Shown here: positions 1 through 64,000 of the stretch, piece after piece
How positions within the stretch are numbered: position 1 is the first letter of the stretch
Layout: each line of letters opens with the position of its first letter
DNA from: Escherichia coli
GTDB lineage: Bacteria; Pseudomonadota; Gammaproteobacteria; Enterobacterales; Enterobacteriaceae
DNA: 64,000 bases
Assembly (NCBI RefSeq): GCF_016903815.1
Contig: NZ_CP069973.1
Strand: one strand, 5' to 3'
The notes under the pieces: model-generated
Database searches by the model: none
What the model was told of the DNA's origin: nothing
The model's input: only the letters and a program-made list of their open reading frames with translations
Translations under genes and position numbers: made by a program

Positions 1-577
1 GCCGTTTGAAGGCGATAACGAGAGTCGGCTGGCAGTGCGCCCTTATCCGCATCAGCTGGAAGAATGGGTAGAATTGAAAAACGGTGAACGCTGCTTGTTC
101 CGCCCGATTTTGCCAGAAGATGAGCCACAACTTCAGCAATTCATTTCGCGAGTCACCAAAGAAGATCTTTATTACCGCTACTTTAGCGAGATCAACGAAT
201 TTACCCATGAAGATTTAGCCAACATGACGCAGATCGACTACGATCGGGAAATGGCATTTGTAGCGGTACGACGTATTGATCAAACGGAAGAGATCCTTGG
301 CGTCACGCGTGCGATCTCCGACCCTGATAACATCGATGCCGAATTTGCCGTGCTGGTTCGCTCGGATCTCAAAGGGTTAGGCTTAGGTCGACGCTTAATG
401 GAAAAGTTGATTACCTATACGCGAGATCACGGACTGCAACGTCTGAATGGTATTACGATGCCAAACAATCGTGGCATGGTGGCGCTGGCCCGCAAGCTCG
501 GGTTTAACGTTGATATCCAGCTCGAAGAGGGGATCGTTGGGCTTACGCTAAATCTTGCCCAGCGCGAGGAATCATGA
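1..577 (+). CDS. patZ: protein lysine acetyltransferase, C-terminal GNAT domain (5'-partial, continues upstream of window)
   Basis: Open frame from window edge with no upstream stop; translation recognised as C-terminal acetyltransferase domain of YfiQ/PatZ; followed by pssA as in K-12. Confidence 0.8.
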   Translation, partial: PFEGDNESRLAVRPYPHQLEEWVELKNGERCLFRPILPEDEPQLQQFISRVTKEDLYYRYFSEINEFTHEDLANMTQIDYDREMAFVAVRRIDQTEEILGVTRAISDPDNIDAEFAVLVRSDLKGLGLGRRLMEKLITYTRDHGLQRLNGITMPNNRGMVALARKLGFNVDIQLEEGIVGLTLNLAQREES

Positions 578-690
578 GTAAGGTACTGGAAATGTTGACC
601 ACTTAATCGGGACTGGTGTTATTATTGCCCGCTTATGTCGTCTGCATTGCACAGAGGACCCTTCAATGAACAGAGAAGAAATGCACTGTG

Positions 691-2046
691 ATGTTGTCAA
701 AATTTAAGCGTAATAAACATCAACAACACCTTGCCCAACTACCCAAGATTTCTCAATCAGTTGATGATGTCGATTTCTTTTACGCTCCCGCCGACTTCCG
801 GGAGACGCTGCTGGAAAAAATAGCCAGCGCGAAGCAGCGCATTTGCATTGTCGCCCTGTATCTCGAACAGGATGACGGTGGCAAAGGCATTCTGAACGCG
901 TTGTATGAGGCTAAAAGGCAGCGTCCGGAACTGGATGTGCGGGTGCTGGTCGACTGGCATCGTGCACAACGTGGACGCATTGGCGCTGCGGCATCTAACA
1001 CTAACGCTGACTGGTACTGCCGCATGGCGCAGGAAAATCCGGGCGTAGATGTTCCGGTTTATGGCGTTCCAATCAATACCCGTGAAGCCCTTGGTGTTCT
1101 GCACTTTAAAGGCTTTATCATCGACGATAGCGTACTTTATAGCGGTGCCAGCCTGAACGATGTTTACCTGCATCAGCACGATAAATATCGCTACGACCGT
1201 TATCATCTTATCCGTAACCGTAAGATGTCAGACATTATGTTTGAATGGGTTACACAGAATATTATGAATGGCCGCGGCGTTAATCGTCTGGATGATGTTA
1301 ATCGGCCAAAAAGCCCGGAAATCAAGAACGATATTCGTCTGTTCCGCCAGGAGCTGCGTGATGCCGCTTATCATTTCCAGGGCGATGCCGACAACGATCA
1401 GCTTTCCGTAACGCCGTTGGTAGGTCTGGGGAAATCGAGTCTGTTGAACAAGACCATTTTCCATCTTATGCCTTGTGCCGAGCAGAAACTAACCATCTGC
1501 ACACCTTACTTCAACCTGCCAGCAATCCTTGTGCGCAATATTATCCAGTTGCTGCGCGAAGGGAAAAAGGTCGAAATTATTGTTGGTGATAAAACCGCGA
1601 ATGACTTCTACATTCCGGAAGATGAACCTTTCAAGATAATTGGCGCATTGCCTTATCTCTATGAGATCAATCTGCGTCGTTTCCTGAGCCGTTTGCAGTA
1701 TTACGTCAACACTGACCAGTTAGTGGTTCGGTTATGGAAAGATGACGACAACACCTATCACCTGAAAGGGATGTGGGTTGATGATAAGTGGATGTTGATC
1801 ACTGGTAATAACCTGAACCCGCGCGCCTGGCGTCTGGATCTGGAAAACGCTATTTTGATCCACGATCCGCAACTGGAGCTTGCGCCACAGCGAGAGAAAG
1901 AACTGGAGCTGATCCGCGAGCATACCACCATCGTTAAGCACTATCGCGACCTGCAAAGTATTGCCGATTATCCGGTGAAGGTTCGTAAACTCATCCGTCG
2001 TTTGCGCCGTATCCGCATCGACCGATTAATTAGCCGCATCCTGTAA
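691..2046 (+). CDS. pssA: phosphatidylserine synthase
   Basis: 451-aa product starting MLSKFKRNKHQQ from the ATG at 691 (track ORF begins 3 nt earlier at GTG); recognised PssA sequence. Confidence 0.9.
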   Translation: MLSKFKRNKHQQHLAQLPKISQSVDDVDFFYAPADFRETLLEKIASAKQRICIVALYLEQDDGGKGILNALYEAKRQRPELDVRVLVDWHRAQRGRIGAAASNTNADWYCRMAQENPGVDVPVYGVPINTREALGVLHFKGFIIDDSVLYSGASLNDVYLHQHDKYRYDRYHLIRNRKMSDIMFEWVTQNIMNGRGVNRLDDVNRPKSPEIKNDIRLFRQELRDAAYHFQGDADNDQLSVTPLVGLGKSSLLNKTIFHLMPCAEQKLTICTPYFNLPAILVRNIIQLLREGKKVEIIVGDKTANDFYIPEDEPFKIIGALPYLYEINLRRFLSRLQYYVNTDQLVVRLWKDDDNTYHLKGMWVDDKWMLITGNNLNPRAWRLDLENAILIHDPQLELAPQREKELELIREHTTIVKHYRDLQSIADYPVKVRKLIRRLRRIRIDRLISRIL

Positions 2047-2051
2047 TCACA

Positions 2052-2079
2052 ACCCCGTCCTGTACGGGGTTTGTTTTTT
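2052..2079 (+). terminator. rho-independent terminator after pssA
   Basis: Inverted repeat ACCCCGT/ACGGGGT followed by a T-run. Confidence 0.6.
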
Positions 2080-2091
2080 GGAGGCCACGTT

Positions 2092-2415
2092 TTGCGTATT
2101 CTTTTTGTCTGTTCGCTATTATTACTTTCTGGATGCAGCCATATGGCTAACGATAGCTGGAGCGGGCAGGATAAAGCTCAACACTTTATCGCCTCGGCGA
2201 TGCTTTCCGCCGCCGGAAATGAATATGCACAGCATCAGGGGATGAGTCGCGATCGCAGTGCCACTTTCGGGCTGATGTTCTCTGTTGGGCTGGGGGCGTC
2301 AAAAGAACTTTGGGATAGCCGCCCCGAGGGGAGCGGCTGGAGCTGGAAAGATTTTACCTGGGATGTCGCCGGTGCAACTACTGGCTATACCGTCTGGCAA
2401 CTGACCCGTCACTAA
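2092..2415 (+). CDS. yfiM: small lipoprotein YfiM
   Basis: Signal peptide with lipobox LLSGC; GGAGG 8 nt upstream of a TTG start; the track ORF start at 2071 lies inside the pssA terminator T-run, so the shorter start is preferred. Confidence 0.7.
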
Positions 2416-3710
2416 AGACGCATCCCCTTCCCTTTGCGATGTAGCATCAAAGAAACCAGAAACGCCACCACGGCCATCAAGGTCACATACCAGAAGAAGG
2501 CTGTTTCCATTCCTATTGATTTCAGCGACAACGCTACGTACTCCGCCGAACCACCAAATATAGCATTGGCGACCGCATATGACAGACCAACACCTAATGC
2601 ACGAACCTGTGCCGGGAACATCTCAGCCTTCAGTATTCCACTGATTGAAGTATAAAAACTCACGATCAGCAGGGCACACATCACCAGACCAAAAGCGGCA
2701 TAAGGCGAGGAAACGTTTTGCAATGCTGAGAGAATAGGAACGGTAAAAATGGCTGCCAGAGAACCGAAACATAACATTGAGGTACGACGACCAATCTTAT
2801 CCGACAGCGCGCCAATGAGTGGTTGAATAAGCATGAATACAAACAATGCGGCAGTCATAATGCCACTCGCCACGTTGGCATGCATTCCCGCAGTATTTAC
2901 CAGATACTTCTGCATATAAGTGGTGAAGGTATAGAAACAAAGGGAGCCCGCAGCGGTAAAACCGAGAACCATGATGAATGCACGGCGATTGCGCCATAAT
3001 CCTTTCAGAGATCCAGCTTCTTTTAAAGCGCGTGTTTCTTGTTGTGAAGTTTCATCTAACTGACGACGTAACCACAACGCCACAACAGCTAACACAGCTC
3101 CTAACGCGAAAGGAATACGCCATCCCCACTCTCTGAGTGCAGCGTCTTCCATGGTGTGTTGTAAAACCACGACAACCAGTAGAGCTAGCAGTTGCCCGCC
3201 GATCAACGTCACATACTGAAATGATGCGTAAAAACCTTTGCGCCCTTCAACGGCAACTTCACTCATATAGGTGGCGCTGGTGCCATATTCTCCGCCAACG
3301 GATAATCCCTGGAATAAACGAGCAAGAAGCAATAATGCCGGAGCCCAGGTACCGATTGTTTCGTAGCCTGGCAAACAGGCGATAACCAGTGAGCCGAAAC
3401 ACATCATACACACCGATAACAGCATCGATTTTTTGCGACCATGTTTATCGGCTATGCGGCCAAATAGCCAACCGCCTATTGGGCGCATCAGAAATCCCGC
3501 AGCAAAAACACCTGCTGTTTGCAGTAGTTGAGTCGTCGTGTTCCCGGAAGGGAAGAAGATGTGAGCGAAGTAGAGTGAACAGAACGAGTAGACATAGAAA
3601 TCGAACCACTCGACCAGATTACCTGAAGAGGCCCCCACAATTGCCCAAATGCGGCGACGAGTATCACTACTTGTCAGTTTGCTGTCTGCCGTTACAGTAC
3701 TTTCAGCCAT
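2412..3710 (-). CDS. kgtP: alpha-ketoglutarate permease (MFS transporter)
   Basis: 432-aa product starting [11 protein letters not shown]; track ORF extends 34 codons further upstream, probably non-coding. Confidence 0.9.
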
Positions 3711-3985
3711 GCCATTATGTCTCCTGCCGTAATCCGATGCTTTTGTCGGTCGCTTTTGTTTATTTCTTTTGGTAAAGAAAATGTTATACATTTGTTGCAT
3801 ATCATCATGCAACCTTAACCACGAATTTAGTTAGCAGGAAAATGGTTATTGAGGAGCTTAAGGATAAATTTCTGGTAAGGAGGACACGTATGGAGGTGGG
3901 CAAGTTGGGGAAGCCGTATTCGCTGGCGTATGTGGAGGAATAAGCTGCCCCCTATCGTGCCTGCGTAAGCTAGATAAGACGCGCC

Positions 3986-4741
<756 letters not shown>

Positions 4742-4845
4742 ATCAGCATACTTGTCCTTAGCCTTCTGCAGTGACAGCTGGTAGTACAGCGTGCTTCTGG
4801 CCAGCCCTGCAGCCTTTAACAGATCAGACTGGCAGTGTCCGCACC

Positions 4846-5376
4846 TCAGGCTCCGGATGACTTTCGTTTTTTCTCCAGCTCCTGGCGCTTTTTTTCCAGG
4901 AGATGCTCCTGCATGGCTTTCAGATATGCATTTTCTGCGCGAAGATAACGCAGCTCATTCTTCATCTCTTCCGGCGTCATGTTTGCCTCGTTTTCATGGG
5001 TATCATCAGAACGGGTCATGCATTTCTCCTTCCTGCGCCTGATAAAGGCCTCATTACCAGATTTGCGGTAGCCTTTTATCCAGTTTTTAACCGTGTTGTG
5101 GCTGGGAATGTTAAACCGGGCAGCTACCCGGGGTAGAGACTCAGAATGCCCGAGAGCATAAAGAACCACGCAAAGTTTATCTTCAGGAGAATAGCTACGC
5201 CTGTGTCTGCAATCCAGTGCCCGAGGACCGTGAAGAAGAAAAAGATTAATCCAGTGTGAGAGGCTGGTGTGAGAAAGTTGAAAGAGTTTTGCCGTAGAAA
5301 TGATGCCTGCATGACCAGCCAGGTAATGATTTACAGCGGCAAGTTTTACTTCAAATGAATGTTTCATAAACTGCAC
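4846..5376 (-). CDS. IS3-family transposase orfA (HTH DNA-binding part, leucine-zipper-like C-terminus)
   Basis: ORF inside the IS; 3' end carries A AAA AAC slippery heptamer (about 4868..4875) typical of IS3-family frameshifting. Confidence 0.8.
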   Translation of the reverse strand: MQFMKHSFEVKLAAVNHYLAGHAGIISTAKLFQLSHTSLSHWINLFLLHGPRALDCRHRRSYSPEDKLCVVLYALGHSESLPRVAARFNIPSHNTVKNWIKGYRKSGNEAFIRRRKEKCMTRSDDTHENEANMTPEEMKNELRYLRAENAYLKAMQEHLLEKKRQELEKKRKSSGA

Positions 5377-5449
5377 CTTCAGATGTCAGATTATGTCCAA
5401 CATTTGGGGTGCAGTTCAGCCAGCGTCGCATCCGGCATTTTTTTCACCA

Positions 5450-5482
5450 ACGCAAAAAGGCCATCCTGACGGATGGCCTTTC
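5450..5482 (-). terminator. rrn operon terminator
   Basis: Minus-strand hairpin AAGGCCATCC-GTCA-GGATGGCCTT followed by T-rich tract, immediately after the 5S gene. Confidence 0.6.
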
Positions 5483-5492
5483 GCTTAATTTG

Positions 5493-5612
5493 ATGCCTGG
5501 CAGTTCCCTACTCTCGCATGGGGAGACCCCACACTACCATCGGCGCTACGGCGTTTCACTTCTGAGTTCGGCATGGGGTCAGGTGGGACCACCGCGCTAA
5601 GGCCGCCAGGCA
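5493..5612 (-). rRNA. rrfG: 5S ribosomal RNA
   Basis: 120-nt reverse-complement match to the enterobacterial 5S rRNA sequence; operon identity (rrnG) inferred from kgtP/clpB synteny. Confidence 0.95.
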
Positions 5613-5704
5613 AATTCTGTTTCATCAGACCGCTTCTGCGTTCTGATTTAATCTGTATCAGGCTGAAAATCTTCTCTCATCCGCCAAAACATCTTCGGCG
5701 TTGT

Positions 5705-8609
<2,905 letters not shown>

Positions 8610-8802
8610 TCACAACCCGAAGATGTTTCTTTCGATTCATCATCGTGTTGCGAAAATTTGAGAGACTCACGAACAACTTTCGTTGTTCAGTGTTTCAATT
8701 TTCAGCTTGATCCAGATTTTTAAAGAGCAAATATCTCAAACGTCACCCGAAGATGAGTTTTGAGATATTAAGGCAGGTGACTTTCACTCACAAACCAGCA
8801 AG

Positions 8803-8878
8803 TGGCGTCCCCTAGGGGATTCGAACCCCTGTTACCGCCGTGAAAGGGCGGTGTCCTGGGCCTCTAGACGAAGGGGAC
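8803..8878 (-). tRNA. gltW: tRNA-Glu (UUC) in 16S-23S spacer
   Basis: Reverse complement of GTCCCCTTCGTCTAGAGGCCCAGGACACCGCCCTTTCACGGCGGTAACAGGGGTTCGAATCCCCTAGGGGACGCCA. Confidence 0.95.
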
Positions 8879-8963
8879 GTATCAGTCTGCTTCGCAAGAC
8901 GCCTTGCTTTTCACTTTCTATCAGACAATCTGTGTGAGCACTGCAAAGCACAGTTCTTTAAGG

Positions 8964-10505
<1,542 letters not shown>

Positions 10506-10686
10506 AAAAGTTTGATGCTCAAAGAATTAAACTTCGTAATGAATTACGTGTTCACTCTTGAGACTTGGTATTCATTTTTCGTCTTGCGACGTTAAGAATC
10601 CGTATCTTCGAGTGCCCACACAGATTGTCTGATAAATTGTTAAAGAGCAGTGCCGCTTCGCTTTTTCTCAGCGGCGCGGGGTGTGC

Positions 10687-10714
10687 ATAATACGCTTCCC
10701 CGCTACAGAGTCAA
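10687..10714 (-). promoter_or_regulatory. rrn P2 promoter
   Basis: Minus strand -35 TTGACT, 16-nt spacer, -10 TATTAT. Confidence 0.6.
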
Positions 10715-10804
10715 GCATTTTTTTGCTTTTCTCTGTTGAGATTCTCAGGAGAACCTCGCTGACCCGGCGGCGTGCTTGCCGTTGTTCCGTGTCAGTGGTG
10801 GCGC

Positions 10805-10832
10805 ATTATAGGGAGTTATTCCGGCCTGACAA
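10805..10832 (-). promoter_or_regulatory. rrn P1 promoter, with A+T-rich UP/Fis region further upstream (about 10833..10920)
   Basis: Minus strand -35 TTGTCA, 16-nt spacer, -10 TATAAT followed by GC-rich discriminator (GCGCCACC). Confidence 0.7.
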
Positions 10833-10947
10833 GCGAAAAATATAAAAACTTTATCGTTCGCTCATTTTTCAGGCAAAACATCTTAAATATAGTCTTTTCC
10901 GTCTAACTTATAGACAAAAACGAGCCCCGAAGGGCTCGTTTTATCAT

Positions 10948-13521
10948 TTACTGGACGGCGACAATCCGGTCTTCATTAACTTCCAGGCGAATCACTTTAC
11001 CCGGAACCAATTCACCAGACAGTATTTGCTGTGCCAGCGGGTTTTCAATCTGCTGCTGAATTGCACGTTTCAGAGGACGTGCGCCATAGACCGGATCGTA
11101 ACCGTTCTCGCTCAGCAGTTTCAGCGCCTCGTCAGAAATGTGGATTTCATAACCACGTTCTTCCAGACGTTTATACAGACGTTTCAACTGAATCTGCGCA
11201 ATCGACGCAATGTGCTGTTCACCCAGCGGATGGAAGACCACCACTTCATCGATACGGTTAATGAATTCCGGACGGAAGTTATGGCTAACCACACCGAGCA
11301 CCAGCTCTTTCATGTGCGCATAATCCAGTTCACCGAAGCGTTCCTGAATCAGATCGGAACCGAGGTTAGAGGTCATAATGACGACCGTATTACGGAAGTC
11401 GACCGTTCTCCCCTGCCCGTCAGTCAGACGCCCATCATCCAGTACCTGCAACAGAATGTTGAAGACATCCGGATGCGCTTTTTCCACTTCATCCAGCAGG
11501 ATAACGGAATACGGACGACGACGCACAGCTTCGGTCAGGTAGCCACCTTCTTCATAACCAACATATCCCGGAGGCGCACCAACCAGACGAGACACCGAAT
11601 GTTTCTCCATAAACTCGGACATATCGATACGGACCATCGCCTCGTCGCTATCAAACATAAAGTTCGCCAGCGCCTTACAAAGCTCAGTTTTCCCCACACC
11701 CGTTGGGCCGAGGAACAGGAATGAACCAATCGGGCGATTTGGATCCGCCAGCCCCGCACGGCTACGACGAATAGCGTTAGATACCGCATCAACCGCTTCG
11801 TTCTGACCAATAACGCGATGGTGCAGCTCTTGCTCCATACGCAGCAGTTTTTCGCGCTCGCTTTCCATCATGCGAGAAACCGGAATCCCCGTCCAACGCG
11901 CCAGCACTTCAGCAATTTCGGCGTCGGTCACTTTATTACGCAACAGACGCATAGTTTTGCCTTCGAGCTGCGTTGCGGCTTCCAGTTGCTTTTCCAGTTC
12001 CGGGATTTTGCCGTATTGCAGTTCAGACATCCGCGCCAGGTCACCCACACGGCGAGCCTGTTCAATAGCGATTTTCGCCTGTTCCAGTTCCGCTTTAATG
12101 GTCTGTGTACCAGAAAGCGATGCTTTCTCTGCTTTCCACTCTTCTTCTAACTCGGAGTACTGACGTTCTTTGTCGCTCAGTTCTTCGTTGAGCATATCCA
12201 GGCGTTTTTTACTGGCTTCATCAGACTCTTTCATTAACGCCTGTTGTTCCAGTTTGAGCTGGATAATACGACGATCGAGTCGGTCGAGTTCTTCTGGTTT
12301 TGAGTCAATCTGCATACGAATGCTGGATGCTGCTTCATCGATCAGGTCGATGGCTTTATCCGGCAGCTGACGGTCAGCAATGTAGCGATGAGACAACGTC
12401 GCCGCTGCAACAATTGCCGGGTCAGTAATTTGCACATGGTGGTGCAGTTCGTAACGTTCTTTTAAGCCACGCAGAATAGCAATGGTGTCTTCAACAGAAG
12501 GCTCGGCAACAAACACTTTCTGGAAACGACGTTCCAGCGCAGCATCTTTTTCGATGTACTGGCGATATTCGTCAAGCGTCGTGGCACCTACGCAGTGCAA
12601 TTCACCACGCGCCAGCGCCGGTTTCAGCATGTTTCCGGCGTCCATTGCGCCATCGGCTTTACCCGCGCCGACCATGGTATGTAATTCGTCGATAAACAGG
12701 ATGACGTTGCCTTCCTGTTTGGCAAGATCGTTAAGCACGCCTTTTAAACGTTCTTCAAACTCACCGCGATATTTCGCCCCAGCCACCAGCGCGCCCATAT
12801 CCAGCGCCAGTACGCGGCGGCCTTTCAACCCTTCCGGCACTTCGCCGTTGATAATACGCTGCGCCAGACCTTCAACGATGGCAGTTTTACCGACGCCGGG
12901 TTCACCAATCAGTACTGGGTTATTTTTAGTACGACGTTGCAGCACCTGAATGGTACGGCGAATTTCTTCATCACGACCAATCACCGGATCGAGTTTGCCC
13001 TGTTCGGCTCGTTCGGTAAGGTCGATGGTATATTTTTTCAAAGCCTGACGTTGGTCTTCAGCACCTTGATCGTTCACGCTTTCACCTCCACGCATTTGTT
13101 CAATCGCTTGAGTAATGTTGGCGGTGGTCGCCCCTGCTGCTTTCAGGATGTCGGCCAGCGTGCCGCGAGACTCAAGTGCCGCCAGAACGAACAGTTCTGA
13201 CGAGATAAAGTTATCACCACGTTTTTGCGCCAGCTTGTCGCAAAGATTAAGAACGCGCACCAGATCCTGTGATGGCTGGACATCACCACCAGTACCTTCA
13301 ACCTGCGGTAAACGATTTAATGCCTGATTGATATCTGTGCGCAACTGGCCAGCATTTATGCCAGCGGATGTTAATAAAGGACTAACCGAACCCCCTTCCT
13401 GATTCAGCAGGGCGCTCATTAAATGAAGTGGTTCGATAAATTGGTTGTCGTGCCCGAGTGCAAGTGATTGGGCATCGGCAAGAGCAAGCTGGAATTTATT
13501 AGTAAGACGATCCAGACGCAT
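10948..13521 (-). CDS. clpB: ATP-dependent disaggregase chaperone ClpB
   Basis: 857-aa product starting [11 protein letters not shown]; two AAA+ modules with Walker A motifs ([16 protein letters not shown]). Confidence 0.95.
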
Positions 13522-13560
13522 AACTCCTCCCATAACGGATCAAAGTTGCTACTGGAGATT

Positions 13561-13588
13561 AAATGAGGTCATCCCTCAATTATTCAAG
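13561..13588 (-). promoter_or_regulatory. candidate sigma-32 heat-shock promoter of clpB
   Basis: Minus strand CTTGAA, 14 nt, CCTCATTT upstream of clpB start. Confidence 0.5.
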
Positions 13589-13650
13589 GTTATTGACCAG
13601 ATTAATGTGAAAAGAAAATCACGCGTACCGGATCGTCTTGATTCTTTAGG

Positions 13651-14382
13651 TTATATCAGCCAAATGAAACTTGCCATACGACCAGTGGTCTTGTCGCGAC
13701 GATAAGAGAAGAAAGTCTCATTTTCCGTATATGTACAACGGTTGCCGCCGAAAATTTGTTCGACACCGACGTTCGCCAGACGCTGCCGGGCAAGGAGATA
13801 AATATCCGCCAGATACTTATCACCATGCTGAATGAAAGCTGTACTCGCTTTGGCGTCTACTGCCATAAACGCCTCGCGAACCTCCGCCCCCACTTCAAAC
13901 GCGCGTGGACCAATTGCCGGCCCTAACCAGGCGAGAATATTTTCCGGATTATCAGCAAAACAGGAAACCGTCTCTTCCAGCACGCCTGCGCACAGTCCAC
14001 GCCAGCCAGCATGAGCGGCGGCGACTTCCGTTCCCGCTCGATTGCAAAACAGCACGGGGAGGCAGTCGGCAGTCATCACTGCGCAAACCGTGCCCGGCGT
14101 GTTGCTATAAGAGGCATCTGCTCGTTTTGAGGCATAAGGTTCGCCAGTAAGCTTAAGCACATCTTTGCCGTGTACCTGCTCAAGCCAGACCGGTTTTGAA
14201 GGCAAATGGCCCGCAGCAAAAAGTCGCTTGCGATTCTCCTCAACGTGATCCGGGTTATCGCCACAATGGGCACCGAGGTTGAGCGAGTCATACGGGGGCA
14301 AGCTCACGCCGCCGATACGAGTGGAGCTACAGGCCGCAACACCTTTTGGCAGCGGCCACTGCGGGACAATCAGCTTACTCAT
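13651..14382 (-). CDS. yfiH: purine nucleoside phosphorylase / laccase-domain protein YfiH (PgeF)
   Basis: 243-aa ORF, recognised YfiH-family sequence, overlaps rluD stop as in K-12. Confidence 0.85.
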   Translation of the reverse strand: MSKLIVPQWPLPKGVAACSSTRIGGVSLPPYDSLNLGAHCGDNPDHVEENRKRLFAAGHLPSKPVWLEQVHGKDVLKLTGEPYASKRADASYSNTPGTVCAVMTADCLPVLFCNRAGTEVAAAHAGWRGLCAGVLEETVSCFADNPENILAWLGPAIGPRAFEVGAEVREAFMAVDAKASTAFIQHGDKYLADIYLLARQRLANVGVEQIFGGNRCTYTENETFFSYRRDKTTGRMASFIWLI

Positions 14383-15359
14383 AACCAGTCCACTTCATCC
14401 TTATGCTCTTCGAAATCGGCGCGCATCACCTCAATCAGCTCCACCATATCTTGTGGAATAGGCGCATGCCATTCCATTTCGATGCCGGAGATCGGGTGAT
14501 AAAGACGCAGCATGGTTGCATGAAGCGCCTGGCGGTCAAACTTACGCAGCGTGGAGATAAACGCTTCCGAAGCACCTTTTGGCGGACGCGGACGGCCACC
14601 ATAAACCGGATCGCCCACCAGCGGATGAGTGATATGGGCCATATGCACGCGGATCTGGTGCGTACGTCCGGTTTCCAGACGCAACCGCAGACGCGTGTGC
14701 ACACGGAAGTGTTCCATGATGCGATAGTGAGTGACCGCCGGTTTACCCATCGGATGCACCGCCATGTGAGTACGTTTGGTCGGGTGGCGGCTGATTGGTT
14801 CATCTACTGTACCGCCAGCGGTCATATGACCAATTGCCACCGCTTCATACTCACGAGTAATTTCACGCCGTTGCAAAGATTCGACTAAACGCGTCTGAGC
14901 CGGAACGGTTTTTGCCACAACCATCAGGCCGGTGGTGTCTTTATCCAGACGATGGACGATGCCCGCACGCGGTACATCGGCAATGGGCGGATAGTAATGA
15001 AGCAACGCATTCAATACCGTACCATCCGGGTTACCCGCGCCAGGATGTACCACCAGGTCGCGTGGTTTATTAATGACGATGATATCTTCATCTTCATAGA
15101 CGATATCCAGCGGGATATCCTGCGGTTCAAAACGCGCTTCTTCTTCAATCTCAGCGTTGATGGCCACCTGCTCGCCACCCAATACTTTTTCTTTCGGCTT
15201 ATCACAAACTTTGCCGTTAACCAGCACGCGCTGGTCGAGGATCCATTCTTTTATTCGCGAACGTGAATAATCCGGGAACATTTCGGCCAAAGCCTGATCT
15301 AAGCGTTGACCGAGTTGGTTTTCGGACACCGTTGCAGTGAGCTGTACTCGTTGTGCCAT
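14379..15359 (-). CDS. rluD: 23S rRNA pseudouridine synthase D
   Basis: 326-aa product with S4 domain and RluA-family catalytic core (HRLDKDTTGLM). Confidence 0.9.
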   Translation of the reverse strand: MAQRVQLTATVSENQLGQRLDQALAEMFPDYSRSRIKEWILDQRVLVNGKVCDKPKEKVLGGEQVAINAEIEEEARFEPQDIPLDIVYEDEDIIVINKPRDLVVHPGAGNPDGTVLNALLHYYPPIADVPRAGIVHRLDKDTTGLMVVAKTVPAQTRLVESLQRREITREYEAVAIGHMTAGGTVDEPISRHPTKRTHMAVHPMGKPAVTHYRIMEHFRVHTRLRLRLETGRTHQIRVHMAHITHPLVGDPVYGGRPRPPKGASEAFISTLRKFDRQALHATMLRLYHPISGIEMEWHAPIPQDMVELIEVMRADFEEHKDEVDWL

Positions 15360-15493
15360 ATATACTGCTTCTTCGTTTATCGTTGGGGTTTTACGGCTTT
15401 GCCGTTTAATATAGTGTGCTATTGTAGCTGGTCTTAACCGGGAGCAGGAACAGAGAATCTCCCGTATTACATTTTGAGGAAAGTCAAAACGTC

Positions 15494-16231
15494 ATGACGC
15501 GCATGAAATATCTGGTGGCAGCCGCCACACTAAGCCTGTTTTTGGCGGGTTGCTCGGGGTCAAAGGAAGAAGTACCTGATAATCCGCCAAATGAAATTTA
15601 CGCGACTGCACAACAAAAGCTGCAGGACGGTAACTGGAGACAGGCAATAACGCAACTGGAAGCGTTAGATAATCGCTATCCGTTTGGTCCATATTCGCAG
15701 CAGGTGCAGCTGGATCTCATCTACGCCTACTATAAAAACGCCGATTTGCCGTTAGCGCAGGCTGCCATCGATCGTTTTATTCGCCTTAACCCGACCCATC
15801 CGAATATCGATTATGTCATGTACATGCGTGGCCTGACCAATATGGCGCTGGATGACAGTGCGCTGCAAGGGTTCTTTGGCGTTGACCGTAGCGATCGCGA
15901 TCCTCAACATGCTCGAGCTGCGTTTAGTGACTTTTCCAAACTGGTGCGCGGCTATCCGAACAGTCAGTACACCACCGATGCCACCAAACGTCTGGTATTC
16001 CTGAAAGATCGTCTGGCGAAATATGAATACTCCGTGGCCAAGTACTATACAGAACGTGGCGCATGGGTTGCCGTCGTTAACCGCGTAGAAGGCATGTTGC
16101 GCGACTACCCGGATACCCAGGCTACGCGTGATGCGCTGCCGCTAATGGAAAATGCATACCGTCAGATGCAGATGAATGCGCAAGCTGAAAAAGTAGCGAA
16201 AATCATCGCCGCAAACAGCAGCAATACATAA
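15494..16231 (+). CDS. bamD: outer membrane protein assembly factor BamD (lipoprotein, TPR)
   Basis: 245-aa product with lipobox LAGCSG; recognised BamD/YfiO sequence. Confidence 0.9.
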
Positions 16232-16246
16232 CAGAAATCTGAAACA

Positions 16247-16276
16247 CAAAACGGCAGCCCTTGAGCTGCCGTTTTT
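16247..16276 (+). terminator. rho-independent terminator after bamD
   Basis: Hairpin ACGGCAGC…GCTGCCGT followed by T7. Confidence 0.55.
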
Positions 16277-16447
16277 TTATTCTGTTAGTTGTGAAACTGA
16301 AGCGATTTAGTCACTATCGATCTCATCAAATATGGCTCGCTTTGAGATATTCCTCAAGTAAAAAAACACCTCTTCCTGCGATTTCTCACAAAAAAACTTC
16401 GTTGACAAAAAGTGACAAAATTATGAGATTTCCATCACACATTTTGA

Positions 16448-16843
<396 letters not shown>

Positions 16844-16866
16844 TCCTTTATATTGAGTGTATCGCC

Positions 16867-16890
16867 AACGCGCCTTCGGGCGCGTTTTTT
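16867..16890 (+). terminator. rho-independent terminator after raiA
   Basis: AACGCGCC-TTCG-GGCGCGTT followed by T6. Confidence 0.65.
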
Positions 16891-16946
16891 GTTGACAGCG
16901 TGAAAACAGTACGGGTACTGTACTGAAGTCACTTAAGGAAACAAAC

Positions 16947-16994
16947 ATGAAACACACACCGTTTTTCTTCGCATTCTTTTTTACCTTCCCCTGA
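16947..16994 (+). CDS. pheL: pheA leader peptide (Phe-rich, MKHTPFFFAFFFTFP)
   Basis: 15-codon ORF with 7 Phe codons followed by terminator hairpin; classic attenuation layout. Confidence 0.85.
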   Translation: MKHTPFFFAFFFTFP

Positions 16995-17040
16995 ATGGGA
17001 GGCGTTTCGTCGTGTGAAACAGAATGCGAAGACGAACAAT

Positions 17041-17070
17041 AAGGCCTCCCAAATCGGGGGGCCTTTTTTA
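17041..17070 (+). terminator. pheA attenuator terminator
   Basis: GC-rich hairpin (AGGCCTCCC…GGGGGGCCT) followed by T6 between pheL and pheA. Confidence 0.7.
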
Positions 17071-17092
17071 TTGATAACAAAAAGGCAACACT

Positions 17093-18253
17093 ATGACATC
17101 GGAAAATCCATTACTGGCGCTGCGAGAGAAAATCAGCGCGCTGGATGAAAAATTATTAGCATTACTGGCAGAGCGGCGCGAACTGGCCGTCGAGGTGGGA
17201 AAAGCCAAACTGCTCTCGCATCGCCAGGTACGTGATATTGATCGTGAACGCGATTTACTGGAAAGATTAATTACGCTCGGTAAAGCGCACCATCTGGACG
17301 CCCATTACATTACTCGCCTGTTCCAGCTCATCATTGAAGATTCCGTATTAACTCAGCAGGCTTTGCTCCAGCAACATCTCAATAAAATTAATCCGTACTC
17401 AGCACGCATCGCTTTTCTCGGCCCCAAAGGTTCTTATTCCCATCTTGCGGCGCGCCAGTATGCTGCCCGTCACTTTGAGCAATTCATTGAAAGTGGCTGC
17501 GCCAAATTTGCCGATATTTTTAATCAGGTGGAAACCGGCCAGGCCGACTATGCCGTCGTACCGATTGAAAATACCAGCTCCGGTGCCATAAATGACGTTT
17601 ACGATCTGCTGCAACATACCAGTTTGTCGATTGTTGGCGAGATGACGTTAACTATCGACCATTGTTTGTTGGTCTCCGGCACTACTGATTTATCCACCAT
17701 CAATACGGTCTACAGCCATCCGCAGCCATTCCAGCAATGCAGCAAATTCCTTAATCGTTATCCGCACTGGAAGATTGAATATACCGAAAGTACGTCTGCG
17801 GCAATGGAAAAGGTTGCACAGGCAAAATCACCGCATGTTGCTGCGTTGGGAAGCGAAGCTGGCGGCACTTTGTACGGTTTGCAGGTACTGGAGCGTATTG
17901 AAGCGAATCAGCGACAAAACTTCACCCGATTTGTGGTGTTGGCACGTAAAGCCATTAACGTGTCTGACCAGGTTCCAGCGAAAACGACGTTGTTAATGGC
18001 GACCGGGCAACAAGCTGGTGCGCTGGTTGAAGCGTTGCTGGTACTGCGCAACCACAATCTGATTATGACCCGTCTGGAGTCACGCCCGATTCACGGTAAT
18101 CCATGGGAAGAGATGTTTTATCTGGATATTCAGGCCAATCTTGAATCAGCGGAAATGCAAAAAGCATTGAAAGAGTTAGGGGACATCACCCGTTCGATGA
18201 AGGTATTGGGCTGTTACCCAAGTGAGAACGTAGTGCCTGTTGATCCAACCTGA
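17093..18253 (+). CDS. pheA: bifunctional chorismate mutase / prephenate dehydratase
   Basis: 386-aa product, recognised PheA sequence. Confidence 0.95.
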
Positions 18254-18260
18254 TGAAAAG

Positions 18261-18288
18261 GTGCCGGATGATGTGAATCACCCGGCAC
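18261..18288. terminator. candidate bidirectional terminator between convergent pheA and tyrA
   Basis: Inverted repeat GTGCCGG…CCGGCAC in convergent intergenic region. Confidence 0.45.
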
Positions 18289-18295
18289 TGGATTA

Positions 18296-19417
18296 TTAGT
18301 GGCGGTTGTCATTCGCCTGACGCAATAACACGCGGCTTTCACTCTGAAAACGCTGTGCGTAATCGCCGAACCAGTGCTCCACCTTGCGGAAACTGTCAAT
18401 AAACGCCTGCTTATCGCCCTGCTCCAGCAACTCAATCGCCTCGCCGAAACGCTTATAGTAACGTTTGATTAACGCCAGATTACGCTCTGACGACATAATA
18501 ATGTCGGCATAAAGCTGCGGATCCTGAGCAAACAGTCGCCCAACCATCGCCAGTTCAAGGCGGTAAATCGGCGAAGAGAGCGCCAGAAGTTGCTCAAGCT
18601 GAACATTTTCTTCTGCCAGGTGCAGCCCATAAGCAAAAGTAGCAAAGTGGCGCAGAGCCTGAATAAACGCCATATTCTGATCGTGCTCGACAGCGCTAAT
18701 ACGATGCAGCCGAGCGCCCCAGACCTGAATTTGCTCCAGAAACCATTGGTATGCTTCCGGCTTACGTCCATCACACCAGACCACAACTTGCTTTGCCAGG
18801 CTACCGCTGTCCGGACCGAACATCGGGTGTAGCCCCAGCACCGGACCATCATGCGCCGCCAGCATGGCCTGTAATGGCCCATTTTTCACTGATGCCAGAT
18901 CGACCAGAATACAATCTTTCGGTAAAGGCGGTAATTTGCCGATAACTTGCTCAGTAACGTGGATTGGCACACTAACAATCACCATTCCGGCATCGGCAAC
19001 AATATCAGCCGCTCGATCCCAGTCATGTTGCTCCAGAATCCGCACCTGATAACCCGATAGTGTCAGCATCTTCTCGAACAGGCGTCCCATCTGACCGCCA
19101 CCGCCGACGATAACCACCGGACGCAGTGACGGACAAAGTGTTTTAAATCCTTTGTCATTTTCACTGGAGTAAGATTCACGCATCACCCGACGCAAAACAT
19201 CCTCAATCAGATCTGGCGGTACACCCAGAGCTTCCGCCTCTGCACGACGCGAGGCCAACATAGATGCCTCGCGCTCCGGCACATAAATAGGCAGTCCAAA
19301 GCGGCTTTTCACCTCGCCCACTTCAGCAACCAGTTCCAGACGCTTCGCTAATAAATTCAGCAGCGCTTTATCGACTTCATCAATTTGATCGCGTAATGCG
19401 GTCAACTCAGCAACCAT
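18296..19417 (-). CDS. tyrA: bifunctional chorismate mutase / prephenate dehydrogenase
   Basis: 373-aa product, recognised TyrA sequence. Confidence 0.95.
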
Positions 19418-19427
19418 AATAAACCTC

Positions 19428-20498
19428 TTAAGCCACGCGAGCCGTCAGCTGCCCGTTCAGATCCTGATGAATTTCACGCAGCAAGGCATCGGTCATTTCC
19501 CAACTAATGCAGGCATCGGTTACGGATACACCGTATTTCATTTCACTGCGCGGTTGCTCGGAAGACTGATTGCCCTCGTGGATATTACTTTCGATCATCA
19601 GACCAATAATTGAGCGATTGCCATCTTTGATTTGAGCAACCACGGATTCTGCCACCGCAGGCTGACGGCGATAATCTTTATTGGAATTACCGTGGCTGCA
19701 ATCTACCATCAGAGACGGGCGCAGTCCCGCCTGTTCCATCTCTTTTTCACATTGCGCAACATCCGCAGGGCTATAGTTCGGCGCTTTACCACCGCGCAGG
19801 ATCACATGCCCGTCCGGATTCCCCTGAGTTTGTAGCAACGCCACCTGCCCTGCCTGGTTAATGCCAACAAAACGGTGCGGCTGGGCGGCGGCGCGCATAG
19901 CGTTAATTGCTGTTGCCAGACTGCCGTCGGTGCCGTTTTTAAAACCAACCGGCATGGAAAGCCCGGAGGCCATTTCACGGTGAGTTTGCGATTCCGTTGT
20001 ACGAGCACCAATTGCTGACCAGCTAAACAGATCGCCCAGGTATTGCGGGCTATTTGGATCTAACGCTTCCGTCGCCAGTGGCAGTCCCATATTCACCAGC
20101 TCAAGCAGCAATTTACGCGCGATCTGCAGCCCGGCTTCTACATCAAAAGAGCCATCCATATGGGGATCGTTAATCAACCCTTTCCAACCGACAGTGGTAC
20201 GGGGTTTTTCAAAATAGACGCGCATTACCAGATAGAGGCTATCGCTGACCTCTGCGGCAAGGGCTTTAAATCGACGAGCATATTCCAGAGCAGTTTCCGG
20301 ATCATGAATGGAACAAGGACCACATACTACCAACAGACGAGGATCGCGCCCGGCGATAATATCTGAAATGGTTTTACGCGAGTCAGCAATCTGGGCTTCT
20401 TGTTGCAGGCTTAATGGAAAAGCGGCCTTCAGTTGTTCCGGAGTCATTAAAACCTGTTCGTCGGTAATATGTACGTTATTCAGCGCGTCTTTTTGCAT
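19428..20498 (-). CDS. aroF: Tyr-sensitive DAHP synthase
   Basis: 356-aa product starting [11 protein letters not shown]; track ORF is extended 23 codons upstream. Confidence 0.9.
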
Positions 20499-20592
20499 GA
20501 TGGCGATCCTGTTTATGCTCGTTTGCGATAGTTGATCCTCAGCGAGGATGACGTAACGATAACACATAAAGTAAAGTTTTCAATCCATATTT

Positions 20593-20662
20593 CGTACATT
20601 TTTATTTACACAAGCAATTTATTCGCGCTTTTGACGCTTATTTTCGTACAAATAAATTTACA
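20593..20662 (-). promoter_or_regulatory. aroF promoter region with TyrR boxes
   Basis: Two copies of TGTAAA-N6-TGTACG (reverse complement of CGTACATTTTTATTTACA and CGTACAAATAAATTTACA) upstream of aroF. Confidence 0.6.
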
Positions 20663-20707
20663 CCTCCTTTAAAAACAATCCGCTATGCTTTGAAAAAGGA
20701 GAAAGAA

Positions 20708-21073
20708 ATGATGAAAAAGTTTATTGCCCCCTTGTTGGCTTTACTGGTTAGCGGATGTCAGATTGATCCTTATACTCACGCGCCAACCTTGACCAGCACC
20801 GACTGGTATGATGTCGGTATGGAAGATGCGATATCGGGCAGCACCATAAAAGATGACGATGCATTTAGCGATTCACAGGCGGATCGCGGTCTATACCTTA
20901 AAGGATATGCCGAAGGACAAAAGAAAACTTGTCAGACCGATTTTACTTATGCCCGAGGACTTTCCGGTAAAAGCTTTCCTGCCAGCTGCAACAATGTTGA
21001 AAATGCCAGCCAACTGCATGAAGTATGGCAAAAAGGGGCTGATGAAAATGCCAGCACAATACGATTAAATTAA
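20708..21073 (+). CDS. yfiL: lipoprotein YfiL
   Basis: Signal peptide with lipobox LVSGC; start chosen at MMKKF, track start is 6 codons upstream. Confidence 0.7.
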   Translation: MMKKFIAPLLALLVSGCQIDPYTHAPTLTSTDWYDVGMEDAISGSTIKDDDAFSDSQADRGLYLKGYAEGQKKTCQTDFTYARGLSGKSFPASCNNVENASQLHEVWQKGADENASTIRLN

Positions 21074-21222
21074 TTAAACCCCCGCAAATAAATTAAGCAT
21101 GAGATTTTGCTCATTGTGTTTTATTTCTCACATTGATGACGACCGCATGAAAGAATGATATTTTAATGAGCATTCTGAAAAAATATCGATGCATTTCGAG
21201 CGAAGATGGTGAGGATCCCTGA

Positions 21223-21741
21223 ATGCGTTTTTCTCACCGACTGTTCTTACTGCTGATTCTCCTGCTGACGGGAGCACCAATACTCGCTCAGGAACCTTCT
21301 GACGTTGCGAAAAACGTGCGTATGATGGTTTCCGGTATTGTCAGTTACACCCGCTGGCCTGCGCTATCAGGGCCACCAAAGTTATGTATCTTTTCATCTT
21401 CACGTTTTAGTACCGCCCTACAAGAGAATGCCGCGACATCTTTGCCTTATCTGCCTGTCATCATTCACACTCAACAAGAGGCGATGATTTCAGGCTGCAA
21501 TGGTTTTTATTTTGGCAACGAGTCACCGACATTCCAGATGGAATTAACCGAACAATATCCGTCAAGGGCGTTATTATTAATTGCCGAACAAAATACCGAG
21601 TGCATTATTGGTAGCGCCTTTTGTCTGATCATCCACAATAATGACGTCAGATTTGCCGTAAACCTGGATGCCTTATCGCGTAGCGGAGTAAAGGTCAACC
21701 CGGATGTCTTAATGCTCGCACGGAAGAAAAATGATGGATAA
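21223..21741 (+). CDS. yfiR: periplasmic regulator of diguanylate cyclase YfiN
   Basis: 172-aa product with signal peptide; yfiR-yfiN-yfiB operon layout. Confidence 0.85.
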
Positions 21742-22957
21742 CGATAATTCTCTTAATAAGCGCCCCACGTTTAAAAGAGCATTACGCAACATCAGTATGA
21801 CCAGCATATTTATCACTATGATGCTGATCTGGTTGCTGCTTTCCGTGACCTCGGTGCTGACCCTGAAACAGTACGCGCAAAAAAACCTGGCACTGACAGC
21901 AGCAACAATGACTTACAGTCTGGAAGCAGCGGTCGTTTTTGCCGATGGCTCTGCAGCAACTGAAACACTGGCAGCGCTGGGGCAGCAAGGCCAATTTTCA
22001 ACTGCAGAAGTGCGTGATAAGCAGCAAAATATTCTGGCATCCTGGCATTACACCCGTAAGGATCCAGGCGATACTTTCAGTAATTTCATAAGCCACTGGC
22101 TCTTCCCTGCCCCCATCGTTCAGCCGATTCGTCACAATGGTGAAACCATTGGCGAAGTTCGCTTAACCGCTCGCGACAGTTCAATCAGCCATTTCATCTG
22201 GTTTTCGCTCGCTGTCCTGACCGCCTGCATTCTGCTGGCATCAGGCATCGCAATTACCCTCACCCGCCATTTGCACAAGGGTCTGGTTGAAGCGTTAAAA
22301 AACATCACCGATGTCGTACATGATGTGCGTTCCAACCGCAATTTTTCCCGACGAGTTTCGGAAGAACGTATCGCAGAGTTTCACCGCTTCGCTCTCGACT
22401 TCAACAGTCTGCTGGATGAAATGGAAGAGTGGCAGCTTCGTTTACAGGCCAAAAATGCGCAGCTTCTACGTACCGCACTACATGACCCATTAACCGGGCT
22501 GGCTAACCGCGCAGCGTTTCGTAGCGGTATCAACACGTTGATGAACAGTTCCGATGCCCGAAAAACGTCGGCGTTACTATTTCTTGATGGCGATAATTTC
22601 AAATATATCAATGATACCTGGGGTCATGCGACGGGCGATAGAGTCTTGATTGAAATCGCAAAACGGTTAGCTGAATTTGGCGGGCTGCAACATAAAGCAT
22701 ACCGCCTGGGCGGCGATGAATTCGCGATGGTGCTCTATGATGTACAGTCGGAATCTGAAGTGCAGCAGATATGCTCAGCACTGACACAAATCTTTAATCG
22801 CCCGTTTGATCTTCATAATGGCCATCAGACCACCATGACATTAAGCATTGGTTACGCAATGACCATTGCGCACGCTTCTGCGGAAAAATTACAAGAGCTG
22901 GCCGATCACAATATGTATCAGGCCAAACACCAGCGTGCCGAAAAGCTGGTGAGATAA
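21731..22957 (+). CDS. dgcN: diguanylate cyclase (membrane, HAMP + GGDEF)
   Basis: 408-aa product with TM segments and GGDEF-type motif ([10 protein letters not shown]). Confidence 0.85.
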
Positions 22958-22972
22958 CAAGGATATATCGAT

Positions 22973-23455
22973 ATGATAAAGCACCTGGTAGCACCCCTGA
23001 TTTTCACCTCGCTAGTACTGACTGGCTGCCAGTCCCCTCAGGGAAAGTTTACTCCTGAGCAAGTCGTCGCTATGCAATCTTATGGATTTACTGAATCCGC
23101 CGGCGACTGGTCGCTGGGCTTATCAGATGCCATTCTGTTCGCAAAAAATGACTACAAATTGCTCCCGGAAAGCCAGCAACAGATCCAAACCATGGCAGCC
23201 AAATTGGCCTCGACAGGGCTAACACATGCCCGTATGGATGGACACACCGATAACTATGGTGAAGACAGTTACAACGAAGGCTTATCATTGAAACGGGCGA
23301 ATGTCGTGGCCGATGCATGGGCTATGGGTGGAAAAATTCCACGCAGCAATCTCACCACACAGGGTTTAGGAAAAAAATATCCCATAGCCAGTAACAAGAC
23401 CGCCCAGGGCCGCGCCGAGAACCGCCGCGTCGCAGTGGTGATTACAACCCCTTAA
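22973..23455 (+). CDS. yfiB: OmpA-family outer membrane lipoprotein YfiB
   Basis: 160-aa product, lipobox LTGC, OmpA-like C-terminal domain. Confidence 0.85.
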   Translation: MIKHLVAPLIFTSLVLTGCQSPQGKFTPEQVVAMQSYGFTESAGDWSLGLSDAILFAKNDYKLLPESQQQIQTMAAKLASTGLTHARMDGHTDNYGEDSYNEGLSLKRANVVADAWAMGGKIPRSNLTTQGLGKKYPIASNKTAQGRAENRRVAVVITTP

Positions 23456-23472
23456 AACACGAGCAAACAGAC

Positions 23473-23501
23473 AAAAAAAGGGCCAGCCAATTGGCCAGCC
23501 C
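23473..23501 (-). terminator. orphaned native terminator of the rplS operon, separated from rplS by the prophage
   Basis: Minus strand GGGCTGGCC-AATT-GGCTGGCCC (9-bp stem with 2 G-U pairs) followed by T7; lies immediately bacterial-side of attL. Confidence 0.6.
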
Positions 23502-23533
23502 TTCTTAACAGGATGTCGCTTAAGCGAAATCTT

Positions 23534-23546
23534 AGTTAAGACGCTC
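23534..23546. repeat. attL core (AGTTAAGACGCTC)
   Basis: Identical 13-mer to attR; reverse complement encodes E-R-L-N-stop, a displaced copy of the rplS 3' end. Confidence 0.7.
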
Positions 23547-23627
23547 CTATTAACACCCCGCAACAAACAAACGCTTACCATATAAAACAATTAGTTAAAG
23601 TAATTTTTAATGCAATGAATTGCAGTG

Positions 23628-24677
23628 TTATGCAACCTCTGCCGCCATATTGTCGCCAACATACAGCGATAACGGATTAAGGGTTACAGCTTGTTCAAGG
23701 TGGTCAGGAGCAAAGTGTGCATACTTCATTGTTTCTCGAATATTGGCATGCCCGAGAATTTTCTGCAGTACCAGTATATTCCCGCCGTTCATCATAAAAT
23801 GCGCACCAAAAGTATGACGCAAAACGTGCGTCTTCTGCCCTTCCGTCAATTCAATATTCGTTAGTTTGAGCATCTTCTTAAACTCCTGATAGCAGGGTTT
23901 AAACATTCTGCCTTGACGTACGGACAACTCGTCGTACAGCCATTTAGGAATAGGAACTGTGCGATTCTTCTTACCTTTGGTTTTGGTGAACGTCAGTTTA
24001 TATGGAGAAAGTTGAGGGCGGGTCAATCTCTCCGCTTCCCCCCATCGAGCGCCGGTTGCAAGGCACACCTTAACAATCATGGTGAGGTCTTCTTTGCCGT
24101 ATTGCTCGCAGGCTCGAAACAGCTCCGGGAGCTGAGACAAAGTTAGCCAGGACATTTCTTTCTCAGCCTCTTTGAATACTCGGATCCCATCAAGTGGATT
24201 GGGTAGGCTCCACTCCCCTAACCGGCGGAGCTCATTAAACACTGCTTCTAGGTATTGTTGTTCGCGATTGACGGTTATAGGTTTGGCGATCCATTTCGAG
24301 GGGTCTTTATGATAACCGTTGTCTATTTCACCACGTAATCGACGGTCACGATAATGAGCCCAGTCTTTCGCGGTAAGGCGAGATGCAATCGGGTCACCAA
24401 GCCCATTACATACGATTTGAAGCTTTGCTAACCTCGACTTACTGGCGACTAACGCTTGACCGTGCAAATTGTGCCAAAGCTGAATAATCTCGCTTAAGCG
24501 TCGGCGGTCTTCTTTCTTGCCAAGCCACGGCTTATCTTCACTCTCGCTTTTGGTAAATGCTTCGAATGCCTCGGCCTCACCTTTGGTATTGAATTGCCGA
24601 CGTATACGCCGCCCTTCTCGACCATTTGGATAGAGCTCGCATAACCATTTGCCATTTTTTTGCTTACTTACAGTCAT
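23628..24677 (-). CDS. int: tyrosine site-specific integrase
   Basis: 349-aa product with R…HxxR…Y catalytic signature (VLRHTFGAHF, MKYAH); adjacent to attL. Confidence 0.9.
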   Translation of the reverse strand: MTVSKQKNGKWLCELYPNGREGRRIRRQFNTKGEAEAFEAFTKSESEDKPWLGKKEDRRRLSEIIQLWHNLHGQALVASKSRLAKLQIVCNGLGDPIASRLTAKDWAHYRDRRLRGEIDNGYHKDPSKWIAKPITVNREQQYLEAVFNELRRLGEWSLPNPLDGIRVFKEAEKEMSWLTLSQLPELFRACEQYGKEDLTMIVKVCLATGARWGEAERLTRPQLSPYKLTFTKTKGKKNRTVPIPKWLYDELSVRQGRMFKPCYQEFKKMLKLTNIELTEGQKTHVLRHTFGAHFMMNGGNILVLQKILGHANIRETMKYAHFAPDHLEQAVTLNPLSLYVGDNMAAEVA

Positions 24678-24699
24678 AATGTCACCGAGGCAACTCTAA

Positions 24700-25038
24700 T
24701 TATTCGCAAAGTGCTGTTGCGGCATCCATTACAGGATCCAAAGGAATTTTTACACCTGCATACTCTGGACTGTCTTTCCAAACAGCATCAATATTGCTCC
24801 CCTCAAGCTTTCCAGACTTTACTCCATCAATAGCAAAACCATTTAATGGGTATCGGTCATCAGTTGCTTTGTCGTATACAAAGGCATACTTACCGTTAAC
24901 GCAAGACACCGTAGCTTTTTCAAAAGTTAACGGCCAATCCTCACCAAACTTAGCGCCATCTAAATCCTGTGTTTTTTCAGCGGCTAAGGAGCCAAAAGAA
25001 AAGGTAAGAAGCATAGCTAAAAAGAGTTTACGTTTCAT
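24700..25038 (-). CDS. small secreted/periplasmic protein of unknown function (moron between cI and int)
   Basis: Start chosen at MKRKLFLAMLLTFSFGSLAA (cleavable signal peptide); two Cys residues; no recognised domain. Confidence 0.55.
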   Translation of the reverse strand: MKRKLFLAMLLTFSFGSLAAEKTQDLDGAKFGEDWPLTFEKATVSCVNGKYAFVYDKATDDRYPLNGFAIDGVKSGKLEGSNIDAVWKDSPEYAGVKIPLDPVMDAATALCE

Positions 25039-25046
25039 AATTTCCC

Positions 25047-25907
25047 TTATACGTGTTTTTCCAATGTGAAAACTACAACCCCGGCAGGCGTAATGTCGGT
25101 AATGTTGCATTCAAACTCAGCAGACTTATTTGACAACCTGACTTTTCCACCAGGTAAACGAATTACATCAAAAACATCAAGAGCGCCGTCGATATCAATT
25201 AACCAGCGACCATTACTTATATTCGAAGCAGAACAGTCGACAAGCCAAGAGGCAGCTACACCGTCAACAAAAATCAATTCCCCTGAGTTAGAAGGAATCA
25301 TTGAGGGGTCAGGATGCCACGTTCCTGCATCCTTAAGCTCACCAGATTCAAGACGAGATTTTTTAATAGAAAAACCAGATGTGACATCTTCCCTGTTAGC
25401 TCGCATTTGCCCCTTGCCTGTTGCTAACCATTCCAGTGACGTATCGGTATCAAGAGCGCATGTAACAACAACATCACCAGGGAAAAAATCTCGCCTTACC
25501 CATGTGCTAATTGTGCCAGAGGAAATGCCGAGCAAATCACCGAGCTCCTTTTGCATGGTAAAGCCATACGCATCAAGAATCCTACGCAAAACGGTTTTAC
25601 CACCATTCGTCATAATCTCGTCATAAAGCTCTTTGCCTTTTAACTTGCAACTGGCTCGCTCGTGATTTGCATTTGCAAGCTCTCCATTTACAAGCCAATT
25701 GATATCAGCTCCCGTGTCAAGACAACACCTAACTATGACATTGCCAGGTATTGCATCACGCTGAACCCAGCCGCTAACGCTGTGTTTAGCGATACCTAGC
25801 AGGTCAGCCAAATCCTTTTGCATCTTGACCCCATAGGCTGACATTAAGCGTTCCAATACGCCGTTCGTTGCACTAACACGCCACTGAACATCAAGCTCAG
25901 AACTCAT
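25047..25907 (-). CDS. CI-like immunity repressor with tandem duplicated N-terminal HTH domains
   Basis: Two homologous segments (…RLMSAYGVKMQKDLADLLGIAKHSVSGWVQRDAIPGNVIVRCCLDTGADINWLVNGE and …RILDAYGFTMQKELGDLLGISSGTISTWVRRDFFPGDVVVTCALDTDTSLEWLATGKG) resembling the 186/P2 CI DNA-binding domain, plus a C-terminal domain; divergent from the early operon. Confidence 0.75.
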   Translation of the reverse strand: MSSELDVQWRVSATNGVLERLMSAYGVKMQKDLADLLGIAKHSVSGWVQRDAIPGNVIVRCCLDTGADINWLVNGELANANHERASCKLKGKELYDEIMTNGGKTVLRRILDAYGFTMQKELGDLLGISSGTISTWVRRDFFPGDVVVTCALDTDTSLEWLATGKGQMRANREDVTSGFSIKKSRLESGELKDAGTWHPDPSMIPSNSGELIFVDGVAASWLVDCSASNISNGRWLIDIDGALDVFDVIRLPGGKVRLSNKSAEFECNITDITPAGVVVFTLEKHV

Positions 25908-25936
25908 AAAACCCCCTACAGATAATTTTATGGGTG

Positions 25937-25965
25937 TTTACAGAAAACTTTTTACGATCTATAGT
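25937..25965 (+). promoter_or_regulatory. candidate early lytic promoter (pR-like)
   Basis: -35 TTTACA, 17-nt spacer, -10 TATAGT in the cI/apl divergent intergenic region. Confidence 0.45.
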
Positions 25966-26028
25966 GGCATTCATCGACCAAGATGCACACCACTGCACTA
26001 CATTTCAAACAACAGGAGATAATGCGAT

Positions 26029-26400
26029 ATGTCAGATGCAAAATCAATCTCGACGCACGACTCGCAAAACTCACAAAATCAAACTGTGCTGCTAAATCCA
26101 ACACAGTTTGATGCCATCGTTACCGCCATGCTGCCAGCTCTACAGACAATGATTCGCTCCGCTATGTCAGACACGATGACTGTGAAAGACTTCGCCGCTA
26201 CTCGCGGTGTTAGCGAGCGTCTGGTCTGGCAATGGCTCGATGAGGGAGTCCTTCTCAAAGCTCCGACCAAAGACTTTTCCAACAAAGAGGAAGCTGCTAA
26301 ACGAAGCCGAACCCTCGTAAACGTAAAAGCATGGCGCGATAAGCTGACTCAACAAGCGATTGATTGTCGCTACATCGACCAGCGCACCGCTCTTAACTGA
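26029..26400 (+). CDS. Apl/Cox-like excisionase-regulator (HTH)
   Basis: First gene of early operon, AGGAG SD; HTH-like segment VKDFAATRGVSERLVWQWL; role assigned by position. Confidence 0.5.
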   Translation: MSDAKSISTHDSQNSQNQTVLLNPTQFDAIVTAMLPALQTMIRSAMSDTMTVKDFAATRGVSERLVWQWLDEGVLLKAPTKDFSNKEEAAKRSRTLVNVKAWRDKLTQQAIDCRYIDQRTALN

Positions 26401-26432
26401 ATTTGATTATGCAAGTTAGAGGGAATTTAACC

Positions 26433-26942
26433 ATGTTTGATTTTCAGGTTTCCAAACATCCCCACTATGACGAAGCATGCCGCATTTTCGCACAGCGTCA
26501 CAACATGGCGAAGCTGGCCGAGCGTGCAGGTATGAACGTTCAAACGTTACGTAACAAGCTCAACCCGGAACAGCCTCACCAGTTCACGCCGTCTGAATTG
26601 TGGCTGCTGACTGACCTGACCGAAGACTCAACCCTCATTGATGGTTTTTTAGCGCAGATTCACTGCCTACCATGCGTGCCGGTTAATGAGTTGGCTAAAG
26701 ACAAATTGCAGTCTTATGTCATGCGCGCAATGCGTGAACTCGGCGAACTGGCGAGCGGCGCGGTATCTGATGAACGTCTGACCATTGCCCGTAAGCACAA
26801 CATGATTGAAAGCGTTAACTCCGGCATTCGCATGTTGTCATTGTCGGCTCTGGCGCTGCATGCACGTCTGCAGACTAATCCAGCTATGTCGAGCGTGGTC
26901 GATACCATGAGCGGTATTGGCGCATCGTTTGGTCTGATTTGA
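26433..26942 (+). CDS. cII: CII-like lysogeny establishment regulator (phage 186 type)
   Basis: 169-aa product starting MFDFQVSKHPHYDEACR, recognised as 186 CII-like. Confidence 0.8.
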   Translation: MFDFQVSKHPHYDEACRIFAQRHNMAKLAERAGMNVQTLRNKLNPEQPHQFTPSELWLLTDLTEDSTLIDGFLAQIHCLPCVPVNELAKDKLQSYVMRAMRELGELASGAVSDERLTIARKHNMIESVNSGIRMLSLSALALHARLQTNPAMSSVVDTMSGIGASFGLI

Positions 26943-26943
26943 G

Positions 26944-27150
26944 GTGCGTATGCTGAAAAGTGAACCGTCATTCGCATCTCTGCTCGTTAAGCAAAGCCCC
27001 GGCATGCACTACGGCCACGGCTGGATCGCAGGTAAGGACGGCAAGCGCTGGCACCCGAGCCACTCGCAGGCTGATTTACTGGCTGGCCTCTCTACTCAAA
27101 AGCGGGGGGGATCATGGCTATCGAAGCTGTTTCCGCGACTGTTCCGCTAA
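26944..27150 (+). CDS. hypothetical early protein
   Basis: ORF in early operon, start codon overlaps cII stop; no recognised motif. Confidence 0.4.
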   Translation: MRMLKSEPSFASLLVKQSPGMHYGHGWIAGKDGKRWHPSHSQADLLAGLSTQKRGGSWLSKLFPRLFR

Positions 27151-27452
27151 AAGCGGGTGAACGTCTGGCCGGTCTCAATCATGTTGCCGAATTGCGCGCG
27201 AGATATTGGGGCGATAGCTGGAAAGAGGTTGAACGTTTTGTCGATGATATGCGCGATAAACGTGACCCACAATTTGAAGAAAATAATCGGGCGCTGGCCG
27301 CTATTTTCTTTCTGGCAAAAATACCGGCGGCTCGTCATGAACTCGAATTAAGTGAGCTGACTACTGACGAGAAAAAGGCGCTTATTACAGCGATGAATCA
27401 TTTTCGTGCAGTAGTGAGCTTATTTCCCAAACGGCTAACCATGCCGAATTAA
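27114..27452 (+). CDS. hypothetical early protein
   Basis: 112-aa ORF in early operon. Confidence 0.5.
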   Translation: MAIEAVSATVPLKAGERLAGLNHVAELRARYWGDSWKEVERFVDDMRDKRDPQFEENNRALAAIFFLAKIPAARHELELSELTTDEKKALITAMNHFRAVVSLFPKRLTMPN

Positions 27453-27519
27453 TCCAAACAGAAATTTAATGGCGTAAACCCGCCGGGCATCTTATTGCCC
27501 GAAATCAGGAGAGTTAATT

Positions 27520-27747
27520 ATGCGTAATACCGAAATCCGTAGTTTTAACACTGATAGCGATGCGCTGGCCGTATTGCTGACCGATGCAAAAAAAGAAGAG
27601 CGTAAAGACCGCGCGCTCGCTGTTTCCATCCGCCTTGAGGCGCTGGCTATCCATATTACCAGAGAGGGAATGAGCGGCACCGAAGCTGCCGAACTGCTGC
27701 GCCGTGAAGCAACCCGCTTTGAGAATGAATCACAGGAGCTGCACTAA
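27520..27747 (+). CDS. hypothetical early protein
   Basis: 75-aa ORF with SD, immediately upstream of the TraR-like gene. Confidence 0.5.
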   Translation: MRNTEIRSFNTDSDALAVLLTDAKKEERKDRALAVSIRLEALAIHITREGMSGTEAAELLRREATRFENESQELH

Positions 27748-27968
27748 TGGCCGACGCAATGGATTTAGCACAACTGCGCGAGCAGGAAGACCGCGAACGC
27801 CACATCAGCAACGCACGCACCCGTATCGCTGCACCTTCCCGTTTTCTTTGCGAGGAATGTGACGCACCAATCCCGGAAGCTCGCCGCATTGCGATTCCGG
27901 GCGTGGCTTTTTGCGTAACCTGCCAGCAAATCGTAGAGCTAAAAAACAAACACTATCGGGGGGTATAA
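27747..27968 (+). CDS. TraR/DksA-family C4 zinc-finger protein
   Basis: CEECDAPIP…N17…CVTCQ motif. Confidence 0.7.
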   Translation: MADAMDLAQLREQEDRERHISNARTRIAAPSRFLCEECDAPIPEARRIAIPGVAFCVTCQQIVELKNKHYRGV

Positions 27969-27969
27969 A

Positions 27970-30192
27970 TTGGCTGTTCAATTCGCTTATCCGTGGAACG
28001 TCCCACGGTCGGCAATCTCCAGCCCATACCTTACTTATGAGCAACAGCATCGCCGCGACCGTATGTTCGCGGCTTTGCTGCATGCAAAAAAGGTGCTTTC
28101 TCTCCAGCCCGACTGCGTGCGGTTAGATGTTTATCGCACTGCTGCGGTGCTGGAGCAAAATCAGGGTAGTCAACGAGCCAATGCATTTTTAATCAGCTTC
28201 TGCAAAAAGGCATTGCCGCGTCTTGAACTGGTCGCAAAAAAATACGAATGCGCTGGTATCAACAGCAAGGTATCAACCGCTGTTTTTGGAAGTCATTTTG
28301 ATACTCAGCAAATGCAATATCTGTCGTCACGCATGGTTAATATGGTCGCCCGATATAACCGTCTCCCGGACATGTCGCGCGCTGATGTTGACCTGTTGGC
28401 CGCTGATATTGCTAATTTCATTCGTGGTGAACTTGCCAACATTAATGACCACGGATTCGGCGAGCTTAAAACGCTGTACACCTGGTATATTCGTGCTGGC
28501 TTTATTTCCCTCCAATTCAACGTTATCCCACCACATTGGGAGCGGGTTGAAAAAAAATATGTCGGTGCGGATGAAATCGCACCGGCTATCGCCAAAATGT
28601 TTAACGATGGGTGGTGGCGCGGTCGTTTGCGCCGTGTAGCAGCTACGTGGCGCGAACACCTGCAAATTGCAGTCGGCAACGTCAGTAAGAAAAAAAACAC
28701 TTACGCGAGTAAAAACTGCGTGACTGACTGGCGTGAACAAAAGCGCCGCACTCGTGAATTTCTCAAAGGTCTGGATCTCGAAGACGAAGACGGCAACCGT
28801 ATCAGCCTAATTGAAAAATATGATGGCTCAGTTGCTAACCCTGCGATTCGCCGCTGTGAGCTCATGACCCGCATTCGTGGGTTTGAAAACATCTGTAATG
28901 AGCTCGGTTATGTCGGTGAGTTTTACACTCTAACCGCGCCGTCAAAATATCACGCCACGACTAAAGCCGGTTACCGTAACAGCAAATGGAGCGGTGCCAG
29001 CCCGGCTGACACGCAAAACTATCTAACCGGTATCTGGGCGCGTATCCGTGCCAAACTACATCGGGAAGATGTCCGTATTTTCGGTATTCGTGTCGCCGAG
29101 CCCCATCACGACGGCACTCCACACTGGCACATGCTGATGTTCATGCTGCCGGAAGATGTTGAATATGTTCGCTCCATCGTCCGTAAATACGCATGGAAAG
29201 AAGACCGCCACGAACTGAAAAGCGATAAATCCAAAAAAGCACGTTTCCACGCGGAGTCCATTGACCCGGAGAAAGGCAGCGCAACCGGCTATGTTGCTAA
29301 ATACATTTCAAAAAATATCGACGGTTATGCTCTCGATGGTGAAACCGATGATGAAAGCGGTGAGCTGCTGAAAGAGACAGCCCCCGCCGTTTCAGCATGG
29401 GCTGCGCGCTGGCACATCCGTCAGTTTCAGTTTATTGGTGGTGCGCCGGTGACGGTTTACCGTGAGTTGCGTCGCCTCGCTGATACCGAAACCGCGCACG
29501 GTCTGAGCGTTGAGTTTGCCGCCGTCCATGATGCCGCCGACGCTGGTGACTGGGCTGGTTATGTTAATGCTCAGGGTGGGCCGTTTGTCCGTCGCGATGA
29601 TTTACAGGTGCGCACACTGTATGAACCGCGTACCGAGCTTAATCAGTACGGTGAGGAAACGGTATGTATTAAGGGGGTCTACGATTCCTCCATAGGTGCA
29701 GGAAGCCCGATTTTAACCCGGCTCACTCAGTGGAAGATTGTTCCGAAGCGTGCTGTTGATTTGGCCGTTGACCTTCAGGACGGCAAAGCCGTCCCTCGGA
29801 GTTCTGTCAATAACTGTACGGGAAGCGAAAGCGATCCACCGATACTGGATTTAACAAAACCACTGAGTCGGCGTGAAAGACGAGAATTGACCAACCGACT
29901 CAGGAAGCAAAAGCCAGCAGCACGGCGAAAATTCATCCACGGAACGGATGAGCAAAACGCAGCTATAGCTAAAACTATCGATGAGATACATCTGACAACC
30001 GGCATTAATATCAGCCGGGGCGAAGCCCTGCACCTGATGGCCGGTGGTAAAAGTTGTTTTGATGGTAAATGGCTACGCGGAACGGCCAAAGGAGAAATAT
30101 TTTCCGCAGCACCATCGCATGAAGCTAAAGCTCGGAAAATCCTTAATCGTGTTGCGGCGATGGCTGAAGCATCAAAACCAATACATGAGTAA
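27970..30192 (+). CDS. replication initiation endonuclease (P2 gpA-like rolling-circle Rep)
   Basis: 740-aa product with HxH metal motif (HWHMLMF) and active-site Tyr context (YVAKYISK). Confidence 0.9.
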   Translation: MAVQFAYPWNVPRSAISSPYLTYEQQHRRDRMFAALLHAKKVLSLQPDCVRLDVYRTAAVLEQNQGSQRANAFLISFCKKALPRLELVAKKYECAGINSKVSTAVFGSHFDTQQMQYLSSRMVNMVARYNRLPDMSRADVDLLAADIANFIRGELANINDHGFGELKTLYTWYIRAGFISLQFNVIPPHWERVEKKYVGADEIAPAIAKMFNDGWWRGRLRRVAATWREHLQIAVGNVSKKKNTYASKNCVTDWREQKRRTREFLKGLDLEDEDGNRISLIEKYDGSVANPAIRRCELMTRIRGFENICNELGYVGEFYTLTAPSKYHATTKAGYRNSKWSGASPADTQNYLTGIWARIRAKLHREDVRIFGIRVAEPHHDGTPHWHMLMFMLPEDVEYVRSIVRKYAWKEDRHELKSDKSKKARFHAESIDPEKGSATGYVAKYISKNIDGYALDGETDDESGELLKETAPAVSAWAARWHIRQFQFIGGAPVTVYRELRRLADTETAHGLSVEFAAVHDAADAGDWAGYVNAQGGPFVRRDDLQVRTLYEPRTELNQYGEETVCIKGVYDSSIGAGSPILTRLTQWKIVPKRAVDLAVDLQDGKAVPRSSVNNCTGSESDPPILDLTKPLSRRERRELTNRLRKQKPAARRKFIHGTDEQNAAIAKTIDEIHLTTGINISRGEALHLMAGGKSCFDGKWLRGTAKGEIFSAAPSHEAKARKILNRVAAMAEASKPIHE

Positions 30193-30266
30193 TTCATATC
30201 CATATCATGCACATACAGCAATCGCTCTATTCGTTTTTTTTCTTCCCATCTTTTGCCAATACGTGC

Positions 30267-30286
30267 TACTGTATAAATATACAGTA
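30267..30286 (+). promoter_or_regulatory. LexA operator (SOS box) upstream of tum/dinI-like pair
   Basis: TACTGTATAAATATACAGTA, near-perfect CTGT-N8-ACAG palindrome, followed by GGGAGGG SD and ATG at 30306. Confidence 0.75.
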
Positions 30287-30305
30287 ACCCTATGGGAGGG
30301 ACTTC

Positions 30306-30488
30306 ATGGTTGGCGAACATTTCAGCCGAACGCAGCAAAAGTGGGCTTGTGTGCAATTTATTGCCGAGGTATCTCTGATTGCAAACTGCAAGCCATCAGA
30401 CTTAAAGCTCGCGCTCACTCTCATTGCAGACCTAGCAAACAGCGAAAATAACGAAACCGAAGATGATAATTTTTATAAGGCTGATTAG
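30306..30488 (+). CDS. small protein, candidate Tum-like antirepressor module
   Basis: 60-aa ORF directly downstream of the LexA box; function inferred from position only. Confidence 0.45.
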   Translation: MVGEHFSRTQQKWACVQFIAEVSLIANCKPSDLKLALTLIADLANSENNETEDDNFYKAD

Positions 30489-30491
30489 ATT

Positions 30492-30722
30492 ATGAGAATC
30501 AATATCACGTTGGATAAAGAGCAAAAATTAGGGCAACAGATCATTGATGCTTTTCAAAATGAAATAACACATCGAGTACAATGCGTTTTTCCTGCAACAA
30601 AAGTTAACGTTAAGAAAGGGTCAATGACTGGTGTAGAGGCTATCGGATTCGATAAAGAGGCGGACAGAGAAACATTAGGCAGCATATTACAAGAGATTTG
30701 GGAAGACGATAGCTGGCGTTAA
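30492..30722 (+). CDS. DinI-family protein
   Basis: 76-aa product with DinI-like C-terminus (…LGSILQEIWEDDSWR). Confidence 0.75.
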   Translation: MRINITLDKEQKLGQQIIDAFQNEITHRVQCVFPATKVNVKKGSMTGVEAIGFDKEADRETLGSILQEIWEDDSWR

Positions 30723-30761
30723 ACATAATAACCGTGCTGGCGCAAAAACTAGCTTTTTGCG

Positions 30762-30795
30762 TCGGCGGGGTTGAGTAACGAGCCCACGAGGCTTA
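30762..30795 (+). repeat. direct repeat copy 1 (GGCGGGGTTGAGTAACGAGCCCACGAGGC)
   Basis: About 80 percent identical to copy 2 at 31165..31198; follows a hairpin. Confidence 0.5.
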
Positions 30796-30921
30796 AGTCC
30801 TGCCTTTCAAAATTTCTCAATGTGCTATTGATGACACGCCCATGATTAATGAGGCATGACCTGAGATGGTTTTATAGTGGCGTTTTGACGGCACTGATTA
30901 AAATTCATTGAGGGTGATAAT

Positions 30922-31131
30922 ATGCATCGACTACCAGGTGAAATACCGCAACACAAAACTAAAAGCATCAAACTGATGGCCATCGTTCATCGTTTGCAGC
31001 AGATAATGGTCAATGAGAATTTGACACCCGCAGAGCTGGTCGGGTGTGCCGAAATAGTCAGGGATAATTACGGCAAGCTGGATAGCATCAGCAGGTCGAA
31101 ACAATACGCACCACCACCACGTCGACGATAG
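30922..31131 (+). CDS. hypothetical small protein (69 aa)
   Basis: Good SD (GAGGGTGA) 6 nt upstream of ATG; flanked by the two direct repeats. Confidence 0.4.
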   Translation: MHRLPGEIPQHKTKSIKLMAIVHRLQQIMVNENLTPAELVGCAEIVRDNYGKLDSISRSKQYAPPPRRR

Positions 31132-31164
31132 CAAACGCCGCCGGTTCTGAAACTCGCTTTCAGT

Positions 31165-31198
31165 ACTGGCGGGGGTTGAACAACGAGCACCGCGAGGC
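31165..31198 (+). repeat. direct repeat copy 2 (GGCGGGGGTTGAACAACGAGCACCGCGAGGC)
   Basis: See copy 1; lies in the convergent gap between the 69-aa ORF and the 313-aa gene. Confidence 0.5.
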
Positions 31199-31205
31199 GT
31201 TAGCA

Positions 31206-32147
31206 TTAATTTATTTTTAATGAATGGTAATCTCGTGAGTTGACCGAAGATTTGAGATAACTGCAATCATTAACCGACAGTATTGCCGCTAATAGGCGAC
31301 ATACCAGTGCCTGCATTTGCAGCAATATATCGTTACCATATTGACTGTTGTTAACACTTGAGAAACCAAGCGGTTGACCAAAAAAAATAGCCTCATGAAA
31401 ATTATCATTGCGGATGCCAGAAATGTTTTTTTTACCTGACACCCATGTGGGGATTGATAACCCATAAATTTTGCACATCCACTTTAATCGCTTGTAATGA
31501 TTTGGCGGTTTTTTATCAGGAGCCTTGTCATGCTCAGCCCACGACAAAGCAAAGCACCCATCAAGTGCCATGTAAAGGTACTGGAATTTTTCAAAAGAAA
31601 GGTATTGTGGGTTTTGAGATAAGAATAGTGCATGCACCACTGCCGCAATTCTTTTGGGGGAGTGCGCATCCTTATGTTTGCCATTTATATAATTAAGAGC
31701 CAGTTCTATGACTTCTTTTTCAGAGCATCCAACGAGAATAAAGTCGGTTAACTTAGTGGGCTTGATAGTGGTTGCATCTAAAAAACCAGCGTCAGTGGTT
31801 GTCAATCTTATTCCCTTGAAAAAAGAAAGGCACCACACAATAAAGTTGAGAGTTTCTAACGAGGATGTATTTTTTAATTTTAGTGTGTGCGTTTTGGGCA
31901 TACTGAATACTCGGTGACTATAAGGCATTGTGGATATGCCACCATTAAGGTTATATACATCTTGGTTTCCAGGGTATATCCAACCTTTCACAACGTTTTT
32001 ATCATTATTAACACGCTCCACTTTCTCATTGAGACCAGGTAAAGTAAGCAAAGAAAATTGTTCAGTCTCAATGTTAACTTCTACTGGATAGTATCCAAAC
32101 TCCGACATAATCTCATTGGGTTGCTGTTCGTCAACTTCACCTTGCAT
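31206..32147 (-). CDS. accessory protein (313 aa) with Rx4H motif; candidate HEPN-like abortive-infection protein
   Basis: A+T-rich ORF in the region between replication gene A and cos; motif GIRNDNFHEA (R-x4-H); no other recognised domain. Confidence 0.65.
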   Translation of the reverse strand: MQGEVDEQQPNEIMSEFGYYPVEVNIETEQFSLLTLPGLNEKVERVNNDKNVVKGWIYPGNQDVYNLNGGISTMPYSHRVFSMPKTHTLKLKNTSSLETLNFIVWCLSFFKGIRLTTTDAGFLDATTIKPTKLTDFILVGCSEKEVIELALNYINGKHKDAHSPKRIAAVVHALFLSQNPQYLSFEKFQYLYMALDGCFALSWAEHDKAPDKKPPNHYKRLKWMCKIYGLSIPTWVSGKKNISGIRNDNFHEAIFFGQPLGFSSVNNSQYGNDILLQMQALVCRLLAAILSVNDCSYLKSSVNSRDYHSLKIN

Positions 32148-32384
32148 ATCTTTCTCCGTTCAAAAATAGGCTCGATAATTATCGAGAGGCTATCATGTTT
32201 GGAAAGAATCAATGTCCGTAATTTTTGTAAATTTAAGGTGATTTATCAATAAATAAGCTGTGCATGCAACAGGTGCATGGTTCTGCATGCGCCGGGGTTA
32301 CCCGTTTTGTACGTGCGCCGCAAGAGCTGGCGGGGATCCAGAGTGGTCATGCAACTGCATTAAAACCGCCCCATAAAGCGGGCA

Positions 32385-32403
32385 GGCGTGGCGGGGAAAG
32401 CAT
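32385..32403. other. candidate cos site (cohesive end)
   Basis: GGCGTGGCGGGGAAAGCAT closely resembles my recollection of the P2 cohesive end (GGCGAGGCGGGGAAAGCAC); embedded in a GC-rich non-coding stretch near Q. Confidence 0.55.
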
Positions 32404-32622
32404 TGCGCGCCAGCAGTGATGCGTAATAATAAAAATTATCCTCTGAGCGCGTCGTGATGGCGCTGTCGTGGTCGCTGCTGGTTCGTTGGTGGTCGGGTGT
32501 GTTCGTGCGCGTGAGACGCATCTGATGCGTGATGGTGGTGTGCATGGAAAAGCCACCAGGAGCAGCGGCTTTACAGGAGTGGCAGGATTCAAACTGCTAA
32601 TTATGTTTCTACTATGATTAAA

Positions 32623-33627
32623 CTAATTTACATGTATGTAGAGTTCACCGTCGCCAGACCAATCGGGACACTCTAAAACAAGCCCAAACTGCTTGAATAT
32701 TTCATCAATGATTATTGTTATCTCCCGAAAATCACCAAAACCTGTAATGTGCTGGTCATTAAACTTCCCATAAAGATTCTGAAAAGCAATGCCTAATTCT
32801 GATAATTGATATCTTATCTTTGAGTTGGATAGTGTAAGGGATAGCTTTGGATCGTATTCTTTAATATTGATGTTTAGAGAATGGACATAACCCATCGCAT
32901 AAGCATAAGAGTTGATGATTAGCCTGATACGTTTTTTTACTTCGAGATACATGTCATTCAGAGAAATATTACCGTACTTATAACCCCAGATGAGTTTTTC
33001 AATCTCGTCAGATACTTCATTTACAACAGTGTCAAGATTCTCTAAAAATAAATCGATAGTTTCTTGAGGGGCAGACCCCGAAGACATGTAATTAGCGAGA
33101 TATTCAGACCATGCACGCGTGGCTGAGATAAGAAGCGCGCTACCATACTCGTTGACTGTAAAGTTTTGGGCTAAGCATGTTAGTAAGTTTTTTTCATGTA
33201 CGTGCACTAATTCATGGTGAATGCGATGGATGACTGCGAGGTATCCTTCTTCTTTCAGTTTTAAGAAGCTACCATCATTGAAAAGCTCAACAAAAAAATC
33301 AATCGATAGCACAAGGGTATATTCTTCACATAGCCCATCATTGCCAATTTTTGTTACTAACTGCCCGACGGCTGCGCCCTGTTTGCTATTGGTAAATGAA
33401 CTAGGGGATTTGTGTTGGTAAGAGGATGTTACCTTTTGAAGAGCTTCACTGAAGTTATAGGAAACAATCACGCATTTTAATTTGGAGATATCAAGATTGA
33501 GATTTTTTGTTAAAGCTCGGATAGCTTCTAGTGTGAAATTACCGATATTATTTGCTTCTTGCTCAGTAGCGAAACCTTCGAGGGTTATTTTAAAATCAGT
33601 TTCCAAAATATTAATCTCCGCGCCCAT
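32623..33627 (-). CDS. accessory protein (334 aa) with HExxH motif; candidate zincin-like metallopeptidase
   Basis: A+T-rich ORF between cos and portal gene Q; motif HRIHHELVHVHE with Glu about 23 residues downstream. Confidence 0.65.
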   Translation of the reverse strand: MGAEINILETDFKITLEGFATEQEANNIGNFTLEAIRALTKNLNLDISKLKCVIVSYNFSEALQKVTSSYQHKSPSSFTNSKQGAAVGQLVTKIGNDGLCEEYTLVLSIDFFVELFNDGSFLKLKEEGYLAVIHRIHHELVHVHEKNLLTCLAQNFTVNEYGSALLISATRAWSEYLANYMSSGSAPQETIDLFLENLDTVVNEVSDEIEKLIWGYKYGNISLNDMYLEVKKRIRLIINSYAYAMGYVHSLNINIKEYDPKLSLTLSNSKIRYQLSELGIAFQNLYGKFNDQHITGFGDFREITIIIDEIFKQFGLVLECPDWSGDGELYIHVN

Positions 33628-33704
33628 TGTTTTGATATTCGATGCACTATAGCTTTCGCAGATTGCATCTTCAATAATGAGCGCAGAGATTGTGGCGGCC
33701 TAAG

Positions 33705-34751
33705 TTATTCTGGGTTGTCGAGGGTGTACTCTTTGAATCTGATGACCTCCATGCCGAGCCAGTCATTTACCTCCCTGAACCGGTCCTGTAGCGGCGACAG
33801 CTCGTTGCGCACAAATACCTTTGCCACCTTCTCAACATCACCGAGTGAACCGATATTCTCGGGCTTGCCGCCCATGAGCTGGAACGGTACGCGGTGCGCG
33901 TCCATCAGATCGGCGGCACTGGCCTTCTTGATGTTGAAAAAGTCATCCTTTGTGGCGACCTCGCTCAGTGGCACGATTTTGATGCCGTCCGGTTTTCCGC
34001 CGGGAGCGTAGAAAAACAGGTTCTTAAAGTTGCCGAGCCCTTTTGAGTTGCGCATCGCCTCGCGCAGCGATTCGACGTCGGTCGCGCTCTGCGCCGGGTC
34101 AGTCACATACATGATGTAACCCGCGTGCGCGCCGTTCTGATAATACTTGCGGCGGAACAGCGTCGCGGATTCATTCAGCCAGGCGGAATTTAGCGCGCTG
34201 AGATATTCGGGCAGGCCGTAAATCTCCTGATTAATGTCGGGCTCCAGCAGGTGAAACACGGTATCAGGCGCGAACTCGTGCGGCTGGGTGAAGTTTTCCA
34301 CAAACCAGAAAATCGAATCGTCGACTCCGCGTCGGGTGTATTTGGCTGGCGAGGCCAGCAGTTTGATTAACTGGCCGGTGACGCTGTGGCGCTGCTCAAG
34401 AAAGGCGTTACCGAACACCAGATAATCGAGCGCAAAGCGGCTGAAATCCTGACGGGATAACAACGGGTGCGGAATGTAGGTGCTCGCGAGCACGTTACGC
34501 TTAACATAAATTGGCGAGCTGTGATGCACGGCAGAGCGCAGGCTCTTTGCCAGCCCTGAGAAGCTGACCGGCGGCTCGTACCATTTGCCGTTACTGATGC
34601 ACTCGACGTAATCCAGAATGTCGCGCTTATCGAGCACCGGCACCGGCTCGCCGAAGGTGAACGCTGTCGTTTTTGGCGGTGCGCTGGCGGTCAGTTGTTG
34701 TGGTTTGCTGGCCTTTTGTGCGTTGGCTTTACGGGATTTTTGTTTACCCAT
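33705..34751 (-). CDS. portal protein (P2 gpQ-like)
   Basis: 348-aa product, size and position match P2 Q; adjacent to terminase. Confidence 0.9.
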   Translation of the reverse strand: MGKQKSRKANAQKASKPQQLTASAPPKTTAFTFGEPVPVLDKRDILDYVECISNGKWYEPPVSFSGLAKSLRSAVHHSSPIYVKRNVLASTYIPHPLLSRQDFSRFALDYLVFGNAFLEQRHSVTGQLIKLLASPAKYTRRGVDDSIFWFVENFTQPHEFAPDTVFHLLEPDINQEIYGLPEYLSALNSAWLNESATLFRRKYYQNGAHAGYIMYVTDPAQSATDVESLREAMRNSKGLGNFKNLFFYAPGGKPDGIKIVPLSEVATKDDFFNIKKASAADLMDAHRVPFQLMGGKPENIGSLGDVEKVAKVFVRNELSPLQDRFREVNDWLGMEVIRFKEYTLDNPE

Positions 34752-34752
34752 T

Positions 34753-36522
34753 TTAGTTGAACTCCAGAATAGATTTAGGCTGCATGCCGCTACCGGCAGA
34801 AAGCGGTTCGTTTAACAGGGCGTGCATGGTCGCCCATGCGATATCGGCGTGGCTGGCTTCCTCGGTGCGGCTGGCCTCATAGGTGGCGCTGCGCCCGCTG
34901 CTGGTCATGGTTTTGCGGATGGACATAAACGACTGCGTGACGTCGGTTGCTCCGGCGTCGTACTCCAGACAGCCACGGCGAATGGTGTCTTTCGCCTTGA
35001 GTACCATTGCGGTTTTCATTTCAGGTGTGTAACGGATGCCGCGTGCCGCCGGGTAAAATGAGCGCACCAGCTGGAACACGCCGAGACCGAGGCCGGTTGC
35101 GTCAATGCCGATGTATTCGACGTTGTATTTCTCGGTCAGCTTGCGGATGCCCTCTGCCTGTGCTGCAAAATCCATGCCCTTCCACTGGTGGCGCTCCAGC
35201 ATGCGGAACTTGCCACCAGAGACCACCGGCGGCGCGAGCACGACGCACCCGGCACTGTCGCCGGTGTGTGACGGGTCGTAGCCAATCCAGACAGGACGAG
35301 AGCCGAACGGATGGTCGGCGAACGGGGCAAAGTCCTCCCATTCCTCCATTACATCGACCATGCAGCGCTGCAGCTCCTCGAACGGGAATACCGACGCTTT
35401 ATCGTCGACAAACTCGCACATAAACAGGTTCTTAAAGTCCTCATCACTGTTTTCGCGTTTGAGCTGGTCGAGGTCGAACAGGGTGCAGCCACCCGCAAGG
35501 GCGTCCTCAATGGTGACAATCTGCCGCCACTGGCCATCGTCGCAGAGCTGGCCACCGGCGAGCGCGCTGTGACTGATGTCGATTTCGATGCGGTCGGCAA
35601 TCCGGCTGCGCCCCTTGTTGAACAGCTCGCCAGACCAGAAGGGGTAAGCGCCGTGCGCCAGCGTGGAAGGTGTCGAAAAATAGGTCGAGCGCAGGTGCTT
35701 TTGCGAGGCCATGCCCGAGGCGACTTTGCGCAGTTTCTGAAAATTCGGGATCCAGAATATTTCATCGACATACAGATCGCCGTTATGGCTCTGCGCGGTG
35801 TTGGAATTGGTACCGAGAAAAATCAGTTTTGCGCCGTTGTTACCGATGACAATCGGGTCGCCAGTCAGGTCAACGTCGACCAGTCGCGCAAACTGGATGA
35901 TGTATTCGCGGAACACGTAAGCCTGCGTTTTACTGGCTGATAAAAATATCTGGTTATGGCCGGTTTTGAGTGCGCGCAGCAGTGCCTCGCGGGAGAAATA
36001 GAATGTCGCGCCAATCTGGCGGGATTTGAGAATGTCACGAATACGGTGCTCCAGTCCTGCGCGGTACCACTGCAACTGGTACTCGAAAGACTGGTCGAAA
36101 AATAATTCCTCTAGTTTATCGATAGCCTCGTCGCTGAAAAAATTCTTTTTCGGCTTTTTGCGCTCCCCTTTGTTGCGGTTGGCGACGTTGGGGTTAAGGT
36201 CGGCTTCGTTGCCGGTCTGGCTGTAGCGGTTGACTCGCGCCAACCGTTCAATCTGCCGTCCGAGCAGGTCAATCTCTTTGAAATCACCCCCTGTCTTTTG
36301 CGGCTTGGCGATGAGCTGAATCAGCCTAGCCTCAAGGCTGCTTTCAACGCGGGAAATCGGCGCGATGCCGTCCCAGCCGTCACGCTGCTTCCAGCTCTGC
36401 ACGGTCGGGCGCTTGACCTGCAGCATTTCGGCAATCTGTGGCACGGAAAAACCCTGCCAGTAAAGCAGCGATGCCTGCCGTCGCGGGTCATGCAACAAGG
36501 TTGTATCGGTGGAAATGGTCAT
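34753..36522 (-). CDS. terminase large (ATPase) subunit (P2 gpP-like)
   Basis: 589-aa product; divergent from capsid operon. Confidence 0.9.
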   Translation of the reverse strand: MTISTDTTLLHDPRRQASLLYWQGFSVPQIAEMLQVKRPTVQSWKQRDGWDGIAPISRVESSLEARLIQLIAKPQKTGGDFKEIDLLGRQIERLARVNRYSQTGNEADLNPNVANRNKGERKKPKKNFFSDEAIDKLEELFFDQSFEYQLQWYRAGLEHRIRDILKSRQIGATFYFSREALLRALKTGHNQIFLSASKTQAYVFREYIIQFARLVDVDLTGDPIVIGNNGAKLIFLGTNSNTAQSHNGDLYVDEIFWIPNFQKLRKVASGMASQKHLRSTYFSTPSTLAHGAYPFWSGELFNKGRSRIADRIEIDISHSALAGGQLCDDGQWRQIVTIEDALAGGCTLFDLDQLKRENSDEDFKNLFMCEFVDDKASVFPFEELQRCMVDVMEEWEDFAPFADHPFGSRPVWIGYDPSHTGDSAGCVVLAPPVVSGGKFRMLERHQWKGMDFAAQAEGIRKLTEKYNVEYIGIDATGLGLGVFQLVRSFYPAARGIRYTPEMKTAMVLKAKDTIRRGCLEYDAGATDVTQSFMSIRKTMTSSGRSATYEASRTEEASHADIAWATMHALLNEPLSAGSGMQPKSILEFN

Positions 36523-36687
36523 TGATGCCTCGCCGTAGTGGATTCAGGGCAAGGCTACTTAATGGCCGTCAGTGATTCGCTAAGGTGCTGTTGTGTGGGC
36601 GGTTGTCCAGTCGTCATTGGTGGTCTGGCGTGTCCTGAGTCTGGAAACTGGCGGTGACCAGTAACCTCAACCTCAGGACTCCTGACA

Positions 36688-37542
36688 ATGGCAAAAAAAG
36701 TCTCAAAATTCTTTCGCATCGGCGTCGAGGGTGACACCTGCGACGGCCGCATTATCAGCGGCAACGATATTCAGGAAATGGCCGAATCGTTTGACCCTCG
36801 CGTCTACGGTTGCCGCATTAACCTTGAGCATATTCGCGGTCTCTTTCCTGATGGCGACTTCAAACGCTTAGGCGATGTGGTTGAACTGAAAGCTGAAATA
36901 ATTGACGACGATTCTGCGCTTAACGGCAAATGGGCGTTGTTCGCCAGAATCACCCCAACCGACGACCTGATTGCGATGAATAAAAAATTGCAGAAGGTCT
37001 ACACCTCAATGGAAATTCAGCCGAATTTTGCCAATACCGGCAAATGCTACCTCGTCGGCCTTGCTGTCACCGATGACCCGGCGAGCCTCGGCACTGAATA
37101 CCTCGAATTCTGCCGCAACGCGAAGCACAACCCTCTGCAGCGCTTTAAGGCCAACCCTGAAAACGTCTTTTCCGCTGCCACGCTGGCCGAACTGGAATTT
37201 GAAGACGTTCCCGATACGGTGCTAAACAGCCTGGCAGATAAGGTGAAAGCCATTTTCAGCCGTAAGCAGGTCAGCGACGATGCGCGCCTGAATGATGTGC
37301 ATGAAGCGGTGACCACCGTCAGCGAGCATGTGCAGACCAACCTCACTGCGCAGGATAAGCGTCTTTCCGCTATGGAAGCCGCGCTTACCACCTTTAAACA
37401 GGAACTGACCGGCAAGATTGAAGAAACCAGCCAGGCATTTTCCGCCCTGAAAGCCACCCTCGACAAAACCGAAAGTTTCAGCCAGCCGCGACGCACGAAA
37501 GCCAGCGGCGGTGGTGGCGATGAGCTGCTGACCGACTGCTGA
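36688..37542 (+). CDS. capsid scaffolding protein (P2 gpO-like)
   Basis: 284-aa product, position and size. Confidence 0.85.
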   Translation: MAKKVSKFFRIGVEGDTCDGRIISGNDIQEMAESFDPRVYGCRINLEHIRGLFPDGDFKRLGDVVELKAEIIDDDSALNGKWALFARITPTDDLIAMNKKLQKVYTSMEIQPNFANTGKCYLVGLAVTDDPASLGTEYLEFCRNAKHNPLQRFKANPENVFSAATLAELEFEDVPDTVLNSLADKVKAIFSRKQVSDDARLNDVHEAVTTVSEHVQTNLTAQDKRLSAMEAALTTFKQELTGKIEETSQAFSALKATLDKTESFSQPRRTKASGGGGDELLTDC

Positions 37543-37618
37543 TAAACCGCAGACCAGAAACCGGGCGGTAACTCCGCCCGATGCAGTGACTAACCGATAA
37601 ATTCAAACAGGAAATACT

Positions 37619-38686
37619 ATGCGCCCGGAAACCCGTTTTAAGTTCAATGCCTATCTGACCCGCGTCGCTGAGCTGAACGGCATCAGCACTGATGACGTCA
37701 GTAAAAAATTCACCGTCGAGCCGTCCGTCACGCAAACGCTGATGAACAAAGTGCAGGAGTCATCCGCGTTTCTGCAGACGATTAACATTCTGCCGGTCGC
37801 AGAAATGAAGGGTGAGAAAATCGGCGTCGGTGTGACCGGTACTATCGCCAGCACGACCGACACCTCGGGCGATGATGAGCGTAAGACCGCAGACTTCACC
37901 GCGCTTGAGTCCAACAAGTACGAGTGCGACCAGATTAACTTTGACTTCCATCTGAAATATAAAACCCTCGACCTGTGGGCGCGTTTTCAGGACTTTCAGC
38001 GCCGCATCCGTGACGCCATTGTTAAGCGTCAGGCGCTCGATTTCATCATGGCCGGTTTTAACGGTACCACCCGCGCCGCCACCTCTGACCGCACCAAAAA
38101 TCCGATGCTGCAGGATGTAGCCATCGGCTGGCTGCAGAAATACCGCAACGAAGCCCCGACGCGTGTGATGAGCAATATCACCGATGCTGACGGTAAGGTC
38201 GTTTCGGCAGTGATTCGCGTCGGTAAAAACGGCGACTATGAGAACCTCGACGCGCTGGTGATGGATGCTACCAACAACCTGATTGACGAGGTTTATCAGG
38301 ATGACCCGAAACTCGTTGCCATCGTTGGCCGTAAGCTGCTGGCCGACAAATATTTCCCACTGGTGAACAAGCCGCAAGAAAACAGCGAAGCGCTCGCGGC
38401 AGATATCATCATCAGCCAGAAGCGAATCGGCAACCTGCCTGCTGTGCGTGTGCCGTACTTCCCGGCGAATGCCGTGTTAGTGACAACGCTGGAAAACCTC
38501 TCTATCTATTTCATGGATGAGAGCCACCGCCGCAGCATTGATGAAAACCCGAAAAAAGACCGCGTGGAAAACTACGAGTCAATGAATATCGACTATGTGG
38601 TCGAGGCGTATGCCGCCGGGTGTCTGCTGGAAAACATCACCCTGGGCGATTTCACCGCACCTGCAGCACCGGAAAGCGGAGAGTAA
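37619..38686 (+). CDS. major capsid protein (P2 gpN-like)
   Basis: 355-aa product, position and size. Confidence 0.9.
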   Translation: MRPETRFKFNAYLTRVAELNGISTDDVSKKFTVEPSVTQTLMNKVQESSAFLQTINILPVAEMKGEKIGVGVTGTIASTTDTSGDDERKTADFTALESNKYECDQINFDFHLKYKTLDLWARFQDFQRRIRDAIVKRQALDFIMAGFNGTTRAATSDRTKNPMLQDVAIGWLQKYRNEAPTRVMSNITDADGKVVSAVIRVGKNGDYENLDALVMDATNNLIDEVYQDDPKLVAIVGRKLLADKYFPLVNKPQENSEALAADIIISQKRIGNLPAVRVPYFPANAVLVTTLENLSIYFMDESHRRSIDENPKKDRVENYESMNIDYVVEAYAAGCLLENITLGDFTAPAAPESGE

Positions 38687-38690
38687 GCCC

Positions 38691-39440
38691 ATGACGAGCC
38701 CCGCACAGCGTCACATGATGCGGGTCTCGGCCTCTCAAGCCGCGCAGCGGGAACAAGCCCCGCTGCGCCATGCAACCGCCTACGAGCAGATGCTGGTAAA
38801 GCTGGCCGATGACCGCCGCACGTTGAAAACCATCCGTTCAAACGAACTGAAAGCCGCGAAAAAGCGTGAGCTGCTGCCGTTCTATGCGCCGTGGGTCGCC
38901 GGTGTGCTGGCTGATGGCCGTGGTGCGCAGGATGACATTCTGATGACAGTCATGCTGTGGCGTCTCGATGCCGGTGATATCGCTGGCGCGCTGGAAATTG
39001 CGCCATACGCGCTGAAGCACGGCCTCACCTCTGACTATCGCCGCACGCCACCTTACATGCTGGTTGAGGAGGTGGCGATTGCCGCGCTGCGCCTGCGCGA
39101 TGCCGGTGAGCCTGTCGACCTCGCATTACTGCTGACCACCCTTAGCCTGACCGACGGCGCTGACGTTCCCGATATGGTGCGCGCTCGACTGCATAAGGTG
39201 ACCGGTCTAACCCTGCGCGATGCCGGTCAGAGCGCCGAAGCACTGGCACAGTTTCAGCGCGCGATGCAGCTCGACCGCAATGCCGGTGTGCGCAAAGAGA
39301 TTGAGCGACTGGAGCGGGCATTGAAGCCTAAGCCCGATGCCGCGCCCCGTAAAACGACTAAACCGCGCACGCGCAAACCTGCCACCAAACCGGCGGCAAA
39401 GCGCGGGCGTCCACCAAAGGCGGTAAAAACCGCCGGTTAA
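38691..39440 (+). CDS. terminase small/endonuclease subunit (P2 gpM-like)
   Basis: Start chosen at MTSPAQRHMM after N stop; track ORF extended upstream in overlap with N. Confidence 0.8.
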   Translation: MTSPAQRHMMRVSASQAAQREQAPLRHATAYEQMLVKLADDRRTLKTIRSNELKAAKKRELLPFYAPWVAGVLADGRGAQDDILMTVMLWRLDAGDIAGALEIAPYALKHGLTSDYRRTPPYMLVEEVAIAALRLRDAGEPVDLALLLTTLSLTDGADVPDMVRARLHKVTGLTLRDAGQSAEALAQFQRAMQLDRNAGVRKEIERLERALKPKPDAAPRKTTKPRTRKPATKPAAKRGRPPKAVKTAG

Positions 39441-39533
39441 CTGAACGCTCCCCGAGCCGGGCGGCACGCCGGTCAAAGCGGGTTTTGACCCTGACGGCGA
39501 CCGGCGTCCACCGCCCAACCTAATGAGGTTGTC

Positions 39534-40043
39534 ATGACGACAGTAATACTGAATCAGCCCGACGAACCGCAGGACGTACCGGGCGTGGTGATTCCCGCAC
39601 CGGAGACGGGCGACGCAGTGATTAAAAACACGTTCTTTTTCCCTGATGTGGATCCGAAGCGGGTGCGCGAGCTGATGCGCCTTGAGCAGACGGTTTCCGA
39701 TGCGCGCCTGCGCAACGCCATCAAGACCGGCATGGCGGAAACCAATGCGGAGCTTTACGACTACCGGCTGCGCCAGATTGCCGCAGGGTTTAAGACACTG
39801 GCCGACGTGCCTGACGCCGAGGAAATCGACGGCGAGAATGTGCGCGTTTTCCACTACCTCAGCGCCGTGACGGCGATGGCGACCGCCACCCTGTATGAGC
39901 GTTATCGCGGGGTTGAGGCCACCGGCAAGGGTGACAAAAAAGCCGACAGCGTCGAAACCACCATTGATGACCTGTGGCGGGATATGCGCTGGTCGGTCTC
40001 GCGCCTGCAGGATAAGCCGCGCTGTATCGTGGGTCAGCTCTGA
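39534..40043 (+). CDS. head completion/stabilization protein (P2 gpL-like)
   Basis: 169-aa product, position and size. Confidence 0.8.
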   Translation: MTTVILNQPDEPQDVPGVVIPAPETGDAVIKNTFFFPDVDPKRVRELMRLEQTVSDARLRNAIKTGMAETNAELYDYRLRQIAAGFKTLADVPDAEEIDGENVRVFHYLSAVTAMATATLYERYRGVEATGKGDKKADSVETTIDDLWRDMRWSVSRLQDKPRCIVGQL

Positions 40044-40246
40044 TGAAAGTCTACGCGATGCAGGGCGACACCATCGACGCGCTTTGCGCCCGGTATTACG
40101 GGCGCACTGAGGGCGTGGTCGAGGCGGTGCTGCAGGCTAATCCCGGTCTGTCTGAGCTGGGCGTCATTCTGCCGCATGGCACGGCAATTGACCTGCCCGA
40201 CGTGGCATCGTCACCCGTAACAGAAACTATCAACCTTTGGGAGTAA
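40043..40246 (+). CDS. tail protein X (P2 gpX-like)
   Basis: 67-aa ORF, start overlaps L stop. Confidence 0.7.
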   Translation: MKVYAMQGDTIDALCARYYGRTEGVVEAVLQANPGLSELGVILPHGTAIDLPDVASSPVTETINLWE

Positions 40247-40249
40247 ACC

Positions 40250-40546
40250 ATGACAGAAGGGGAAAAAGGCGTCCTGTCACTGTTTGTGATTGGCGTGATG
40301 ATTGTTGTCGGAAAAGTGCTGGCGGGTGGTGAGCCCATTACCCCGCGCCTGTTTATCGGCCGCATGCTGCTCGGCGGTTTTGTTTCAATGGTCGCCGGTG
40401 TTGTTCTGGTGCAGTTTCCAGATATGTCACTGCCTGCCGTTTGTGGGATTGGATCCATGCTCGGCATTGCAGGTTATCAGGTGGTGGAAATCGCCATTCA
40501 GCGCCGCTTTAAGTCACAAAAGGGGGATAGCGATGCCGGTCATTAA
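40250..40546 (+). CDS. holin (P2 gpY-like)
   Basis: 98-aa product with hydrophobic TM segments and charged C-terminus. Confidence 0.75.
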   Translation: MTEGEKGVLSLFVIGVMIVVGKVLAGGEPITPRLFIGRMLLGGFVSMVAGVVLVQFPDMSLPAVCGIGSMLGIAGYQVVEIAIQRRFKSQKGDSDAGH

Positions 40547-41030
40547 TACTCACCAGAATATCGCCGCGTTTCTGGACATGCTGGCCTATTCCGAAGGGAC
40601 GGCGACGCATCCGCTGACGAAAAATCGTGGTTACGACGTCATTGTCACTGGCATTGATGGCAAGCCGGAAATTTTCACCGACTACACCGATCACCCTTTC
40701 GCACATGGCAGACCAGCGAAAGTGTTTAATCGACGCGGCGAAAAATCCACGGCATCAGGGCGTTACCAGCAGCTTTATCTCTACTGGCCGCACTATCAGA
40801 AACAGCTCGCATTGCCTGATTTCAGCCCGTTGTCGCAGGACAAACTTGCGATTCAGTTAATCCGGGAGCGCGGTGCCATTGAGGATATTAAAGCGGGGCG
40901 TATTGAGCGAGCAATTTCACGTTGCCGCAATATATGGGCGTCGCTGCCGGGTGCAGGTTACGGCCAGCGTGAGCACAGCCTCGACAAACTGGTCACTGTG
41001 TGGCGCACGGCTGGCGGGGTGATGGCATGA
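40533..41030 (+). CDS. endolysin (P2 gpK-like lysozyme)
   Basis: Start at MPVINTHQNIAAFLDMLAYSEGT; the track ORF 40302..41030 has a spurious N-terminal extension overlapping the holin. Confidence 0.85.
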   Translation: MPVINTHQNIAAFLDMLAYSEGTATHPLTKNRGYDVIVTGIDGKPEIFTDYTDHPFAHGRPAKVFNRRGEKSTASGRYQQLYLYWPHYQKQLALPDFSPLSQDKLAIQLIRERGAIEDIKAGRIERAISRCRNIWASLPGAGYGQREHSLDKLVTVWRTAGGVMA

Positions 41031-41440
41031 AAATCCTGATAACGCTGCTGGTGCTGGCCGTGCTCGGGCTGCTGTGGTTGCGCCATGAGAACGGCAATTT
41101 ATCCCGCTCCTTTGAGACGGCAAACCGCGTCGCAAGCGAACAAAAGACGACGATTGGAATGCTGAAAAATCAGCTCAGTGTTGCCGGTCAGCTTGCCCGA
41201 CGTAATGAATCCGCGCAGGTGGAACTGCGCGAGCAGCTCGCAAAGGCCAGCGCAGAGGCCAGCCGCCGTGAGCAGACGATAACGAGGTTACTTAATGAAA
41301 ATGAAGCCTTTCGCCGCTGGTATAACGCTGCTTTGCCTGATGTTGTGCGTCGGCTGCACACCCGCACCGCCTGTGCCAGTGCCGGTGATTGTGGTCAGCG
41401 GATGCCCGAGGGTGAGCCTTTGTCCGATGCCGGGAAGTGA
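41027..41440 (+). CDS. LysB-like spanin (Rz-type, inner-membrane component)
   Basis: Start at MKILITLLVLAVLGLLWL (N-terminal TM helix), coiled-coil-like remainder. Confidence 0.7.
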   Translation: MKILITLLVLAVLGLLWLRHENGNLSRSFETANRVASEQKTTIGMLKNQLSVAGQLARRNESAQVELREQLAKASAEASRREQTITRLLNENEAFRRWYNAALPDVVRRLHTRTACASAGDCGQRMPEGEPLSDAGK

Positions 41441-41585
41441 CCCGAAAACCAATGGTGACCTGAGCGCAGATATCCGCCGTCTTGAGGGCGCGCTGACCGC
41501 CTGCGCGCTGCAGGTTAAAACCGTCAAACACTGTCAGGATGAACTCGATGCAGAAGCACAAAAGCCTGCGCAAAGCGCTGATTAA
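41295..41585 (+). CDS. LysC-like spanin (Rz1-type lipoprotein), out of frame within and beyond lysB
   Basis: Signal peptide with lipobox LCVGC, Pro-rich; overlaps lysB in another frame. Confidence 0.6.
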   Translation: MKMKPFAAGITLLCLMLCVGCTPAPPVPVPVIVVSGCPRVSLCPMPGSDPKTNGDLSADIRRLEGALTACALQVKTVKHCQDELDAEAQKPAQSAD

Positions 41586-42015
41586 CGCCGTGCCGCAGCT
41601 CCGAAATAATCCCGATATGCTGCGCCTTTTTGCCGACAACGGCCATACCGATTCCCGACTGGCGAGCTCGCTGTCGTTTGAAAAGGTGTACGTGCTTAAC
41701 GTGGTGGTGACCGACTTCACCGGTGACCTTGATTTGATATTCGTGCCGGTGCAGGCGTGGCTGCGTGAACATCAGCCGGACATTATGACCACCGACGACG
41801 GGCGGGAAAAAGGATTCACCTGGATTATTGATATCAATAACGACGATTCGCTCGATATCAGTATCAGCCTGAGGCTCACCGAGCGCACGCTCGTCAAAGA
41901 GGTCGACGGCGCGCTGCACGTCAGCTATGCCCCTGAGCAGCCACTGCCTGAGCCGGTGACGCGCCCGGTCGAGCTGTACGTTAACGGCGAACTGGTGAGT
42001 AAGTGGGATGAGTGA
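41539..42015 (+). CDS. tail completion protein R
   Basis: 158-aa product, recognised P2 R-like sequence. Confidence 0.85.
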   Translation: MNSMQKHKSLRKALINAVPQLRNNPDMLRLFADNGHTDSRLASSLSFEKVYVLNVVVTDFTGDLDLIFVPVQAWLREHQPDIMTTDDGREKGFTWIIDINNDDSLDISISLRLTERTLVKEVDGALHVSYAPEQPLPEPVTRPVELYVNGELVSKWDE

Positions 42016-42463
42016 ATTAACCGCGCTGCAGGAACGCCTTGCCGGTCTGATTGCCAGCCTGTCACCGGCGGCACGTCGGCAAATGGCGGTTGAGGTTGCG
42101 AAAAAGCTGCGTACCAGTCAGCAACAGCGTATCAAGCGCCAGCAGGCACCCGACGGCACCCCGTATGCGGCACGAAAGCGCCAGCCGGTGCGGAGCAAGA
42201 AAGGTCGGATTAAACGTGAAATGTTCGCCAAACTGCGCACCAGTCGCTTTATGAAAGCCAAAGGCAGCGACAGTGCGGCGGTGGTGGAGTTTACCGGCAA
42301 GGTGCAGCGCATGGCGCGGGTGCATCAGTACGGCCTAAAAGACCGGCCAAACCGCAACAGCCGGGATGTGCAGTACGAGGCGCGACCGTTGCTCGGATAC
42401 TCTTCATCAGACTTACAAAAAGTTGAGAGTTTAATTATGGATGCTTTATGTCAACGCCATTGA
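42008..42463 (+). CDS. tail completion protein S
   Basis: 151-aa product, position and size. Confidence 0.85.
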   Translation: MSELTALQERLAGLIASLSPAARRQMAVEVAKKLRTSQQQRIKRQQAPDGTPYAARKRQPVRSKKGRIKREMFAKLRTSRFMKAKGSDSAAVVEFTGKVQRMARVHQYGLKDRPNRNSRDVQYEARPLLGYSSSDLQKVESLIMDALCQRH

Positions 42464-42519
42464 CTTTGGATTCGCTGAGAATTATTATATAACTCAGCGA
42501 TAGAGGTGGACTGGTGTCT

Positions 42520-42563
42520 AGGTGGGCGTGCCCACTGAGTTGGGTTCGATTCCCTAACCTCGT
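42520..42563 (+). other. tRNA 3'-end-like fragment (T-arm-like GGGTTCGATTCCC), not a complete tRNA
   Basis: T-loop consensus TTCGATT with flanking G/C stem; upstream part cannot be folded into a cloverleaf. Confidence 0.3.
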
Positions 42564-43390
42564 ATTATTCCTCTCGATATTTTTATTGCTGGGTTTTCCT
42601 TTCTTATTTCATTTTTAATTTGCTCATCACAAATTAAATAATCTATGTTTTTTGCTTTAACAAGTTCTTTAACGCTAATGTTAATTGAATTTAATAGATT
42701 TGCATTCCGCATGTTAGCCCCTTCATAAGTAACGGATTTAAAATCACATCCTTTTAATATGCAGCTTTTCATTTCGCTATCTGTAAAATACCCCCCTTCA
42801 AAACTGCAGTTTTCGAAAGTGACATTTTGAAAACATGTATTAAATGCCTTAATATTTCTTAGCTTGCAGTTTTTGAATTTAACACTCTTAACTCTATTGC
42901 CTGTAATATTTAGAGCTTGAATTGTGCAATTATCGAAAGAACAATCTCTAATGTATGATTCGCTCATATTCAAGCCGGTTAAGTCAGCGTCTTTAAAATG
43001 TAAATATTTGATAGTGGACATTTTATCAAGTTCAATCCTTGGAACTTGAATGTTATATATTCCTTTAGCATTTAACTGACGTATGATTTTTATCTTCATA
43101 ATATTCAGTTCTGCAGAAGAATGCTTTGCCAGATTTTCAAGATCTTCAATTAGTTCGTGAATAGCATCTTTATTTTGCCTTTTATTTTCAAAATAGTAAA
43201 GAATCACACCCAAAACAAGAAAGTCTAAAATTGAAGAATTTGCATTAACAAGAAAATTCTCCATGAATTTTGAGTTGTAGTTATCATTATAAACAGACAA
43301 CCCTACTATAAGCCCGGAGTATAAAAAAAAGATACCTATAATATATTTCATATTGCTTATTGTACGCCTAAAAGATGAAGTTCTTTTCAT
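42554..43390 (-). CDS. membrane-anchored pentapeptide-repeat protein (accessory/moron)
   Basis: Very A+T-rich ORF; start chosen at MKRTSSF (AGGT 5 nt upstream); two N-terminal hydrophobic segments, then tandem 5-residue repeats (…DADLTGLNMSESYIRDCSFDNCTIQALNITGN…). Confidence 0.7.
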   Translation of the reverse strand: MKRTSSFRRTISNMKYIIGIFFLYSGLIVGLSVYNDNYNSKFMENFLVNANSSILDFLVLGVILYYFENKRQNKDAIHELIEDLENLAKHSSAELNIMKIKIIRQLNAKGIYNIQVPRIELDKMSTIKYLHFKDADLTGLNMSESYIRDCSFDNCTIQALNITGNRVKSVKFKNCKLRNIKAFNTCFQNVTFENCSFEGGYFTDSEMKSCILKGCDFKSVTYEGANMRNANLLNSINISVKELVKAKNIDYLICDEQIKNEIRKENPAIKISRGIIRG

Positions 43391-43462
43391 TACTACCTGC
43401 CATATGTTTTGTGTGATTTTCGAATGAGTCAACACTCAAATGATACATGAATGCACACCGAA

Positions 43463-43480
43463 TTGTGTAGAAGAGCATAC
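43463..43480 (+). promoter_or_regulatory. candidate Ogr-dependent late promoter element for V (TGT-N12-ACA)
   Basis: TGTGTAGAAGAGCATACA about 50 bp upstream of V start. Confidence 0.45.
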
Positions 43481-43527
43481 AGCTGAATCGTTTTGCTCTT
43501 GGCTTTAACAATCGGCATTCTTTGTTC

Positions 43528-44163
43528 ATGAACACATTAAACACCATTCAAGAGTTAGCACGTGCCATTCGCAACCTCATCCGCTCAGGCGTGGTGACTG
43601 AGGTCGATACTGTGCAGGGGCTGTGCCGCGTACAAAGCGGCGGGATCCAGACTACATGGCTGAACTGGCTGACCACCCGCGCCGGTCGTTCGCGGACGTG
43701 GTGGGCTCCCTCGGTCGGTGAGCAGGTTCTGCTGCTGGCAATCGGTGGCGAGCTTGATACCGCTTTCGTGCTGCCGGGTATTTTCTCCGACGATAACCCC
43801 GCCCCGTCTGCCTCGGCGGATGCGTGGCATGTGGCTTTCCCTGATGGTGCGGTCATTGAGTACGAGCCCGAAACCGGCGCGCTGACGGTCAGCGGCATAA
43901 AAACGGCCGACGTGACGGCATCGGAGTCCATCACCGCAACCGTACCGCTGGTACTGGTGAAAGCCTCGACCAGTATCACCCTCGACACCCCGGAGGTGAT
44001 TTGCACCAATAAGCTAACGACGGCGACGCTTGAGGTGCAGAAAGGCGGCAAGATGAGCGGCAATATCGAACATACCGGCGGGTCACTGTCGTCTAATGGC
44101 AAGGTACTCCACACCCATAAACACCCGGGCGACAGCGGCGGGCAAACGGGGGCACCGTTATGA
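43528..44163 (+). CDS. baseplate spike/assembly protein V
   Basis: 211-aa product from the ATG at MNTLNTIQELARA; recognised P2 V-like sequence. Confidence 0.85.
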   Translation: MNTLNTIQELARAIRNLIRSGVVTEVDTVQGLCRVQSGGIQTTWLNWLTTRAGRSRTWWAPSVGEQVLLLAIGGELDTAFVLPGIFSDDNPAPSASADAWHVAFPDGAVIEYEPETGALTVSGIKTADVTASESITATVPLVLVKASTSITLDTPEVICTNKLTTATLEVQKGGKMSGNIEHTGGSLSSNGKVLHTHKHPGDSGGQTGAPL

Positions 44164-44507
44164 CGGCGCGCTATCAGGGGATGAACCGAAATACCGGCCT
44201 TGGCATCAGCGATACCGAGCATATCAGCCAGAGCATGCGCGATATTCTGCTGACGCCGGTCGGCTCGCGGGTGATGCGTCGTGAATATGGCTCGCTTCTG
44301 TCGGCGCTGATTGATATGCCGCAAAACCCGGCGCTCAGGCTGCAAATTATGGTGGCTTGCTATTCGGCTATCCAGAAGTGGGAACCGCGCATCAGGCTTA
44401 CATCCATCAGCTTTGAGGCCGGCGACGCTGGCGAGATGTATGTCGATATTACCGGGATGCGTACCGATACCGGTGCGTCAGTTTCAACCACTGTTTCACT
44501 GAGTTAA
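44160..44507 (+). CDS. baseplate protein W (gp25-like)
   Basis: 115-aa product, position and size. Confidence 0.85.
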   Translation: MTARYQGMNRNTGLGISDTEHISQSMRDILLTPVGSRVMRREYGSLLSALIDMPQNPALRLQIMVACYSAIQKWEPRIRLTSISFEAGDAGEMYVDITGMRTDTGASVSTTVSLS

Positions 44508-44513
44508 ATAACT

Positions 44514-45422
44514 ATGGCAACCGTTGACCTGAGTCAGTTACCCGTTCCCGATGTGGTTGAGGAACTGGACTATGAAACCATCCTTGCGGAACGCAAAGCG
44601 ACGCTGATATCGCTCTATCCAGAAGACCAGCAGGAGGCCATTGCCCGGACGCTCACACTTGAGTCAGAGCCGGTTGTTAAGCTGCTGCAGGAAAACGCCT
44701 ACCGTGAAGTTATCTGGCGTCAGCGGGTGAACGAAGCCGCACAGGCGGTGACGCTGGCCTACTCCGCCGGTAACGACCTCGACGTCGTAGCCGGGAACAA
44801 TAATACCGAACGCCTGACCATCACCCCGGCGGATGATACCACCATCCCGCCGACACCTGCCGTTATGGAATCTGATACCGACCTGCGACTGCGCACGCAA
44901 CAGGCGTTTGAGGGATTGAGCGTGGCGGGTCCGGTCGGTGCATATGAGTATCACGGCCGCAGCGCCGACGGGCGGGTCGCTGACGTTTCGGTCGCCAGCC
45001 CGTCGCCAGCCTGCGTGACGATTACCGTGCTATCGCGTGAGGGGGACGGCACTGCCAGCCCTGAGCTACTGGCGATTGTTGATAAAGCGCTGAACGCCGA
45101 AGATGTGCGCCCGGTAGCTGACCGGGTGACCGTCCAGTCAGCCGAGATTGTGCCGTACCAGATTGACGCGACGATCTATGTTTACCCCGGCCCCGAATCT
45201 GAACCCATCAGGCAGGCGTCAGAGCAGAAGCTGCAGAGCTACATCAGCGCGCAGCACCGCCTCGGGCGTGATATCCGTCTGTCAGCCATTTATGCGGCGC
45301 TGCATGTTGAGGGGGTGCAGCGTGTCGAGCTGACATCACCGCAGGCCGACATAGTGCTGAGTAAGTCGCAGGCGTCGAACTGTACCGAGTACCAGATAAC
45401 TATCGGGGGCTCAGATGAATGA
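44514..45422 (+). CDS. baseplate protein J
   Basis: 302-aa product, position and size. Confidence 0.85.
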   Translation: MATVDLSQLPVPDVVEELDYETILAERKATLISLYPEDQQEAIARTLTLESEPVVKLLQENAYREVIWRQRVNEAAQAVTLAYSAGNDLDVVAGNNNTERLTITPADDTTIPPTPAVMESDTDLRLRTQQAFEGLSVAGPVGAYEYHGRSADGRVADVSVASPSPACVTITVLSREGDGTASPELLAIVDKALNAEDVRPVADRVTVQSAEIVPYQIDATIYVYPGPESEPIRQASEQKLQSYISAQHRLGRDIRLSAIYAALHVEGVQRVELTSPQADIVLSKSQASNCTEYQITIGGSDE

Positions 45423-46023
45423 CCGGCTATTACCCGTTGGCTCGTCGCCGCTGGAGGTCGCCGCCGCCGCTGCGTTCTCTGAGATTCAGCGCGTGCCGGT
45501 ACCGCTGCGCACCCTGTGGAACTGGCGCACCTGCCCGGTAAAGCTGCTGCCGTATCTGGCGTGGGCGCTGTCGGTCGACAGGTGGGATGAGAAATGGCCG
45601 GAGGCGACAAAGCGCAGCGTCTGCGCGTCCTCGTTTTTCGTCCATCAGCACAAAGGCACCATCAGCGCATTGCGTCGGGTCGTCGAGCCGCTCGGCTTTC
45701 TGATTGAGGTGCGCGAGTGGTGGCAACTCGACGAGGAGCCAGGCACATTCCGCCTCGTTGTTGGCGTCCTCGACAGCGGCATCACTGACGAAATGTATCA
45801 GGAGCTTGAGCGCCTGATTGAAGACGCCAAACCGGCAAGTCGCCACCTGACCGGGCTGGCTATCAGTCTGAGCTCGACCGGCGAACTGTATGTCGGCGCG
45901 GGATGCTATCACGGCGACGCGCTGACTGTTTACCCCTACACCCCCGAGGAGATTGTCGTCGGCGGTGAATATTACCCGGCCTCGGCCATCCATTTGATTG
46001 ATAATCTGAGAGTGAACGCATGA
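45415..46023 (+). CDS. baseplate/tail protein I
   Basis: 202-aa product, position. Confidence 0.8.
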   Translation: MNDRLLPVGSSPLEVAAAAAFSEIQRVPVPLRTLWNWRTCPVKLLPYLAWALSVDRWDEKWPEATKRSVCASSFFVHQHKGTISALRRVVEPLGFLIEVREWWQLDEEPGTFRLVVGVLDSGITDEMYQELERLIEDAKPASRHLTGLAISLSSTGELYVGAGCYHGDALTVYPYTPEEIVVGGEYYPASAIHLIDNLRVNA

Positions 46024-46994
46024 CCGCAAAATATTTTGCCATTCTGACCAATCAGGGCGCGGCGCGGCTGGCGAACGCGGCGGCACTCGGTACCAAACTC
46101 AACCTGACGCAGATGGCCGTCGGTGATGCGAATGGTACGTTGCCGACCCCTGACCCGGCGCAGACGAAGCTCATTAACCAGAAACGCATCGCGCCGCTGA
46201 ACCTGCTGACCGTTGACCCGGCCAATACCAGTCAGATTATCGCGGAACAGATTATTCCCGAGAATGAAGGTGGTTTCTGGATCCGCGAGATTGGTCTCTA
46301 TGACGATGATGGTATTCTGATTGCCGTGGCGAACTGTCCGGAGACCTACAAGCCACAACTGCAGGAGGGAAGCGGTCGCACGCAGACCATTCGCATGATT
46401 CTGATTGTGTCGAGCACATCGGCAATCACCCTGAAAATCGACCCGGCAGTCGTGCTGGCAACGCGCCAGTATGTCGACGACAAGATTATCGAGGTGAAAG
46501 GATATGCTGATGACCTGATGAAAAAACATGTTGAGGCCGCCAATCCACACAAGCAGTACCCGTTAATCGCTAATGCTCTGAAAGAAATGGTTGACGCGGG
46601 ACTGGCCGGCGACGTTCTTAAAAACCTTGGTTTGGGAGAAGCGGCAAAACGGAATGTAGGTAACGGGCAAAACCAAATTCCGGATATGGCGGCGTTTGCC
46701 AGTTCACTTTCATCAACGGGTTTTCAAAAACTCCCTTCAGGTCTGATTATTCAGTGGGGTATTGTCAGTGGAGCATCAAACTATACGGTGACTTACCCGG
46801 TAACATTCCCAAATCGTTCACTTGCGCTGTTGGCTGTGCCACATACAACGTCGGTGGCTGGTATATCTGCAATGGGCATAGCGAACTGTTCTGATATCAG
46901 CAAATCACAGTTCTATATAATTGTTGGCGGTATATCTCAGGGAGAAATTGTCAAATATGAAAGGTCCTGTTTTTGGGTAGCAATCGGTGTATAG
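46020..46994 (+). CDS. tail fibre protein H (constant N-terminus plus currently expressed variable C-terminus)
   Basis: 324-aa ORF; C-terminal third begins at the crossover repeat and has a diverged homologue on the minus strand. Confidence 0.8.
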   Translation: MTAKYFAILTNQGAARLANAAALGTKLNLTQMAVGDANGTLPTPDPAQTKLINQKRIAPLNLLTVDPANTSQIIAEQIIPENEGGFWIREIGLYDDDGILIAVANCPETYKPQLQEGSGRTQTIRMILIVSSTSAITLKIDPAVVLATRQYVDDKIIEVKGYADDLMKKHVEAANPHKQYPLIANALKEMVDAGLAGDVLKNLGLGEAAKRNVGNGQNQIPDMAAFASSLSSTGFQKLPSGLIIQWGIVSGASNYTVTYPVTFPNRSLALLAVPHTTSVAGISAMGIANCSDISKSQFYIIVGGISQGEIVKYERSCFWVAIGV

Positions 46995-47002
46995 GTATAT
47001 CT

Positions 47003-47398
47003 ATGATTTATTTCTCAAAATCGACTAATGGTTTTTTCTTTGATGGTATAAACAGCGACATGCCTGCTGACATTGTTGAGATAAGTACAGACTTATACAA
47101 TGAATTAATTGCCGGACAGCAGGAAGGGGGGAAATTAATCACGTCAGATGAAAATGGTTTACCGGTACTGAAATCTCCGGCGATTGATTATGTCGCACGT
47201 GCGGAAAATCAGCGAATGCAGTTACTTGCTCATGCCGATAATGTCACAGCTGACTGGCGAGTGGAATTAATGCTTGGTGATATCAGCAGTACAGATAAAG
47301 AAAAACTATCCGCCTGGATGAACTACAAAAAAGAAGTAAAAGCCGTCGACACTTCGACGGCTCCTGAGATTAGCTGGCCTGAGTTACCGGAGGCGTAG
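47003..47398 (+). CDS. tail fibre assembly chaperone (G), current orientation
   Basis: Start chosen at MIYFSKSTNGFFF after H stop. Confidence 0.7.
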   Translation: MIYFSKSTNGFFFDGINSDMPADIVEISTDLYNELIAGQQEGGKLITSDENGLPVLKSPAIDYVARAENQRMQLLAHADNVTADWRVELMLGDISSTDKEKLSAWMNYKKEVKAVDTSTAPEISWPELPEA

Positions 47399-47813
47399 GC
47401 CATTCAATATCTGGCGCACTGGAAGTATTGACCTGTTCCAGTGCGTCCAGGTAATCCAGCCACAAATTATATTGCGCCAGTTCGTCACCGTTCAGACGAC
47501 CAATAGCTGCTTTACCGGGCCATTGCTTACTGTTCATGTAGTCGTTTGCCTGGTTGATTTTTTTCTGCTTTTCGGCGTTCGCAGCTTCCACTTCTTCATC
47601 GTGACTTAACGGTGGTAAATCCACCCATACAGGCTGCCCATTTTCATCAGCGCCGCGGGTTTGCCCTTCTGGTGGCATTCCTGAATATGTGAGAAAAACG
47701 TCATCAGAAACACCTACTAAGTCATCTGGCCAGGTGTTGGCTGCTATGTACAGCGACTTCATTTCTTCAGGGTAAAAACCTAGAGTTGATGGAGAAAAAT
47801 AATAAAGAGTCAT
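47370..47813 (-). CDS. alternative tail fibre assembly chaperone (G')
   Basis: 147-aa ORF convergent with G; shares C-terminal motif (…SAPDIEWPTPP vs …TAPEISWPELP). Confidence 0.7.
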   Translation of the reverse strand: MTLYYFSPSTLGFYPEEMKSLYIAANTWPDDLVGVSDDVFLTYSGMPPEGQTRGADENGQPVWVDLPPLSHDEEVEAANAEKQKKINQANDYMNSKQWPGKAAIGRLNGDELAQYNLWLDYLDALEQVNTSSAPDIEWPTPPVTQAS

Positions 47814-47814
47814 A

Positions 47815-48165
47815 TCAGCTTCCTATTGCGAACCAGCGAAAGACATAAACCCCAGATGTTGCATCACAGCGCATCAGGAAATTTGTTTTTGTAAAACTTC
47901 CTGCCGCTCCCGCAATAACCTTTCCACCACCATTGTCGTAAGAGACTACAACCTGATGGCAAATGTTCGGAAAAGAAACCGAGAAGTTAATTGCATTTCC
48001 CGTATTACCTGTCGCACCCACTCCGGCTGTTGCTGATCCCCATTGAATGATTAAGCCGCTAGGTAGTTTTTGATATCCAGCAGCACCCGTTACAGACAAA
48101 AATGAATTTATATCTGGAATCTGGTTTTCCCCTGTTCCGACATCCCGTTTCGCTGCTTCTCCCAA
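47815..48165 (-). CDS. alternative tail fibre C-terminal segment (H'), silent in this orientation
   Basis: Homologous to H C-terminus (GEAAKR.VG.G.NQIPD…YQKLPSGLIIQWG); has no promoter or start of its own. Confidence 0.6.
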   Translation of the reverse strand: MGEAAKRDVGTGENQIPDINSFLSVTGAAGYQKLPSGLIIQWGSATAGVGATGNTGNAINFSVSFPNICHQVVVSYDNGGGKVIAGAAGSFTKTNFLMRCDATSGVYVFRWFAIGS

Positions 48166-48236
48166 ACCAACCTTTTAGAAAATGCAGATATTCCGTTCAG
48201 CTGGCATGTTTCCGACTTTTTACCGGGTTATTTCTC

Positions 48237-48483
48237 ATGTTTATCGGTTATGTACGTGTATCAACAAATGACCAGAACACCGCATTACAGCGAAATGAAC
48301 TGGAGTGCGCAGGATGTGAGCTGATTTTCGAAGATAAAATCAGCGGCAAAACATCAATCAGACTGGCCGGGGCTAAAGAGGTTACTCAGAACCTTGTCAG
48401 AGGGCGATACGCTTGTGGTCTGGAAACTGGATCGCCTCGGGTATCTCAACGCTATACAAACAATTTCCCGCATCCGTTGCTGA
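48237..48483 (+). pseudogene. Hin/Gin/Pin-family serine DNA invertase, frameshifted and 3'-truncated remnant
   Basis: N-terminus MFIGYVRVSTNDQNTALQRNELECAGCELIFEDKISGK matches the invertase catalytic region; homology continues in another frame (…PGLKRLLRTLSEGDTLVVWKLDRLG) after an A4 run at 48349..48352, then is lost before a stop at 48481. Confidence 0.75.
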
Positions 48484-48581
48484 TGTCTCAATGTGTCAGA
48501 CATCGCCCAACACTGACAAATAGCCCCTCAACAGACCAGCCAGGACAATAACACTTGCCCACTAACCACGGAGTTAACCGG

Positions 48582-49760
48582 ATGAGTGATTTTCACCACG
48601 GCGTGCAGGTGCTTGAGATTAACGACGGCACCCGCGTCATTTCCACTGTTGCAACCGCAATTGTCGGCATGGTCTGCACGGCCAGCGATGCGGATGCCGA
48701 GACATTCCCCCTCAACGAACCGGTATTGATTACCAATGTGCAGAGCGCCATTGCAAAAGCCGGTAAAAAAGGCACGTTGTCTGCCTCCCTGCAGGCTATC
48801 GCCGACCAGTCAAAACCCGTCACAGTTGTCGTGCGTGTTGCCGAAGGTACCGGAGAAGACGCCGAAGCGCAGACCATTTCCAATATCATCGGCGGCACGG
48901 ATGAGAACGGTAAATATACCGGCATCAAGGCGCTGTTGACTGCCGAAGCAGTCACCGGCGTTAAGCCGCGCATTCTCGGCGTGCCGGGTCTCGATACCAA
49001 AGAGGTCGCAGTCGCACTTGCTTCGGTCTGTATCAGCCTGCGCGCGTTTGGTTATGTCAGCGCATGGGGTTGTAAAACCATTTCCGAGGCGATGGCCTAT
49101 CGCGAGAATTTCAGCCAGCGCGAGCTGATGGTCATCTGGCCTGATTTCCTTGCATGGGATACCACCACAAACGCCACCGCACCGGCATACGCAACTGCGC
49201 GCGCACTCGGCCTGCGTGCCTATATCGACCAGACCGTCGGCTGGCACAAAACCCTGTCTAACGTCGGCGTGCAGGGTGTTACCGGCATCAGTGCGTCAGT
49301 GTTTTGGGATTTGCAGGCATCCGGCACCGATGCTGATCTGCTCAACGAGGCCGGGGTCACGACACTGGTGCGTAAGGATGGCTTCCGCTTTTGGGGTAAC
49401 CGCACCTGCTCTGATGACCCGCTTTTCCTGTTTGAGAACTACACCCGCACCGCGCAGGTGCTGGCCGACACGATGGCCGAGGCGCACATGTGGGCGGTCG
49501 ATAAGCCCATCACCGCATCACTTATCCGTGACATTGTCGACGGCATTAACGCCAAATTCCGCGAGCTGAAATCAAACGGCTACATCGTGGACGGTGAATG
49601 CTGGTTCGACGAGGAATCGAACGATAAGGAAACCCTCAAGGCCGGGAAACTGTATATCGACTACGACTATACACCGGTTCCACCACTGGAAAGCCTAACC
49701 CTGCGCCAGCGTATCACCGATAAATATCTGGTGGATCTGGCCGAATCGGTCAACAGCTAA
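48582..49760 (+). CDS. tail sheath protein FI
   Basis: Start at MSDFHHGVQVLEINDGTRV; recognised P2 FI-like sequence. Confidence 0.9.
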   Translation: MSDFHHGVQVLEINDGTRVISTVATAIVGMVCTASDADAETFPLNEPVLITNVQSAIAKAGKKGTLSASLQAIADQSKPVTVVVRVAEGTGEDAEAQTISNIIGGTDENGKYTGIKALLTAEAVTGVKPRILGVPGLDTKEVAVALASVCISLRAFGYVSAWGCKTISEAMAYRENFSQRELMVIWPDFLAWDTTTNATAPAYATARALGLRAYIDQTVGWHKTLSNVGVQGVTGISASVFWDLQASGTDADLLNEAGVTTLVRKDGFRFWGNRTCSDDPLFLFENYTRTAQVLADTMAEAHMWAVDKPITASLIRDIVDGINAKFRELKSNGYIVDGECWFDEESNDKETLKAGKLYIDYDYTPVPPLESLTLRQRITDKYLVDLAESVNS

Positions 49761-49775
49761 GGAGCCTGAAACAAC

Positions 49776-50294
49776 ATGGCACTACCCCGCAAACTTAAAT
49801 ATCTGAACATGTTCAATGACGGCCTTAGCTACATGGGCGTTGTGGAATCCGTGACGCTGCCGAAGCTGACCCGCAAGCTCGAAAACTATCGCGGCGGCGG
49901 CATGAATGGCGCGGCGGCGATTGACCTTGGTCTCGACGATGATGCGCTCACCGTCGAATGGTCTGTCGGTGGCCTGCCTGATGTGGCGCTGTGGGCGCAG
50001 TACGCCGCGCCGGGTGCTGACGCTGTGCCGTTGCGTTTTGCTGGCTCTTACCAACGTGACGACACTGGCGAAATCGTGGCGGTCGAGGTGGTCATGCGTG
50101 GCCGTCATAAAGAAATCGACGGCGGCGAGAATAAGCAGGGTGAAAACACCTCGACCAAACTGTCGACCGTATGCACCTATTACCGCCTCACGATTGATGG
50201 TAGCGACGTCATCGAAATCGACACCGTCAACATGGTTGAGAAGGTGAACGGCGTCGACCGTCTGGAACAGCACCGCCGCGCAATCGGGCTGTAA
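49776..50294 (+). CDS. tail tube protein FII
   Basis: 172-aa product, position and size. Confidence 0.9.
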   Translation: MALPRKLKYLNMFNDGLSYMGVVESVTLPKLTRKLENYRGGGMNGAAAIDLGLDDDALTVEWSVGGLPDVALWAQYAAPGADAVPLRFAGSYQRDDTGEIVAVEVVMRGRHKEIDGGENKQGENTSTKLSTVCTYYRLTIDGSDVIEIDTVNMVEKVNGVDRLEQHRRAIGL

Positions 50295-50357
50295 TTCCCT
50301 GACCGGTCAGCACTGCTGGCCGGTTATTAATCCCCATTCAGAGCAGAGAAAAACATC

Positions 50358-50693
50358 ATGGCAAAAGCACCACGTAAAACCGCTGAATTTGTTGATATGG
50401 CTGGCAATGAAATTGACACCGTAAACCCGAACGTCGTGACCCTCGACAAGCCGATTAAGCGCGCCGGTCAGACGATTGATAAAGTCACACTGATTGAGCC
50501 GAACGCCGGTACCCTGCGCGGTGTCAGTCTGGCAGCGGTGGCGCAGTCCGAAGTCGATGCGCTGATTAAGGTATTGCCACGCATGACCTACCCCGCGCTT
50601 ACGGCGCAGGAGCTTACCGCAATGAACCTGCCCGATATGCTGTCGTTGGCCGCTAAGGTGATTGGTTTTTTGTCACCGGCTTCGGCGGAGTAG
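50358..50693 (+). CDS. tail assembly chaperone E
   Basis: 111-aa ORF upstream of tape measure gene. Confidence 0.8.
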   Translation: MAKAPRKTAEFVDMAGNEIDTVNPNVVTLDKPIKRAGQTIDKVTLIEPNAGTLRGVSLAAVAQSEVDALIKVLPRMTYPALTAQELTAMNLPDMLSLAAKVIGFLSPASAE

Positions 50694-50845
50694 ATTTCCC
50701 GCCCGACCTGTCGACCGATGACCTGATGGCGGATATCGCGGTGATATTCCACTGGCCGCTATCAGATCTCTATTCCCTGAGCCTGACCGAGCTCATCACA
50801 TGGCGCGAAAAGGCGCTGCAGCGTAGCGGACACCACAATGAGTAA
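50358..50845 (+). CDS. tail assembly chaperone E+E' (predicted -1 frameshift product)
   Basis: Slippery TTTTTTG at 50665..50671 near 3' end of E; the -1 frame stays open to 50845, overlapping the T start. Confidence 0.55.
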
Positions 50846-53282
50846 TAACCTGAGACTTGAGGTTTTGCTGAAAGCGGTCGACCAGGCGACCCGACCGCTT
50901 AAATCCATCCAGACCGCGAGTAAAACCCTGTCGGGCGATATTCGCGACACACAAAAAGGGCTGCGTGACCTGAACGGGCAGGCCGCGAAAATCGACGGCT
51001 TTCGCAAAACCAGCGCTCAACTGGCCGTAACCGGCCAGTCGCTGGAGAAGGCAAAGCGCGAGGCTGAAGCGCTTGCCACGCAATTCAAAAATACTGAGCG
51101 CCCGACGCGAGCGCAGGCACAGGTGCTCGAATCCGCAAAACGTGCCGCCGAGGGGCTGCAGGTTAAATACAACAGCCTCACCGAGTCGGTTAAACGCCAG
51201 CAACGCGAGCTGGGTGCCGCCGGTATCAATACCCGCAATCTGGCAAACGATGAGCGGGGGCTTAAAACACGTATCAGCGAGACGACGGCGCAGCTCAACC
51301 GGCAGCGTGAAGCATTGGCGAAGGTCAGCGCACAGCAGGCGCACCTAAACCGAGTGAAAGAGCGATATAAATCGGGTAAGGAGCTTGCCGGTAACATGGC
51401 CGCTGCAGGTGCTGCCGGGGTCGGTATTGCGACAGCGGGAACGATGGCCGGGGTTAAATTGCTGATGCCCGGTTATGACTTTGCGCAAAAAAACTCCGAG
51501 CTGCAGGCTGTGCTCGGGGTCGATAAGCAGTCGCCAGAAATGCAGGCGTTACGCAAACAGGCGCGCCAGCTCGGTGACAATACAGCCGCTTCTGCTGATG
51601 ATGCAGCCAGTGCGCAGATTATCATTGCAAAAGGTGGTGGTGATGCGGCGGCTATAGCGGCCATGACACCTGTGACTCTCAACCTGTCGCTTGCAAACAA
51701 AAAAACAATGGAGGAAAACGCGCAACTGTTGATGGGGACAAAAGCCGCCTTTCAACTTTCTAATGACGCGGCTGCGCATATCGGTGATGTTCTTTCAACC
51801 ACGATGAACAAAACCACCGCTGATTTTCAGGGACTAAGTGACTCATTAAGTTACCTTGCCCCTGTTGCGAAAAATGCTGGGGTGAGTCTTGAACAGGCGG
51901 CGGCGATTACCGGCACACTTCATGATAATAACATCAGGGGGTCAATGGCTGGGACTGGCGGCGCTGCTGTTATAACGAGACTACAGGCACCCACAGGCAA
52001 AGCATACGATGCTCTCAAAGAGCTGGGAGTTAAAACCTCAGACAGCAAAGGCAATACGCGCCCGCTATTTACCATCCTGAAAGAAATGCAGGCCAGTTTT
52101 AAGCGCAACAATCTTGGTACCTCACAAAAGGCCGAGTACGTGAAAACGATATTCGGCGAGGAGGCTATGAAGTCTGCAAGTGTCCTTATGGCGGCAGCGG
52201 CAAGCGGAAAACTCGATAAGCTAACTGCCACGATAAAGGATTCAGACGGTAAAACAGAGGAGCTGGTCAAGGTTATGCAGGATAACCTCGGCGGCGACTT
52301 CAAGGAGTTCCAGTCAGCATATGAGGCGGTCGGCACTGACCTCTATGACCAGCAAGATAGCTCATTGCGTCAGCTAACTCAGACAGCAACACGGTATGTG
52401 CTAAAGCTTGATGACTGGATCAAAGACAACAAGGAGTTAGCGGAAACTATCGGCATCATCGCCGGTGGTGCGCTGGCGCTGATTGGTATCATCGGCGGCA
52501 TTGGTCTCGTTGCGTGGCCGGTTGTCATGGGGATTAATGCAATTATCGCCGCTGCTGGCGTGCTGGGTACGGTCTTTACTGTCGTCGGTAGTGCCATTGC
52601 GACAGCGCTCGGTGCGATTACCTGGCCGATAGTGGCCGTCGGTGCGGCGATTGTGGCGGGGGCGCTACTCATCCGTAAATATTGGGAGCCCATCAGCGCA
52701 TTTTTCTCGGGAGTGATTGAAGGCATCATGAGTGCCTTTGCCCCAGTCGGGGAAATGTTAGCTCCACTGGCTCCCATTTTTGATGGTCTCGGCGAGAAAC
52801 TGCGCGGCGTCTGGCAGTGGTTTAAAGACCTGATAGCACCGGTTAAGGCCACACAGGAAACGCTTGATAGCTGCAAAAATGTCGGCGTCATATTTGGTCA
52901 GGCACTGGCCTCTGCCTTGATGGCTCCGCTCAATGTTTTTAACAAGCTGCGCAGCGGTGTCGACTGGCTTCTCGAAAAGCTCGGCATCATCAACAAAGAG
53001 TCGGACAGCCTCGACCAGACCGCCGCCAAAACCAATGCCGCCACACAGGGTAATTCCTACATCCCGGCAACCAGCACATATGGCGGCTATCAGGCTTATC
53101 AGCCAGTTACCGCACCGGCGGGGCGCTCTTACATTGACCAGAGCAAAAGCGAATACAACATCAATCTGCCGGGAGGTGTTGCGCCGGGGCATCAGCTTGA
53201 CAGACAACTACGCGACACGCTCGAACAGATTGAGCGCGATAAACGCGCCCGCCAGCGTGCCAACATGACCCACGACTATTGA
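50838..53282 (+). CDS. tail tape measure protein T
   Basis: 814-aa product, coiled-coil-rich N-terminus, Gly/Ala-rich TM-like segment. Confidence 0.9.
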   Translation: MSNNLRLEVLLKAVDQATRPLKSIQTASKTLSGDIRDTQKGLRDLNGQAAKIDGFRKTSAQLAVTGQSLEKAKREAEALATQFKNTERPTRAQAQVLESAKRAAEGLQVKYNSLTESVKRQQRELGAAGINTRNLANDERGLKTRISETTAQLNRQREALAKVSAQQAHLNRVKERYKSGKELAGNMAAAGAAGVGIATAGTMAGVKLLMPGYDFAQKNSELQAVLGVDKQSPEMQALRKQARQLGDNTAASADDAASAQIIIAKGGGDAAAIAAMTPVTLNLSLANKKTMEENAQLLMGTKAAFQLSNDAAAHIGDVLSTTMNKTTADFQGLSDSLSYLAPVAKNAGVSLEQAAAITGTLHDNNIRGSMAGTGGAAVITRLQAPTGKAYDALKELGVKTSDSKGNTRPLFTILKEMQASFKRNNLGTSQKAEYVKTIFGEEAMKSASVLMAAAASGKLDKLTATIKDSDGKTEELVKVMQDNLGGDFKEFQSAYEAVGTDLYDQQDSSLRQLTQTATRYVLKLDDWIKDNKELAETIGIIAGGALALIGIIGGIGLVAWPVVMGINAIIAAAGVLGTVFTVVGSAIATALGAITWPIVAVGAAIVAGALLIRKYWEPISAFFSGVIEGIMSAFAPVGEMLAPLAPIFDGLGEKLRGVWQWFKDLIAPVKATQETLDSCKNVGVIFGQALASALMAPLNVFNKLRSGVDWLLEKLGIINKESDSLDQTAAKTNAATQGNSYIPATSTYGGYQAYQPVTAPAGRSYIDQSKSEYNINLPGGVAPGHQLDRQLRDTLEQIERDKRARQRANMTHDY

Positions 53283-53295
53283 GGGGGATTAAACG

Positions 53296-53781
53296 ATGAT
53301 GCTTGCTCTCGGAATGTTTGTGTTTGAACTTCGCACCCTGCCTTACCAGTCGATGCAGCATTCGAAAGATTATCGCTGGGTGTCCAATGACCGGGTGGGT
53401 AAACCACCTGCCTATCAGTTTCTTGGCGAGGGGGAAACCTCTATACAGCTTGCTGGTACGCTATACCCCGCTATCACTGGCGGTTGGATCTCACTAAAGG
53501 CTGTAGAGGTGATGGCCAATGAAGGCAGAGCGTGGCCGTTGATAGAGGGAACCGGAAATATCCTCGGGATGTATATCGTCGATAAAGTATCGACTACACG
53601 CACCGAGTTTTTCAGTGATGGTGCGGCCAGAAAGATTGATTTCACGCTTTCGCTAAAACGGGTTGATGAATCGCTGACAGAGATGTTTGGTGACCTGAAT
53701 AAACAGGCCAGTGAGCTTCTCGGCTCTGCCGGTAATTTGACAGATAAACTGCAGGGTATGCCCGGAGGTTTCACTGCATGA
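53296..53781 (+). CDS. tail protein U
   Basis: 161-aa product, position. Confidence 0.8.
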   Translation: MMLALGMFVFELRTLPYQSMQHSKDYRWVSNDRVGKPPAYQFLGEGETSIQLAGTLYPAITGGWISLKAVEVMANEGRAWPLIEGTGNILGMYIVDKVSTTRTEFFSDGAARKIDFTLSLKRVDESLTEMFGDLNKQASELLGSAGNLTDKLQGMPGGFTA

Positions 53782-54947
53782 TAACGGGGATGGCAATTGA
53801 CGCCGGTGCCAGCCTTGCACCGGCATTTATGTTGACGCTGAACAGCCAGGACATTACCAGCAATTTTAGTGACCGATTGATTTCTCTCACCATGACCGAT
53901 AACCGGGGTTTTGAGGCTGACCAGCTCGATATTGAGCTTGATGATACCGACGGGAAAGTTGAGTTACCCCTGCGCGGGGCAGTGCTGACGCTGTGGCTTG
54001 GCTGGCAGGGCTCGGCGTTGCTGAATAAGGGGGATTTTACGGTCGATGAGATTGAGCACCGGGGAGCGCCTGACACCCTGACCATCCGGGCGCGCAGCGC
54101 GGACTTTCGCGGCACGCTAAATTCCAGGCGTGAAGAGTCATGGCATGACACCACCATCGGAGAACTGGTCAGCACCATCGCAAAACGCAATAAACTGACG
54201 GCCAGTGTCGCTGATTCACTGAAAAAAATCCCGGTACCGCATATCGACCAGTCGCAGGAGTCCGACGCGGTGTTTCTGACCCGGCTAGCTGACCGAAACG
54301 GAGCTGCGGTGTCAGTGAAAGCGGGGAAATTGCTGTTTCTGAAAGCCGGTAGTGCGATGACGGCCAGCGGCAGACCCATCCCGCAAATGACGCTGCCCCG
54401 TAGCAATGGTGACCGTCATCAATTTGCTATTGCCGACCGTGGGGCTTATACCGGCGTAACGGCAAAATGGTTGCACACCAAAGACCCGAAGCCGCAAAAG
54501 CAAAAAGTGACGCTGAAACGCCAGCCAAAAGAGAAACACCTACGCGCACTGGAGCACCCGAAAGCAAAGCCTGTCAGCAAAAAGACAAAGGCCAAAAAAG
54601 AGCAGGAGGCTCGCGAGGGTGAGTATATGGCCGGTGAAGCCGATAACGTGCTGGCGCTGACAACGGTCTACGCATCAAAGGCGCAGGCGATGCGTGCCGC
54701 TCAGGCTAAGTGGGATAAACTGCAGCGAGGCGTTGCGGAGTTTTCAATCACACTGGCGCTAGGGCGAGCGGATTTATTTCCTGAGACGCCTGTACGTGTG
54801 TCGGGCTTTAAGCGCGTAATAGACGAACAGGTATGGTTAATCAGTAAAGTAACTCACATTCTGAATAATAGTGGCTTCACGACGGGGTTAGAGCTTGAGG
54901 TTAAGCTATCTGATATAGAGTACAGCTCAGAGGAAAGCGAAATATAA
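53778..54947 (+). CDS. tail protein D (late control D)
   Basis: 389-aa product, position and size. Confidence 0.85.
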   Translation: MITGMAIDAGASLAPAFMLTLNSQDITSNFSDRLISLTMTDNRGFEADQLDIELDDTDGKVELPLRGAVLTLWLGWQGSALLNKGDFTVDEIEHRGAPDTLTIRARSADFRGTLNSRREESWHDTTIGELVSTIAKRNKLTASVADSLKKIPVPHIDQSQESDAVFLTRLADRNGAAVSVKAGKLLFLKAGSAMTASGRPIPQMTLPRSNGDRHQFAIADRGAYTGVTAKWLHTKDPKPQKQKVTLKRQPKEKHLRALEHPKAKPVSKKTKAKKEQEAREGEYMAGEADNVLALTTVYASKAQAMRAAQAKWDKLQRGVAEFSITLALGRADLFPETPVRVSGFKRVIDEQVWLISKVTHILNNSGFTTGLELEVKLSDIEYSSEESEI

Positions 54948-55022
54948 AAAAGCAAATCATAACTTGCAAATGCAATTTTAGAGTTTATTATTCCCTCAAA
55001 CGCGCCAGCAGGGGGAAAAATT

Positions 55023-55241
55023 ATGATGCACTGCCCGTTATGCCAAAACGCCGCACATGCTCGTACTAGCCGGTACCTTAGCACCGAAACGAAAGAACGT
55101 TATCACCAATGCCAGAACATAAATTGCGGATGTACATTTATCACTTTTGAGACGCTATCAAGATTCATTGTGAAACCGGGCACTGTTGATCCTGCTCCGC
55201 CACATCCCATCAGAAACCAACAACAGCAACTTTGGCTTTGA
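55023..55241 (+). CDS. ogr: late gene transcriptional activator Ogr (zinc finger)
   Basis: 72-aa product MMHCPLCQNAAHARTSRY…HQCQNINCGCTFIT, recognised Ogr/Delta family. Confidence 0.85.
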   Translation: MMHCPLCQNAAHARTSRYLSTETKERYHQCQNINCGCTFITFETLSRFIVKPGTVDPAPPHPIRNQQQQLWL

Positions 55242-55264
55242 ACCTGCTTCGGCAGGTTTTTTAT
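55241..55264 (+). terminator. rho-independent terminator after ogr
   Basis: AACCTGC-TTCG-GCAGGTT followed by T6. Confidence 0.7.
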
Positions 55265-55315
55265 ATCTGTCGCCATCGCGCCAATCTCTGCCGCCAATTT
55301 GCCGCCACCACCAAT

Positions 55316-55345
55316 GAAAAAGGGGTTAGCAATTCGCTAACCCCT
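55316..55345 (-). terminator. phage-borne palindromic terminator now positioned downstream of rplS
   Basis: Perfect 10-bp stem AGGGGTTAGC/GCTAACCCCT with 5-nt loop; T-tract on the minus strand; about 40 bp beyond the rplS stop. Confidence 0.6.
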
Positions 55346-55384
55346 TGTTTCATAACACGCTTTGGATGTAGCGCGAATACGTTA

Positions 55385-55735
<351 letters not shown>

Positions 55736-55773
55736 TTAATCTCTTATCCTGGGTAAACTGATATCTCGGGGGC

Positions 55774-56541
55774 TTACGCCATCCCATCATGTTTATGTTG
55801 CTGTTGTGCGTGTTCCGTTTTGAACTCCGCCAGCAACCTTGCTTGCTCTTCAGTCAGAGCCAGGTTTTCCAGAAGTTCAGGTCTTCTAAGCCAGGTACGG
55901 CCCAGCGACTGTTTCAAACGCCAGCGACGTATCTCGGCATGGTTGCCCGACAGTAACACTGACGGAACTTCCATCCCTTCTAACACCTCAGGCCGCGTAT
56001 AGTGCGGGCAATCCAGCAATCCTTCAGCAAAGGAATCTTCCGTTGCCGAGGCTTCATGTCCCAGTACTCCCGGAATAAACCGGGAAACGGAGTCAATCAG
56101 CGTCATTGCTGGTAACTCACCACCACTGAGAACGTAATCGCCGATTGACCATTCTTCGTCAATTTCGGTTTGGATCACGCGCTCATCTATACCTTCGTAG
56201 CGACCGCACACCAGAATCAATTTTTGATTCGTTGCCAGTTCGCTGACGCCCGCTTGATCAAGCTTGCGTCCCTGTGGTGACAGATAAATCACCTTTGCGC
56301 CTTCACCCGCCGCGGCTTTTGCTGCATGAATGGCGTCCCGCAAAGGTTGCACCATCATTAACATCCCCGGTCCGCCGCCGTAAGGACGATCGTCCACGGT
56401 ACGGTGCCGGTCATGCGTGAAGTCGCGAGGACTCCAGCTCTGGATGCTCAGCAGGCCATTTTTAACTGCCCGGCCAGTTACCCCGTAATCGGTAATTGCG
56501 CGGAACATTTCAGGAAACAGGCTAATTATGCCAATCCACAT
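55774..56541 (-). CDS. trmD: tRNA (guanine37-N1)-methyltransferase
   Basis: 255-aa product, recognised TrmD sequence. Confidence 0.95.
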
Positions 56542-56571
56542 AGCGCCGTCTTTTACCGTTTATCCGGTGGT

Positions 56572-57120
56572 TTAAAAACCAGGATCCCAATCTACTTCGA
56601 TTGAACGAGTAGTGAGATCGACTTTCTTGATAACCTGCCCATCGAGGAACGGTACGAGACGTTCCTTGATACCAAACGCATCTTTCAGGTTTGCCTTAAT
56701 GACGAGAACATCATTAGATCCGGTTTCCATCATATCGACGACTTTACCGAGATCGTAGCCTTCAGTGGTTACTACCTGGCAGCCCATCAGGTCTTTCCAG
56801 TAGTAGTCACCCTCTTCAAGCTGAGGCAGCTGCGATGAATCCACGACAATTTCACAATTCGTCAGTAGGTTCGCCGCATCACGATCGTCAACGCCTTTCA
56901 GCTTGATGATCATGTCCTGATTGTGGTGCTTCCAGCTTTCCAGCTGGACTTGCTGCCACTGACCCGCCTTCTGGATAAACCAGGGCTGATAGTCAAAAAT
57001 GCTTTCGGCGTCTTCGGTGGAAGAAAACACTCTGAGCCACCCACGAATACCGTAAGACGAACCCATTTTTCCCAAAACGATGGGATCAACAGGTGCTTGC
57101 GCGGTGAGTTGTTTGCTCAT
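56572..57120 (-). CDS. rimM: ribosome maturation factor RimM
   Basis: Start chosen at [13 protein letters not shown] (track ORF 3 codons longer). Confidence 0.9.
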
Positions 57121-57138
57121 CATGACCACCGTGACAGA

Positions 57139-57465
<327 letters not shown>

Positions 57466-57635
57466 TTACTCATTTTTGCGGAAATTGCAATCAACAGTTG
57501 CTAACTCTGCTGTAAAAGGCCGTCGGCGGTGCAGCCAGTTTGGTGCCGGAGTGCGCGCAGTCACCGGAGCGTACACGCAGTACGTGAGGATGACGAGCAC
57601 ACCCCGGTGCCAAAATGGCAAACAAGCCAGGCCGA

Positions 57636-58997
57636 TTAGCGACCAGGAAATCCCGGCGGCATCATCCCTTTCATGCTTCTCATCATCTTCGCCATTCCGC
57701 CCTTCTTCATTTTCTTCATCATGCGCTGCATGTCGTCGAACTGCTTCAGAAGGCGGTTAACGTCCTGTACCTGCATCCCGCAACCGGCGGCGATACGACG
57801 CTTACGTGAACCTTTGATGATTTCTGGCTTAGCGCGCTCTTTCATCGTCATTGAGTTGATGATGGCTTCCATACGCACCAGCACTTTATCGTCCATCTGC
57901 GACTTGACGTTATCCGGGATCTGCCCCATGCCCGGCAGTTTGCCCATCAAGCTGGCCATGCCGCCCATATTTTTCATCTGCCGCAGCTGCTCAAGGAAGT
58001 CGTTGAGATCGAAGCCGTCGCCTTTTTTCAGCTTGCTGGCTAATTTCTCTGCCTGCGCGCGGTCAACTTTGCTTTCGATATCTTCGATCAGCGACAGTAC
58101 GTCGCCCATGCCGAGAATACGCGACGCGATGCGGTCCGGATGGAACGGCTCCAGCGTCTCAGTTTTCTCGCCAACACCGAGGAACTTGATCGGTTTGCCA
58201 GTGATGTGACGAATAGAGAGCGCCGCACCGCCGCGGGCATCGCCGTCCACTTTGGTCAACACTACGCCGGTAAGCGGTAACGCTTCATTAAATGCTTTTG
58301 CCGTATTGGCCGCATCCTGACCGGTCATGGCGTCAACCACAAACAGGGTTTCAACCGGGTTAATCGACGCATGGACTTGTTTGATCTCGTCCATCATCGC
58401 TTCGTCAACGTGCAGACGACCAGCGGTATCCACCAGCAGCACGTCGTAGAATTTCAGTTTGGCTTCTTTCAACGCCGCGTTAACAATATCAACCGGCTTC
58501 TGACCAACATCAGAAGGGAAGAAATCAACGCCCACCTGCTCAGCCAGCGTCTCAAGCTGTTTGATTGCCGCCGGGCGATAGACGTCGGCAGAAACCACCA
58601 GCACTTTCTTCTTGTGCTTCTCGCGCAGGAACTTACCGAGTTTACCAACGCTGGTTGTTTTACCGGCACCTTGCAGGCCTGCCATCAGCACGACCGCAGG
58701 CGGTTGCGCAGCCAGGTTCAGGGTCTGGTTCTCTTCGCCCATCGCCGCAACCAGTTCGTTACGGACGATTTTGACGAACTCCTGCCCCGGCGTCAGGCTC
58801 TTATTAACTTCATGACCAACCGCTTTCTCTTTTACGCGATTGATAAACTCACGCACTACCGGCAGAGCGACGTCCGCCTCCAGCAGCGCCATGCGCACTT
58901 CGCGCAGCGTATCTTTTACGTTGTCTTCAGTGAGGCGTCCACGGCCACTGATATTGCGCAGCGTGCGCGACAAACGATCGGTTAAATTATCAAACAT
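57636..58997 (-). CDS. ffh: signal recognition particle protein Ffh
   Basis: 453-aa product with GTPase motifs (GLQGAGKTT, DTAGR) and Met-rich C-terminal M domain. Confidence 0.95.
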   Translation of the reverse strand: MFDNLTDRLSRTLRNISGRGRLTEDNVKDTLREVRMALLEADVALPVVREFINRVKEKAVGHEVNKSLTPGQEFVKIVRNELVAAMGEENQTLNLAAQPPAVVLMAGLQGAGKTTSVGKLGKFLREKHKKKVLVVSADVYRPAAIKQLETLAEQVGVDFFPSDVGQKPVDIVNAALKEAKLKFYDVLLVDTAGRLHVDEAMMDEIKQVHASINPVETLFVVDAMTGQDAANTAKAFNEALPLTGVVLTKVDGDARGGAALSIRHITGKPIKFLGVGEKTETLEPFHPDRIASRILGMGDVLSLIEDIESKVDRAQAEKLASKLKKGDGFDLNDFLEQLRQMKNMGGMASLMGKLPGMGQIPDNVKSQMDDKVLVRMEAIINSMTMKERAKPEIIKGSRKRRIAAGCGMQVQDVNRLLKQFDDMQRMMKKMKKGGMAKMMRSMKGMMPPGFPGR

Positions 58998-59163
58998 TGT
59001 CTCTCGCCTGGGGTGGAAACGGTTGGCCGCAATCGCGACACATCATCAGTATTTTGCCGCAGTATAACATGAAGGCGTCTTTGTTGTTATGCAACGGTTG
59101 GAGCAGCGTTCACCTGACGCTATACTGCTTCTCTTTCTTATTGCTCAAACTGTCGACATCACT

Positions 59164-59955
59164 ATGCCCGTTTTTGCTCTGCTCGCGCTTGTCGCCTACT
59201 CCGTCAGTCTTGCGCTGATTGTTCCCGGTCTGCTGCAAAAAAACGGCGGCTGGCGGCGCATGGCTATTATTTCTGCGGTCATTGCGCTGGTCTGCCACGC
59301 AATCGCTCTGGAAGCCCGCATCCTGCCCGACGGTGATAGCGGACAAAACCTCAGCCTGCTGAACGTTGGTTCATTGGTCAGTTTGATGATCTGTACGGTA
59401 ATGACCATTGTGGCTTCTCGCAATCGTGGCTGGTTGCTGCTACCCATTGTCTATGCCTTTGCGCTTATCAACCTGGCGCTGGCGACCTTCATGCCCAATG
59501 AATACATCACTCATCTGGAAGCAACGCCTGGGATGCTGGTGCACATTGGCTTATCGCTCTTTTCCTATGCCACGCTGATTATCGCCGCCCTGTACGCGCT
59601 GCAACTGGCGTGGATTGATTACCAACTGAAGAACAAGAAGCTGGCGTTTAACCAGGAAATGCCGCCATTAATGAGTATCGAGCGTAAAATGTTCCACATC
59701 ACGCAGATTGGCGTGGTGCTGCTAACGCTCACGCTTTGCACTGGCCTGTTCTACATGCACAACTTATTTAGCATGGAAAATATCGACAAGGCCGTGCTCT
59801 CTATCGTGGCGTGGTTTGTCTATATTGTGCTGCTGTGGGGACATTATCATGAAGGATGGCGTGGACGTCGCGTCGTCTGGTTTAACGTTGCGGGTGCAGT
59901 CATTCTGACACTGGCCTACTTCGGCAGCCGAATTGTCCAGCAGTTAATCAGCTAA
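59164..59955 (+). CDS. ypjD: inner membrane protein YpjD (cytochrome c assembly family)
   Basis: Polytopic membrane ORF; start chosen at internal Met (MPVFALLALV); start uncertain. Confidence 0.75.
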   Translation: MPVFALLALVAYSVSLALIVPGLLQKNGGWRRMAIISAVIALVCHAIALEARILPDGDSGQNLSLLNVGSLVSLMICTVMTIVASRNRGWLLLPIVYAFALINLALATFMPNEYITHLEATPGMLVHIGLSLFSYATLIIAALYALQLAWIDYQLKNKKLAFNQEMPPLMSIERKMFHITQIGVVLLTLTLCTGLFYMHNLFSMENIDKAVLSIVAWFVYIVLLWGHYHEGWRGRRVVWFNVAGAVILTLAYFGSRIVQQLIS

Positions 59956-59999
59956 ACCCAGAAAAGGAGTTTCCCCTGGAACACATTTCTACTACTACG

Positions 60000-61262
60000 T
60001 TGATCATTATTCTGATCATCATGGTGGTCATTTCAGCCTATTTTTCCGGGTCCGAAACCGGAATGATGACCCTCAACCGCTATCGTCTGCGACATATGGC
60101 GAAACAGGGTAATCGCTCGGCCAAGCGCGTCGAAAAATTGCTGCGTAAGCCAGACCGCCTGATAAGCCTGGTATTAATCGGCAATAACCTGGTCAATATT
60201 CTTGCCTCCGCGCTCGGCACTATTGTTGGGATGCGTTTGTACGGCGATGCGGGCGTGGCAATTGCGACTGGTGTGCTGACTTTTGTCGTACTGGTTTTTG
60301 CTGAGGTATTGCCGAAAACCATTGCCGCGCTGTACCCGGAAAAAGTCGCTTATCCGAGTAGTTTTCTGCTGGCTCCGCTGCAAATTTTGATGATGCCGCT
60401 GGTCTGGTTGCTGAATGCTATCACCCGTATGCTGATGCGCATGATGGGTATCAAAACCGATATCGTGGTTAGCGGCTCTTTGAGCAAAGAAGAGTTGCGC
60501 ACTATCGTGCATGAGTCGCGCTCACAAATTTCCCGTCGCAATCAGGATATGCTGCTGTCTGTGCTCGATCTGGAAAAGATGACCGTTGATGACATCATGG
60601 TGCCGCGCAGTGAAATTATCGGTATTGATATCAACGATGACTGGAAATCGATTCTGCGCCAACTATCCCACTCACCTCACGGGCGCATCGTGCTCTACCG
60701 TGATTCGCTGGACGACGCCATCAGTATGCTGCGAGTACGTGAAGCCTGGCGGTTGATGTCGGAGAAAAAAGAGTTCACCAAAGAAACCATGCTGCGCGCC
60801 GCGGACGAGATCTATTTTGTCCCGGAAGGTACGCCCCTCAGCACGCAGTTGGTGAAGTTTCAGCGCAACAAAAAGAAAGTCGGCCTGGTCGTCAACGAAT
60901 ATGGAGACATTCAGGGGCTGGTGACGGTTGAAGATATTCTGGAAGAGATAGTTGGTGATTTCACCACGTCGATGTCGCCAACACTTGCCGAAGAAGTCAC
61001 TCCGCAAAACGACGGTTCGGTGATTATTGATGGCACTGCCAACGTGCGGGAAATCAACAAAGCCTTTAACTGGCATCTACCGGAAGATGATGCCCGCACG
61101 GTTAATGGCGTCATTCTTGAGGCACTGGAAGAGATCCCTGTCGCAGGCACCCGCGTGCGTATTGGCGAGTACGATATTGATATTCTCGACGTACAGGACA
61201 ATATGATTAAGCAGGTAAAAGTTTTTCCTGTGAAACCGCTGCGCGAGAGTGTGGCGGAGTAA
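60000..61262 (+). CDS. yfjD: CNNM/CorC-family membrane protein with CBS pair and CorC_HlyC domains
   Basis: 420-aa ORF; frame is open further upstream so the true start may be a non-ATG codon a few codons earlier. Confidence 0.8.
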   Translation: MIIILIIMVVISAYFSGSETGMMTLNRYRLRHMAKQGNRSAKRVEKLLRKPDRLISLVLIGNNLVNILASALGTIVGMRLYGDAGVAIATGVLTFVVLVFAEVLPKTIAALYPEKVAYPSSFLLAPLQILMMPLVWLLNAITRMLMRMMGIKTDIVVSGSLSKEELRTIVHESRSQISRRNQDMLLSVLDLEKMTVDDIMVPRSEIIGIDINDDWKSILRQLSHSPHGRIVLYRDSLDDAISMLRVREAWRLMSEKKEFTKETMLRAADEIYFVPEGTPLSTQLVKFQRNKKKVGLVVNEYGDIQGLVTVEDILEEIVGDFTTSMSPTLAEEVTPQNDGSVIIDGTANVREINKAFNWHLPEDDARTVNGVILEALEEIPVAGTRVRIGEYDIDILDVQDNMIKQVKVFPVKPLRESVAE

Positions 61263-61269
61263 CGAAAAC

Positions 61270-61293
61270 GGCCCTGCATTCGCATGCAGGGCC
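61270..61293. terminator. bidirectional terminator between convergent yfjD and grpE
   Basis: GGCCCTGCAT-TCGC-ATGCAGGGCC perfect 10-bp stem. Confidence 0.6.
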
Positions 61294-61316
61294 GTGAATT
61301 ATTACGAAAACAGAAA

Positions 61317-61943
<627 letters not shown>

Positions 61944-61955
61944 CTAACTTCGCTT

Positions 61956-61984
61956 ATTATGGGGATCAGTTTCAGGGTTTCAAG
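61956..61984 (-). promoter_or_regulatory. sigma-32 heat-shock promoter of grpE
   Basis: Minus strand CTTGAAA, 13 nt, CCCCATAAT. Confidence 0.65.
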
Positions 61985-62032
61985 GGAAGCACTCACATTG
62001 TCATCAATCTTCGCAACAAGGACCTCGGAAAA

Positions 62033-62911
62033 ATGAATAATCATTTCAAGTGTATTGGCATTGTGGGACACCCACGGCACCCCACTGCACTGACAACACA
62101 TGAAATGCTCTACCGCTGGCTGTACACAAAAGGTTACGAGGTCATCGTTGAGCAGCAAATCGCTCACGAACTGCAACTGAAGAATGTGAAAACTGGCACG
62201 CTCGCGGAGATTGGGCAACTGGCTGATCTCGCGGTAGTCGTTGGTGGCGACGGTAATATGCTGGGCGCGGCACGCACACTCGCCCGTTACGATATTAAAG
62301 TTATTGGAATCAACCGTGGCAACCTGGGTTTCCTGACCGACCTTGATCCCGATAACGCCCAGCAACAATTAGCCGATGTGCTGGAAGGCCACTACATCAG
62401 CGAGAAACGTTTTTTGCTGGAAGCGCAAGTTTGTCAGCAAGATTGCCAGAAACGCATCAGCACGGCGATTAACGAAGTGGTACTTCATCCTGGCAAAGTG
62501 GCGCATATGATTGAGTTCGAAGTGTATATCGACGAGATCTTTGCGTTTTCTCAGCGTTCTGATGGCCTGATTATTTCGACGCCAACAGGCTCCACCGCCT
62601 ATTCCCTCTCTGCGGGCGGTCCTATTCTGACACCCTCTCTGGATGCGATTACCCTGGTGCCCATGTTCCCGCATACGTTGTCAGCGCGACCGCTGGTGAT
62701 AAACAGCAGCAGCACGATCCGTCTGCGTTTTTCGCATCGCCGTAACGACCTGGAAATCAGTTGCGACAGCCAGATAGCACTGCCGATTCAGGAAGGTGAA
62801 GATGTCCTGATTCGTCGCTGTGATTACCATCTGAATCTGATTCATCCGAAAGATTACAGTTATTTCAATACATTAAGCACCAAGCTCGGCTGGTCAAAAA
62901 AATTATTCTAA
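62033..62911 (+). CDS. nadK: NAD kinase
   Basis: 292-aa product with GGDGN motif. Confidence 0.95.
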
Positions 62912-62930
62912 TTTTACGCCAGCCTCTTTA

Positions 62931-62968
62931 CTGTATATAAAACCAGTTTATACTGTACACAATAACAG
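62931..62968 (+). promoter_or_regulatory. recN promoter with two LexA operators (SOS boxes)
   Basis: CTGTATATAAAACCAG (62931..62946) and CTGTACACAATAACAG (62953..62968) just upstream of the recN ATG. Confidence 0.75.
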
Positions 62969-62996
62969 TAATGGTTTTTCATACAGGAAAACAACT

Positions 62997-64000
62997 ATGT
63001 TGGCACAACTGACCATCAGCAACTTTGCTATCGTTCGTGAGCTTGAGATTGATTTTCATAGCGGCATGACCGTAATAACTGGCGAGACCGGCGCGGGTAA
63101 ATCTATTGCAATAGATGCCCTCGGCCTTTGTCTCGGTGGTCGCGCTGAAGCCGACATGGTGCGTACCGGCGCTGCTCGTGCCGACCTGTGCGCCCGTTTT
63201 TCTCTGAAAGATACGCCAGCGGCCCTGCGCTGGCTGGAAGAAAACCAGCTTGAAGACGGTCATGAATGTTTGCTTCGTCGCGTAATCAGTAGCGATGGTC
63301 GCTCACGAGGTTTTATCAACGGTACAGCTGTTCCTCTGTCACAACTTCGCGAACTGGGCCAGTTGTTGATTCAGATCCATGGTCAGCACGCCCATCAGTT
63401 ACTCACCAAACCCGAGCACCAAAAATTCCTGCTTGATGGCTATGCCAATGAAACCTCTCTGCTCCAGGAAATGACCGCACGTTATCAGTTGTGGCATCAA
63501 AGCTGCCGTGACCTCGCACATCATCAACAGTTAAGTCAGGAACGCGCCGCCCGTGCGGAACTGCTGCAATACCAATTAAAAGAACTTAACGAATTTAATC
63601 CGCAGCCCGGAGAGTTTGAGCAAATCGACGAAGAGTACAAACGTCTGGCGAACAGCGGTCAATTGCTGACTACCAGCCAGAATGCATTGGCAGTAATGGC
63701 CGACGGTGAAGACGCAAACCTGCAAAGTCAGCTTTACACGGCTAAACAACTGGTGAGCGAATTGATTGGCATGGACAGCAAACTGTCCGGCGTACTTGAT
63801 ATGCTGGAAGAAGCTACCATCCAGATTGCTGAAGCCAGCGATGAACTGCGCCACTACTGCGATCGTCTGGATCTCGATCCCAACCGACTGTTTGAACTTG
63901 AACAGCGCATCTCAAAACAGATTTCGCTGGCACGTAAACATCACGTCAGCCCTGAGGCATTGCCACAGTATTACCAGTCGCTACTGGAAGAACAGCAGCA
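62997..64000 (+). CDS. recN: DNA repair protein RecN (3'-partial, runs off window end)
   Basis: Start [20 protein letters not shown] with Walker A GETGAGKS; frame open to the window edge. Confidence 0.9.

Follow-up and report, generated by a model that had tools for sequence, protein, structure and literature searches.

The characterized single-protein HEPN defenses ApeA, DARNA and HepS are anticodon nucleases that respond to a trigger and work by abortive infection. ApeA, a system of Gao et al. 2020 of which Ec1ApeA to Ec4ApeA have been characterized, forms doughnut-shaped oligomers (a decamer or dodecamer ring), is activated by deoxydinucleotides and cleaves tRNA anticodons (bioRxiv 10.64898/2026.01.26.701840). 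DARNA, or PD-T7-3, is a protein of 456 aa that assembles into a dodecamer and senses SSB-bound ssDNA (bioRxiv 10.64898/2026.02.22.705581). HepS from the Gifsy-1 prophage of Salmonella is a constitutive, self-sufficient HEPN abortive-infection protein (PMC13043305). It contains a single HEPN domain (R100/H105), forms a tetramer, has the siphovirus J tail tip as its trigger and cleaves tRNA anticodons (PMC13043305).

Prophages related to P2 carry such genes in a hotspot between gpA and gpQ that is a reservoir of anti-phage systems, and its cargo is not all defensive, as partition systems and toxins are found there too (PMC9122126). In P2 itself the cargo locus holds old and tin, which are described as phage-exclusion genes (PMC9122126; P2 record AF063097). 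According to a 2026 preprint, Old acts as an abortive tRNase. Ec2ApeA is likewise carried in a P2-like prophage hotspot, as is the gene analyzed here.

This gene, ORF313, lies in a stretch of 64,000 nucleotides from Escherichia coli (assembly GCF_016903815.1, contig NZ_CP069973.1), hereafter the window. By analogy with the systems above, ORF313 is most likely a single-protein anti-phage abortive-infection system. Like HepS, it is a prophage-encoded protein with a predicted HEPN domain, but HepS is without the extra N-terminal domain of ORF313. No sequence similarity between the two was found, and PDB sequence searches with ORF313 returned no HepS entry. DARNA differs in having the reversed order, with an N-terminal HEPN domain followed by a C-terminal helical Pds5-like domain, and the PADLOC models for DARNA / PD-T7-3 do not match ORF313. 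Sequence and architecture thus exclude that ORF313 is ApeA, HepS or DARNA.

ORF313 is a functional gene next to cos

The window represents a P2-like (Peduovirus) E. coli prophage, and strain 222 and others match it at 100% identity. The coding sequence of ORF313 occupies positions 31206..32147 on the minus strand and consists of 313 codons plus a stop, with an ATG start. Its product is RefSeq WP_001622299.1, which is labeled as a hypothetical protein. An initial annotation made from the DNA alone had placed a 313-aa ORF at these coordinates and the peptide GIRNDNFHEA in its C-terminal third; both were confirmed, the peptide corresponding to residues 244-253. An 'ORF313' from P2-EC67, which was submitted together with variable-region sequences from P2-like prophages of ECOR strains, has 90% identity to ORF313 of the window. 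The gene is A+T-rich, as had been noted, with a GC content of 38.6% compared with 50.7% in gene A, 55.9% in Q and 56.9% in P. All seven diverged copies of ORF313 (74-91% amino acid identity) are intact and their dN/dS is 0.15-0.34. ORF313 is therefore a functional gene under purifying selection.

The conserved 5' leader of the gene contains several elements, all on the minus strand. A GGAG ribosome-binding site at 32154..32157 lies 7 nt 5' of the ATG and is invariant in eight alleles. It is preceded by a perfect 16-bp palindrome, CTCGATAATTATCGAG, at 32171..32186, of which the other alleles keep only part; this element could possibly be an operator or form an RNA hairpin. Two sigma-70-like promoter candidates (TTGATA-17-AAAAAT and TTTCCA-16-GATAAT) were found by consensus matching only in the segment 32178..32249, which is strongly conserved among the alleles.

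ORF313 is located between replication gene A (27970-30192) and portal gene Q (33705-34751). The description of the gene as cargo to the right of gene A, convergent with an upstream ORF of 69 aa (30922-31131), therefore holds. On the other side, a cos cohesive end, GGCGTGGCGGGGAAAGCAT, is found at 32385..32403 on the plus strand and matches the feature 'cosR; right cohesive end' of P2 AF063097. From this position it follows that, counted inward from the right end of the packaged genome, ORF313 comes first. The cos of the window has two mismatches to the P2 cos sequence. In the genome record of Salmonella phage MET_P1_103_31 the cos sequence stands at the very start, 258 bp upstream of the ORF313 of that phage.

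ORF313 occupies the slot of old in phage P2. Both genes have the same orientation and are the cos-proximal cargo between gene A and cos/Q, while Old is an ABC-ATPase with a TOPRIM nuclease and is unrelated to ORF313 in sequence and fold. Only the cos segment is shared between the ORF313 locus and P2, not the proximal promoter. The initial annotation had overlooked that ORF313 is a cos-proximal module in the old slot.

In all E. coli contexts examined, which comprise five sequence variants including ST131, ORF313 is found in the same slot beside cos and Q. A complete ST131 genome that we examined carries an ORF313 allele in its P2-like prophage. The cargo on the gene A side varies and includes a DinI-like gene with the small ORF, DUF2158 with ORF226, and ImmA/IrrE with a membrane protein. 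The locus thus has the features of the P2 hotspot: it lies between gpA and gpQ, is next to cos and is variable between otherwise syntenic prophages.

ORF313 has no conserved partner

Two neighbors were considered as partners. The first is an AT-rich ORF of 334 aa, which lies across cos from ORF313. Among 5,426 complete E. coli genomes, ORF313 alleles are present in 97 and the 334-aa ORF in 25. With cos between them and these unequal frequencies, a two-gene system was rejected, and the two genes are separate modules.

The second is the convergent 69-aa ORF on the plus strand (30922..31131), which has a conserved core of 51 aa (PHROG 11386) and is a frequent companion of ORF313 in P2-like phages. 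Where the downstream ORF was compared, in five P2-like arrangements, four have a conserved small ORF (78-82% identity) that converges on ORF313. This recurrence speaks for a different role, in which ORF313 is the HEPN toxin of an addiction module that stabilizes the prophage, with the small ORF, an antisense RNA or a host factor as antitoxin and with defense as a side-effect or absent. There is precedent for such a role, as many HEPN proteins are toxins of toxin-antitoxin systems, for example HepT/MNT and AbiF with its RNA antitoxin (PMC3710099). However, the small ORF is absent from the arrangement of ST131 and Salmonella MET_P1 and from the Pseudomonas, Acinetobacter, Aeromonas, Providencia and Stenotrophomonas contexts, and we rejected it as an obligate partner. 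ORF313 persists as an orphan. HEPN toxin-antitoxin systems are recognized by an adjacent MNT gene or a repeat-encoded antitoxin RNA, and the ORF313 contexts contain neither an MNT-type nucleotidyltransferase neighbor nor a tandem-repeat RNA antitoxin locus. No tandem repeats and no Rfam family were found near ORF313, and a search upstream of the gene for an RNA antitoxin or tandem repeats was negative. A toxin module is unlikely on these grounds.

No neighbor of ORF313 is conserved across the contexts compared. Together with the lack of tandem repeats and Rfam matches, this fits a one-gene system. Overall, ORF313 is a self-contained module of promoter and gene, and elsewhere an orphan gene in prophages and defense islands.

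The RNxxxHE motif is conserved across a large family

The initial annotation had drawn attention to an Rx4-6H motif in ORF313 and had called a short motif alone weak evidence. This caution was justified. Rx4-6H occurs by chance in 50% of 5,000 shuffles of the ORF313 sequence, with a mean of 0.66 per shuffle, and ORF313 itself contains two matches, R166-x5-H172 and R246-x4-H251. By itself the motif is at chance level and carries no statistical weight. The stricter RNxxxH is found in 1.5% of the shuffles.

The R246-H251 match is meaningful because it is conserved across the family. In 220 full-length family members, R246 is conserved in 215 of 216 and H251 in 216 of 216, while N247 is kept in 210 and E252 in 207. 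The predicted catalytic motif R246-N247-D-N-F-H251-E252 (RNxxxHE; 31392..31412, minus strand) rests on this conservation and is in register with R502-N-x3-H507 / R521 of ApeA. Further upstream, E186 (31590..31592, minus strand) is present in 220/220 and lies in the predicted helix 184-206, where it would correspond to the acidic position of HEPN helix 2 (HEPN definition in PMC3710099). A third conserved element, the pair H217-x-x-R220 (31488..31499, minus strand), is retained at H217 in 211/220 and at R220 in 212/220. In an alignment down to 25% identity R246, N247, H251, E252 and E186 are still conserved, and the invariant residues are G18, H87, G112, E186, H251, G261 and R284.

The family is large. 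A 90%-clustered database yielded 398 matches, and the family comprises 655 representative clusters at <=50% identity, nearly all of them full-length matches of ~300 aa. Members are found in Enterobacteria, Aeromonas, Pseudomonas and Acinetobacter, and matches in AFDB widen the family to Burkholderia, Magnetococcus, Desulfocicer and Halanaerobium.

The predicted structure combines a distinct N-terminal domain with a HEPN-like domain

An AlphaFold2 model of ORF313 built from an MSA of 27 sequences reached a pLDDT of 80.8 and a pTM of 0.82. In the model, a β-rich domain at the N-terminus (residues 1 to ~142) is followed by a C-terminal domain made of helices. In the segment around the motif, residues 247-264, pLDDT falls below 50.

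The C-terminal HEPN-like domain (residues ~143-313; 31209..31721, minus strand) has predicted helices at 143-154, 163-176, 184-206, 217-227, 249-256 and 267-289. In HEPN domains the motif ends helix 3, a polar residue (N, D or H) follows the Arg, helix 2 carries a conserved acidic residue close to the motif and the motif region is often non-helical or flexible (PMC3710099). In ORF313, R246-N247-x3-H251 combines Rx4-6H with a polar residue directly after the Arg. As judged from the model, ORF313 appears to fit these hallmarks, with N247 after the Arg, E186 within helix 184-206 as the candidate acidic residue and low confidence at 247-264. The predicted fold is thus in line with the HEPN hypothesis of the initial annotation.

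Foldseek on a predicted structure, which the initial annotation had proposed as a check, returned matches that carry HEPN/ApeA labels in UniProt. Searching AFDB50 yielded family members and longer outliers of 416-485 aa with E values of 6e-5 to 1e-2, and the only UniProt names on these matches are 'Apea-like HEPN' and 'ApeA N-terminal domain'. Many ORF313 homologs are named 'Apea-like HEPN' in UniProt and one is named 'ApeA N-terminal domain'. The best structural matches to ORF313 are the HEPN domains of Csm6 and AbiA, at a sequence identity of only 14%. Csm6 differs in having a CARF sensor for cyclic oligoadenylates, and AbiA in coupling its HEPN domain to a reverse transcriptase. HI0074 and others were also named in the fold comparison. 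In summary, the C-terminal half of ORF313 is very probably a HEPN ribonuclease, and we hold the assignment of the protein as a predicted HEPN nuclease to be highly likely.

A protein of this fold could also be non-catalytic. It would then use the helical bundle as a scaffold, either to regulate by binding nucleotides or proteins or to act in superinfection exclusion, with R and H serving for binding. [quoted passage not shown] The non-catalytic HEPN lineages are, however, exactly those that lose Rx4-6H (PMC3710099), whereas the Arg, the following Asn, the His and the upstream Glu are essentially invariant across the 220 sequences of the ORF313 family. We therefore consider a non-catalytic role quite unlikely.

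The initial annotation had recognized no other domain and thereby overlooked the conserved N-terminal α/β domain (residues 1 to ~142; 31722..32147, minus strand). Near-invariant residues in it are F17, G18, P21, W56, R79, F81, T86, H87, G112, R114, D124 and D135. T86 and H87 belong to an LPKTH motif (31887..31892, minus strand), and H87 is kept in 219/220. These ~140 residues are confidently modeled and have no match among solved structures. The near-invariant polar residues R79, T86, H87, R114, D124 and D135 suggest, from their conservation, a binding pocket or a second functional site. The domain is presumed to be a sensor or regulatory domain.

ORF313 belongs to a compact family distinct from ApeA

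Library searches with Pfam, PADLOC (v2) and NCBIfam gave no match to ORF313 or to 65 relatives (27 + 38). The Pfam result, with 0/65 family sequences matching at E<=0.1 in a scan that bears on HEPN_Apea and ApeA_NTD1, is uninformative because the HEPN_Apea model (PF18739) is insensitive to ApeA itself. As a control, HEPN_Apea matched 0/25 classical ApeA relatives at E<=1e-3, and the Pfam scan missed Ec1ApeA entirely. For the controls, full-length Ec1ApeA and Ec2ApeA were retrieved from E. coli genomes, starting from sequence fragments given in the supplementary data of bioRxiv 10.64898/2026.01.26.701840. The PADLOC ApeA model PDLC02157 recognized both Ec1ApeA (1386 bits) and Ec2ApeA (E 1.3e-12), and did not match ORF313 or ten distant relatives at E<=1. 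Since the model recognizes both ApeA proteins, the PADLOC negative for ORF313 is real. PDB sequence searches with the single sequence and with a profile gave nothing beyond a short match, probably spurious, to the N-terminal end of NrdB.

We also compared the ORF313 family with ApeA by hhalign, using Ec1ApeA and Ec2ApeA singly and a profile of 25 ApeA sequences as targets, at full length or HEPN-only and in local or global mode. None of these comparisons was significant; against the 25-sequence profile, E was 0.13 at full length, and P was 0.039 when the HEPN domain was used alone. In these non-significant alignments R246-N-x3-H251 falls on R502-N-x3-H507 of ApeA, and H217/R220 falls on H487/R490 of Ec2ApeA. 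The latter are residues of the activator (ligand) pocket of Ec2ApeA (bioRxiv 10.64898/2026.01.26.701840).

ORF313 resembles ApeA in several respects. [quoted passage not shown] In each, G and P come after this motif, and a conserved H-x-x-R precedes it by 12-26 residues. On the other hand, ORF313 with 313 aa is about half the size of ApeA (583-601 aa). ApeA is mostly helical and composed of an N-terminal domain, a Mid domain and HEPN_ApeA, while ORF313 has a β-rich α/β N-terminal domain and HEPN. ORF313 is not recognized by the curated PADLOC model and does not have the three-domain architecture of ~580-600 aa that defines ApeA, and on these two grounds membership in the characterized ApeA family was ruled out. 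Within the superfamily, ORF313 stands for a compact HEPN family of its own, on the ApeA-like side.

Homologs occur beside defense genes

Outside enterics, ORF313 homologs are orphan genes. In a P. aeruginosa island the homolog adjoins Gabija, and in a Providencia island at the tmRNA site it adjoins AbiH and a TIR gene. In an Acinetobacter prophage the homolog is a moron that separates the capsid and portal genes, with CHAT and AbiEi genes nearby. Small variable islets hold the homologs of Aeromonas and A. seifertii.

The protein has appeared in earlier surveys without a function. Table S5A of PMC9122126 lists it as 'hypothetical' hotspot cargo, and it was not among the systems tested in that study. 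The 'putative HEPN' pFR103 of the same study (Rousset et al. 2022), from strain S88, is a different protein. DefensePredictor scored the allele WP_001161722.1 with log-odds of 9.68, as a 'Predicted novel defense gene' with no remote homolog (PMC13092281). The motifs FGYYP and RNDNFHE occur in none of the tested sequences in the sequence files of the DefensePredictor study (PMC13092281), and its DS-40 (WP_097419291) is a different protein. A 2026 preprint on the P2/P4 hotspots assayed only P4 candidates. In searchable paper text we found no mention of WP_001622299.1.

The DefensePredictor score and the genomic contexts bear on whether ORF313 could act against host immunity rather than provide it. 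It would then be a counter-defense or pro-phage RNase that breaks down an immune signal of the host, such as the cyclic oligonucleotides that Csm6 and Csx1 can degrade, or that processes RNA in favor of P2, without killing the infected cell. However, homologs are common as orphan chromosomal genes in defense islands beside Gabija, AbiH and TIR, which is typical of defense. Moreover, ORF313 is without a CARF or SAVED-type sensor, sits in the old slot that is expressed in the lysogen, and has an allele scored as defensive. A counter-defense role is thus very unlikely.

The HEPN-like hypothesis put forward in the initial annotation is supported by the family conservation of R246, N247, H251, E252 and E186 and by the Foldseek matches named 'Apea-like HEPN'; a chance motif in a protein unrelated to HEPN, with helical matches that are generic four-helix-bundle noise, is scarcely credible.

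Proposed function

We consider it likely that the role of ORF313 is anti-phage defense. Probably, though with somewhat more reserve, it is a compact (~310 aa) single-protein immune effector of the prophage that combines an N-terminal α/β sensor with a C-terminal HEPN nuclease.

ApeA, HepS, DARNA and PrrC/RloC served as analogies in drawing up the steps of a possible mechanism. In the lysogen, ORF313 would be expressed constitutively from its own cos-adjacent promoter, with the protein held inactive. Infection by another phage would supply the trigger, which may be a protein of that phage or else a nucleotide or nucleic acid that arises from the infection. This trigger would be sensed by the N-terminal domain or by a pocket at the domain interface, with R79, T86, H87, R114, D124 and D135 together with H217 and R220 as candidate sensing residues. 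Two HEPN domains would thereupon create or expose a composite active site of R246 and H251. The composite site would cut RNA without a metal, with tRNA anticodon loops as its most likely substrate, upon which translation would stop and the infection would abort. The choice of tRNA as the RNA target, which derives from the same relatives, is tentative.

A further-reaching reading concerns the family as a whole, with its at least 655 clusters at <=50% identity. It could represent a so far unrecognized class of minimal one-protein immune sensor-effectors in which the N-terminal domain senses a new type of ligand that arises from infection. The ligand would bind a pocket shared with H217/R220 of the HEPN domain and switch on the tRNase allosterically, making the protein a 'mini-ApeA' with a different trigger chemistry. 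Alternatively, the N-terminal domain could be a second catalytic center, so that the protein would be bifunctional. We regard this reading as speculative and, at present, rather doubtful.

Specialists will not be surprised to find a HEPN gene in the P2 hotspot, and if ORF313 is ordinary, it only adds another HEPN Abi protein to a hotspot in which such genes are known. Its presumed sensor domain and compact size make it a good experimental target. With 313 aa and a small presumed sensor domain that matches no solved structure, ORF313 would lend itself to studies of how HEPN nucleases are silenced and switched on, and would be a natural comparison for the ligand-activated ApeA. If ORF313 is protective, it would represent a compact and widespread HEPN abortive-infection family that is missed by PADLOC v2, Pfam and NCBIfam. 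The ST131 allele may then shape the phage susceptibility of this clinically important E. coli lineage, which would be of relevance to phage therapy.

Upstream segment of ORF313

The segment between the cohesive-end sequence (cos) and the start codon of ORF313, the predicted HEPN ribonuclease gene, is highly conserved. Comparison of window 32148-32410 with the corresponding loci L001-L004 and L019-L021 gave a mean column identity of 88% with long invariant runs, while the ORF313 coding sequence is far less conserved, at 76-94% nucleotide identity. Other P2-like phages share only the ~150 nt nearest cos; the gene-proximal ~110 nt accompany ORF313. A perfect 16-bp palindrome, CTCGATAATTATCGAG (window 32171-32186), separates the promoter-like hexamers of ORF313 from its ribosome-binding site; in other alleles it is imperfect (ACGAGAATTATCGTG). 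This palindrome may act as an operator or form a hairpin in the leader.

Neighboring cargo genes

Convergent with ORF313 is a small ORF of 69 aa (window 30922-31131, plus strand), which belongs to PHROG 11386, a family with no assigned function. Its 51-aa core, MAIVHRLQQIMVNENLTP...APPPRRR, is 78-82% conserved adjoining ORF313 in several P2-like phages (YpM_46, 720R8, strains 4/0 and UTAK-18). The small ORF is missing from the ORF313 arrangement of E. coli ST131 and Salmonella phage MET_P1. One copy is labeled 'meiotically up-regulated 80 protein' in RefSeq, a name that looks like an annotation mis-transfer. The same cargo region encodes a DinI-like protein (window 30492-30722, plus strand; PHROG 189, E 6e-30), which the NCBIfam DinI model scores under its cut-off, and directly upstream of it RefSeq annotates a 60-aa ORF (window 30306-30488).

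On the other side of cos, before the portal gene Q, a 334-aa ORF (window 32623-33627, minus strand) is the second AT-rich cargo ORF besides ORF313, with a GC content of 37.6%. It had no match in Pfam, PADLOC, NCBIfam or PDB sequences, belongs to PHROG 11743, likewise without assigned function, and contains an HExxH-like stretch, IHRIHHELVHVHE. Only 25 of 5,426 complete E. coli genomes have a copy. The 334-aa ORF and ORF313 are independent of each other.

Distant similarities and related systems

Through ORF313 residues ~241-280 (window ~31308-31427), the ORF313 family profile weakly matched the very start of NrdB, the R2 protein of E. coli ribonucleotide reductase (residues 5-44, E about 0.005), with 'KNDQLKEPMFFGQPV' aligned opposite 'RNDxxHEAxFFGxPLG'. 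Because the predicted catalytic R and H of ORF313 are left unmatched, the alignment probably reflects chance.

In Aeromonas veronii (L013-L015; gene at 5684-6895), an ORF313 homolog follows an AlkZ-like (PF06224) gene 105 bp downstream on the same strand, and the two form a small islet flanked by housekeeping genes and may be functionally paired.

Ec2ApeA, the deoxydinucleotide-activated ApeA of a 2026 preprint (bioRxiv 10.64898/2026.01.26.701840), is, like ORF313, cargo of a P2-like prophage, but occupies another hotspot, bordered by baseplate gene V on one side and by the virion-morphogenesis and tail genes on the other. Its gene on the E. coli SC516 chromosome (L006:2501-4252) is still annotated as 'hypothetical protein' in RefSeq. 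The local Pfam model PF18739 (HEPN_Apea) matched none of 25 relatives of experimentally characterized ApeA at E<=1e-3 (alignment A3) and failed to detect Ec1ApeA at all. Screening for ApeA-like HEPN proteins with Pfam therefore leads to severe under-calling.

Follow-up and report, generated by a model that had tools for sequence, protein, structure and literature searches.

The DNA analysed here, referred to as the window, is a stretch of 64,000 nucleotides from Escherichia coli, identical to the chromosome of strain 222, in which PGAP annotates a complete P2-family prophage gene set between yfiB and rplS. The packaging, head, tail, lysis, replication and regulatory genes are all annotated as intact, and the early region is of the 186 type, with CI, a Cro/Apl-like gene, CII, Fil, B, A and a LexA-controlled Tum-like/DinI pair (PGAP). 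Replication gene A (27970-30192, + strand; Pfam Phage_GPA) forms the left boundary of the published A-Q hotspot. The portal gene, which is the homologue of P2 Q and 186 W, occupies 33705-34751 on the - strand (Pfam Phage_portal; 94% identical to the 186 portal), and the gene of the terminase large subunit, homologous to P2 P, lies next to it at 34753-36522 on the same strand (Pfam Terminase_6N/6C/5; 99% identical to 186). The small, endonuclease subunit of the terminase, homologous to P2 M and 186 R, was found in the PGAP annotation at 38691-39440 on the + strand and is 91% identical to 186 R.

Regarding the ends of the prophage, a 13-nt direct repeat, AGTTAAGACGCTC, occurs at 23534-23546 and at 55387-55399, and it is the sole string of 12 nt or more that the prophage borders share. 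The repeat is a candidate att core, its first copy being immediately to the left of int and its second one at the 3' end of rplS. Measured from this repeat the prophage unit has ~31.85 kb, between the 30.6 kb of 186 and the 33.6 kb of P2; the ends, placed by this single 13-nt repeat, are the probable ones. In the early region a perfect LexA box, CTGTATAAATATACAG, at 30269-30284 precedes a 60-aa ORF (30306-30488) and a separate 76-aa DinI-like ORF (30492-30722). Tum, the SOS-induced antirepressor of 186, is a single 146-aa protein, and since the 76-aa ORF matches DinI, the function looks split into two genes here. Other accessory DNA is present in the prophage as well. A gene for a pentapeptide-repeat protein (42554-43390, - strand, GC 0.30), with the S-like virion-morphogenesis gene on one side and the baseplate gene V on the other, occupies as cargo a further known variable slot of the P2 family, and a DUF2511 gene (24700-25038, - strand) lies between the integrase and CI, a slot that recent surveys describe as a minor hotspot. 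Finally, a frameshifted recombinase/invertase pseudogene at ~48084-48483 stands beside oppositely oriented tail-fibre assembly genes, and together they look like a decayed invertible host-range segment.

Between A and Q, at 32385-32403 on the + strand, we find the 19-nt sequence GGCGTGGCGGGGAAAGCAT, which the first-pass annotation had described as a P2-like cohesive end with two differences. These two differences are exact, because the annotated cohesive end of P2 is GGCGAGGCGGGGAAAGCAC, to which the window is identical at 17 of the 19 positions, the mismatches being A5T and C19T. Nevertheless, the site is not merely P2-like: it is identical over 19/19 positions to the annotated cos of phage 186 (U32222, 1-19) and over 19/19 to that of PSP3. 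The 19-mer is unique in the window even when up to three mismatches are allowed, and shuffled sequences predicted 0.01 chance matches.

In order to map the ends of the GenBank genomes, the region 32150-32625 was compared by megablast with 50,697 phage records. The first base of the linear genomes of 186, PSP3, SEN1 and EtG coincides with base 236 of the query, that is, with 32385, and in the records of 186, PSP3 and EtG this base is annotated as the top-strand cut. By analogy with 186, the top-strand cut would fall 5' of 32385, and the bottom strand would be nicked after 32403. One record, ON470592 (vB_EcoM-613R3), contains the identical phage, taken from work on the prophages of clinical isolates; we considered it as a genome defined by its virion ends and rejected it, since it is a prophage of clinical-isolate genomes and the start of the record does not lie at cos. 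As for the variation of the 19-mer, eight variants occur among 78 portal loci (L008-L087), and the commonest, GGCGAGGCGGGGATAGCAC, occurs in 36 loci and differs from both the 186 type (28 loci) and the P2 type (7 loci).

A chance match in GC-rich DNA, or the cos of a P4-type satellite, would be another way to explain such a 19-mer, and P4 does share the P2-type cos core (PMC9122126). The perfect match with 0.01 expected by chance, the ~320 bp of flanking homology to 186, the position among phage genes, with A on one side, Q on the other and no gene of P4 in the neighbourhood, and the fact that the 19-mer is of the 186 type rather than the P2/P4 type leave practically no room for either. Both were rejected on the identity, the 186 flanks, the genome ends and the gene context. 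The site is thus supported as cos by all the in silico tests that are possible: it matches an experimentally defined cohesive end, genome ends fall at 32385, its core is conserved and the cognate terminase genes are present. Regarded in this light it is an ordinary, canonical cos of the 186 type.

The similarity to 186 extends beyond the 19-mer, since the circular junction of 186, obtained, like that of P2, by joining the genome ends, aligns from ~32258 to ~32575 and covers the 19-mer with both its arms as well as the annotated terminator tW. We refer to the sequence common to the 186-type phages, 32256-32571, as the cos block; it is delimited by homology breakpoints and by the alignment to 186 and P2, includes TGCATG motifs, extends through the left arm as far as the late terminator, and has a GC content of 0.58. 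For a conservation profile, 77 cos regions of related viral contigs (74 of them distinct) were anchored on the 19-mer. The majority base has a frequency of 0.9-1.0 at 32349-32413 and of ~0.5 outside on both sides, so the conserved core has ~65 bp, in which the 19-mer is preceded by 36 nt from the right end and followed by ~10 nt from the left end. This core aligns also to 186 and P2, and it corresponds to the ~55-bp P2/P4 cos core of Ziermann and Calendar (1990), as that work is cited in PMC5694545. In the right arm there are TGCATG motifs at 32274-32279 and 32284-32289 and TGCAT(G) within 32349-32360, more than 90% conserved in the relatives. These repeats may bind the terminase; in Pseudomonas phage phiCTX repeats named R4-R6 are annotated around the cos.

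The surroundings of the site had been called GC-rich and non-coding, and this holds. The 186 and P2 records have no CDS annotated across cos, and two short hypothetical-protein ORFs that cover the core here, at 32264-32419 (+) and 32360-32545 (-), are on opposite strands in two public records that conflict with each other, the RefSeq (PGAP) annotation and ON470592. These calls across cos are probably spurious, and placing the site is useful for annotation. No match was found in an Rfam scan of 30000-34000, so neither the cos block nor the border elements described below belong to a known RNA family.

The left arm ends at a hairpin of 9 bp with a short run of U behind it, 32546-32572 on the - strand (-11.5 kcal/mol), which also scored as terminator-like in a sequence scan. 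It aligns to the annotated tW of 186 at 164-187 and is the equivalent of the late-operon terminator tW/tQ. Regarding the position of cos, the first-pass annotation had placed it where it is expected, near Q. The order A, cos, tW-like hairpin, Q and P is indeed kept, but the distance is not: cos lies 1301 nt from the Q stop codon, against ~176 nt in 186 and P2, because a 1.13-kb cassette with a 334-aa gene has been inserted between them. The left arm is therefore 1.1 kb away from Q, a separation that might affect packaging, although 14 relatives tolerate inserts at the same place.

The borders of the inserted DNA were determined by BLASTN of 30700-34000 against 80 portal-gene loci, which gave sharp and recurrent breakpoints. 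Conserved sequence ends at 31204 and is followed by a cassette of 1.05 kb with a 313-aa gene (31205-32255), by the cos block, and by the 334-aa cassette (32572-33704); the sequence is conserved again from 33705, which is the last base of the portal stop codon. The breakpoints at 32256 and at 32558/32571 recur in many relatives. The two cassettes have a GC content of 0.377 and 0.378, compared with 0.56-0.57 in Q and P and 0.52 in the whole prophage. Both genes are absent from 186, from P2 and from most relatives, and an empty-site relative (L025) has ~85 bp instead of the 313-aa cassette and ~20 bp instead of the 334-aa cassette. In 186 the ~176 nt from cos to the portal stop contain no gene, and on the other side of cos that phage has orf97 on the + strand, whereas here there are a 69-aa ORF and, on the - strand, the 313-aa gene. 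The whole arrangement is present in only 16 of 5426 complete E. coli genomes, in several of them with 99.8-100% identity. The absence from relatives, the low GC content and the sharp breakpoints all agree with the earlier proposal that cargo has accumulated on both sides of cos.

Locating cos to the base orients the prophage on the virion map of P2 and 186. The terminase would recognise the core together with the flanking arm sequences and would nick it with a stagger of 19 nt, so that virion DNA would run from 32385 (the left end, toward the portal gene) to 32403/32384 (the right end, on the side of the replication gene). This would make the prophage map a circular permutation of the virion map, with the two virion ends adjacent in the chromosome and forming together the known A-Q cargo hotspot, which cos splits into a right-end and a left-end compartment. 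As the position of cos is fixed, under the map convention of P2 and 186 the gene at the right genome end is the 313-aa one (31206-32147, - strand) and that at the left end is the 334-aa one (32623-33627, - strand), exactly as had been suggested.

We then have to consider that the site might be a relic, conserved in sequence in a prophage that yields virions no longer. The pseudogene of the invertase in the tail-fibre region would fit this, as would the derivation of ON470592 from genome sequences of clinical isolates. Against it, the genes for all the phage functions named above are annotated as intact, the terminase is nearly identical to that of 186, the cos core carries no mutation, the LexA box of the SOS operon is intact and the arrangement persists almost unchanged in several genomes. 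We consider a relic improbable, and we are confident in reading 32385-32403 as the cos of a 186-type prophage (Eganvirus-like, P2 family) of ~31.9 kb that appears to be intact, is inserted between yfiB and rplS in E. coli and has its A-Q hotspot filled on both sides of cos. The closest known systems are 186 (U32222) and PSP3 (Eganvirus), which have the same 19-nt end in the same orientation to the portal, homologous arms and tW, and terminase proteins 91-99% identical.

Rousset et al. 2022 (PMC9122126) had already described the interval from gpA to gpQ as a hotspot adjoining cos, in which 1,650 arrangements occur. Actually, this exact arrangement is found in Table S5A of that work (PMC9122126), as WP_001622301 + WP_001622299 + WP_001622297 + DinI + ..., all of them hypothetical. 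Our locus has the features of the hotspot, since it lies between gpA and gpQ beside cos, its gene content is variable and its GC content is 0.38. It shares with P2 old/tin and with the A-Q hotspot in general (PMC9122126) the same A-portal interval adjoining cos, with variable low-GC cargo that reads away from cos; nevertheless, old and tin of P2 lie wholly on the right-end side, whereas here there is cargo on both. Rousset et al. 2022 (PMC9122126) and later hotspot surveys treat A-Q as one hotspot, unsplit at cos. The left-end slot has precedents too. In phiCTX the ctx gene lies between cosL and Q, that is, a foreign gene occupies the same slot as the 334-aa gene, although ctx is convergent with Q and has its own promoter, while the 334-aa gene runs in the direction of Q and precedes the late terminator; the cos of phiCTX is also different, with 21 nt instead of 19. 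Ralstonia phage phiRSY1 has foreign ORFs between cosL and Q (PMC5694545), and the cosL-Q slot was proposed as a hotspot of foreign genes in the 1990s (1999), as cited in PMC5694545.

Since the A-Q hotspot, ctx in phiCTX and the cosL-Q slot of the 1990s had already been published, the conclusion that cargo lies on both sides of cos is correct but not new, and the cos site and its two-sided layout are otherwise consistent with the textbook and will not surprise a specialist. What goes slightly beyond the literature consulted is the delimitation of two half-hotspots at the level of single bases, the strict fidelity of the cargo families to side and orientation, the placing of the 334-aa protein in an uncatalogued family of gluzincin fold within the late operon, and the probable HEPN-like nature of the 313-aa protein.

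The 313-aa gene of the right-end half is transcribed away from cos, and its ATG and the nick are 238 nt apart, a distance made up of 129 nt of conserved cos arm and 108 nt of AT-rich cassette DNA (32148-32255, - strand), where promoter-like matches at 32249->32221 and 32205->32178 suggest that the 1.05-kb cassette would bring its own promoter region. The other edge of this cassette is marked by a border element of ~65 nt, 31140-31204 on the + strand, which consists of a hairpin and then GGCGGGGGTTGAACAACGAGC...CGAGGCGTTAGC and is present in 34 of the 78 loci and in 186. In all its carriers the element is confined to the A-cos side, and in the empty-site phages it lies ~245 nt from cos. It may serve as an anchor for recombination or as a module boundary resembling a terminator. 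A diverged copy is located at 30736-30800, and the 186 record has an example around 30378; in the SOS operon the element, as a long hairpin followed by GGCGGGGTTGAACAACGAGC...CGAGGCGTTAGC, stands 3' of each + strand gene.

The position of the 313-aa family is very constant. Among 43 viral loci that were fetched with the cargo protein itself, cos was found in 39, and in 34 of these 39 the gene starts 237-239 nt from it, on the A side; this spacing holds in phages whose A proteins are 37-100% identical. One exception (L026/L149, IMGVR_UViG_2871639894_000008) has a homologue interrupted or truncated by ~1.2 kb of extra DNA at the equivalent of 31981/31982, and there the distance to cos is 1628 nt instead of 238.

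The 313-aa family has more than 900 members in Gammaproteobacteria. In 43 sequences, with identities as low as 45%, the motif R246-N247-x3-H251-E252 does not vary; it is an Rx4H of the HEPN type, within the Rx4-6H range, and falls in a loop of low pLDDT in the model. One UniRef name only, 'Apea-like HEPN', was found among the relatives. None of the 43 members matched any Pfam model, those of HEPN included, at E<=0.1, a Foldseek comparison of the model with the PDB gave no significant match, no match was obtained for the beta-rich N-terminal domain of ~140 residues, and a profile search recovered the close family again and no remote members annotated in Pfam. In this the protein differs from the HEPN abortive-infection and toxin proteins (the HEPN domain of AbiA, AbiV, HEPN/MNT toxins, Csm6), which it recalls by its motif. 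We conclude that it is probably HEPN-like in its C-terminal domain. In Pseudomonas aeruginosa a homologue is found as a solitary gene adjoining Gabija.

In the left-end half, the 334-aa gene is on the same strand as Q. PGAP starts it at a TTG at 33606, with a GGAG Shine-Dalgarno sequence 9 nt upstream, and the resulting 327-aa product comes nearer to the length of most homologues, 323-329 aa. According to the alignment with the empty-site relative L025, the 12 nt that abut the Q stop (33693-33704, TGGCGGCCTAAG) are what is left of an arm of the ancestral terminator tQ/tW. The complete but diverged hairpin (32572-32546) comes after the gene. With the remnant beside Q and the full hairpin behind it, the 334-aa gene lies inside the late P-Q transcription unit and upstream of its terminator, and the 1.13-kb cassette has its place between the portal stop codon and the terminator of the late operon. 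Furthermore, a consensus scan of the spacer between Q and the gene revealed a candidate promoter similar to sigma-70, TTGAAG-17-TATAGT, at 33646-33674 on the - strand.

Close relatives of the 334-aa protein number 78, in Enterobacterales, Shewanella and Psychromonas, and an exhaustive profile search gave 355 clusters at 50% identity, nearly all of them single-domain proteins of 310-340 aa. Only five residues are invariant in 64 members at 17-50% identity, H138, E139, H142 and E175 together with the start Met. The first four are the signature of the gluzincins, HExxH and a downstream Glu, which the protein has in common with the metallopeptidases M1, M4, M9 and M30; neither the protein nor its family matched a named peptidase family significantly in Pfam, NCBIfam or the PDB sequences. 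In the AlphaFold model (pLDDT 90.7) it is predicted to have the fold of a zincin catalytic domain, and we describe it as a predicted gluzincin-fold metallopeptidase.

In order to know how the two slots are used in general, we took the 80 closest relatives of the portal gene, in 78 of which cos was located. In 64 of these 78 loci the Q stop and cos are separated by 162-179 nt and in the other 14 by 374-2266 nt, and between cos and A there are 806 to 4449 nt; as the sample consists of the closest portal relatives, the 18% of loci with an insert between Q and cos is only indicative. There are at least seven kinds of Q-cos inserts, all with a GC content of 0.36-0.47. PADLOC identified among them a CBASS cyclase with a 2TM effector, PD-T4-4 A+B, a DUF262 protein similar to NsnA/PD-T4-2A with its partner, and the candidates PDC-S16 and PDC-S59. 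This is worth taking into account when hotspots are mined for defence systems, since the left-end slot, occupied in around one sixth of the sampled relatives by CBASS, PD-T4-4 and others, is usually pooled with the right-end slot. All these inserts are on the strand opposite to Q, except those of the 334-aa family. In 12 viral loci fetched with the 334-aa protein itself, the gene is always directly downstream of Q and on the same strand, and cos follows it after 221-233 nt in the 10 loci where it is detectable. In the two others (L110 and L112), where the portal is only 33-35% identical and no cos core of the P2/186 type was found, the gene still stands behind Q, so the fidelity to the side is given there by the adjacency to Q only. 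The simplest reading of these patterns is that cassettes are exchanged by recombination anchored in the cos block and in the neighbouring conserved sequences.

The orientation of the 334-aa gene raises the question of whether it is defence cargo. It could be an accessory late gene that serves the lytic cycle of the phage itself, by counter-defence, by interference with satellites or by processing host or phage proteins, and that is co-transcribed with P and Q, instead of defence cargo expressed in the lysogen. That it is the sole Q-cos insert on the Q strand, that it precedes the late terminator with the old terminator arm left beside Q, and that slot and orientation are kept in 12/12 viral loci, even with a portal 33-35% identical, would all be expected of such a gene. 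However, its absence from 186, P2 and most relatives makes it dispensable, the sigma-70-like promoter candidate precedes it, and solitary members of the family stand in bacterial defence islands with no phage nearby, beside Wadjet and TerB in one case (L095) and near Mrr and TIR genes in another (L098). We therefore find the accessory late gene unlikely, though less so than a relic cos, and prefer to regard the 334-aa gene as putative defence cargo.

Regarding the function of the cargo, the likeliest one is that of single-gene anti-phage or abortive-infection enzymes, a putative HEPN-like RNase and a putative zinc metallopeptidase. The Lit protease of prophage e14 is an abortive-infection enzyme with an HExxH motif, and the 334-aa protein resembles it in logic. 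PADLOC v2, whose models include Lit, gave no match for either cargo protein nor for the 64 members of the 334-aa family. Searches of both proteins in Pfam, NCBIfam, PADLOC and the PDB sequences, as single sequences, as members of the alignments and as profiles, returned no usable name; PHROGs returned families of unknown function only, and a literature search by the accession numbers of the proteins gave no match. Neither protein is among the systems tested by Rousset et al. 2022 (PMC9122126). Two of those systems, 'Putative HEPN' (pFR103) and 'Peptidase + TM' (pFR104), were compared with our proteins and rejected, because the proteins are unrelated. Both cargo proteins are nevertheless plausible candidates for defence enzymes that act as single genes, and the practical return of the analysis is these two well-delimited candidates with clear catalytic motifs.

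We would also suggest, tentatively and as something that may well turn out otherwise, that the two halves of the cos hotspot are separate slots with rules of their own. The right-end slot would take cassettes that have their own promoter and read away from cos, and the left-end slot mostly cassettes that converge on Q. The 334-aa family would be the exception, captured inside the late P-Q unit and keeping its slot down to ~34% portal identity. Under the same suggestion the 334-aa and 313-aa proteins would be two undescribed single-gene anti-phage (abortive-infection) systems, with the peptidase expressed both in the lysogen and late in the lytic cycle.

Other solitary homologues of the 334-aa gene were observed in Kosakonia sacchari (L090), where the gene lies right after raiA and beside phage tail-fibre genes and a YafO toxin, and in Shewanella (L089), where it adjoins NERD and CSD/Excalibur genes.

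Follow-up and report, generated by a model that had tools for sequence, protein, structure and literature searches.

The P2-like prophage within the analysed window, a stretch of 64,000 nt of the Escherichia coli contig NZ_CP069973.1 (assembly GCF_016903815.1), carries a solitary cargo gene between the cos site and the portal gene Q. Predicted structure and residue conservation make it very probable that its product is a gluzincin-fold metalloenzyme. It represents a new family within the gluzincins, located in the known defence hotspot of P2-like phages. The gene probably serves phage conflict in some way, and we give about an even chance to the more specific reading that it encodes an autonomous, triggered anti-phage defence protease.

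The cargo gene and its position in the prophage

The cargo gene and the features around it are listed in Table 1. The ORF is a real gene on which purifying selection acts. Its P2-borne orthologues have dN/dS ratios of 0.17-0.32, compared to 0.05-0.07 for Q, which indicates that selection on the ORF is purifying but more relaxed than that on Q. The G+C content of the ORF is 37.6%, against 56.0% in Q, in agreement with the A+T-richness pointed out in the preliminary description. The true start may be the TTG codon at 33606 rather than the ATG, resulting in a product of 327 aa, because more distant homologues start at residue 8 of the ORF, with M-E-x-D at this position. The GGAG and TTG are invariant in nine loci, and residues 1-7 have pLDDT values below 50 in the structural model. 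The encoded protein (37-38 kDa) is acidic, with a pI of 5.0, and contains no signal peptide or hydrophobic segment, and is therefore cytoplasmic. One copy, that of locus L020, looks like a pseudogene with +1 and -1 shifts in two homopolymer runs; these frameshifts are most likely a sequencing artefact.

Table 1. Features of the cos-Q region of the P2-like prophage (positions in the window).
Feature	Position	Strand	Remarks
Replication gene A	27970-30192		P2-like prophage; a DinI-like gene and small ORFs come next
313-aa ORF, ApeA-like HEPN gene	31206-32147	minus	Across cos from the cargo gene
P2-type cos cohesive end, 19 nt, GGCGTGGCGGGGAAAGCAT	32385-32403	plus	Bounds the left-end slot
tQ terminator equivalent	32549-32572	minus	Hairpin AAAGCCGCU-GCUCCU-GGUGGCUUU, then UU
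Cargo gene, 334 aa (possibly 327 aa)	32623-33627	minus	ATG start; solitary; phrog_11743
W173-S-E175-Y-L-A-N179 codons	33091-33111	minus	On predicted helix 160-185
HExxH codons (H138-E139-L-V-H142)	33202-33216	minus	On predicted helix 126-148
Alternative TTG start, residue 8	33604-33606	minus	Conserved GGAG 9 nt upstream
Sigma-70-like promoter candidate (TTGAAG, 17 nt, TATAGT)	33646-33674	minus	Consensus scan, 9/12
Portal gene Q	33705-34751	minus	phrog_68, E 3.7e-170; annotated as gpQ in ON470592
Terminase gene P	34753-36522	minus	Scaffold gene O is next

The preliminary description had placed the ORF between a cos-like site and Q, co-oriented with the Q-P operon, in a slot described as empty in P2, and all of these points were borne out. 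The cos 19-mer occurs only once in the window, with two mismatches relative to that of P2, while 0.02 occurrences per window are expected by chance. The upstream co-oriented neighbour of the cargo gene is Q, with which the conserved genes of the late P-Q operon end. In the phage P2 genome (AF063097), cosL occupies positions 1-19, the terminator tQ positions 160-181, and the stop codon of Q, at 187, directly adjoins tQ, leaving the slot empty. The P2-like prophage of E. coli EC6868 likewise has nothing inserted there.

The cargo cassette lies between the stop codon of Q and tQ, because the stem-loop found downstream of the gene by a terminator scan and RNA folding aligns to the annotated P2 tQ; this hairpin is kept in eight loci. 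The terminator is thus now located downstream of the cargo gene and not directly after Q. The terminator scan revealed no terminator-like site between Q and the cargo gene; therefore late P_P transcripts should cover P, Q and the cargo gene and end at tQ. Besides this possible read-through from the late operon, the gene is probably transcribed in lysogens from its own sigma-70-like promoter. The promoter candidate sits in the 77-bp spacer separating the Q stop codon from the ORF, which is 95% identical across loci. In a shallow sampling of nine P2-like loci its -35 hexamer is invariant, and the -10 hexamer is identical in eight and reads TATAGA in L019. As in morons, the gene has a foreign base composition and is present or absent between otherwise syntenic phages; of a moron's own signals, a candidate for the promoter is the hexamer pair matching the consensus at nine of 12 positions in this shallow sampling, and the terminator used is the phage tQ. 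The cassette in P2-like prophages consists of this one A+T-rich gene, gained by horizontal transfer.

The order Q, about 80 bp, cargo gene, about 220 bp, cos was the same in all 18 P2-like loci retrieved, comprising phage vB_EcoM-613R3, prophages of Salmonella and Klebsiella, and IMG/VR contigs. The cos 19-mer about 220 bp past the cargo gene is likewise the same in 18 of 18. The portal proteins of two divergent P2-like contigs, L022 and L024, are only 33-35% identical to Q, and a copy of the cargo protein with 51-56% identity is encoded directly after the portal. The side between cos and gene A, on the other hand, varies by locus. A G+C-rich non-coding stretch separates the 313-aa ORF from the 334-aa ORF. 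A two-gene system formed by these ORFs was considered and rejected, since the former was found in only three near-identical phages and the cargo gene in 18 loci. The two proteins share no similarity.

The P2 hotspot catalogue and distribution of the gene

The cos-proximal region between gpA and gpQ of P2-like phages was described as an anti-phage hotspot by Rousset et al. 2022 (PMC9122126), who distinguished 1,650 gene arrangements across 18,150 loci; the systems that they curated numbered 169. The cargo gene, a variable gene between gpA and gpQ by cos, belongs to this hotspot, and its exact 334-aa sequence is System #76 in Table S5B of that work (PMC9122126). The system is described there as a single protein with no Pfam entry, signal peptide or transmembrane segment and with 51 occurrences. 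Its sequence is missing from Table S2 of tested systems and present only in Table S5 (PMC9122126). One of the tested systems, 'Peptidase + TM' (pFR104, from E. coli TA280), was considered as a member of the same family and rejected, being a 160-aa M78-like protein. No peptidases figure in a 2026 preprint devoted to the hotspots of P2 and P4. Thus, the cargo gene is already catalogued, as an unannotated entry, and the sub-slot to the left of cos and upstream of tQ has not previously been highlighted in the hotspot.

The cargo locus was detected in 25 of 5,426 complete E. coli genomes, 326 of which match the cos region. The Salmonella orthologue occurs in about 2,000 index blocks of an assembly collection. 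A single match was found in 50,697 phage records and 12 loci in IMG/VR, all of them P2-like.

Active-site motif and predicted fold

The sequence HRIHHELVHVHE (residues 134-145, nt 33193-33228) contains an HExxH motif. Since this motif by itself is frequent by chance, its conservation and the fold of the protein were tested. A close set of 32 homologues with at least 42% identity was collected from E. coli, Salmonella, Klebsiella, Serratia, Yersinia, Shewanella, Psychromonas and others, and residues H137, H138, E139, H142, E145 and the block W173-S-E175-Y-x-A-N are invariant in all 32. When 1.84 billion cluster representatives were searched exhaustively, 130 clusters of equal length (about 310-340 aa) emerged; 55 of them, with about 20-25% identity to the query, were used for a deep alignment. 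The only invariant columns in this alignment are H138, E139, H142, E175 and G246, while D/E145 (53/55), W173 (51/55), Y176 (50/55) and A178 (53/55) are nearly so. The canonical HExxH motif proposed in the preliminary description is therefore conserved beyond chance, in 32 of 32 and 55 of 55 sequences. Its candidate for the third zinc ligand, a glutamate about 23 residues downstream (E160), failed, being kept in 15 of 32 close and four of 55 deep sequences. The invariant glutamate is E175 (codon 33103-33105), located 33 residues past H142 with 32 residues intervening, and it is E175, not E160, that is proposed here as the third ligand on the basis of the alignments and the model.

The AlphaFold2 model built on the 32-sequence alignment has a mean pLDDT of 90.8 and a pTM of 0.90. 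An N-terminal lobe of mixed alpha/beta structure and a C-lobe made of helices can be discerned, with HExxH on helix 126-148 and E175 on helix 160-185. The best fold matches were M1 aminopeptidases (scores 9.3-8.0), followed by lugdulysin of family M30 (8.3), M9 collagenases (7.8), LTA4 hydrolase (7.7), tricorn factor F3 (7.6) and thermolysin of family M4 (6.4), all sharing only 7-13% sequence identity with the ORF protein. Three characters of gluzincins are recognisable in the model, namely, a thermolysin-like two-lobe fold, the HExxH motif on an alpha-helix with both histidines and the catalytic glutamate conserved, and a glutamate, E175, on the helix that comes after it. The zincin-like assignment made from motif spacing is thus supported by the predicted structure, which compares best with gluzincin folds, with the third ligand moved to E175; the fold comparison also suggested in that description matched gluzincin-type folds, and the M78 family gave no Pfam match. 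The putative active site is deduced from the fold class, the placement of the helices and the invariance of the residues, and on the same grounds the protein would be expected to bind metal and to act as a peptidase.

Searches against Pfam, NCBIfam and PADLOC returned no match for the protein, in Pfam even at an E-value of 10, and the sole match in PHROGs was phrog_11743, whose function is unannotated. Searches of the PDB with both profiles produced only spurious helical or coiled-coil matches and no relative of solved structure detectable by sequence. Pfam searches with the 55 deep members gave sub-threshold hints of the MA clan only (Peptidase_Mx1, M64, M91, M13 and DUF4932). A profile search of a 5.8-billion-protein collection was dominated by close relatives and added nothing, and no paper on the family was found by literature search. 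In the AFDB50 database, Foldseek detected the complete fold, with TM values of about 0.8, in numerous uncharacterised proteins from various phyla that are 310-370 aa long. The family is unnamed, lacks a Pfam entry and is spread over at least eight bacterial phyla.

Genomic neighbourhoods and fusions of the relatives

The closer copies outside phages are situated in variable islands. The Psychromonas copy is accompanied by genes for a type I HsdR, an Xre-MbcA antitoxin-like protein, an endonuclease and VspR. The Kosakonia copy is located at a prophage edge with a YafO toxin nearby, the Serratia fonticola copy near a resolvase and a HEPN-like gene, and the Shewanella copy near a NERD gene. One metagenomic member adjoins a Wadjet system (MksB/E/F and JetD).

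A scan of 100,044 species genomes with the deep-branch sub-alignment identified 29 loci in Geobacter, Nitrospinota, Acidobacteria, Bacillota, Bacillales, Actinomycetota, Betaproteobacteria, Chloroflexi and Campylobacterota. In Herminiimonas (L049) the member is inserted in an R-M operon with the order hsdM-hsdS-member-hsdR. In a Ruminococcaceae genome (L053) it is located between a DNA methyltransferase gene, preceded by one for a DrmD-like SNF2 helicase, and a type III restriction endonuclease gene. In the Bacillota locus L030 the member comes after genes for an IteS-like S8 peptidase and for a CBASS-like cyclase with SLATT, and before hsdM, hsdS and hsdR. The proteins of these three loci are full-length members of the family, aligned by hhalign with probabilities of 99.9%, 99.3% and 100%, respectively. 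In an actinomycetotal locus (L041) the neighbour encodes SoFic (E 1.8e-110), while in Zoogloea (L044) the start of the member gene is overlapped by 4 bp by a DUF3644 gene matching the PADLOC candidate PDC-S19 (E 3e-121). DUF45/COG1451 zincins are presumably also associated with type I R-M systems; a literature search on this association for COG1451 returned nothing usable.

Fusions were also found. The fold constitutes one half of proteins of about 700 aa labelled 'DUF4238 domain-containing' (Foldseek, AFDB50), of which UniProt A6X728 is an example, and one metagenomic relative is fused to DUF2971. One structural relative is labelled in UniProt as belonging to the ImmA/IrrE family. All-against-all BLAST of the neighbours revealed no conserved partner gene. 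Eight loci of Arcobacter and Campylobacteraceae share a housekeeping synteny with Usp, EamA and MoeA; among the approximately 20 non-syntenic loci of the genome scan about five have recognised defence genes within three genes, and PADLOC recognises nothing in the majority of the remaining neighbours scanned.

Comparison with known systems

Among the known systems closest to the cargo protein is Lit, a cell-death peptidase encoded by the cryptic prophage e14. Both are solitary, prophage-encoded, cytoplasmic HExxH proteins of about 300 aa having no antitoxin or partner, and their motifs are locally alike (ILHHEISHV in Lit and RIHHELVHV in the cargo protein). To our knowledge, Lit is the only single-gene immunity metalloprotease of this kind, and it is narrowly distributed. 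Homology between the two was rejected, as hhalign against E. coli K-12 Lit gave a probability of 17% over 15 columns covering only the HExxH helix, and the cargo protein matched neither Pfam Peptidase_U49 nor the PADLOC Lit model. The genomic slots are also different, Lit residing in e14 and the cargo gene at the P2 cos-Q site.

From the gluzincins of families M1, M4, M9 and M30 the cargo protein differs by its low sequence identity, and no Pfam model of the MA clan matches the cargo family significantly. The distance from the HExxH histidine to the third glutamate is roughly 20 residues in M1 and M4, unlike the 33 residues between H142 and E175. Membership in M1 was rejected, because there is no Pfam match, GxMEN motif or HExxH-x18-E spacing; the likeness is only at the level of fold. 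Also unlike the clan MA(E) gluzincins compared, the cargo protein has no secretion signal, propeptide or extra domains.

ImmA/IrrE (M78) and CapP are, like the cargo protein, cytoplasmic HExxH proteases linked to mobile elements or immune operons. However, the cargo protein is twice as large and has a different C-lobe. It was not accepted as a member of ImmA/IrrE, given the absence of a Peptidase_M78 match and of an adjacent or conserved HTH or repressor gene.

The single-gene, A+T-rich systems old, tin and DUF4238 share the cos-adjacent hotspot with the cargo gene, and DUF4238 is listed as System #50 in the same table of Rousset et al. 2022 as System #76. While old and tin are located at the right end of P2, the cargo gene lies left of cos, inside the P-Q operon. 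DUF4238 (PF14022; Rst_DUF4238, with a validated protein in E. coli TA007) is a single-gene defence of the P2 hotspot active against T7. It was rejected as a homologue or a protein of the same fold, since hhalign gave a probability of 0.1% and no Pfam or PADLOC match was found; DUF4238 is a fusion partner.

Finally, in the EcoprrI type Ic R-M locus the genes are ordered hsdM-hsdS-prrC-hsdR (PMC3014915), and the L049 member takes exactly the position of prrC. By analogy, this suggests a latent suicide or guard enzyme within the R-M operon. The proteins themselves are different, PrrC combining an ATPase with a HEPN-like RNase whereas the cargo family has a protease fold, and the P2 copy has no R-M partner.

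Proposed function

If such a protease were constitutively active in the cytoplasm and had neither an inhibitor nor a partner, it would need a gating mechanism, and because the cargo protein has no partner, gating would be exerted by the substrate or by a phage-derived cofactor. A precedent is Lit, which stays latent until the Gol peptide of T4 binds EF-Tu and then cuts the latter between Gly59 and Ile60 (PMC3014915). The working model, Lit-like by analogy only, is that the protein is a zinc endopeptidase engaged in conflict between phages or between phage and host, and most likely acts in anti-phage defence or superinfection exclusion. The protease would remain latent until an infecting phage supplies a trigger or substrate, whereupon the activated enzyme would cut an essential host or phage protein, and infection would be aborted. 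The defence phenotype, the trigger and the substrate are all presumed in this model. In a broader reading, offered tentatively as something short of an even prospect, the family as a whole may represent a new widespread anti-phage module, which would function solo, as a protease of abortive infection or exclusion, in the P2-like prophages that E. coli, Salmonella and Klebsiella carry, and would have been recruited repeatedly to R-M operons (at the PrrC position), to DUF3644/PDC-S19, and to fusions with DUF4238 and DUF2971.

The same neighbourhoods could also be taken to mean that the protease is an accessory or guard module beside another immune system and not an autonomous effector. It could be a second line firing once anti-restriction proteins of the phage have disabled the R-M system, as PrrC does, a regulator of the CapP or ImmA type, or an enzyme cleaving phage anti-defence proteins; in P2 it would cooperate with systems of the host or of neighbouring cargo. 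The members embedded in R-M operons, one of them in prrC order, the translational coupling to DUF3644/PDC-S19, the fusions to DUF2971 and to DUF4238, a domain that defends alone, and the ApeA-like HEPN gene across cos in the window all agree with this possibility. However, the partners vary from one locus to the next with no conserved gene among them, and no HTH or repressor gene is adjacent, unlike in ImmA or CapP systems. Moreover, the prophages of Salmonella and Klebsiella keep the slot of the gene although the whole content on the far side of cos is variable, and only the three near-identical phages have the ApeA-like gene. An accessory role is thus considered rather unlikely.

The location inside the late P-Q unit would fit just as well with a function during the lytic cycle of the phage itself. 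The protein could be a weapon of counter-defence or competition during the lytic growth of P2-like phages, degrading an immune protein of the host or one that belongs to a competitor or to a satellite, for instance P4. The position within the late P-Q unit, ahead of tQ and not separated from Q by a terminator, favours such a role, as does the linkage to the portal gene persisting in the divergent phages L022 and L024. On the other hand, the wider family is chromosomal and occurs in R-M operons and defence islands of many phyla, and it was not found in virulent phages among the 50,697 phage records and IMG/VR. The conserved sigma-70-like promoter candidate suggests expression in lysogens, and late expression would be a poor moment to neutralise host immunity. 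Taken together, a lytic weapon seems improbable.

That the protein is a general hydrolase of the cytoplasm, a peptidase or another enzyme, which serves housekeeping or stress and is carried as a passenger with no part in phage conflict, is distinctly improbable. It would account for the Usp, EamA and MoeA synteny of the Arcobacter and Campylobacteraceae members and for the many genome-scan loci having no recognisable defence neighbour. The hotspot is also known to hold cargo unrelated to defence, including partition systems and a cytolethal distending toxin (PMC9122126). Nevertheless, the distribution of the gene is patchy and looks like the outcome of horizontal transfer, the slot within a known defence hotspot is precise and recurrent, and relatives are embedded in R-M operons or fused to a validated defence domain. 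Despite its co-orientation with the adjoining portal and the nearby terminase genes, an accessory function in the virion, head maturation or packaging is very unlikely indeed, because P2 and the majority of P2-like phages lack the gene (present in 25 of the 326 E. coli genomes matching the cos region and 51 of 18,150 hotspot loci); its foreign G+C content and the homologues in non-phage loci also argue against it.

Implications

If the preferred reading as a triggered defence protease is true, an unannotated entry of the hotspot would receive a name and a testable catalytic mechanism, and a protease-based family would be added to single-gene immunity. If the family is indeed a widespread anti-phage module, it would be the second such metalloprotease after Lit, and unrelated to it, and would point to a general proteolytic step of sensing or execution common to unrelated immune systems. 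Its recurrence in R-M operons and its links to DUF4238, DUF2971 and DUF3644 could help to explain those domains. Because the gene is common in P2-like prophages of Salmonella, effects on phage typing and phage therapy in this genus are possible. The slot to the left of cos means that the P2 hotspot crosses cos into the late transcription unit, which bears on the timing of cargo expression.

A second solitary candidate defence gene beside cos

On the opposite side of cos from the zincin gene lies an ORF whose 313-aa product is an ApeA-like HEPN protein. The AF2 model of this protein (pLDDT 76.8) aligns with TM scores of 0.72-0.83 to many proteins annotated as 'Apea-like HEPN domain-containing', and the R246-x4-H251 sequence corresponds to the HEPN Rx4-6H motif, which is invariant in the family. 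The ORF belongs to phrog_5937 and is a member of a large family of solitary genes comprising >398 clusters; searches of Pfam, NCBIfam and PADLOC returned no matches to it. The cos site of the prophage is thus flanked by two solitary candidate defence genes, the zincin gene and the ApeA-like gene.

The interval between the replication gene A and the ApeA-like gene contains three small ORFs, one of which encodes a DinI-family protein; DinI recurs as a resident of the P2 hotspot in Table S5A of Rousset et al. 2022.

Features around cos and within the zincin gene
Feature	Position	Strand	Remarks
60-aa ORF	within 30306-31131		annotated 'UV induction of prophage' in ON470592
DinI-family protein, 76 aa	within 30306-31131		phrog_189, E 6e-30
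69-aa ORF	within 30306-31131		phrog_11386
ApeA-like HEPN protein, 313-aa ORF	31206-32147	minus	opposite side of cos from zincin gene
A8 run	33187-33194	minus	one bracket of segment coding residues ~113-146
T7 run	33290-33300	minus	other bracket of segment coding residues ~113-146

Homopolymer runs in the zincin gene

The HExxH motif falls inside the segment of the zincin gene bracketed by the T7 and A8 runs. In one IMG/VR contig (L020:6001-7008) a +1 shift and a compensating -1 shift occur at these two runs, leaving the catalytic helix alone out of frame. The paired frameshifts are most likely a sequencing artefact; they may otherwise reflect slipped-strand switching of the zincin gene on and off.

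Zincin-family members in other bacteria

In a Zoogloea MAG, the two genes at L044:6543-7547 and 7544-8554 overlap by 4 bp; they are a DUF3644 gene and a zincin-family gene, the overlap falls at the start of the latter, and the DUF3644 protein matches PDC-S19, a candidate single-gene system in PADLOC (E 3e-121). This pair may be the equivalent, as two separate genes, of the fusion proteins DUF4238-zincin and DUF2971-zincin. Directly upstream of the family member in a Geobacter MAG, and co-oriented with it, are genes for 1,202-aa and 112-aa proteins (L027:4019-7969), neither of which had matches in NCBIfam or PADLOC; the neighbourhood is a candidate uncharacterised island. A tyrosine recombinase is also encoded near this family member. 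The Arcobacter / Campylobacteraceae clade (L031-L037 and L051) departs from the defence-context pattern of the family: its zincin-family member occurs in conserved chromosomal synteny, adjoined by a ~283-aa gene on the opposite strand and close to members of the Usp, EamA and MoeA families, and no obvious defence island was seen in these neighbourhoods.

Possible persistence and mobility of the cargo gene

In the Salmonella prophage locus L007 (GCA_048018085.1, 4876-5920 and 6001-7005), portal gene Q is absent from the gene calls and was recovered by tblastn in two pieces, apparently split by a frameshift, while the adjoining zincin gene is intact. This hints that the zincin cargo can persist after the phage has lost its own viability.

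When the window is compared with the Salmonella loci (L005), synonymous divergence is roughly twice as high in the adjacent Q (33705-34751; dS 0.43) as in the cargo gene (32623-33627; dS 0.21). Compared with the window, the P2-like contigs L022 and L024 have cargo proteins 51-56% identical and portal proteins only 33-35% identical. To judge from these sequence divergences, transfer of the cassette among P2-like lineages seems to be more recent than the divergence of the lineages themselves.

Follow-up and report, generated by a model that had tools for sequence, protein, structure and literature searches.

Proteins with pentapeptide repeats (PRPs) are better known as mimics of DNA than as binders of RNA. 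Type I toxin-antitoxin pairs with 3' overlap are exemplified by txpA/RatA and bsrG/SR4, and tRNAs or tRNA-like RNAs of phages can counter anticodon nucleases (PARIS, T5 tRNA-Lys). The 3' ends of tRNAs are also common targets of integrases. In the Hailong system, a membrane channel with a PRP region, HalA, is combined with HalB, a nucleotidyltransferase that makes oligo-dA (PMC13276650; 10.64898/2026.02.27.708500). Similarly, it has been proposed that a nucleic acid controls the SLATT effector of DRT10 (PMC13276650).

The locus considered here lies in a window of 64,000 nucleotides, which is the whole stretch of DNA that was analysed, from an Escherichia coli chromosome with an rRNA operon, the pheL leader and RyfD (Rfam scan). 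The window contains a 186-like peduovirus as prophage, in which the insert between genes S and V has one reverse-oriented open reading frame, the PRP gene. The interval between the S stop and this gene (42464-42563) had been described in an earlier note as two hairpins and a tRNA 3'-end-like fragment, preferably explained as the scar of a site-specific integration and alternatively as a structured RNA element. The alternative is the one strongly supported here, by the conservation of the element, by the covariation in its stems and by a conserved predicted promoter of its own. We lean, though not heavily, towards the reading that the interval is a predicted small RNA gene and not a scar, and that its RNA is the cognate partner of the PRP protein, most likely an antidote or gate. 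The features of the region are collected in Table 1.

Table 1. Features of the S-V region, with positions in the window
Feature	Position	Strand	Details and basis
Gene S (tail completion, 186 O homologue)	42008..42463	+	ORF list; annotation of identical phage ON470592; alignments
Foreign low-GC block	42397..43510	.	GC from ~0.6 to ~0.3; Midge/186 alignment
Predicted sigma-70-type promoter of the RNA gene	42460..42488	+	TTGACT 42460-42465, 17-nt spacer, TATTAT 42483-42488
First hairpin	42473..42499	+	CGCTGAG 42473-42479 / CTCAGCG 42493-42499, 13-nt loop
tRNA-like small RNA (candidate)	42500..42562	+	alignment A3, RNAalifold, covariance model R1
Invariant leader AUA	42500-42502	+	alignment A3
Acceptor-like stem GAGGT/ACCTC	42503-42507 / 42557-42561	+	5 bp
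Mini D-arm GAC-UGGU-GUC	42509-42511 / 42516-42518	+	loop UGGU; GG present
Central hairpin (second hairpin of the earlier note)	42522-42526 / 42531-42535	+	GTGGG/CCCAC, loop CGTG; alignment A3
T-arm	42540-42544 / 42552-42556	+	loop UUCGAUU 42545-42551
Invariant unpaired G after the acceptor-like stem	42562	+	alignment A3
PRP gene	42554..43390	-	278 aa from annotated ATG; ORF, annotation, Pfam
Promoter-like site upstream of the PRP gene	43440..43469	-	TACACA-18-TATCAT, 9/12 (consensus scan)

The motifs that had been read from the letters are all present. The two hairpins lie where the earlier note had placed them, the first with 8 pairs in the computed fold, and the T-arm-like motif GGGTTCGATTCCC is found at 42542-42554. 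Its core, GGTTCGANTCC, occurs twice in the 64 kb of the window, in the element and in a genuine tRNA-Glu, where the chance expectation is 0.09 and where two or more matches were obtained in 0 of 100 shuffles. The whole interval can be drawn as a closed, reduced cloverleaf of about 60 nt. Neither ARAGORN nor Rfam recognises a canonical tRNA here, but the element is more than the 3' fragment of the earlier note, because the 5' acceptor strand GAGGT and the mini D-arm are present as well. ARAGORN finds a single tRNA in the window, the tRNA-Glu at 8803-8878, and calls no tRNA at the element here or in 19 related loci. With Rfam 15 at gathering thresholds there are zero matches in the interval, and the best permissive match is to tRNA-Sec, with 14.1 bits compared to a threshold of 47 and an E value of 4.8. 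Neither a parent tRNA nor a known RNA family turned up when searched for, and the element, not being recognised by Rfam 15, is a candidate for a new RNA family. At the position of the anticodon arm there is a hairpin without conserved sequence, from which follows that the RNA would be unable to decode.

Conservation of the fold was analysed in an alignment of 16 distinct enterobacterial variants (A3). When the four helices of the cloverleaf are laid over this alignment, 89.7% of the cells are paired, while 34-53% are paired when the partners are slid by one to three columns, and six pairs are changed on both sides. Neither the observed pairing score nor the observed covariation score was reached in 500 shuffles, a statistic that overstates significance since the sequences are related by descent. 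Independently, RNAalifold gives three stems, i.e., the acceptor-like stem, the central hairpin and the T-stem. The stems are maintained by compensatory changes. To exemplify, the central stem occurs as GTGGG/CCCAC, GTGAG/CTCAC, GTGGA/TCCAC, AAGGAGAGC/GTTCTCCTT, AAGGAAGAT/ATCTTTCTT and ACGTTA/TAACGT, and this hairpin has been rebuilt repeatedly, with variation in its sequence, its length (5-9 bp) and its loop (4-8 nt). In the acceptor-like stem, the third pair changes from G-C to A-U or G.U and the fifth from U-A to C-G. No variation is seen in the leader AUA, the D-loop GG (as CTGG in most variants and ATGG in three), GGUUCGAUUCC and the 3' end C-U/C-CG. The T-loop GGTTCGATTCC is invariant across A3 and is TTCAATT in L101 and L102. 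The acceptor-like stem has only 4-5 bp across the variants and the T-stem has a mismatch or a bulge in some of them, and it is therefore uncertain whether RNase P and the CCA-adding enzyme recognise the RNA.

A covariance model, R1, built from the enterobacterial copies in A3, has a single match in the window, at 42497-42567 with 87.7 bits, and aligns end to end to a genuine tRNA-Gly with 25 bits. The element is 68-95% identical to the window copy, while the adjacent ORF is 63-81% identical. Furthermore, the stop of the ORF and the reading frame across the element differ among variants, which end in RG, RGQGIEPNSVGNPT or NEVRESNPTQ before the stop codon, so that the conservation is not that of a protein-coding sequence. 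The first hairpin behaves differently from the cloverleaf. Its stem is kept in near-identical copies only (L007, L008); relatives with 80% identity, and those beyond, no longer have it (L024, L055, L058, L059 and others), so it is specific to a lineage and lies outside the conserved element. It overlaps the spacer, the -10 hexamer and the predicted start site of the promoter.

The promoter of the RNA gene in Table 1 is the best promoter-like site between 42300 and 43600, with 10 of 12 consensus matches, and it would place the start of transcription at about 42494-42496. A -35 hexamer TTGAC(T/A/G), followed after 16-17 nt by nAnnnT, is found in 19 of 21 variants, including those from non-phage contexts, and TTGTAA stands at -35 in two more variants, which are Psychrobacter plasmids; in those 21 the promoter layout ends 7-19 nt before the first base of the first stem, and 7-15 nt before it in all but one. 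For L064 and L088 the automated scan chose a different, weaker site. The layout appears in phage, island and plasmid contexts. In P2-type contexts the TGA stop of S (here 42461-42463) is embedded in the -35 hexamer. In non-P2 contexts a conserved block of 65 nt, with no conserved ORF within it, lies upstream of -35. The same search pattern also retrieved genuine promoter-tRNA genes, which means that the layout is that of a tRNA gene.

The open frame of the PRP gene extends upstream of the annotated start to a GTG at 43435, corresponding to 293 aa, and its TAG stop (42554-42556) falls in the 3' strand of the T-stem. Pfam identifies Pentapeptide_4, Pentapeptide and Pentapeptide_3 (PF13599, PF00805, PF13576) with 60.4, 38.5 and 36 bits, where the cut-offs are 38, 20.2 and 27. 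The AF2 model (pLDDT 81) has N-terminal helices, two of them hydrophobic (residues ~30-49 and ~62-83), followed by a long helix, a right-handed beta-helix at 141-250 and a short C-terminal helix. On both the N-terminal and the PRP side of the hydrophobic helices there are positive residues, and we infer from this feature of the model that the PRP domain is probably cytoplasmic. Foldseek and PDB searches give generic PRPs only, among them MfpA, AlbG and Qnr. The best NCBIfam match of the PRP domain is HalA (NF051894), with 44.9 bits compared to a cut-off of 250 bits and over the repeat region only, and in a PDB profile search the HalA chain 9nyi scores 34 bits, below MfpA and AlbG. The protein was considered as a homologue of HalA and rejected as such, the similarity being that of generic PRPs. 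Over residues 4-107 there are marginal matches to RTasSLATT of PADLOC (E = 6e-5 for residues 4-84, and 3.7e-4); Pfam gives no SLATT match to the protein, and PADLOC no significant system match. The PHROG family to which it belongs is annotated without function. Among the top 150 matches in a search of 1.84 billion representatives, at least 34 are full-length single-domain relatives of 250-307 aa. Ten relatives were looked up, and the seven with organism names come from Yersinia, Serratia, Enterobacter, Salmonella, Klebsiella, Acinetobacter and Pseudomonas; all named relatives are annotated merely as pentapeptide-repeat or hypothetical proteins.

The PRP family, with proteins of 278-339 aa, comprises 28 clusters at 50-99% identity from Klebsiella, Edwardsiella, Citrobacter, Yersinia, Enterobacter, Raoultella and Salmonella. 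In all of the approximately 20 enterobacterial homologues that were fetched (50-99% identity), the element is found directly 3' of the ORF on the opposite strand, convergent with the PRP gene and abutting or overlapping its stop codon. Most of these loci are the S/V slot of P2-like phages. Elsewhere the cassette is found between an SRAP gene and umuCD-dinI (L014/15, L059-61), at a chromosomal site in Yersinia (L063), between umuDC and an Abi_C gene (L066), and adjoining a P4-type primase (L087). Distant homologues, with 25-30% identity over 81-89% of the length, occur on small plasmids of Psychrobacter and Acinetobacter and have a recognisable element at the same place; one such Moraxellaceae plasmid copy has RelE/ParE and a restriction enzyme as neighbours. 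The element is also present beside two homologues in viral contigs, with 41% and 34% identity. At the expected positions of distant copies R1 scores 29, 21, 14, 13 and 10 bits. Taken singly, the two highest scores reach significance (E = 6e-6 and 1.5e-3), and the other three, with E = 0.25-3.4, do not.

The RNA and the PRP gene are found together across contexts. The cassette-free relatives are without the element, contrary to the possibility that the same sequence occurs in phages without any insert: R1 has no match in 186, Midge, P2 and ST147phi7.1. A PRP locus from Paenibacillus, 27% identical, has no element. Among 74 further candidates from IMG/VR, the sole strong R1 match was again in a contig with a PRP homologue, and a broad scan of viral contigs for the D-loop/T-loop pattern gave mostly real tRNAs, from which filtering by R1 left one known member. 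Scanning species-representative genomes with GACTGGTGTC..GGTTCGANTCC resulted in 20 matches, none of them enterobacterial; the enterobacterial form of the element is missing from the representative genomes, and a metagenome scan gave one new variant (L071) in addition to genuine promoter-tRNA genes. In the phages, plasmids and chromosomal islands examined, the RNA was never found without the PRP gene. The best reading of these sequence comparisons is that the RNA and the PRP gene form one two-gene cassette that moves as a unit among mobile elements from two orders of Gammaproteobacteria, with P2-like phage slots, further prophage regions, a P4-type locus and small plasmids among its contexts. 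In the literature searched, no tRNA-like RNA is described in connection with pentapeptide proteins.

We infer that the RNA is expressed as a small RNA and acts jointly with the PRP protein. In the mechanism that we propose, transcription would start from the sigma-70 promoter (42460-42488) a few bases before the cloverleaf (42503-42562, plus strand), and the tRNA-derived RNA would keep those parts of a tRNA that belong to the elbow and the acceptor/T helix, i.e., the GG of the D-loop, the T-loop UUCGAUU, the G-C pair that closes the T-stem, a 5-bp acceptor-like stem and the unpaired G. The shape of a tRNA may give the RNA processing or stability through the host tRNA machinery. The other half of the cassette would be a two-helix membrane protein with a cytoplasmic pentapeptide-repeat beta-helix, a potentially membrane-damaging effector which the RNA would silence or the expression of which it would limit. 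The RNA may also be a bait, the loss or alteration of which, by phage attack or plasmid loss, would release the effector according to a toxin-antitoxin or abortive-infection logic, in analogy with the DNA-gated HalA of Hailong. A role as antidote or gate is favoured because accessory or defence slots and small plasmids are where the cassette occurs, because the protein resembles a membrane effector, and because nucleic-acid-gated membrane effectors are known. In a more specific version, offered tentatively and with a minority share of our confidence, the genome-encoded tRNA mimic would bind and close the membrane PRP effector, and its loss, cleavage or sequestration, by phage enzymes that act on tRNA, by host shut-off or by plasmid loss, would lead to arrest of the cell. 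Several results count against the antidote or gate reading: no intrinsic terminator follows the element, the protein has no significant PADLOC system match, PRP domains are better known as DNA mimics, and duplex energies give no sign that the RNA pairs specifically with the 5' region of its own PRP mRNA (mean -34.5 kcal/mol for cognate and -35.3 kcal/mol for non-cognate combinations).

Antisense action in cis alone has to be taken seriously as a rival, even if we find it unlikely to be the full explanation, and it can be reconciled with the antidote reading. In this case the plus-strand transcript would run on into the PRP coding region and repress the gene by pairing or by transcriptional interference, with the tRNA-like part as a mere 5' handle. 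The convergent geometry with its overlap of the stop codon is what such a mechanism would use, type I pairs like txpA/RatA and bsrG/SR4 act in this way, and an intrinsic terminator was looked for after the element and not found. The invariance of the T-loop and the D-loop and the covariation of the stems exceed, however, the needs of a handle, and the protein is far larger than type I toxins.

The helices of the element are strand-symmetric, and one may therefore ask if they instead belong to the minus strand, where, within the 3' UTR of the PRP mRNA, they would terminate transcription, stabilise the message or direct its processing; the plus strand would then be irrelevant. That the element begins at the stop codon of the ORF is consistent with this, and the fold of 42464-42563 is more unusual on the minus strand (z = -3.86) than on the plus strand (z = -2.16). 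The sequences themselves make it improbable. In the model-based alignment there are 15 G.U cells and 4 A.C cells when it is read in the plus sense, an asymmetry that is modest but that favours the plus strand. The intermediates GUGGG/CUCAC in L071 and the U.G in the T-stem of L024, L055 and L058 can pair in the plus sense only, and in this sense only are the T-loop UUCGAUU and the GG of the D-loop canonical. Finally, the conserved promoter layout is on the plus strand, and there is no U-tract on the minus strand.

The element could also be a decaying pseudo-tRNA, a former phage tRNA gene that has kept its promoter, lost its loops and become a functionless hitch-hiker. The layout of promoter plus cloverleaf is indeed that of real tRNA genes, of which the same pattern retrieved genuine examples, and the tools do not call the element a tRNA. 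But a relic would not keep compensatory stems, an invariant T-loop, the GG of the D-loop and the geometry of the promoter over two bacterial orders in which the identity of the neighbouring protein falls to 25-50%, and the element is better conserved than the adjacent coding sequence, all of which makes decay quite implausible. Less probable still is a free-standing tRNA mimic that serves the mobile element, for instance as a decoy against tRNA-targeting nucleases, and for which the link to the PRP gene is positional only. Phage tRNAs are known to counter anticodon nucleases and the features of the elbow are kept, but the anticodon loop, which is the usual target of the nucleases, has been replaced by variable loops of 4-8 nt, and no copy of the RNA was encountered apart from a PRP gene.

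The origin of the insert can be followed from its borders. The block of foreign DNA (42397..43510), with a GC content of about 30%, takes the place of the short S-V spacer of 186-like phages and brings with it a recoded S tail, the genes for the RNA and the PRP, and the DNA upstream of V. In alignments with Midge and 186 the identity is lost at ~42397 and is back at ~43510-43565, where V starts at ~43522/43528. The last 22 codons of S (42397-42463) form a low-GC tail that is diverged yet homologous: the C-terminus reads YSSSDLQKVESLIMDALCQRH here and FTRDDEQMIEDVIISHLGK in 186, so that the replaced tail is still S-like, and related S tails with the same ending, xH/Y-TGA, are found in other peduoviruses that bear the cassette. 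In both flanks, 90-96% identity is found to the nearest phages, which are Midge, RCIP0057, 186 and phages of Yersinia and Erwinia; these have no insert, and S and V are separated in them by a spacer of about 68 nt. The cassette measures about 1.1 kb. Phage vB_EcoM-613R3 has an identical block, as have 13 of 5426 complete E. coli genomes and 4 IMG/VR contigs, and a second variant of the cassette is present in 4 further E. coli genomes. With breakpoints inside S and around the start of V, the alignments indicate that the insert arrived by homologous exchange between peduoviruses and not by site-specific insertion at a tRNA-like sequence. The scar, i.e., a 3' part of a tRNA left as an att site when the cargo entered by site-specific recombination, is hardly credible: even though integrases commonly use the 3' ends of tRNAs, the match to a T-arm is genuine and L018 has three tandem copies of GATTCCCTAACCTC at its 3' edge, the idea fails because the left boundary lies inside S about 105 nt upstream of the element (~42397) and the right boundary near or inside the V start (~43510), because the element is not repeated directly where the insert ends on the other side, and because the flanks inspected, of 2.5-3 kb at most loci and of 1.2-1.5 kb at some, contain no annotated or called integrase gene, while the element itself is a whole mini-cloverleaf with a 5' acceptor strand and a D-arm rather than a 3' piece, has covarying stems and keeps the same position relative to the ORF in unrelated contexts, including small plasmids.

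What appeared to be junk or scar sequence is, accordingly to these comparisons, better described as a candidate RNA family, a tRNA-derived small RNA with its own predicted promoter that is not in Rfam 15. It belongs with a widespread, unstudied group of membrane PRPs on Gammaproteobacterial mobile elements, always accompanied by the RNA at the loci examined. That the RNA always travels with the PRP gene, on phages, satellites and plasmids, suggests an undescribed two-part accessory module of protein and RNA. Cassettes of a protein and a small RNA in the accessory slots of phages are a productive source of toxin-antitoxin and anti-phage mechanisms, and a tRNA mimic as RNA partner would, if true, tie the module to the host tRNA machinery. 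Should gating be true, the cassette would be an RNA-gated counterpart of the DNA-gated Hailong, and a new kind of two-component toxin-antitoxin or anti-phage system. For annotators it would mean that PRP morons in P2-like prophages are two-gene units, and with its size the cassette is small enough for direct testing.

How, then, does the cassette relate to the systems already described? With canonical tRNA, the tRNA-like domain (TLD) of tmRNA, mascRNA and YrlA the element shares the T-loop UUCGAUU closed by a G-C pair, the GG of the D-loop and an acceptor-like closure, and it has the combination that makes an elbow, a T-loop UUCRANY with G53-C61 closure together with the D-loop GG. As in canonical tRNA genes, a sigma-70 promoter, here predicted, stands a few bases upstream, and a true tRNA aligns to R1 over its full length. 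In contrast to canonical tRNA, the acceptor stem has 4-5 bp instead of 7 bp, the 5-bp anticodon stem with its 7-nt loop is replaced by a central hairpin with a loop of 4-8 nt and no conserved sequence, the D-arm has 3 bp and a 4-nt loop, and no CCA is encoded after the unpaired G. Unlike tmRNA the element has no tag-coding region, and unlike YrlA it has no Ro/Rsr or rtcB context.

The moron slot of orf30 in P2 is alike in having, at the same S-V position, one reverse-oriented accessory gene of low GC, whereas the cargo regions of P2 and ST147phi7.1, without an R1 match, differ from this cassette. Type III and type I toxin-antitoxin systems (ToxIN; txpA/RatA-type) also consist of a protein and a small RNA on phages or plasmids, with an RNA gene that adjoins or overlaps the other, and the present cassette, like them, has defence or addiction genes as neighbours (Abi_C, RelE/ParE, a restriction enzyme). 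The type III systems combine a tandem-repeat RNA with an endoribonuclease toxin (ToxN, AbiQ, CptN), while here the convergent RNA is single-copy, with no tandem repeats found at it in the window, and the protein is a PRP. In the type I systems the 3' overlap fits, but the toxin is a peptide of less than 60 aa, compared to about 280 aa with a PRP domain in the present case. With DRT10 and the RT-associated SLATT effectors the protein shares a weak N-terminal similarity to two-helix SLATT membrane domains; here, however, the reverse transcriptase gene is absent and the RNA is tRNA-like instead of a template RNA. The likeness to Hailong lies in a membrane effector that contains a PRP, in the accessory or defence hotspots of P4/P2 type, and in a paired gene for a small nucleic acid (PMC13276650; 10.64898/2026.02.27.708500). 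The order of domains is reversed relative to Hailong, with the membrane helices N-terminal in the present PRP, and a HalB-type nucleotidyltransferase is absent, no such domain being matched among the called neighbours at all loci. In Hailong the partner of the effector is DNA made by an enzyme, while in this cassette the putative partner is a tRNA-like RNA encoded in the genome.

The last 22 codons of prophage gene S, immediately upstream of the tRNA-like RNA element, have low GC content and have diverged from those of the cassette-free relatives 186 and Midge, but in spite of this divergence they retain an S-like character. The S tail is also longer by two codons, which places the TGA stop of S within the -35 hexamer of the promoter predicted for the RNA. 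The tail of gene S and the cassette seem to have evolved together, the cassette being the RNA plus the convergent gene for the pentapeptide-repeat membrane protein (PRP). In cassette copies outside the S/V slot of P2-like phages, a stretch of about 65 nt upstream of TTGACTTT, left of the promoter, is conserved, as exemplified by the loci L059, L063, L071, and L087. This block, which reads …TTGCTCATATCACGTTGCGTTAATCAATGAGGAACAGGC.ATTTGGGGGAGATCA, is common to the non-P2 copies, and their similarity ends there. No conserved ORF was found in the block at these four loci, and it may be either the left end of a mobile unit or a regulatory region.

On the strand of the PRP gene, about 190 nt past its stop codon and within conserved S coding sequence, there is a terminator-like hairpin followed by a T-run (CCGGCTGTTGCGGTTTGGCCGG TCTTTT), which could be the end of the PRP transcript or could have arisen by chance. 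Upstream of gene V, and within the low-GC foreign block, there is a TGT-N12-ACA dyad, which overlaps a promoter-like site of the PRP gene. In shape, this dyad corresponds to Ogr/B activator sites of the P2 type, and the late V promoter may have been brought in with the cassette.

The PRP homologues fall into two size classes, a short one of 265-293 aa and a long one of about 325-340 aa, the long forms having at their N-terminus an additional helix (about 50 aa; …YFEVLNSDYKYAVNAL…). At several loci, including the window, the PRP start codon is ambiguous.

The chromosomal context upstream of the prophage is ordinary, and all features assigned to it are Rfam calls at gathering thresholds.

Positions of features in the window and in two related loci
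Feature	Position	Strand	Source
rRNA operon (complete) with tRNA-Glu, StyR-44, RyfD, pheL leader	5495-10505 and 13502-17071	minus (rRNA operon with tRNA-Glu)	Rfam
Terminator-like hairpin	42343-42364	minus
Gene S tail	42397-42463
Alternative PRP starts	GTG 43435 vs ATG 43390
Promoter-like site of PRP gene	43440-43469	minus
TGT-N12-ACA dyad	43464-43481
Repeated RNA 3' edge, L018 (IMGVR_UViG_2627853930_000003)	2725-2765
Extended RNA, L091 (Acinetobacter pittii pTCM-2)	~1973-2054

At the related locus L018 the 3' edge of the RNA, GATTCCCTAACCTC, which comprises half of the T-loop and the 3' strands of the T-stem and the acceptor, is repeated in tandem to give three copies. The copies provide a choice of 3' strands and make the region of the PRP C-terminus longer; the triplication could have originated by slippage, or it could be functional. 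At the plasmid locus L091, the RNA has an additional segment of about 20 nt, GTATTGCAATTTCGTATTG, in which GTATTG is repeated and which, lying after the central hairpin and before the T-arm, resembles a variable arm.

Follow-up and report, generated by a model that had tools for sequence, protein, structure and literature searches.

The insert between S and V

In the 64,000-nt stretch of Escherichia coli DNA that was analysed (the window), genes S and V of a 186-like prophage are separated by 1,064 nt (S stop at 42463, V start at 43528; Table 1). The G+C content was found to be 0.28–0.36 over positions 42450–43500, compared with 0.53–0.64 in the flanks, and 0.30 against ~0.58 for the pentapeptide-repeat gene in the insert. 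RefSeq annotates this gene at identical coordinates as a 'pentapeptide repeat-containing protein' (WP_001530900.1), and neither the ORF list nor the RefSeq annotation contains a second ORF in the insert. An AGG lies ~7 nt before the ATG at 43390, and homologs conserve the residues that precede Met14. The first-pass annotation had described a strikingly A+T-rich insert of about 1 kb, an exact TGT-N12-ACA box upstream of V and a gene opposite to the late genes encoding two N-terminal hydrophobic segments, and all of this was borne out. TGT-N12-ACA is not enriched over the window (10 found, 14.7 expected), so that only the position of the box is meaningful; the equivalent position in the P2 record is annotated as an activator-binding site. 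Upstream of the protein gene lies a weak promoter-like sequence, oriented divergently to the V promoter and overlapping with the Ogr/B box. Together with the convergent tRNA-like element described below, the gene makes the 1-kb insert a two-gene accessory cassette of a 186/P2-type prophage.

Table 1. Coordinates of the genes and predicted features at the S–V locus (window positions)
Feature	Position	Strand	Basis or remark
Gene S, tail completion/virion morphogenesis	42008–42463	+	ORF list, RefSeq; left conserved anchor
Promoter of RNA element, sigma-70 type (predicted)	42460–42488	+	Consensus scan, 10/12
tRNA-like RNA element, ~60 nt, cloverleaf without anticodon loop	42503–42561	+	Conservation at homologous loci, fold
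RNA acceptor 5' strand, GAGGT	42503–42507	+	
RNA D-like hairpin, GAC-TGGT-GTC	42509–42518	+	
RNA central hairpin	42522–42535	+	
RNA T arm	42540–42556	+	Loop TTCGATT at 42545–42551
RNA acceptor 3' strand, ACCTC	42557–42561	+	
Pentapeptide-repeat protein gene	42554–43390	-	Intact 278-aa ORF; family phrog_12514
C-terminal helical cap and tail, aa 239–278	42557–42676	-	
Pentapeptide right-handed quadrilateral beta-helix, aa 117–238	42677–43042	-	~24 pentapeptides, ~6 coils
Conserved cytoplasmic helical linker, aa 68–116	43043–43189	-	
Transmembrane helix 2, aa 42–67	43190–43267	-	Kyte-Doolittle; AlphaFold helix 42–87
Transmembrane helix 1, aa 16–36	43283–43345	-	Hydropathy, charge counts; AlphaFold helix 4–34
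Promoter-like site of protein gene, TACACA-18-TATCAT	43440–43469	-	Consensus scan only, 9/12, weak
Ogr/B late-activator box TGT-N12-ACA, upstream of V	43464–43481	+	Pattern match
Gene V, baseplate assembly/spike	43528–44163	+	ORF list, RefSeq; right conserved anchor

The S–V interval is only 68 nt long in an E. coli prophage whose slot is empty and which is 97% identical elsewhere. The statement that V closely follows S was found to be true of 186 and of many relatives, whereas in P2 the slot is occupied by orf30 (phrog_2407), a reverse-strand, A+T-rich gene annotated as non-essential and predicted to encode a membrane protein. The arrangement had been taken as undescribed, and orf30 contradicts this. 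The two cargoes share the slot, the reverse orientation, the A+T-rich composition and a membrane-protein product, but orf30 has neither pentapeptide repeats nor a tRNA-like element. Homology between them was ruled out, as there is no sequence similarity. Most relatives have no cargo in the slot, and at least four further cargoes were observed in E. coli relatives, one of which resembles the validated defence gene PD-T4-7. Changing occupancy between core genes, combined with atypical composition, characterises the site as a variable hotspot ('moron'). Alignment of eight slot variants showed that conservation runs to ...CCCGTTGCTCGG and that the sequences diverge beyond it. The variable segment begins within S (~42399), the final ~20 codons of which are A+T-rich and change with the cargo; S is just 85% identical, compared with 95–98% for R, V and W.

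The location, with lysis/tail-completion genes on one side and baseplate genes on the other, would be compatible with a role in the phage's own lytic cycle, for example in tail assembly or lysis timing. Such a role is extremely improbable, because the majority of close relatives lack the cassette, among them infectious phages such as 186, PSP3 and many of Yersinia, because it lies on the strand opposite to the late operons and can be replaced by unrelated genes, and because P2 orf30 is annotated as non-essential.

Among 5,426 complete E. coli genomes, 13 carry the identical cassette, which was also found in one phage. Homologs of 35–81% identity occupy the S–V slot in prophages source-assigned to Klebsiella, Salmonella, Enterobacter and Yersinia, and further ones were found there in contigs without an identified host. 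Others lie downstream of ogr, in a chromosomal gene-integrase gap or at the end of a lambdoid prophage; the insertion sites thus vary, and none is a tRNA gene. All alleles have a G+C content of 28–33%. Within backbones that are 98% identical at R, V and W, the alleles are only 53% identical. Comparison of the S–V interval, as proposed in the first-pass annotation, identified horizontally exchanged cargo at a variable site and not a conserved core gene. The dN/dS ratio was calculated to be 0.05 with saturated synonymous sites, and judged by these sequence comparisons the protein is under strong purifying selection.

Architecture of the pentapeptide-repeat protein

The protein is an inner-membrane protein, consisting of an N-in two-helix hairpin, a linker and a six-coil cytoplasmic beta-helix. 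The 15-residue N-terminal tail carries a charge of +5 and precedes the first transmembrane helix, for which reason the N-terminus is predicted to be cytoplasmic; the residues following the second helix (TM2) are rich in K/R. About 210 of the 278 residues form the cytoplasmic part, in which the beta-helix is predicted to lie. TM2 is the most conserved segment of the protein. One of its helical faces carries the invariant columns F42, F46, N49, S53, D56, L60 and L64. Among 152 distant relatives, position 56 is occupied by D in 142 cases and by E in 9 more, and G61 and F42 are each kept in 135. The conserved motif of the transmembrane module, LV[EN]A[HN][GS]xLxDxLxxG, is not covered by a Pfam family, and neither is the linker (aa 68–116), whose family consensus is I-x-R-Y-x-E-E-I-D-D-F-R-x-W...R-R-L-N. 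In agreement with the tandem repeats noted earlier behind the hydrophobic segments, the Pentapeptide_4 profile matches the protein twice (6.5e-9 and 4.2e-6), and pentapeptide profiles (PF13599 / PF00805) match 56 of 56 scanned relatives. The C-terminal ...R-G-stop is also conserved and is encoded by the acceptor and T stems of the RNA element.

The first-pass annotation had raised the possibility of a DNA mimic, and the topology and fold that it suggested predicting, an N-in hairpin with a right-handed quadrilateral beta-helix of ~6 coils in the cytoplasm, bear on this point. The fold itself is shared with Qnr, MfpA, AlbG and McbG. The DNA mimicry of MfpA and Qnr depends on an acidic surface, and their dimers contain at least 8 coils. 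These DNA mimics are dimers of soluble, acidic proteins, whereas the protein here is membrane-anchored, basic and shorter. The net charge of its beta-helix is +3 (pI 8.6; 9.1 for the whole protein), which does not correspond to an acidic, DNA-like surface. The NCBIfam scores were far below the cut-offs, with 27.9 bits against 240 for Qnr, 28.1 against 360 for MfpA, and at most 28 bits against 425–500 for all Qnr subfamilies. A membrane-tethered inhibitor of gyrase or of another DNA-binding enzyme of the Qnr/MfpA/AlbG type is accordingly very improbable, and this part of the earlier proposal was not upheld.

A housekeeping or lysogenic-conversion function in the membrane, such as an ion channel, a transporter regulator or a stress factor, could have been drawn from the wide family with two transmembrane helices and pentapeptide repeats (2TM-pentapeptide), since its N-terminal module occurs in 786 clusters (mostly 250–350 aa) and a Paenibacillus homolog adjoins chromosomal genes. 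We consider this quite doubtful, because the enterobacterial clade is found almost solely in prophage cargo sites and its allele turnover is far above that of the backbone. Seven mainstream members sampled from viral contigs and another from a short metagenome contig were found to have no tRNA-like neighbour, which indicates that the fold alone does not imply defence. A viral scan with Firmicute-type relatives found nothing.

The convergent tRNA-like element

A conserved, convergent candidate gene for a tRNA-like RNA, which had been missed earlier, adjoins the protein gene and alters the likely mechanism. It overlaps the last two codons and the stop, that is, the last 9 nt of the coding sequence. 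The element was observed in 13 of 13 enterobacterial loci, in four insertion contexts and down to 33% protein identity, and it is conserved more strictly than the protein, even though synonymous sites in the neighbouring gene have reached saturation. Its predicted promoter has a -35 TTGACT (42460–42465), a 17-nt spacer and a -10 TATTAT (42483–42488). At all 13 loci, TTGAC[T/A/G]-17-nAnnnT is kept 35–42 nt before the acceptor strand, with differing spacer sequences. The -35 hexamer contains the stop codon TGA of S (42461–42463). The element is single-copy, with the exception of a partial triplication at one locus (L015).

In six lineages the minimum-free-energy fold is the cloverleaf. A census of the pairs in the cloverleaf, which was derived from the same sequences as were used for testing it, gave 205 Watson-Crick, 18 G.U and 3 A.C pairs. 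The ratio of 18 G.U to 3 A.C indicates that the RNA lies on the strand antisense to the gene. Compensatory changes were observed in all four helices. In an unfitted MAFFT alignment, 77.8% of the cells pair compared with 71.6% after shuffling, a level reached in none of 500 shuffles, and the covariation was 0.293 compared with 0.185 in shuffles. The covariance model, for which these elements were the sole input, matches the window once (42501–42563, 74.6 bits), and outside it also matches genuine tRNAs from end to end (tRNA-Met, 35.6 bits, E 2e-9). A T arm stacked on the acceptor stem, the T-loop TTCRATT and GG in the D-loop are tRNA-like, but the central hairpin has loops of 2–6 nt with unrelated sequences in place of a 7-nt anticodon loop. 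Both the structure and the strand of the candidate RNA are thereby established at the level of comparative sequence analysis.

ARAGORN did not call the element as a tRNA, and none of the Rfam families matched it at a threshold as lenient as E<=10; a true tRNA or a known RNA family was rejected as its identity on these grounds. A general E. coli repeat was likewise rejected, as the element occurs solely with the pentapeptide gene, and it is absent from the other cargoes of the S–V slot. A metagenome scan with TGGTGTC-N14-42-GGTTCGATTCCC returned at least 120 unrelated matches, and none among the matches listed was linked to the protein. A scan of genome contigs with the family alignment confirmed one Paenibacillus locus among the at least 600 pattern matches listed. 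In the Paenibacillus homologs, the order is promoter, RNA (a tRNA gene), terminator and protein gene.

It was also considered that the element might not be an RNA gene, being a relic of a tRNA attachment site or a terminator/3' stabiliser, with the protein acting alone. This would fit its position at the cassette edge, the integrase adjoining one homolog and the negative ARAGORN and Rfam results. But conservation despite saturated synonymous sites, a -35/-10 pair at fixed distance despite unrelated spacers, compensatory changes in four helices, the 18:3 ratio of G.U to A.C and the variable insertion sites, none of them a tRNA, make it rather improbable. No complementarity of at least 10 nt without wobble was found between the RNA and the 5' region of the mRNA, so that antisense pairing, if it occurs, would have to be confined to the 3' overlap.

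Possible function and relation to known systems

The defence or exclusion role suggested in the first-pass annotation is the most plausible reading, in view of the variable cargo slot, the PD-T4-7-like occupant and the diverged alleles in near-identical backbones. We tentatively propose, at a little short of an even chance, that the cassette encodes an RNA-regulated membrane effector, expressed in the lysogen for phage exclusion or abortive infection and resembling a toxin-antitoxin (TA) module. Lysogen expression, toxicity, the target of the RNA and any anti-phage effect are inferred here from the features described above. The hairpin would be the effector and may oligomerise into an ion-conducting or membrane-perturbing assembly, as suggested by the invariant polar/acidic stripe of N49, S53 and D56, and the basic beta-helix would be a regulatory or sensor domain. 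The tRNA-like RNA would keep the module silent, either as an antisense RNA that pairs with the mRNA at its 3' end or as a ligand of the protein. On infection, this restraint would be lost when transcription is shut off or when the RNA is cleaved or sequestered.

A more specific version, which is unlikely, would have the RNA act as a dedicated tRNA-shaped decoy that binds the basic beta-helix and keeps the two-helix pore-former closed, so that loss of tRNA-like RNA would lead to depolarisation of the infected cell. The cassette would then be the first of a class of RNA-guarded membrane effectors. Phage activities that destroy, sequester or halt the production of tRNA-like RNAs would then release the effector, and the pentapeptide helix would be a reader of nucleic acid and not a mimic. 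The Paenibacillus homologs, located after a tRNA gene and a terminator, are a possible parallel.

Alternatively, the protein might block genome entry or early steps of infection at the inner membrane face without killing the cell, with the RNA merely tuning expression. Sim, SieA and Imm are models for such non-lethal superinfection exclusion. The inner-membrane location with a cytoplasmic domain, the cargo position opposite to the late genes and the membrane protein likewise encoded by P2 orf30 in the same slot are in line with it. Yet it would leave unexplained both an RNA with its own promoter that is conserved beyond the protein and the invariant acidic/polar stripe of TM2, and it seems unlikely, though worth keeping in view.

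If the proposed RNA-regulated effector is confirmed, S–V would be a fourth cargo/defence site among the P2-family hotspots mined for immune systems, the recurrent phage family phrog_12514 would gain a function, and there would perhaps be a lead for the long-unexplained orf30 slot of P2. A membrane protein with pentapeptide repeats would have a tRNA-shaped small RNA as its conserved partner. The emerging group of membrane effectors gated by nucleic acids, of which Hailong and SLATT with cDNA are examples, would be extended to transcribed RNA, and pentapeptide repeats would acquire a function that is the reverse of DNA mimicry. At ~1 kb, the self-contained cassette lends itself to direct tests by cloning. 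Literature searches retrieved no account of a prophage protein of the 2TM-pentapeptide type or of a tRNA-like partner, and the PADLOC (PADLOC-DB 2.0) and NCBIfam defence models gave no match of meaningful score.

Among RNAs of temperate phages and satellites, P4 CI RNA and P1/P7 C4 are tRNA-like immunity RNAs processed by RNase P. They share with the element here a small, structured, tRNA-like form and an origin in temperate elements of the P2/P4 world, but differ in location and partner gene, and the element here has no Rfam match. Type I TA systems with a 3'-overlapping antisense RNA, such as txpA/RatA and bsrG/SR4, are prophage-borne and encode membrane toxins. Judging by its sequence, the cassette would be similar in that a putative convergent small RNA overlaps the 3' end of a prophage-borne membrane-protein gene. 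Those toxins are shorter than ~60 aa, however, whereas the protein here has 278 aa with a large cytoplasmic domain, and the RNA here is tRNA-shaped. As in ToxIN and other type III TA or abortive-infection systems, and by analogy in RNA-regulated AbiF, a protein gene is linked to a gene for a structured small RNA within a mobile element, and the gene order in the Paenibacillus homologs is ToxIN-like. In contrast to type III, tandem RNA repeats and an endoribonuclease fold are absent, the protein is a membrane protein, and the enterobacterial RNA is convergent and not upstream.

SLATT and SUa-2TM proteins likewise have an N-terminal module of two transmembrane helices, a weak resemblance that is in line with a membrane effector, although the profile matches were at noise level (PADLOC RTasSLATT, E=0.0027, aa 6–69; SUa-2TM, E=0.026, in 1 of 56 relatives). 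SLATT effectors have been proposed to be cDNA-regulated. The best NCBIfam match was HalA of Hailong (NF051894); it scored 44.8 bits where the cut-off is 250 and covers only the repeats (aa 120–228; profile positions 24–130). According to the review/preprint literature, HalA is a pentapeptide-repeat membrane effector that is activated once short DNAs made by HalB are degraded, and the title of its PDB entry gives the structure as a complex with oligo-dA. Membership was rejected, with a score far below the cut-off, a match confined to the repeats, a reversed domain order and no HalB. The membrane helices are N-terminal here, while the HalA model matches through its N-terminal repeat region; an IRK-type channel domain and a HalB-like gene are absent, the neighbours here being S and V, and the homologous loci also have no HalB-like neighbour. 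In place of an enzymatically made ssDNA, the candidate ligand here would be a tRNA-like RNA produced by transcription. The membrane hairpin, the repeats and the adjacent small RNA may be likened to Hailong by analogy only, and on that analogy a tRNA-shaped decoy would be the transcribed-RNA counterpart of the Hailong DNA guard. The cassette thus belongs to none of these systems but resembles Hailong and the type I and type III TA systems.

A variable cargo site between the tail genes S and V

The host element was found to be a 186-like prophage with CI, CII, Fil and an Ogr-type regulator; its integration site lies between yfiB and rplS, and it extends over ~23,600-55,300 of the window. S ended at 42463 and V started at 43528, and the G+C content was 0.28-0.36 over ~42450-43500 and 0.53-0.64 in either flank. 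In an empty-slot E. coli prophage, 97% identical to that of the window, the S-to-V distance was only 68 nt. The A+T-rich insert described in the first-pass annotation was thus borne out, and so were the exact TGT-N12-ACA box upstream of V and, from the intact ORF, Pfam and hydropathy, the opposite-strand pentapeptide ORF with two hydrophobic N-terminal segments. Because the TGT-N12-ACA pattern was not enriched in the window, only the position of the box was regarded as meaningful. In the RefSeq annotation, the label 'pentapeptide repeat-containing protein' was present at identical coordinates in 13 complete E. coli genomes.

In the first-pass annotation, it was stated that S is followed closely by V in P2-type genomes, and the arrangement in the window was not recognised as a described one. 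According to phage records, the slot is indeed empty in 186, PSP3, many Yersinia/Salmonella phages and several P2-like phages, but in the P2 group it holds orf30. Like the pentapeptide gene, this non-essential P2 gene is in reverse orientation, is A+T-rich (33-39% G+C) and is predicted to code for a membrane protein, so the arrangement is not without a counterpart; no sequence kinship was found between orf30 and the pentapeptide protein. Among phage records, the S|V cassette, which consists of the pentapeptide gene and a tRNA-like RNA element, was found only in vB_EcoM-613R3. The 186-like R-S...V-W block was present in 60 E. coli genomes. When a spread-out subset of them was sampled, the slot proved to be empty, or to contain the cassette or one of the cargoes of L019, L020, L021 and L022, which are near-identical E. 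coli prophages in their backbones. The L022 ORF partly matched the validated defence gene PD-T4-7 (E 4.8e-9), beyond which no match of the L019-L022 cargoes was obtained in PADLOC, NCBIfam or PHROGs. The comparison of S-V intervals therefore revealed a variable cargo site, of which the cassette is one of several occupants. Published surveys place P2 hotspots in the A|Q, Z/fun and ogr/CI regions, and also cite, without detail, hotspots 'within the late genes' and 'downstream of GpL'.

On its left side, the exchanged region was found to reach into S, the last ~20 codons of which differed by cargo, indicating that exchange also swaps the C-terminal tail of this essential tail-completion protein. 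Elsewhere in the prophage, the 313- and 327-aa ORFs in the classical P2 defence hotspot had no PADLOC or NCBIfam match and are candidates for further cargo. The DUF2511 gene, at a reported P2-family cargo site between integrase and CI, had no match in these two databases either. At ~47399-48483, next to a frameshifted recombinase (invertase) gene, a gp53-like fragment and a second tail-fibre-assembly gene in inverted orientation were observed; this region looks like a remnant of a tail-fibre inversion switch.

Features of the prophage, of the cassette and of comparison loci (window coordinates unless a locus is named)
Feature	Position	Strand	Remarks
Pentapeptide protein gene	42554..43390	-	intact ORF, 278 aa
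TGT-N12-ACA box	43464-43481		upstream of V
Cargo-specific S 3' end	42399-42463		A+T-rich
tRNA-like RNA gene incl. promoter	42460-42563	+	convergent, overlaps protein stop codon
Acceptor stem	42503-07 with 42557-61	+	4-5 bp
D-like hairpin			GAC-TGGT-GTC, TGG invariant
Central hairpin			sequence unrelated between lineages, loops 2-6 nt
T arm			GGG-TTCGATT-CCC, stacked directly on acceptor
313- and 327-aa ORFs	31206-32147 and 32623-33606	-	between replication endonuclease and portal gene
DUF2511 gene	24700-25038	-	between integrase and CI repressor
L019 cargo	1043-1918	-	second pentapeptide allele, 53% identical
L020 cargo	945-1988	+	347-aa ORF, late strand
L021 cargo	948-1882	-	140-aa + 170-aa ORF pair
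L022 cargo	979-1842	-	287-aa ORF
Paenibacillus tRNA gene	L018:6798-6872	+	upstream of homolog L018:7001-7855
Paenibacillus tRNA gene	L039:3937-4012	+	upstream of homolog L039:4173-5012

Homologs in the S|V slot were found in P2-like prophages that bear, by source name, Klebsiella (81% identity), Enterobacter cloacae (62%), Yersinia (57%), Salmonella (55%) and E. hormaechei (52%), and additional S|V contigs carried homologs at 38% and 35%. Other homologs lay downstream of ogr in another P2-like element (42%), between yebY and integrase (33%), and at a lambdoid prophage end adjoining umuDC and dinI (64%, named Citrobacter). Cargo divergence exceeded flank divergence in every case; R, V and W of L019 were 98% identical to those of the window, whereas the cargo was 53% identical. 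When the window allele was compared with the one 81% identical to it (L002), dN/dS was ~0.05, with synonymous sites saturated, and G+C was 28-33% in every allele. The pattern is that of long-standing, functional alleles exchanged between phage backbones through recombination in S and V. Similar divergence and exchange have been reported for defence cargo.

The membrane-anchored pentapeptide-repeat protein

Pfam identified two Pentapeptide_4 regions, and no family of any kind in the first 120 residues. The AlphaFold model, built from 18 homologs (pLDDT 84.8, pTM 0.70), exhibited helices at residues 4-34, 42-87 and 93-108, a regular beta-helix at 117-233 (~24 pentapeptides, 6 coils) and short C-terminal helices, and two windows (aa 11-35 and 45-65) passed the hydropathy threshold. 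Because the N-terminal tail has a charge of +5 and K/R-rich residues follow the second helix, a membrane hairpin with N-in and C-in and a cytoplasmic beta-helix is predicted from the positive-inside rule. The topology and beta-helix predictions suggested in the first-pass annotation thus supported a membrane-tethered repeat protein. Its proposal of a DNA-mimic role was not sustained, since the beta-helix is basic (net charge +3, pI 8.6; entire protein pI 9.1), which is a poor fit for an acidic mimic. The best-conserved segment was the second membrane helix; F42, F46, N49, S53, D56, F57, L60, G61, V62, L64, Y65 and Y66 were invariant across the 18 homologs. Read from the sequence, the 42-46-49-53-56-60-64 spacing places a polar and acidic stripe along one helical face.

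The full-length protein matched phrog_12514, a function-unannotated family (5.8e-142). A word-indexed search gave 29 relatives at 52-99% identity, with names mostly of Enterobacterales, plus a Paenibacillus protein at 27%. With a profile of residues 1-132, 786 clusters (50% identity) were obtained at E ≤ 1e-3, nearly all of them 250-350-aa proteins with C-terminal pentapeptide repeats. The TM2 motif LV[EN]A[HN][GS]xLxDxLxxG was common to members, and the linker I-R-Y-EEIDDFRxW...RRLN was kept. No Pfam family corresponded to this N-terminal module, and matches to SLATT and SUa-2TM were at noise level. It was also observed that some homologs of the L006-L010 type (P0005, P0007, P0008, P0010; 339 aa) carry ~60 extra N-terminal residues before the first membrane helix.

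The tRNA-like RNA element

The sequences downstream of the gene and its homologs were aligned after a string resembling a T loop, GGTTCGATTCC, had been noticed immediately 3' of the gene. The stretch from the TCAATAGAG...CTGGTGTC box through GGGTTCGATTCCCTAACCTCG was conserved in all 13 enterobacterial loci, and was kept where the proteins share only 33-42% identity and the insertion contexts differ. This element was unmentioned in the first-pass annotation and is now central to the interpretation. The segment folded into a cloverleaf, which is without an anticodon given the size of its central loops. By hand segmentation, 205 Watson-Crick, 18 G.U and 3 A.C pairs and 27 other mismatches were counted, with compensatory changes in the acceptor, D and central stems. 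The excess of G.U over A.C indicated folding of the + strand, which is antisense to the protein gene. In an unfitted MAFFT alignment, 77.8% of cells were paired compared with 71.6% in shuffles, and the covariation score was 0.293 compared with 0.185 (each reached by 0/500 shuffles), with the structure derived from the same sequences as tested. Sliding the 3' partners by 1-3 columns gave 45-59% pairing.

A covariance model for which these elements alone were used gave one match in the 64-kb window (74.6 bits) and none in empty-slot or other-cargo loci. The same model matched genuine tRNAs of a jumbo-phage array over their full length (tRNA-Met, 35.6 bits), indicating that the tRNA likeness is objective; ARAGORN and Rfam made no call for the element. 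The sole genuine tRNA in the window was tRNA-Glu(UUC) at 8803-8878 (-), outside the prophage. At 35-42 nt before the acceptor, TTGAC[T/A/G], a 17-nt spacer and nAnnnT were kept in every lineage with unrelated spacers, and the -35 box of the window includes the S stop codon. The last two protein codons and stop (R-G-stop, clade-conserved) are encoded within the acceptor and T stem, and some homolog ORFs continue through the T arm, with tails such as EVRESNPTQ and GIEPNSVGKPT. In complete E. coli genomes the element occurred only with the pentapeptide gene family. The same held in IMG/VR, apart from one true tRNA and two matches attributable to chance. For the RNA-linked clade, the taxonomic range refers to the loci sampled. 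In an Enterobacter cloacae locus (L015:8039-8140, -), the 3' part of the element (GATTCCCTAACCTC) was tandemly triplicated, with the same sequence in L029.

Comparison with known systems

Two Paenibacillus homologs (26-27% identity) were each preceded by a same-strand promoter, tRNA gene and terminator. The two tRNA genes scored above the Rfam tRNA threshold (48 and 43 bits) and are homologous, with different 'anticodon' loops (UGA in 7-nt, UAU in 9-nt); the enterobacterial covariance model did not detect these RNAs. A long, perfect inverted repeat is present in L018, one of its arms being formed by the tRNA 3' half. Promoter, RNA, terminator and protein gene is the order of type III toxin-antitoxin systems, which the Paenibacillus loci share, but given just two related species the arrangement may be coincidental. 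Viral contigs with seven mainstream members, and a short metagenome contig with one more, showed no tRNA-like neighbour of the gene, implying that the RNA link is specific to certain clades.

These results establish a two-gene cassette, in which a pentapeptide protein anchored in the membrane and facing the cytoplasm is accompanied by a convergently encoded, tRNA-like RNA that has a predicted promoter of its own. They also show the cassette to be interchangeable prophage cargo on which purifying selection acts. The top NCBIfam match of the protein was the Hailong effector HalA, with a score of 44.8 bits where the cut-off is 250, and over the repeats only. The cassette fell outside HalA, Qnr/MfpA, tRNA, ToxIN and classical type I by their respective membership tests, and is not to be filed under any of them. 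In the literature, the coverage of which was incomplete, no account was found of what the family does, of a characterised defence site at S|V or of the RNA partner. The reading that we favour, with some reserve, is a lysogen-expressed membrane effector under RNA control that would serve phage exclusion or abortive infection. This reading draws on the cargo site and its turnover, the invariant polar/acidic stripe in the membrane helix, a basic beta-helix suited to nucleic-acid binding rather than mimicry, the strict co-inheritance of the RNA and, as precedents, Hailong and SLATT with cDNA. The RNA, in which no complementarity to the mRNA 5' end was found, would act either as an antisense regulator, as in type I systems, or as a protein ligand, as in type III and Hailong systems.
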